This document shows positions 1-20,000 of a stretch of 20,000 nucleotides of DNA, in pieces. The notes beneath the pieces were generated by a model. The model was not told the DNA's origin, ran no database searches, and was given only the letters and a program-made list of their open reading frames with translations. Numbering within the stretch: position 1 is the stretch's first letter; the number at the start of each line of letters is the position of its first letter. The position numbers and the translations under genes are program-made. The stretch comes from Perkinsus olseni (lineage: Eukaryota): assembly GCA_013115125.1 (NCBI GenBank), contig JABANN010000093.1, positions 55,730-75,729 of the forward strand, in the 5' to 3' direction.

Positions 1-363
1 GCTTAGCTCAGTAGGAAAGAACAATACACTGGAATGCTCGAACCCGCTACCGGACAGTTCTTCAAGTCTTTGGTGAAATTAAAGGACATGCATCTCTTCG
101 ACTCAATAATGTTGGAAGATCCAGGAGGCAGCGCATGGGAATGAATTCGTGGTTGACTGCAGCTCCGACTGAGGTGATCCCAAGGTGCTGCTCGACGGGC
201 AGGTAAAGACTATCACTCATTCTGTCCTCTCTCGCTCAAGACGCAGCAAGACTGCCTCAGCAGATACCGATGGTACGGAAGACTCTCTTACGGAAGTAGC
301 CCCCCGCTGAGTGGCCTCCCTCAGGAGGATGGCGAAGTTGAGTACAACCAACCCTGTAGGGCT

Positions 364-2051
364 CTAATCATCTCCGGTCGAAGTCCTGTAGATATCGGAC
401 TTAGCTGCCCCTCCCTTCACCTGGCTCATCTCCTCCTTCACCCCCTCCGCCTCCTCCCGAGCAGCCTTTACTTCATTCTCGTACTTCTTATGCAGCCCTT
501 GGCTTGCCTCCAGCTCCTGCTCCACTGCCCTTATCCGATCCAGCATCTCCCTCGTTCGCCTAGGGCAGCGCCATTGCGGAGAATAACAACCACCGCAAGG
601 ACCTACCGCGCTTCGACCGACTTCAGCTCGTCTATCTCCCTGCCTTTCACCTCCTCCAAAGCAGCCAACTTTTCCTTCAACTCGCCCACTTGCTTCTGCA
701 GCTGCCAGCAAGAGTACCGCAAGCTGCCACGGTCGGACCTCCTCACCAGCTCCTTCTCTGTCGTCTGCTCCTTCCCTTCGCGAGTCAGGTTCTCAATAAC
801 GATCTCCATGGCCACCATCCTGTCTCGGTGCCTGACTCCGCCCTGCCCTCCATCAACAGCACCAGTCCCTTACTTGTCGACATCGGCCTTCCGGCCCTCC
901 CCTTCTGCAACCGCCTCCTCCAGCTTCTCACACTCCGCTGTCAACTCGGCAATTCTCTTCGTGGATGCATGCCTTAAGTCCGCGAGCTTCAGAGAGACAC
1001 GAAATTCAGCAACTCGTGAGGGCCCCTTTCTCACAGCCTGGGCCTGCTGCGATCGCTCCTTTGCTGCTCCCTGCTTCACGGCAGCTAGCTGAGAATAGAA
1101 CCAGGATCGTGCACTCATTCTTCTGTTCTATTCTGTAGATGCACAGACGAATTAGCGATAGCGAACTCTTCCGGCATACGAGAAGAGGTACTGTATGATC
1201 TCATCATAACGAATCCTGAGTCCGCAGAGTAGCACTTACTTCAAGCATGGCCTTCTCATGGACCCCCTCAGCGTCCCGAGCCTGCTTTCGACTCTCCTCA
1301 AGTTCAGCAGCCACCAGAGAGAGTCGGCGTAGTAATCGATCAATCCTTTTGTCCCTGCAAGGCAGTGGCTACCGAGGACCGCCGTCCAAGCTCGAGGGTA
1401 CTTCTCATCGTCGGACATCCTCTTGCCCTTGTACTCCCTTAGTTGCCCCTTCAACTGCCTCACCATCGATTCCGCCTTCCCTCTCCTCTCCTGCTCCACT
1501 GCAAGCTGCTTCCGAAGGTCCATGCACTCGTTGGCTTGGGCCTGCTGCCGACGACGTTTCTCCACCTTTCGAATACCGTCATAATCACCTTCAAATTCTC
1601 TTTGTCAACTCCTGCGTCGCTCCGCCTCCTACCACCACCCCGTTTTCTACCACTACTATCCCCCAGTAGTGAGCTCGTCGATGCACAGCCAGAAACAGCA
1701 ACGCTGCTGTTCACAGACAGGCAGCAGCTGACTTCATCATCATCATCCTCAGCGCGGCCCTGCGACCCTATCGACAGCGTCCGACTCCGCAGTGGAAGGT
1801 AGGCAGCTGGGGAAGCCAACTGGAGGAAAGGAGGACGTATCAGTGGACTTGCCCAGGCACTCTACCATCGACTCCCCCTCAGAAGAGGATACTGATGACC
1901 GCCTTCGACTGTTCGATCGACTCAGTCGTTTGTAGCTGCTAGGCGGTGGAGGGAAGGCACTTGGACGAGGTATTCTCGTCAACGGCGAGCAGAGCTCTTC
2001 TAGTGGGGGAGGGGACCCCTCGGCTGGAGGCAAGGGGTGGGCTGCTGCCAT
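364..2051 (-). CDS. Multi-exon coiled-coil hypothetical protein (3' end uncertain; may continue below 364)
   Basis: ATG at 2051 (MAAAHPLPP). GT-AG introns such as 1820-1865 (46 nt) and ~560-606 join the frame-shifted ORFs. Exons encode E/K/Q/L-rich heptads (ECMDLRKQLAVEQERR, QLQKQVGELKEKLAALEE, RIRAVEQELEASQ). Confidence 0.65.
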
Positions 2052-2180
2052 CAAGACTTCTACCCCGTCACCGTTACCGCGCCCCTTAATTCACCACTAC
2101 AACGACAACAACAAGGCGTGAAATGGCAACTTCGACACGAGCATGCTGGACAGCTTCATGTATAATAATAGTACACCGGG

Positions 2181-4348
2181 CTACCATTGGGTAGCAGCAG
2201 CGGCAGCGATGCAGGTCGGGTCCTCGGTCAGGTACCTAGAGCGTTGATGATAACAACGGAGGCGACTGAAGGGCAGCCACTGACCATGGTTTGATAACTT
2301 GAAGGAACTGGAAGACCTTCTTGGCGACTTGGGAGTTGTCAGGATTCTTATCAGGATGCCACTTCACAGTGAGCTGCTTGAACGCTGTCTTCCTCGCAGC
2401 GACCTCTTCCCCAGCAAACAGGGACGCCTGCATGTCCCGCACGACCTCCACCTTGATCTCATACGCCACTCTACTAGACCAGTCATCACCCTCTAGCGGC
2501 TCTGTGAGATGCTCTGACACTGACAAGGAGGGGACGCTCATTCAATCGCAAAATCGTCGCTGTCTAGTACCTATATCCTGAGGGGGCGGAAATACCGTGC
2601 TCGGGGTTCGAACCAGGGACCTTTTCTGTTGATGGGTAAAAGGCATGCTACCAGGTGGTATGACCGGATACCCTCTATGATAGTGCTCTCGTTGGGCCAT
2701 CAAAAACTCTGCCTGCCTCTGCTTCATGTATTCTTCCCATTGACGATAGTACTCCCTCTGAGCCGCCGCGTAGGTCGCCCATGGATCCCCTGCCTCCTGC
2801 TGCTGCTGCTGCCGATGGTCGGCAGGCAGCCTCTCCTCCTCACTATTATCGTAGTAGTTATCCGCAAACCCCTCCTCCTTTAACTCATCCCTTTGCTGCC
2901 CTACCTGTCCTACTACTACTCTCTCTCTAATAGTGACAGTGGCCCTGTTAGCCTCGCCCCTCCTATACCCACCACCCTCTCTCTTACCCGTACCCCAGCT
3001 CTTCAGAAGACCCAAGTCGGGCATTCCAGCGGGGACGTCGCTGCTACCATCCCCTACGTGAAGGGGGCCTTGCTCTACTTCCAGACTGGGAGTACCCTTG
3101 CCCAGTGACGTGCCCAGGACGTGCCTAGCTTCCCCAGGGTGCGCAGAAGGATACCCTATACTACTGGCGACCTCCTCCTCCACCACAGCGACATCATCGC
3201 TCTCATCCCCCGCTCCCTGCTTCTCCCCCTCAAACTCTGAGTCAGGCTCCACGGGTATCGAGGGGGGCAGCGGCGGTAGACTGGGGTGCCAATAGGGTTG
3301 ATATCCTATCGATTCTCTCATTCTCTCCGGCGGAGCGACGCAGTTCTCCTCTACGCTGCTTTTCCCATCCTCCTCTTGCTCCTGCCTACTCTCCTCCTCC
3401 AGCGCAGCAATGAGGCCCTCCTGCGCTGATGCTGCTCTGTCCATCGCTTGCTTCGTACCGGCCATCCGCTTGCTCAGCTCGGCTGATGCCTGACACGGCG
3501 GCCGCTACAACTACCAGCAGCAGCAGCAGTGGCACAGGTCTCCCTCTCACCTCGTCCATATCCCGTAACAATGCCCTAGCCGCTGCCTTGATGGCCCCTG
3601 GAAGCAGACAGAGGTCCGATGGCTCCACCCAGACTCTCTGTCCCCTCTCCCCCAGTACGACCACCCAACACCTCCCCTCAGTCGCATCGCTCTGCTCAAC
3701 TTCACACAACGCAAAGTCCTTCCCTCCCAAGGAGAGGATGCCGCATAGATCACCCACAGGAGGCGGGGCGACGCACCTGGAGAGCTCCATAGCGGAACAG
3801 CCAGCCAACAGCTCCGTCCATCTGCCCTCGAGACCCTCCACTACTACCCTCGCCCCACGCTTGGCCTCTCGTGCCTTCACTACCCCCATTGCACAGTCCA
3901 TCAGCTGGCGCTGTAGTAGCGTATCAGCCCGGGCACTCGAACTCGCCTCCAACACTGTCGAGTCCCCGATAGGGAGCGGCGCGTCTCTGCGATCTCTAGC
4001 CTCCTGTGGCCCATCCTCGGGCGCGTCACCACTGGCCGGCCGGGCCCGAACCTCAGTCGAGTGACGAGTACCGTTGGAAGGCCTCCCTCTTCTCCGGTAA
4101 CTCTTCGTCCGCCCCTCCTCCTCCTCTTCACTACCACCATCCACTGTCCCAATACTATTACCTTGCGGCAGCAGCAGCAGCCTAGCCATCCTGAACTTCA
4201 CTCTCTCCACAAAGCCCCTCACCCCAGCCCCTGTGATGTAGTACTTGGGAGCCCTATTCCTATACCACCGCACGCACCTATAGGAGCAGATCCCCACCAC
4301 CATTAACGCCCCTATGGACGCGATGACCACTAGCAACGCATACGACAT
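2181..4348 (-). CDS. Membrane-anchored protein with a C-terminal J (DnaJ) domain
   Basis: Hydrophobic N-terminus MSYALLVVIASIGALMVVGIC followed by basic residues. Late exon reads ARKTAFKQLTVKWHPDKNPDNSQVAKKVFQFLQ (HPD motif). A final intron leads to WYLTEDPTCIAAAAATQW-stop at 2181. Confidence 0.75.
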
Positions 4349-4665
4349 CCTCCCATATTGCAAAGGGGCCGACACACAGCTACGAAAGGGAGTGACTCGT
4401 CGAGAGCAACTCAACACTGACAGCAGGTAAGGCAGACAACAAGGTGGGTAAAGGGTGGTGATGATAATGACCAAGTCATGACGATTATGAATTACTACCA
4501 TACTACAAAACCTCATACAGCAGCCGTGGAAGGGCGTCCTGCAGCACAAAGATCGAGGGCACGCAGCCACAGCTGACCACCTACTCCCGGGCTGCCGACG
4601 TCCACTGCTGGTCGAAGCCTTCTGAGTGCTCGGTCGCTGAGGTTTGACCTCTCCGCGCAATATCC

Positions 4666-5811
4666 TCACCATCGACGGTATTCTGAGAGGAGGTAGTCAC
4701 GGCAGCCCGACCGAGACCCGTCTACCTCCCCGAGAGTATTTTCCCCCGATGGAGGTTCTCCGTATTGATGTAATCCCTGACCCTATTGGGCACGGCATTC
4801 CCTTGCACCCTGCTGCTGTTATCCTCAGCATAGCTGCCATGCTCCAACAACACTCTACAGCTCTCCCGAGCGTCCATTGCAATCGCCGAGTCAGCCCCCG
4901 ATCCGGGCGGATAGTCCTCACTGAGGAGACCAACCTCAACACGCCACCAACAGCAGAGCCCTCACCTGTATCTTGTCCGAGCGTCGAAGTGGAAGCCCAT
5001 GGTACTGGTAGTGGGCTTCGGTATCGGGGGCTTGCACCTCTCCCCGACGCACTCAATACCTCCTGAGTTCCTCTGCCAGTCAGGATAGAACTCGTGAGAG
5101 GCCGGCTGCTTGTACCTGCACGAATCACCCTACAATGCTGTGCAATAGTGCAGCGAGGTTACAGGAGGTAAAGTTCCCCATCAACATGGGTCTGGACGGC
5201 AGGCCTCAGCATGGCCTCCTTCCGAGCTCCAGGGTACACCACGTAGTCGTCCGAATATCGACTCCGGCCCTTCTGCTGAGGACTAGGGCCATTGGCCGGA
5301 CCTACACAGCTCGATAGGTGATAGTAGGTAAAGGGGGACTCCGCCCTTACTCGAGGCAGGCCGGAAGGTCTTTGCCAACTCCCTGTTGATGACCGCACCT
5401 TGCAGGGGCAGTGGTTGGTACTGTTCCATATACGCGGACATCTCCCGCGGCCAGAACGGCGCCCTGTTGGGCTTGAACTCCCCTGAGCGATGGTCAGAGC
5501 CACAGGATCAGACCCAACAGCACTTACCTCGCCGGGCCATGTCCTCATCGATCTTGTGAATGCAGGACATACTCTGGCTGCTGCTGCTCGCGCCACTGGA
5601 AGACTTACCCACCACCACGGACTTGTCCACGAAAGTCTCCTTAGTAGTGGTACTGTAGAAAAGCTTACGTACATCTTCAGGGGAGAAGGAACTTTGTATC
5701 TGCACGATAATACCTCAGCCGGGAATCGAACCCGGGACCTATCAGTGTCACCTGTGGTGTAAAGCCCTGGGATGCCATCAGCTTCTTCTTAGCATCGTGT
5801 ACAGCCGGCAT
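4666..5811 (-). CDS. SAXO/STOP-like microtubule-inner-protein-type repeat protein (3' end uncertain)
   Basis: ATG at 5811 (MPAVHDAKKKLMASQGFTPQ|IQSSF). Spliced product has repeated Mn-like motifs STTTKETF, SAYMEQYQP, SRYSDDYVVYP and FDARTRYSEDYPP. Family assignment is by motif resemblance only. Confidence 0.5.
5711..5748 (-). pseudogene. tRNA 3' half fragment (Val-like) inside a 52-nt spliceosomal intron (5700-5751)
   Basis: Minus strand ACACTGATAGGTC-CCGGG-TTCGATT-CCCGG-CTGAGGT-A: perfect T-stem/TPsiC loop, variable loop ending GGTC, 7-nt acceptor 3' strand and discriminator A. No 5' half or D-arm seen nearby. The Val call rests only on the (G)ACAC at the break. Confidence 0.75.
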
Positions 5812-6096
5812 GACTATCAAAGGCCCAATGAACTAATCAACCCCTCAACTCCGATTCACAACACAACGTCCCTCCAGATAACATTCAAGGCCATTCTGAG
5901 AGGCGACCACCTGTCGCCGGGCGGGCATGTTGGCATGAATTCCTCCATAGAGGGCGGAGAGCTGCACAAAGAGACTTCCTGCCGATTCGGCAATGGCTTC
6001 GTTATGGAAGAAGAACAAGAGAAGGGAAAATGCCAAGGTCGGCCCGCTGCCATGAATTTGACAGGCATGAACAGCCGAGTATATGGTACAGTGGGG

Positions 6097-7718
6097 TCAG
6101 GTAGACGGCGGGTGGGGTACCAGGCACGACACTATAACCGTGATGTCATCAATGACAACACCTCCACCTTGATCGAGCCACCTCCGACAGGCCCTCTTCG
6201 CCAGGACATCAGCAGCCGTCTGGGCCTGCCTACTACTAGTGAGGATAGTACTCACTATACCAACAGCCTCCTGTGTCGAGATGAACTCCCATACACCATC
6301 ACTACAGACAAGAAGGAAGGGATCCCCGGGCCGCCACTCTGAACTAGTGGACATTGAGGAAGACGAGGAACTATCTCTCTCAGGATCTCTCAATACAGCC
6401 TTCCTCCTAGTGTCCGGTATTGGGACGACCCCCGCCCTGTAGTAGGCTATTAGATCCCCCATCGCTCGGGACATGTTTAAACCAGGGTAGCTTTGACCCT
6501 TCACGTACACTCTATAGCTACAATGGCCGTCGAAGCCGACCTGAAGGGGGGCAGCAGCCACAGCACCCCCACCACCATGGATGGACCCCCGGCACTACCC
6601 TTCCGCCAGATTTCTCGATCCTCGCCTTCTCCTCTGGCCTGTCCGGGCGGTGGTCGGTGGTCATCTCCACGCCCTTTGGGGTAGAAGGCAAGGCTAGGAC
6701 TGCCCTCGAGTCCCCAACCCATGCTGCTGTGACGGTGTCCGTCTTGTGACTATGCAGGAGACGGCATCTCCGAGGGATGGACGATGAGGGCGATTAGGGC
6801 TCACCAGTGGATGCATAAGGTGGCTGTACTCCCACTGCAGGCCGCGTCTACTTCACCGGACTTTGTTGCGGCCTAACACTTTCATACCACACCAATCGCA
6901 ACTCATTATTACCTCTAAGCGCTGCTGTACCGCAGGAAACCATGCCCTCAATGCCCTGTCAAGCCCTCGTTCCTCACTAATGGCATCCTTAGGTTCGTTA
7001 AGAATCAACTAAGCAAGAGAAGTCCAGTGCAGCACAGTGGTTCTATCCCTCACTTTCACCAAGCTCTCCTTGACGAAATTGGAGACATCATGCCCGTGCA
7101 GACCATGACCGTCAAAAACCCCGTAGACTGTGAAGCTATCATCAACATTCATAATCAGAAAGGAATCCTGAGGTTGATTATGGTCAATCTCGAGTAGCTC
7201 CCGCCGATCGCCATTACCTGATTCGGGCTGTCGGGCTTCAACCCCTTCTTGCAGGCATAACCGATCCCACTGTCCCTCAGCGTCCTCTCCGGTACCCCAC
7301 CCAGCAGTAGAATATCCTTATCCTTATAAGTCTCCCTATGATGGAGATCAGAATCAGTAGTAGAGGCAATAGACCATCGCCGCCCCCGTGCAGCATCATC
7401 TAGTGAGTGGGAGCCCTTTGACATTCCCGTGGCCACGATGTCGTCAACTCCCACTGCCTCCACCCCTCGTGAGCAGGAAGAAGACGACCGCGAAGAAAGG
7501 ATAGATCGTATTTTGGAGGGCCTACAGAGGGGGTAGTGCTTATCAAGGCTCATCCCTAGAACCCTTTACTTTTTGTCCTCCCCTACTGCCCCCGGTTCCG
7601 TTATGGAAAGCCTCCTCCGTCGAGCCGCGTCCGAGGAGGTCAGACTAGGCCTGCGTATTTTCCGCAGGATGGAGGTACTCGAGGACGATGAGGAAGCCGT
7701 GGAAGGTCCGCAACCCAT
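6097..7718 (-). CDS. PPM/PP2C-family protein phosphatase with N-terminal MGC acylation motif
   Basis: Spliced motifs KKGLKPDSPNQ|DSF, YGVFDGHG, SGSTAT, AWVGDSRAV, TTDHRP, GLNMSRAMGD, LLVCSDGVWEF and DDITVIV. Starts MGCGPST at 7718. Confidence 0.93.
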
Positions 7719-7883
7719 AGTAAAATCACTCCAAAGGTTCGCTGCCTCTGATCTGCGTCGTATTGCGCAGACCGTGAGAGTTTTAGCACAGGGAAAAACG
7801 TCTTTTTCGGACAGGATCACGCAGAGATAATCGTCCTGGATTTACCATCGTTTACTACGAGATCTTGGCAGTTTTTAGTGGCG
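7719..7883. promoter_or_regulatory. Short divergent (head-to-head) intergenic region, candidate bidirectional promoter
   Basis: 165 nt between the PP2C ATG (minus, 7718) and the plus-strand ATG at 7884. Inferred from position only. Confidence 0.4.
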
Positions 7884-9066
7884 ATGGCTTCCTCAGTGGC
7901 AGAGGGTCCACCCTCATCATCATGCGCCGTTGGAAGTGTGAGTAAGAAGATAGCCTCCCCTCCACCCCTGGACGATGACGATGATGACGACGAGTTCTCC
8001 CGACTCCTCAACGCTCACAAGAAGGCCCGGGACGACGGCGGAGGGGCATCCCGGATTGATAAGGTAATTCTCACGACGCCTTACTGAGGGGTTGTAGTCG
8101 GTCTTAGACTCCTCCCGTCACCACCGAAAGTGGCAGTCAAAAGCCTTCGGTAAAGCGACAGAAGGTGGTGGACTATGGGGACCTCGACGGTGCTGGGGCG
8201 CGGCGGTACTACACAGATCTGCTGGGATCCTCTTTCAAACGGTATGCGTAGATACACCTCGGCCAACCCTAGACGTAGAGGGGGAAGGGTTCCACCAACA
8301 ACTCCGGGAGAGCACACTACCATGGGTATCTTGAGGTTGATTCTTGTCAGTGATAAAAAAGTTGAATCTTTGGTCAGGTCTGGTGCCACCTCGACCGCTG
8401 CGGTTCCCCTTTCCGCCTTATTGCGGCCCTCTAGCGAAACTAGTAGTACCATATTTCGCCCAAATCGTCTACAGTCTACCCCTCGCTGCCGCAGGTGTCT
8501 AGCGGTCCACCGCCGCCCCTGCCAACCGACGAGAAGTCCTTGATGGTGAAAGAGTTAATGGACCGAGTCCAGTTCCTTACCGCTGAGAACGAACGTTTGA
8601 CATGGATCGTACTAGTCCTGCTATGCCCTCTCAAGCGGTACTGGTCTGGTAATAGGTATCGGACCAACAGCGCCTCCTCCGGGAGGGTGGTCAAGCGATG
8701 CTGCCACCATTCGGGGCACCGCCTCCCCTCCCACAGCCTCCAACGGCCAATCGAGAAATGAAGAACCCATCGACTGATGAAGGTAATAACCTCAATGAAG
8801 AGTCGAGCAAAGTGCCCAATCTACCAGCCTCCCCCTCTCCTCCTGCTGCTGCTGAGACGCCAGTACTGCCTCCCTGGAGGTCGAAAAAGGCGGCTACTCC
8901 TACCGGGCCTGCACCACCGATCACTGAAGAAGACGTACCGATGCCTGGTACACCGCCAGAAGAGGGTAAAGGACAGCCGTCTAATGATGAGAAGGGGGAT
9001 GGTGTCGGAAATAATAGTGTTACTGGTGAAGGGACCGCTCCCCCTGATCAGACTGCTGCGGCTTGA
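7884..9066 (+). CDS. Multi-exon low-complexity, Pro-rich hypothetical protein
   Basis: ATG 7884 MASSVAEGPP...DDDDDDDEFSRLL, donor AAG|gtaatt at ~8064, short coiled segment MVKELMDRVQFLTAENERL, and Pro-rich last exon ending TAAA-TGA at 9066. Confidence 0.6.
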
Positions 9067-9157
9067 CGACATCAATTATCATTACCACTGCTATACACTT
9101 GCCCCTACAGGACCGGTTGTACTATACCATTTTCTACCATCGCGAAACTTGTGAGAG

Positions 9158-11967
9158 ATGAGCTTGCATGGATCTTCCTTCGAAGATGGTTTCGTCCTTT
9201 CAAGCTTTGTGGTTGTCCCCTTCATGATTCCCTGGTCGTCCGGAGGCGCTTCGGAGGCAATAGTACCGCTAGATGAAGGAGGGACGGACCAGCGAAGGCG
9301 AGGGTTGGACTTTTGGGAGCCATCGGGATGGTCAGGCGGTCAACTTGTAGTTGTTGATGACGACACTAGAGGCCGTGGACAGGTAATAGAGAACTCTTGG
9401 TGGCCCGGGTGGTGTAGGCGGATATTGATTGATAGGGCGTGGGTTCGATTCCAACCAGGCATATTTTAATACTTGGCTACTCTCAGATGGCGGTCTACGG
9501 TACCGTCGGTCCAGCGGCCGGTGGTAGAGGAAGGGCAGCTCACAAACGATGGCGTCTTCACCTAGGCCCAAAGGAGGAGGTAATATCATTCGGCGCGTTT
9601 TGTGTTGAGCAAGGGTCGACCTAAGATACCCTACCGGCCAAGGCCATTGGTGGACCTCCCAGTGGGCTTCACGATATCGGAGGTGGATCAGCTCATGCGG
9701 GAGATCAGGCTAGAGGACTTACGCAGCAAAGTGGCCAATAAGGAGTTGGAGTTGGCCGATGAGGATGTAGCAGTATCAGCGGCAATTTTATGCTACTTTC
9801 GTGACTACAATAGGTCCGTGCCCCTTCCCCACCCCCAGTCTACAACAGCCTAGGACAGAAGATTAATACTAGGGAGTTGAGGGTGAAGCATCAGATGCAT
9901 GATGAGCTTAATAGACTATGCCATTACATGATCAAAACGGTGAGATCTCCTGAGGCCCACCCGCTGGCCTCACCCGACCCCGGCAGGTTCCCAACTATGT
10001 CCCGCCACCAGAGTACAGGCCGCCGAAGTACGTTCAGAAGGTCCTAGTACCGGTCAAAAGGTGAGATCAGACTTCTACTGTCGCCCAAAAAATTTTCATT
10101 TCCTTTGGTCTTCTCACAAGATACCCAACCGAGAACTTCATGGGGATCCTCATCGGTCCGAGGGGGTGCAACCACCGCCTTTTGAAGGAGATCTTAGACT
10201 GTGACATAACCCTTAGGGGAAGGGGTAGGGTAGAATGATGGGAAGGGACAGGCACGCACCGATCTTTTAGGGACTGGCAAACATTCGGATTTTGTGAGTC
10301 AACAGCAGTCGGCGTCTTCTGGTGGGGACAGATCGTCAACGATGGCGTCATGGCAGGCGGAGGAGGATGCCAGTCTGCCGTTGCACGTTCATATTAGGTG
10401 GGGATAATAATACTCATACCACACCATTCTCAGTTTTATTGTAACCATTGTATGTGCCGTAACAGCGACAGCAGCAGCCGCAGCCGCAGCCGCAGCCGCG
10501 GGGTAGACCGGTTCTAGGTGTGCTTACCATAGGGGGCCGTCTGAGAGCCTAGAGAGATCGTTAGGGTGTTAGAACGAGCGCGGAGGTCCTGAATGAGTAT
10601 CCTGAATGAGCATGGCCTGGAGGGCCCGTGGAAGTGTGGGCTCGCATAGGTTTAATTAATTGATGCCACTCTCCTCCCTTCAACCATCAACACTCATGGC
10701 CCCCCCTCCCACCCCCACTCATGCTGCTGTCGCTACTACTACTACTACCACTACCACTATTGCTCTTCCGCACGTAGAGGGGCCATCGTGAGCTTTTCGT
10801 CCATTTCAGTGGTGACGACGAGGACCGGGTCCAGGAGGCGGTGGAGTTCATCAAGAAATGCCTCACCCCGGGCAGTCGAGAGTAGCCGCTGATGGTCATC
10901 TGTCCTCGCCAGCACCCCCACGCCAGGTACGAGGCCCTTCAGTCGCGTGGGAGGGATACTTTGGCTGTCATCAATGGCACTGTCGGCATCGGGTCGAACT
11001 ACCATCAACGCCAGCTGCGAGTACTAGAGGCAGATGGACTAGATGAGATCGAACGGTGGAGGGCGGTGGCGAGGTAATGAGGAGATGGTGGTGATGATGA
11101 TGGCGATGGTGATTTTGGTGTCCCAGGCATGTGCGGTGTGAGATCTGTGGTGACCGGGGCCATCCGACGGTCGATTGCCCCCAGAGGAGGATGCCTAGCC
11201 ATGATGAGCTGATGGAAGATTGGCGACTCGATAAGGAGTAGGTCGAAGGGGTTTCTGAACCCTTTGGAGGGGTCTAACATCAGATACCATGATCTCATGG
11301 CCAGCGTTTCCCCCGAGGCCTCGCCGTCCTCGGACGGCCAACCTCCTTCCAAACGGCAGCACACGTCGTCGCAGCAGGAGGAGGAGATTCTGTCTCCACC
11401 GGAACTGCCACCGATGCCTCTGCCACCACCGATGGAGGCCACACCGAAGGTGTTAGCTCCCCTCCCACCGATGCAGCAGCAGCCGAGCAGCAGCAGCCCT
11501 TCGGAGAGCCCGGCTAACAGTAGTTCGAACGAGGAGACATCAACAGGGCAGCCGACTACACCCCATGTCCCGAGACGTAGTACCCGAAGGCTGGAGATGA
11601 TCCATTGATGTCCTTGTTGCTGTCAGCTCTTGCCGCTCGGCCACGAAGGCAGCGGCGTCCATTGACCCCCCATCCTCTTCGTACCATCCCAATGGACCCG
11701 ACACCTCCTCCGGGCGGCCCTTACCATGCCGAGGGACCCTATCCCTTCGACAACATGGGCTATACTACTCGTAAGCGGCTAGGACGGGCGATCCTCCCTG
11801 CTCACTGGACCGTGTCAGATCCTCCCCCGCATGGCTACGCTGGTCGAGGGGTGTTCCCTCCGGCGCCGGTGCCCCCAGTGAGGCCTCTGCCGCCCTTTCG
11901 TCAGCCTTACGGCGGCCCACCTCCCCCTGGTTACGGCGGTTATTACGGAGCAGAGGGGCACTACTAG
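9158..11967 (+). CDS. SF1: Splicing factor 1 / branchpoint-bridging protein (KH-QUA2, zinc knuckle, Pro-rich tail); start 9158 or 9225
   Basis: Spliced: VDLPVGFTISEVDQLMREIRLEDL...VRAPSPPPVYNSLGQKINTRE (helix-hairpin/SPSP region); YPTENFMGILIGPRGCNHR (KH GxxG); LPLHVHIS|GDDEDRVQEA; TLAVINGT (QUA2); CEICGDRGHPTVDC (CCHC); DKEYHDLMAS; Pro/Gly/Tyr C-terminus. Confidence 0.92.
10476..10499 (+). repeat. (AGCCGC)4 hexamer repeat in the long SF1 intron
   Basis: Directly visible. Reads SRSRSRSR in the SF1 frame if the AG at 10464-10465 is used. Confidence 0.85.
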
Positions 11968-12405
11968 TTTTGTTAATAATTGCTGTTGTATTATTGCCGC
12001 TGTCCACTGGTACTATTGCCGTACTCTAGTACACGAAGCGTCGCGTTGGGAGGAGGTCGTCAATCGGGACAGTAGGCCCCCTCACAGATTCTCAGCATAT
12101 CCGATCCCTCGCTTCGTACACATTCACCTGGATGAGTGTGGTAGTAGCTCGAGGAGGTAACCTTTTGCCATACAGGAGACGATACCAAATTTTCAGCTCT
12201 TCGTGAGAAGAGTACCTCCACAAGTTCTCGGGACACAAGGGTTATAATCGGGTTCAAGCTACTGTACCAACTTGAACTGGGCAAGTGTAGCTTTGACTCC
12301 GCGGTGACACCTACCGCTTCCATTAACGCTAGCCCCAAGCAGCTAGACTGAAACCCATGGGCGATGAACATCTCCCAGCTCATCAATCGTCATTCACCCG
12401 ACCCG

Positions 12406-13171
12406 TTATTTTCTCCTGCTCTTGCTCCCCTCCTCCGCAGGACCTTCCCGGCCTACCAGGGAAGGCTCGGGCGAGCCATACATTCTCAAGCCACCACCGA
12501 AGAGAACGCCGCGGTCGCGTAGCCTGACCACCACCCACGTGAGGTTGTATGGACAAGCGTATCTTAACTCAGCGGCAAATGTCTGCATATTATCCGGGCC
12601 CCGGTACTCCGTGAAATCCCTGGGTAGGGCTCTGACGGCATCCACTGGCCGGCCATTGAGGGGTATCTTCTCTTCACCATGGACCGCCACGAGTCTCCAT
12701 CGTAGGCTGAGAAGAAGGGCTGATCAACAGGCGAGTCAGCAGCCCCTCGGCGGAGGACCTCTTCACCAGCTTCACGAACTCATCGCAATTGGCATCTTCC
12801 CCTTCTACCACAACAACCCCAGGATACCCCCATTTGTACAGACCACCAAGGTCAAGCTCATCTGCCGCTGGAAAGATACTCCGATCTTCTTACGGCTTCG
12901 TACCCGCCCATGTCCGCAACAGCTTCTTTTTCTTGAGGTTTCTTATATGGTGGAAGTACAAAAGTCGCCGTCCCAAGTTCATTCCCATACCCTACATCAC
13001 GGCGGCCAATATGCGCAATCCGATGGGTATCTTTCTCACCGTTTGTGACGCGCTTCGACCACAACAAGTCCTCCCGTGTTGAATAGCAGCACGGGCAACT
13101 GACCGCACGAACAGAGCATGGCGGCTTCGAGCTCTCTCTAGTGTCCCGACCACTGCTGCGGCGGCTGCCAT
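12406..13171 (-). CDS. RWDD2-like paralog A (DUF1115 domain only, no RWD domain seen)
   Basis: LGRRLLYFHHIRNLKKKKLLRTWA|DELDLGGLYKWGYPGVVVVEGEDANCDEFVKLVK|SLRWRLVAVHGEE resembles the RWDD2 C-terminal YSHHI...WAKEL.L.G...G.PG...VEG domain. Short N-terminal exon 13040-13171. Confidence 0.75.
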
Positions 13172-13357
13172 GGGCTGGGTCTGCTTGCCTTGGCTGAGCT
13201 CTCTCCCCTAGCTTATCGTTACTAACCCAATCCCTGAATGATATTAATTAGAAACGGTACTGTGAGAGTAAACGGTGAATCACAATGGAAGCAGGCAGGG
13301 TGTCAAGAAAAGGCGAGACGGGCAACACCAGTCGTGTCGTCAGTCGTCCGAGGGGCA

Positions 13358-14863
13358 TCACCGCGAATGCGGCGGGGCTTTGTGCTGCTGCTGCTTCTTG
13401 TTGATGTGGTGGTGTTGCTTGTCATTCTTGTTGGCCCTCACTGGCCCGTACATCTTCATACAGGTAAGGAACAGCTCTTCAAGACCGTACTCTCGGCACC
13501 TGTCAAAGACTACCACATAGTCGGGGCCCGCTACCACAGAGTGCCAACTCAAAAACCCTGCGTGAATTTCCGTTGCGGAGGACGCTAACGCCGTAATGCA
13601 CACCAATGAAACGCCGAACAGGCCTGCTGCTGTTCTCACCTAGCAGCGATGTCGCTCATCTGGTCAGGGCCATACTCGATGAATTCATCCTTGGGAAAAG
13701 CTCTGATATCATCGACACTCTTCCCCTCTGGCACAGGTATCTGCTCCTCTCCTCGCACCGCCAAGTACATCCACCGTAACCTGCACAGTCCTCACAACCA
13801 CCCTCACAGCGGTGGCTTACCGGTTAATAAGGTTCACGTACTCCGCGCAGTCCTGCTCATCTCCTTCCAGGATAATAACGCCAGGATAGCCCCACTTGTA
13901 GCAGCCACCCATATGTAACTCCTCTGAACGGACCCACGTCATCACAACAGTCTCCCGGCCACCGTCCGCCGCCTACTCGCCCATTCCTTGATGAGCTTCT
14001 TCTTCACAGGGTTACGAATGTGATGAGCGTAGATGACCCTCCGGCCCAGCACTGGTGGCTGGTTGGTCTTCTTTTTCCGTGCCGAAAGATGGACAGTAAC
14101 CTTCTTAGTAGCGCCCTGAGAACAGGGATGCTCAACCCGCCACTTCCCGCCGTCATCCTACCCTTATGGGTACCCGAGCTGCCCAGGCCACATCATCATC
14201 GTTCGACTGCTCCTCCCTCTCCTTTCTACTCCTCTCGGCCTCCTTGGCAGCCACGGCAATCTGCAGTACCGTAACGTAGGTGCCGCTGCCGCCCACCCTA
14301 CTTTGTTGATGGCCGCCCGTGCCCCCTCCAGCGCGGCCAGTACGGGATAGTCGTAGCCCGCTTCCATTTGAGCCTTGATGCTGCCCATCAGGTTCTCGTC
14401 CAACTTCCCTGTTAGGGTCGATCATGGTCACCATCGGCCGAGGACAGTGGCCTACTCAGTTTTGGCGTGATGGGCTTCGACCCCTCCACTGCAATAACAT
14501 CGGGGAGGGCCCCCTCTCCCTTCGGATACCCCGGAGGCAGGGTGACCATGAAGGTCGCGTAGGGCTCCTCCCCCTCCTCCTCCTCATCCGATATCACATC
14601 CCCTCGAACGGTTATAGCATACCTAACAAGAGCAGCGGATTTCCCTCTGGGATCCACAGCCATGCCTACGCGGTCTCCCCGTCGTCAGCACCCTCGGGCT
14701 TGTGCAACCACATGAATTCGGAATCAACCTTGCCGCTGTACACAGATTCGAGGGCCTCCGCCTCCTCGAGTTGAAGCTGTATACAGTCGCCGTCCTCCCT
14801 CTTGGGGTATGGCCGCTTCTGAGGTGTGTCAACCGTTATTCGGTATGGCGTTATGCTTGACAT
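13358..14863 (-). CDS. RWDD2-like paralog B (RWD + DUF1115), most canonical copy
   Basis: RWD: LQLEEAEALESVY...TFMVTLPPGYP. C-domain: GRRVIYAHHIRNPVKKKLIKEWA|KELHMGGCYKWGYPGVIILEGDEQDCAEYVNLINR|LRWMYLAVRGEEQ...CREYGLEELFLTCMK. Confidence 0.85.
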
Positions 14864-14968
14864 AAGATACGCTGAACCATCATCAGTCGCCAACTCACAG
14901 GAACACAACAGCAATGATGTCGGAAACCACATCTTCAACAACTATTAAAACCGTAGTGGAATCAACAA

Positions 14969-16400
14969 CTACTTTTTCGAGGACCTCTTCTTAGTTTTCT
15001 TAACCTTCTTAGCAGCCTCCTTCTTGCCCTCATGATCGCCCTCCTCGTCGGTCGTCGTATAAACCTTCATGCTGGTCATGAAGAGCTCCTCGAGGCCCGC
15101 CTCCCGGCACCTACCATCAACGATACCGCAGCCACCTCCTCCGCGGCCGACACTACCTCTCAGCTATCTTACTAACTTCATCCACTTTATACTGGGTGAA
15201 TTCCACCGGCAAGGCACGCATGTCGTCCAGTGTCTTCCCCGCAGGCACCGGTATCTGCTCCTCTCCTCTTACCGTCACCATTCGGACGTACCTACCGTGT
15301 CGACTCAACAGTTATTATCACGGTATAGTCTCCTAGATCGCAAATAGAAGATTTATTCTTCTATGTTTTGTCAGCATATGAGAACTGTGCATGTAGTGCC
15401 AGTAGACGAGTAGGGTGTATAAGCAACAAGCACATCGCCAGAGATTTGACAGCTGTGCTGCATAGTCTGCCGTGACTGCCGCAGGGGGGTATTCCGCGGC
15501 CAATTTTTGAAGTGCTACTGTGAGTTCTAGATCTTAGGGGTCGCCCGACGTTGAGAGCAATCAGAATTGCCATGGCAGCCACGGGCCGGTGCTACCTGGT
15601 GACTCGGTTGACGTAGTCAGCGCAGAGGTTCTCCTCACCCTCGATGAGGATGAAGTTGGGGTTGCTCATGCCGCCCAGTCGGTAGTCCTCTGAGGACATC
15701 CATGAGGGGCAGTGGGAGTAGAAGTACCCGAGTATTACTGGCTAATTCTCGTATGAATTTTATCTTCATGGGGTTCTTGATCGTGTGGACGACCATCATC
15801 CTCCGACCCAGCACCTCCTCTTTCGCTGCTGCTGAGGAGGCCTAGAGGAAGGAGATTTTCTTATGCGAGGTCCAGGGTTCCTCCTACCTCCGGTGTCGAC
15901 CGGTCCTCGGTGGTATCTTGCTGCTCCGTTGCAACCTAGGGTCAACCTTAGATACCCTTCCGGCTGTGAGACTTACCTCAGTAATGTACTGCCGTGTTGA
16001 CTCCAATGCCGCTACGAGCGGGAAAACATATCCGGACTCCAGTTGAGCCTTCACGTGCTTCAGTAAGTACTTGGAAATATCTTCTCCGACCACGGCCTCC
16101 TCGGAGGGGTTAATCTCCTCCACAACGACCTCCGGCAGACGGCTTCTCTCCAGAGGATACCCGGAGGGGAGGGTCACTATGAAGGTGATGCTAATCGTCG
16201 AAGGGTGAGAGTAGCTGGTCAGAGTGACCGAGTATCTAACATTCTGTATCTTCCTAGCATCAACCTCGCCGCTCCTACTACGCCATCTCATCATCGACAT
16301 CAGATCCCTCAGGCTTATTCAGCCACATAAAGCCGCCATCGTCACCATAAACATCTTCCAGGGTCTCTGCCTCTTCCCACTGTAGGTCCAACCAACTCAT
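14969..16400 (-). CDS. RWDD2-like paralog C (RWD + diverged DUF1115)
   Basis: MSWLDLQWEEAETLEDVY...TFIVTLPSGYP; LGRRMMVVHTIKNPMKIKFIRELA|KDYRLGGMSNPNFILIEGEE; CREAGLEELFMTSMK; Lys-rich end, TAG at 14969. Confidence 0.8.
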
Positions 16401-16537
16401 TCAAAACTACCACTTCCATCCTCTCTGTATCAACCTCAACTCGAACAGGACAGTTTGAAAGTGGCGATAACAACAGCAGCAACAGCAGTAACAACAGCAG
16501 GCCCGTCGTCACTGGTATGCTTGAAAGGGTCCCTCCA

Positions 16538-17867
16538 TCACTTCTTGGACCCTTGTCGTCCGCCATACACCTTCAAGTACGTGAGGAAGAGGTCCTCCAG
16601 GCCATGGTCTCGGCATCTGCCACATGGACAGTGAGGGGCATGCACGGCTGGCAACAGGACTACTACAGTTTCGCTATCTTGTCGATCTCGTCTATCCCGA
16701 CGAATTCGAAATGTTTTGGTAGGGCCCGGAGGTCGTCCAACTTCTTCCCCTCGGGTATCGGTATTTGCTCTTCTCCTCGGACGGTGACCTTTTTTATGTA
16801 ACTACCGAGTGGCATAAAGATACCATTCACCCGATCCAATCACAACAGTGAGGTCAATGCCCCGGAAGTGTAACAACCCACGGCCTGCCCAGCCTCGATC
16901 GTATGGCCGTCCACCGCCAGGGGCGCTTTCCTCCTCCTCCCCGATTACTGTATCATTATATCCGTGTACTTGATGCAGAGCCTCTCATCTCCCTCAAGGA
17001 CTATTGCGTTAGGGTTGCCCATCCCTCCCAGGTGCCACTCGTCTGATGAGCATCAACTCCAACAGCGCCAGTACCACACCTTCCCTTACTCGCCAACTTC
17101 CTGCAGTACTTCATGTGCTCCTTATTACGTATATGGACAATACCGAGCATCCTTCTACCCAGGACTGTCGGCTGCGACCTCAGAATGTCCTGCCAGGTCG
17201 ATGAAAGCCCCCTTCCCCTCCGACGGTATTACCTCTACTGACATGTCGTCTATCGTGGACGCCCCCGCTGCCGCTGCCTCATCATCACCATCCTTCCCTT
17301 CACTGGGCTGACAACAGTGCTTGTCCCTTCGAGTTCCGCCCGGCCTCTGATTACCTCCGTCAGAAGTTGCCTGACCGCCTCCAGTGCCGCTAGTAGAGGA
17401 AACTCGTACCCCTCCCTCAGCTGGCACTTCACCGTTTTCGACGCCTCTCTGGACAGATCATCTAACACGATTCGTCCCGTCTTTCCTTCCCTCACTCTCC
17501 CTCCTACTCAGTCGTTTAGCAACACCATCACTTCCTTCCACCGCGAGGATCTCCGGTAAGGCTCTGCCATCCCCTGGATACCCCGCCAGGATAGTTATAA
17601 TAAAAGTAGCAGTCGGTGGGGTGGTGGAGTGCGACCGTCCTTCCACTGTGACCGAATATCTGATGGCCACACCGTCCCCCTTCCCCTTCCAGCCCTCCCG
17701 ACCTACGCCATCTCCCCATCCTCAGGGGTATCCGGCCTGTTCAACCACATGAACCCTCCTTCAGGGTCGAACGCATCCCAGAGGGCCTCCGCTTCTTCGT
17801 ACTGCCTGCTAAGGTTCTTGCTGCTCTGTGAACTGCCATCGCCCGCCTTCGTCTTTCGTTCTACCAT
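16538..17867 (-). CDS. RWDD2-like paralog D (RWD + diverged DUF1115)
   Basis: MVERKTK...QYEEAEALWDAF...TFIITILAGYP; LGRRMLGIVHIRNKEHMKYCRKLA|NEWHLGGMGNPNAIVLEGDE; CRDHGLEDLFLTYLKVYG; TGA at 16538. Confidence 0.8.
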
Positions 17868-17979
17868 GCTTTAATTAAATTACTTCCGTACCGTTCGCGT
17901 TGGTGTCTCCTCCTCCCCACTACAACAACACAAAGCCATTCAGTAATCAACAACAACACTGACACATCATCGTCATGCC

Positions 17980-19895
17980 CTACCACTCGCCAGCCGTAGC
18001 TTGCCCGTAGAACTCGACCCCTGCTAGGAAGAGGTTATGAGTATTACCAGAATTAACTCCGCTCTGGATGAGGCGGAACATCCTGAAGGCCCCTCTGGAC
18101 TCCGGTGACTTCTCTATCGGAAAGTAACTGACCCTTCCCCTACTATCACCACCCGGAAGGCTGCCGCTGCTACCTGGTCGCCTTTGGCTCCCGCAGACTG
18201 CCGCAGATCTTTCTTTCGTCCAGGAAAATCCAGTCCTCACCATCATTCGACCCCATCAGGTTCCAGCTCATCAGGCACTGAGCGCTGGAGTTACGATTGC
18301 GAAGGCAGTACCTGAGGAGGGCGGGCAACCCCCGGCAGGAGCCGGAAGGGCGTCCCTACCCAGAGAGGCGAAGCGCCCGCCCTCGTCCGAAGTCCACTTG
18401 TATCCACGACGAAGGCTCATTCTTAGTACGGAAGTCCGCTGACGCCGATCGTCCGACGATGTCCTCGACCGACCCTCTCCCGACGCCTGAGGAGGAAGGG
18501 GGTGGGGAAGTGGGTTGCGAGGGCACTTCCTACTGCTCGCCGCCACCTGCACTTCCATCAGCTTCGATGCAGGATTTCGCCAAGGTATGGTATGGCCGCG
18601 AGTCCCCAGCCAGTACAGGGACCCGAAGGAGTCGAAGTCAGAGGAGTAGGCGAAAGACACCGGGGCTTCCGCAGAGGCCGTCTGGACCGACCCCCTCGAT
18701 CCGGCCGCGTCAACGCCCTAACCCGAGATGGTACCACAGCAGCACCGCCATCCTGCCTCACCTCCCCATCCTGCTGTCCGTCATCTTGCCTCTTGTACCC
18801 ATCCCTCTGGCACTCCCGAGGCCTCCCTTTATGGGCCCTCCCCTCACCACCCTCCTGCCCGGCCGTGAACCTCCTCATGTATTCCAGTATCCTGTCCTGT
18901 GCCGGCCGCCACAACGGCGACTCTGCCGCAGATATCAACGCCTCCAGGGGTAGTTGGGACCACCGAACGCTGAAGATCAGAATCATACAGCCCGTCACAG
19001 TGATTGTACTCTTACCAGTTATAAAGCGTCTCAAAGTCCTCCTTCGCCCAGGGCCCTGCCTTCTTCGTCCTGCCCTCCTCCGCACCCTCCTCCTCATCGC
19101 CATCCTAAGCCAGCAGTCCACTATACATGAGAAGGGCTACTCTCACCTCTTCATCTCCCTTATCAACTTCGCCATCCTCACGCCCCTCCTCTTTCACAAC
19201 CTCCTCTTCCTCCTCGGGTTGAAGGCTCACCCTGACCACTGCCCCACTGGCTAGAGTAACCTCCTCCTCTTCTTCCTCGTCTCCCTGCTGCAGCTTCCGA
19301 AAGATCTCCTTCGACAACTCGTCCACTGTAACCTGACTATGGCCCTCCCCAAGGCAGCCAGCCCTCCCCCACTCACCCCTCCCGAAGTGCCCTTCCACTC
19401 CACCTCAGCCCATACCTCCCCCAAGGGGGCCTCACGAAGCACTGGATACGCCACCTCCACCGATGCTCCCTCCTCTCCCTCGACCAACTCCGTCACCTTC
19501 TCGTACCGAGGTACAGGATCTCCCCTCACGCACTCCGACCCGCTCGCTATCCCCTCCACCACCCTCACCTTCGCCTCAACGGCACCTGCTGCAGACCTCC
19601 TACCCCCTTCCAGCCCTACTACCACTACCTTCCAAAGGCTTTACTATCTCCACATTGAGCTTGGCATGGCTTCTACTCATCCGCTGCCTCAACACGTTAG
19701 TACCTGCAACCCCTCACTGCCCCTCCGACCCCTCCCAGTACCCCTACATGTCCTCAGCACCAACCGTTCGTCCCCCGACGATGCTGCCAACCCTAGTTTA
19801 TCCGACCCTAGTATCCTCTCCAAAGTGTCCAAGGGCAGCTGGGTGAGCTCGTATACCCTCAACGGCTGCTTCCCTCCACCCTTCAGGATGCAGTC
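17980..19895 (-). CDS. BACK-domain plus C-terminal discoidin (F5/8C-like) protein, likely a BTB/cullin-3 adaptor type; 5' part lies beyond the window
   Basis: LTQLPLDTLERILGSDKL and VRWSQLPLEAL (BACK-like). FAYSSDFDSFGSLYWLGTRG..WRNP, SWIQVDFG, WNLMGSNDGEDW and FRMFRLIQSGVNSGNTHNLFLAGVEFYG resemble the domain shared by HECTD1 and plant BTB-BACK-F5/8C proteins. Confidence 0.75.
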
Positions 19896-19927
19896 CTACA
19901 CCAACCAACTCATCGTAGCAGAGAGGG

Positions 19928-19999
<72 letters not shown>
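19928..19999. repeat. (TGA)24 microsatellite, probably intronic
   Basis: 72 nt perfect trinucleotide run. On the minus strand it lies upstream of an AG acceptor at 19896-19897. Confidence 0.95.

Positions 20000-20000
<1 letters not shown>

Follow-up and report, generated by a model that had tools for sequence, protein, structure and literature searches.

The window analysed here is a 20,000-nt stretch of the Perkinsus olseni genome. Its minus strand carries a gene whose first intron became the centre of our interest, because much of that intron reads like the 3′ end of a tRNA gene. Two further elements of the same kind lie elsewhere in the window, and Table 1 collects the coordinates.

Table 1. 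Host gene, first intron and tRNA-like elements, in window coordinates
Feature	Position	Strand	Basis
Host gene, 8 coding exons, 323 aa	4513..5811	-	Spliced joints and translation; stop from summed exon and intron lengths
Coding exon 1, ATG at 5811, 20 codons	5752..5811	-	Frame test; record P0007 shares start and junction
First intron, 52 nt, GT-AG, after codon 20	5700..5751	-	Sequence, spliced joint 5699/5752 and frame test
tRNA-3′-end-like element, tRNA positions about 36-73	5711..5748	-	Sequence; alignment to real 3′ halves
AGGTC, variable-loop positions 44-48, common to most family members	5736..5740	-	Family alignment
Canonical B-box GGTTCGATTCC, positions 52-62	5722..5732	-	Sequence; family profile
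3′ tail GGTA-TTA, positions 70-76, fitting the family's fixed-spacing tail G-G-Y-R-T-T-T	5708..5714	-	Family alignment
Second family member, sense, inside a confirmed 104-nt intron (joint 9379/9484)	9431..9468	+	Alignment and joint in RNA run X1
Third family member, with its own AG|GT at 2621/2620	2590..2622	-	Alignment; possible donor of a 43-nt intron

The host gene and its first intron

Joined across its exons, the host protein is identical to the start of a named Perkinsus olseni record, P0007, at 312 of 315 residues. It is a member of a conserved family without a name (43 homologue clusters), for which a Pfam scan matched no family; the Atlas assignment, an axonemal SAXO-like protein (0.92-0.93), we treat as a lead only. 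The junction of intron 1 lies inside a conserved motif of the protein and leaves zero extra residues there. Metagenomic homologues of the gene turned up at 2 loci among 121 candidate stretches, both intron-less, and since these two are distant and lack all seven introns they are uninformative on the gain of intron 1. The upstream neighbour, at 6097-7840 on the minus strand, shows phosphatase-like motifs in its ORF translations and is presumably a PP2C-type protein phosphatase.

The original prediction was of a 52-nt GT-AG intron whose removal joins the exons in frame, and both the match to P0007 and spliced RNA bear this out. On the minus strand the 52-mer from 5751 to 5700 begins with GT and ends with AG. 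A single public run, X1, is listed for the region. It consists of contigs, and its RNA type is a guess; it behaves like spliced RNA, with 15 of its 19 joints shown and GT-AG ends in all 15. The predicted junction is there: a 1,158-nt X1 contig carries the joint 5699/5752, skipping exactly 5700-5751 (52 nt, CT..AC ends) and six further introns. Removing all seven gives a frame of 323 amino acids; retaining intron 1 brings a stop at 44. With GT-AG ends and removal from mRNA, the two marks of a U2-type spliceosomal intron, and at a length that is ordinary for the locus (14 of the 15 listed introns measure 43-52 nt), 5700..5751 is an ordinary spliceosomal mini-intron. It folds no better than its shuffles (z -0.04).

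Two X1 contigs merit separate mention. The spliced host-gene contig has 83 bases aligned before its first joint and starts at about 5834 (minus strand), near an AG upstream of the ATG, as it would if that AG were a trans-splice acceptor. In another contig the match to the element ends at 5718 and gives way to a different T-rich, CAG-ending sequence; this is probably an unspliced element intron of another locus.

A dispersed family resembling tRNA-gene ends

Read in the sense of the host gene, the element consists of AGGTC, a five-pair T-arm with the B-box, seven acceptor-like bases, an A and TTAT, and its tail doubles as the pyrimidine stretch ahead of the 3′ splice site. Its T-arm is closed by five Watson-Crick pairs and includes a canonical B-box, far beyond chance in the 22-mer test described below. 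The claim of an undecayed tRNA 3′ half was not confirmed. Among the 76 distinct real tRNA 3′ halves we collected, an incomplete set, the best match is Pro-CGG, with 22 of 22 positions across the T-arm and only 26 of 30 over positions 44-73. A gapped alignment to Val-CAC reaches back to ACAC in the anticodon loop; without the gap, position 37 of the element is a C rather than a purine. The acceptor strand, searched as CYGAGGYR, has 26 matches, 19 of them of Lys-TTT type with a different T-arm, and our element is a singleton. Nor could the expected parent tRNA be found, as a gene of the form RCCTCAG...CTGAGGY has no match in the whole assembly. To judge from these alignments the element is a mosaic-looking motif rather than an undecayed copy. 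ARAGORN found no tRNA in the window, Rfam returned nothing at its gathering score (the best hit, mascRNA, scored 25.1 against a cut-off of 42.5 bits), and a phage collection gave only weak tRNA-Met T-arm matches (E 0.3).

Other copies, which the original prediction had suggested looking for, are plentiful. The 22-mer at no more than two mismatches has 215 matches in the genome (reversed control, 0), and 9 of the first 30 loci that it matched are whole tRNAs. The core GGTC-N4-GTTCRA-NN-C has 1,383 matches against 23 for its control, and these copies mostly lack a tRNA 5′ half; we call such copies orphans. On a 600-kb sample (five long contigs, picked for length and for their presence in earlier match lists) a weight matrix found 59 sites, where shuffles gave 1-3, and counted 52 orphans against 8 tRNAs called by ARAGORN. 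The sample is 1.3- to 2.5-fold richer in sites than the genome, so the family should total roughly 1,100-3,000. The element thus belongs to a dispersed family whose sequence resembles the part of a tRNA gene that runs from variable loop to terminator.

Density varies strongly between contigs (p 3e-5), from 3 orphans in 160 kb of contig C1 to 27 in 200 kb of C1103, where six, on both strands, lie within about 1.7 kb (80,210-81,833). The nearest other orphan to ours agrees at 28 of 35 positions, and 2 of 136 copies reach 32 of 35; a search with a 181-nt stretch found only itself. One subfamily shares the exact 14-mer GTAATCGRAAGGTC, with a Thr-like anticodon-loop end, in 31 places. GTGG or AA often stands just before it, its GTAA is a likely 5′ splice site in several copies, and at positions 66-73 the copies are unrelated (pairwise identity 0.25-0.30). 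The 14-mer occurs in none of the 76 real 3′ halves, and the subfamily motif GTAATCG has no match in prokaryote genomes. Separately, the genome holds many multi-copy and decayed tRNA genes, with tandem and decayed copies bearing altered anticodons at five loci (L052, L036, L039, L154 and L160); among these are a Thr-type body as Ser-TGA, a Val body with ATC and an Arg body with TAC or an internal duplication.

Within the window, the AG|GT of the third element could serve a possible 43-nt intron at 2578-2620 (minus strand). P0007 reads through this stretch as coding; an X1 contig alignment stops at 2620 with 2 letters left over, a weak hint of splicing.

What the orphans keep and how they may be read

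Across the 95 orphans from all loci, partly chosen by our own search patterns, conservation is seen at positions 61-62 and 70-76 but not at 66-69. For an unbiased set we took 29 orphans in the 600 kb, found with a pattern blind 3′ of A58; chance would give 2.65, and none of the 29 was left out. Of these, 26 retain C61, 24 G52 and 23 C62. In 17 the tail motif YR..T has precisely the family offset, with no case shifted by one base either way, and positions 66-69 are near random. The T-stem fares poorly: its outer pairs, three per site, are intact in 41 of 87 cells, all five pairs in 4 of 29 orphans, and all five as Watson-Crick pairs in one. The perfect T-stem of our copy is the exception within its family. 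For 46 sites selected from this sample in another way, outer pairing stood at shuffle level, as against 96-100% T-stem pairing in real tRNA 3′ halves; G49 is accompanied by C65 in 49 of 53 such halves, compared with 11 of 40 orphans. Orphans match real tRNA parents at positions 49-73 no better than column-shuffled orphans do.

We simulated decay from 18 parent families or from a single master, with uniform rates and with present-day parents from the incomplete tRNA set. At d 0.4-0.5, the depth that gives the observed stem loss, C61 survives at 0.51-0.61 and G52 at 0.39-0.60 across both models (binomial p 7e-4 for the observed retention of C61), and the single-master version fails at positions 66-69. 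Positions 63-64 in 136 copies read CG in 44, CA in 27 and TG in 20, the signature of CpG decay, so part of the stem loss is explained without selection.

The reading we prefer, and to which we would give about an even chance, is that the family consists of ETC-like extended B-box sites, derived from tRNA-gene ends, which fill introns about 45-52 nt long. The orphans would descend from the 3′ ends of tRNA genes and would have been retained as DNA sites for the tauB half of TFIIIC, with an extended B-box and no A-box. Positions read by protein would stay; positions that matter only for RNA folding, and the entire 5′ half, would drift off. The upstream edge of the footprint would be why the element starts near the anticodon loop, and the sense T-run could also act as a pyrimidine tract, which would favour sense copies where introns are tiny. 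At 30-40 bp, a site is bound to fill an intron of 45-52 nt, and so the appearance of an intron made of a tRNA half may come largely from intron size. By analogy with known sites, they would likely mark chromatin, as boundaries or for positioning, with Pol III transcription playing no part.

Published work on TFIIIC offers several points of contact. In the available text of PMC11724288, the tauB-DNA model covers +37 to +76. It has contacts near 44-47, positions that reportedly affect how TFIIIC binds, and others downstream of the B-box, which are conserved at ETC loci. What the orphans conserve lies within this span, and family and span share the same end point. The ETC consensus in the available text of PMC3395662 has a 10-base 3′ extension, with which the 70-76 tail agrees when compared by position rather than letter by letter. 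The upstream 9-base extension GTAATCGRA, present in 31 places, is left unexplained by the published contacts. The genome does encode the B-box-binding subunit, a tau138/TFIIIC220 homologue: record P0009 carries PF04182 and PF24101 above cut-off, and a borderline genome match (22.1 bits) is an exon on contig C2679 that belongs to P0009. The element at 5711..5748 has a B-box consensus with no tRNA gene around it, as ETC sites do. Most likely, then, the element works like an extended B-box. Since the family retains the letters read by TFIIIC but for the most part not the pairing that a tRNA requires, its members are better taken as probable landing sites for protein, or as relics, than as halves of tRNAs. 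The original prediction had offered a lone TFIIIC B-box site among its options; this fits best of those offered, except that in a family of more than 1,000 sites it is anything but lone.

A possible but less probable explanation is that the elements are neutral debris, dead tRNA-gene 3′ ends or 5′-truncated copies of pre-tRNAs, strewn over non-coding DNA and spliced out with whatever host intron they lie in. The orphans end in a T-run, not CCA. The multi-copy and decayed tRNA genes already mentioned, including some decayed full-length copies, would supply such debris, the CpG-type changes at 63-64 are what decay would leave, and positions universal to tRNAs would stay recognisable longest, 3′ halves being easier to detect in any case. 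Uniform decay, however, cannot yield C61 at 0.90 together with 47% outer pairing. G52 at 0.83 and C62 at 0.79 in the orphans also exceed the values of about 0.63 and 0.62 in parents at d 0.05, there is no near-identical recent orphan of a real tRNA (26 of 30 is the best among 95), and the tail keeps a fixed spacing.

Introns raise a different question, namely whether the elements made them. An intron gain, in which a sense tRNA-derived insert in an exon turned into an intron, its GT donor and T-rich tract either brought along or recruited, strikes us as unlikely, though it is compatible with later retention as a B-box. A strict layout of exon AG, GTR donor, element and YAG has 76 matches with the element in sense and 58 with it in antisense, where chance predicts 22 for either orientation. 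The 28 sense cases fetched resemble genuine introns: their acceptor score is 6.5 against 3.3, though part of it comes from the element's own T-run, and an open frame runs across 27 of them. For the first 20 antisense cases fetched the score, 3.4 against 3.0 (p 0.27), is no better than random, with 14 open frames. From these layouts, tiny introns probably favour the sense orientation. Yet the sense excess is only about 54 cases among 1,383 cores. In the 600-kb sample plus the window, predicted short introns take in 18 of 49 sites in the sense orientation and 9 in antisense (random positions, 8%), leaving 31 outside those of the sense kind; the family reaches beyond sense introns, and the orientation argument is a modest one. 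(A classifier that called the host strand by the splice motifs on either side got only 6 of 9 check points right, and we discarded its split of 16 sense to 15 antisense.)

At the locus itself, intron 1 splits a conserved motif and leaves no residues behind, which speaks for a gain, and the third element may have its donor in an AG|GT of its own. The CAG at both ends of the 52-nt intron, which the original prediction had taken as a sign of gain, is present, and the 104-nt element intron has it too. But CAG is also ordinary splice consensus, found at both ends in 3 of 15 confirmed introns, two of them with an element. Against a gain stand further the lack of any family of sequence-similar introns, the rarity of repeats beyond the splice consensus (a 4-base repeat in 2 of 28 sense element introns), and the ordinary length of 52 nt. 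A broader version, to our minds just as doubtful, has a TFIIIC array of 1-3 thousand sites arising from tRNA-gene 3′ ends, with sense copies that landed in exons tolerated as introns; the element's G-rich start and T-run would serve as splice signals, and intron 1 would be one such birth.

In split and permuted tRNA genes the break lies close to the anticodon loop, and mascRNA and menRNA are built of a T-arm and an acceptor strand. The element resembles the former in its break and the latter (Rfam RF01684) in its parts, and the original prediction had accordingly offered a split or splicing-released tRNA half. Despite the perfect T-arm of our copy, and although 6 of the last 7 bases of the exon could pair with the acceptor strand (E 0.036 in the Rfam mascRNA alignment), a functional RNA of either kind, be it the 3′ half of a split tRNA or a fragment or mascRNA-like hairpin freed by splicing, is very unlikely: the assembly has no parent gene, partner halves are missing (0 orphan 5′ halves against 22 3′ halves at an identity of at least 21/26 in 600 kb, and 5 against 34 at at least 20, in counts where 3′ halves are easier to detect), T-stem pairing, perfect in our copy, is not kept across the family, and the Rfam score is far under its cut-off. 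A mascRNA-like mini-tRNA made of exon end and intron was also tried and rejected, mean pairing over 33 elements being 2.5 against 2.9 in shuffles, with a lone 6; the best upstream acceptor pairing over the 95 orphans was 5.4 against 5.5.

Relatives of the family and the rest of the window

Pseudogenes of tRNAs and tRNA-derived SINEs are tRNA-like, dispersed and T-rich at the 3′ end. The Perkinsus family has all three traits in common with both but differs in having no A-box half, no shared body or tail, and no uniform divergence from one master; we found no upstream or downstream sequence common to its copies. The closer likeness is to ETC sites in S. cerevisiae, COC sites in S. pombe and the extra-TFIIIC sites of C. 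elegans and human. Common to these and the Perkinsus family are a B-box that lacks any recognisable tRNA 5′ half, many copies and, going by position, a conserved extension on the 3′ side with fixed spacing, as far as the available text of PMC3395662, PMC12409998 and PMC6950938 describes them; the human sites number more than 1,800 (PMC12409998), and those of C. elegans are over-represented in introns and repeats (PMC6950938). Unlike these, the Perkinsus family also keeps the variable loop and the T-run, is dense for a 40-Mb genome, and has single sites that fill whole spliceosomal mini-introns. Measured TFIIIC occupancy is the defining feature of ETC, COC and extra-TFIIIC sites, and by its sequence the Perkinsus family is a candidate for the ETC class.

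Introners, as described in the main text of PMC9860276, where the words Perkinsus, tRNA and SINE do not occur, are likewise a repeated type of sequence taking up whole short introns at unrelated places. The Perkinsus copies, by contrast, are not highly similar end to end and mostly are not whole introns, no inverted ends were seen, and the end repeat at intron 1 is the CAG consensus only; some introner families, according to the same text, have neither target-site duplications nor terminal inverted repeats. Among open papers we found none that covers both TFIIIC and Perkinsus, and none that links B-box, TFIIIC, insulator and apicomplexans. Titles and the beginnings of abstracts gave no paper on such elements in Perkinsus, although genome papers or their supplements could mention them.

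The intron at 5700..5751 is by itself one ordinary member of this family, and the interest lies in the whole. If TFIIIC is bound, there would be an ETC-like array in a close relative of the dinoflagellates, with more than 1,000 natural variants of the tauB site and dense enough to map the extended specificity of tauB; it would also test whether TFIIIC organises a compact, intron-rich genome. If intron gain holds as well, tRNA-gene ends would join transposons as sources of introns. And should the array of exon-landed copies be real, tRNA-gene ends would play a double part, giving rise to new spliceosomal introns and organising chromatin from within mini-introns.

Two other features of the window are worth recording. 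Between 13400 and 17900 similar blocks lie in tandem, with fragments reading 'ELEALESVY ... ITLPPGYP', which we take to be RWD-like, and 'KHHGLEELF', which we take to be kinase-like; their likeness suggests duplicated genes. At the end of the contig, from 19930 to 20000, there is a long run of ATG/CAT trinucleotides.
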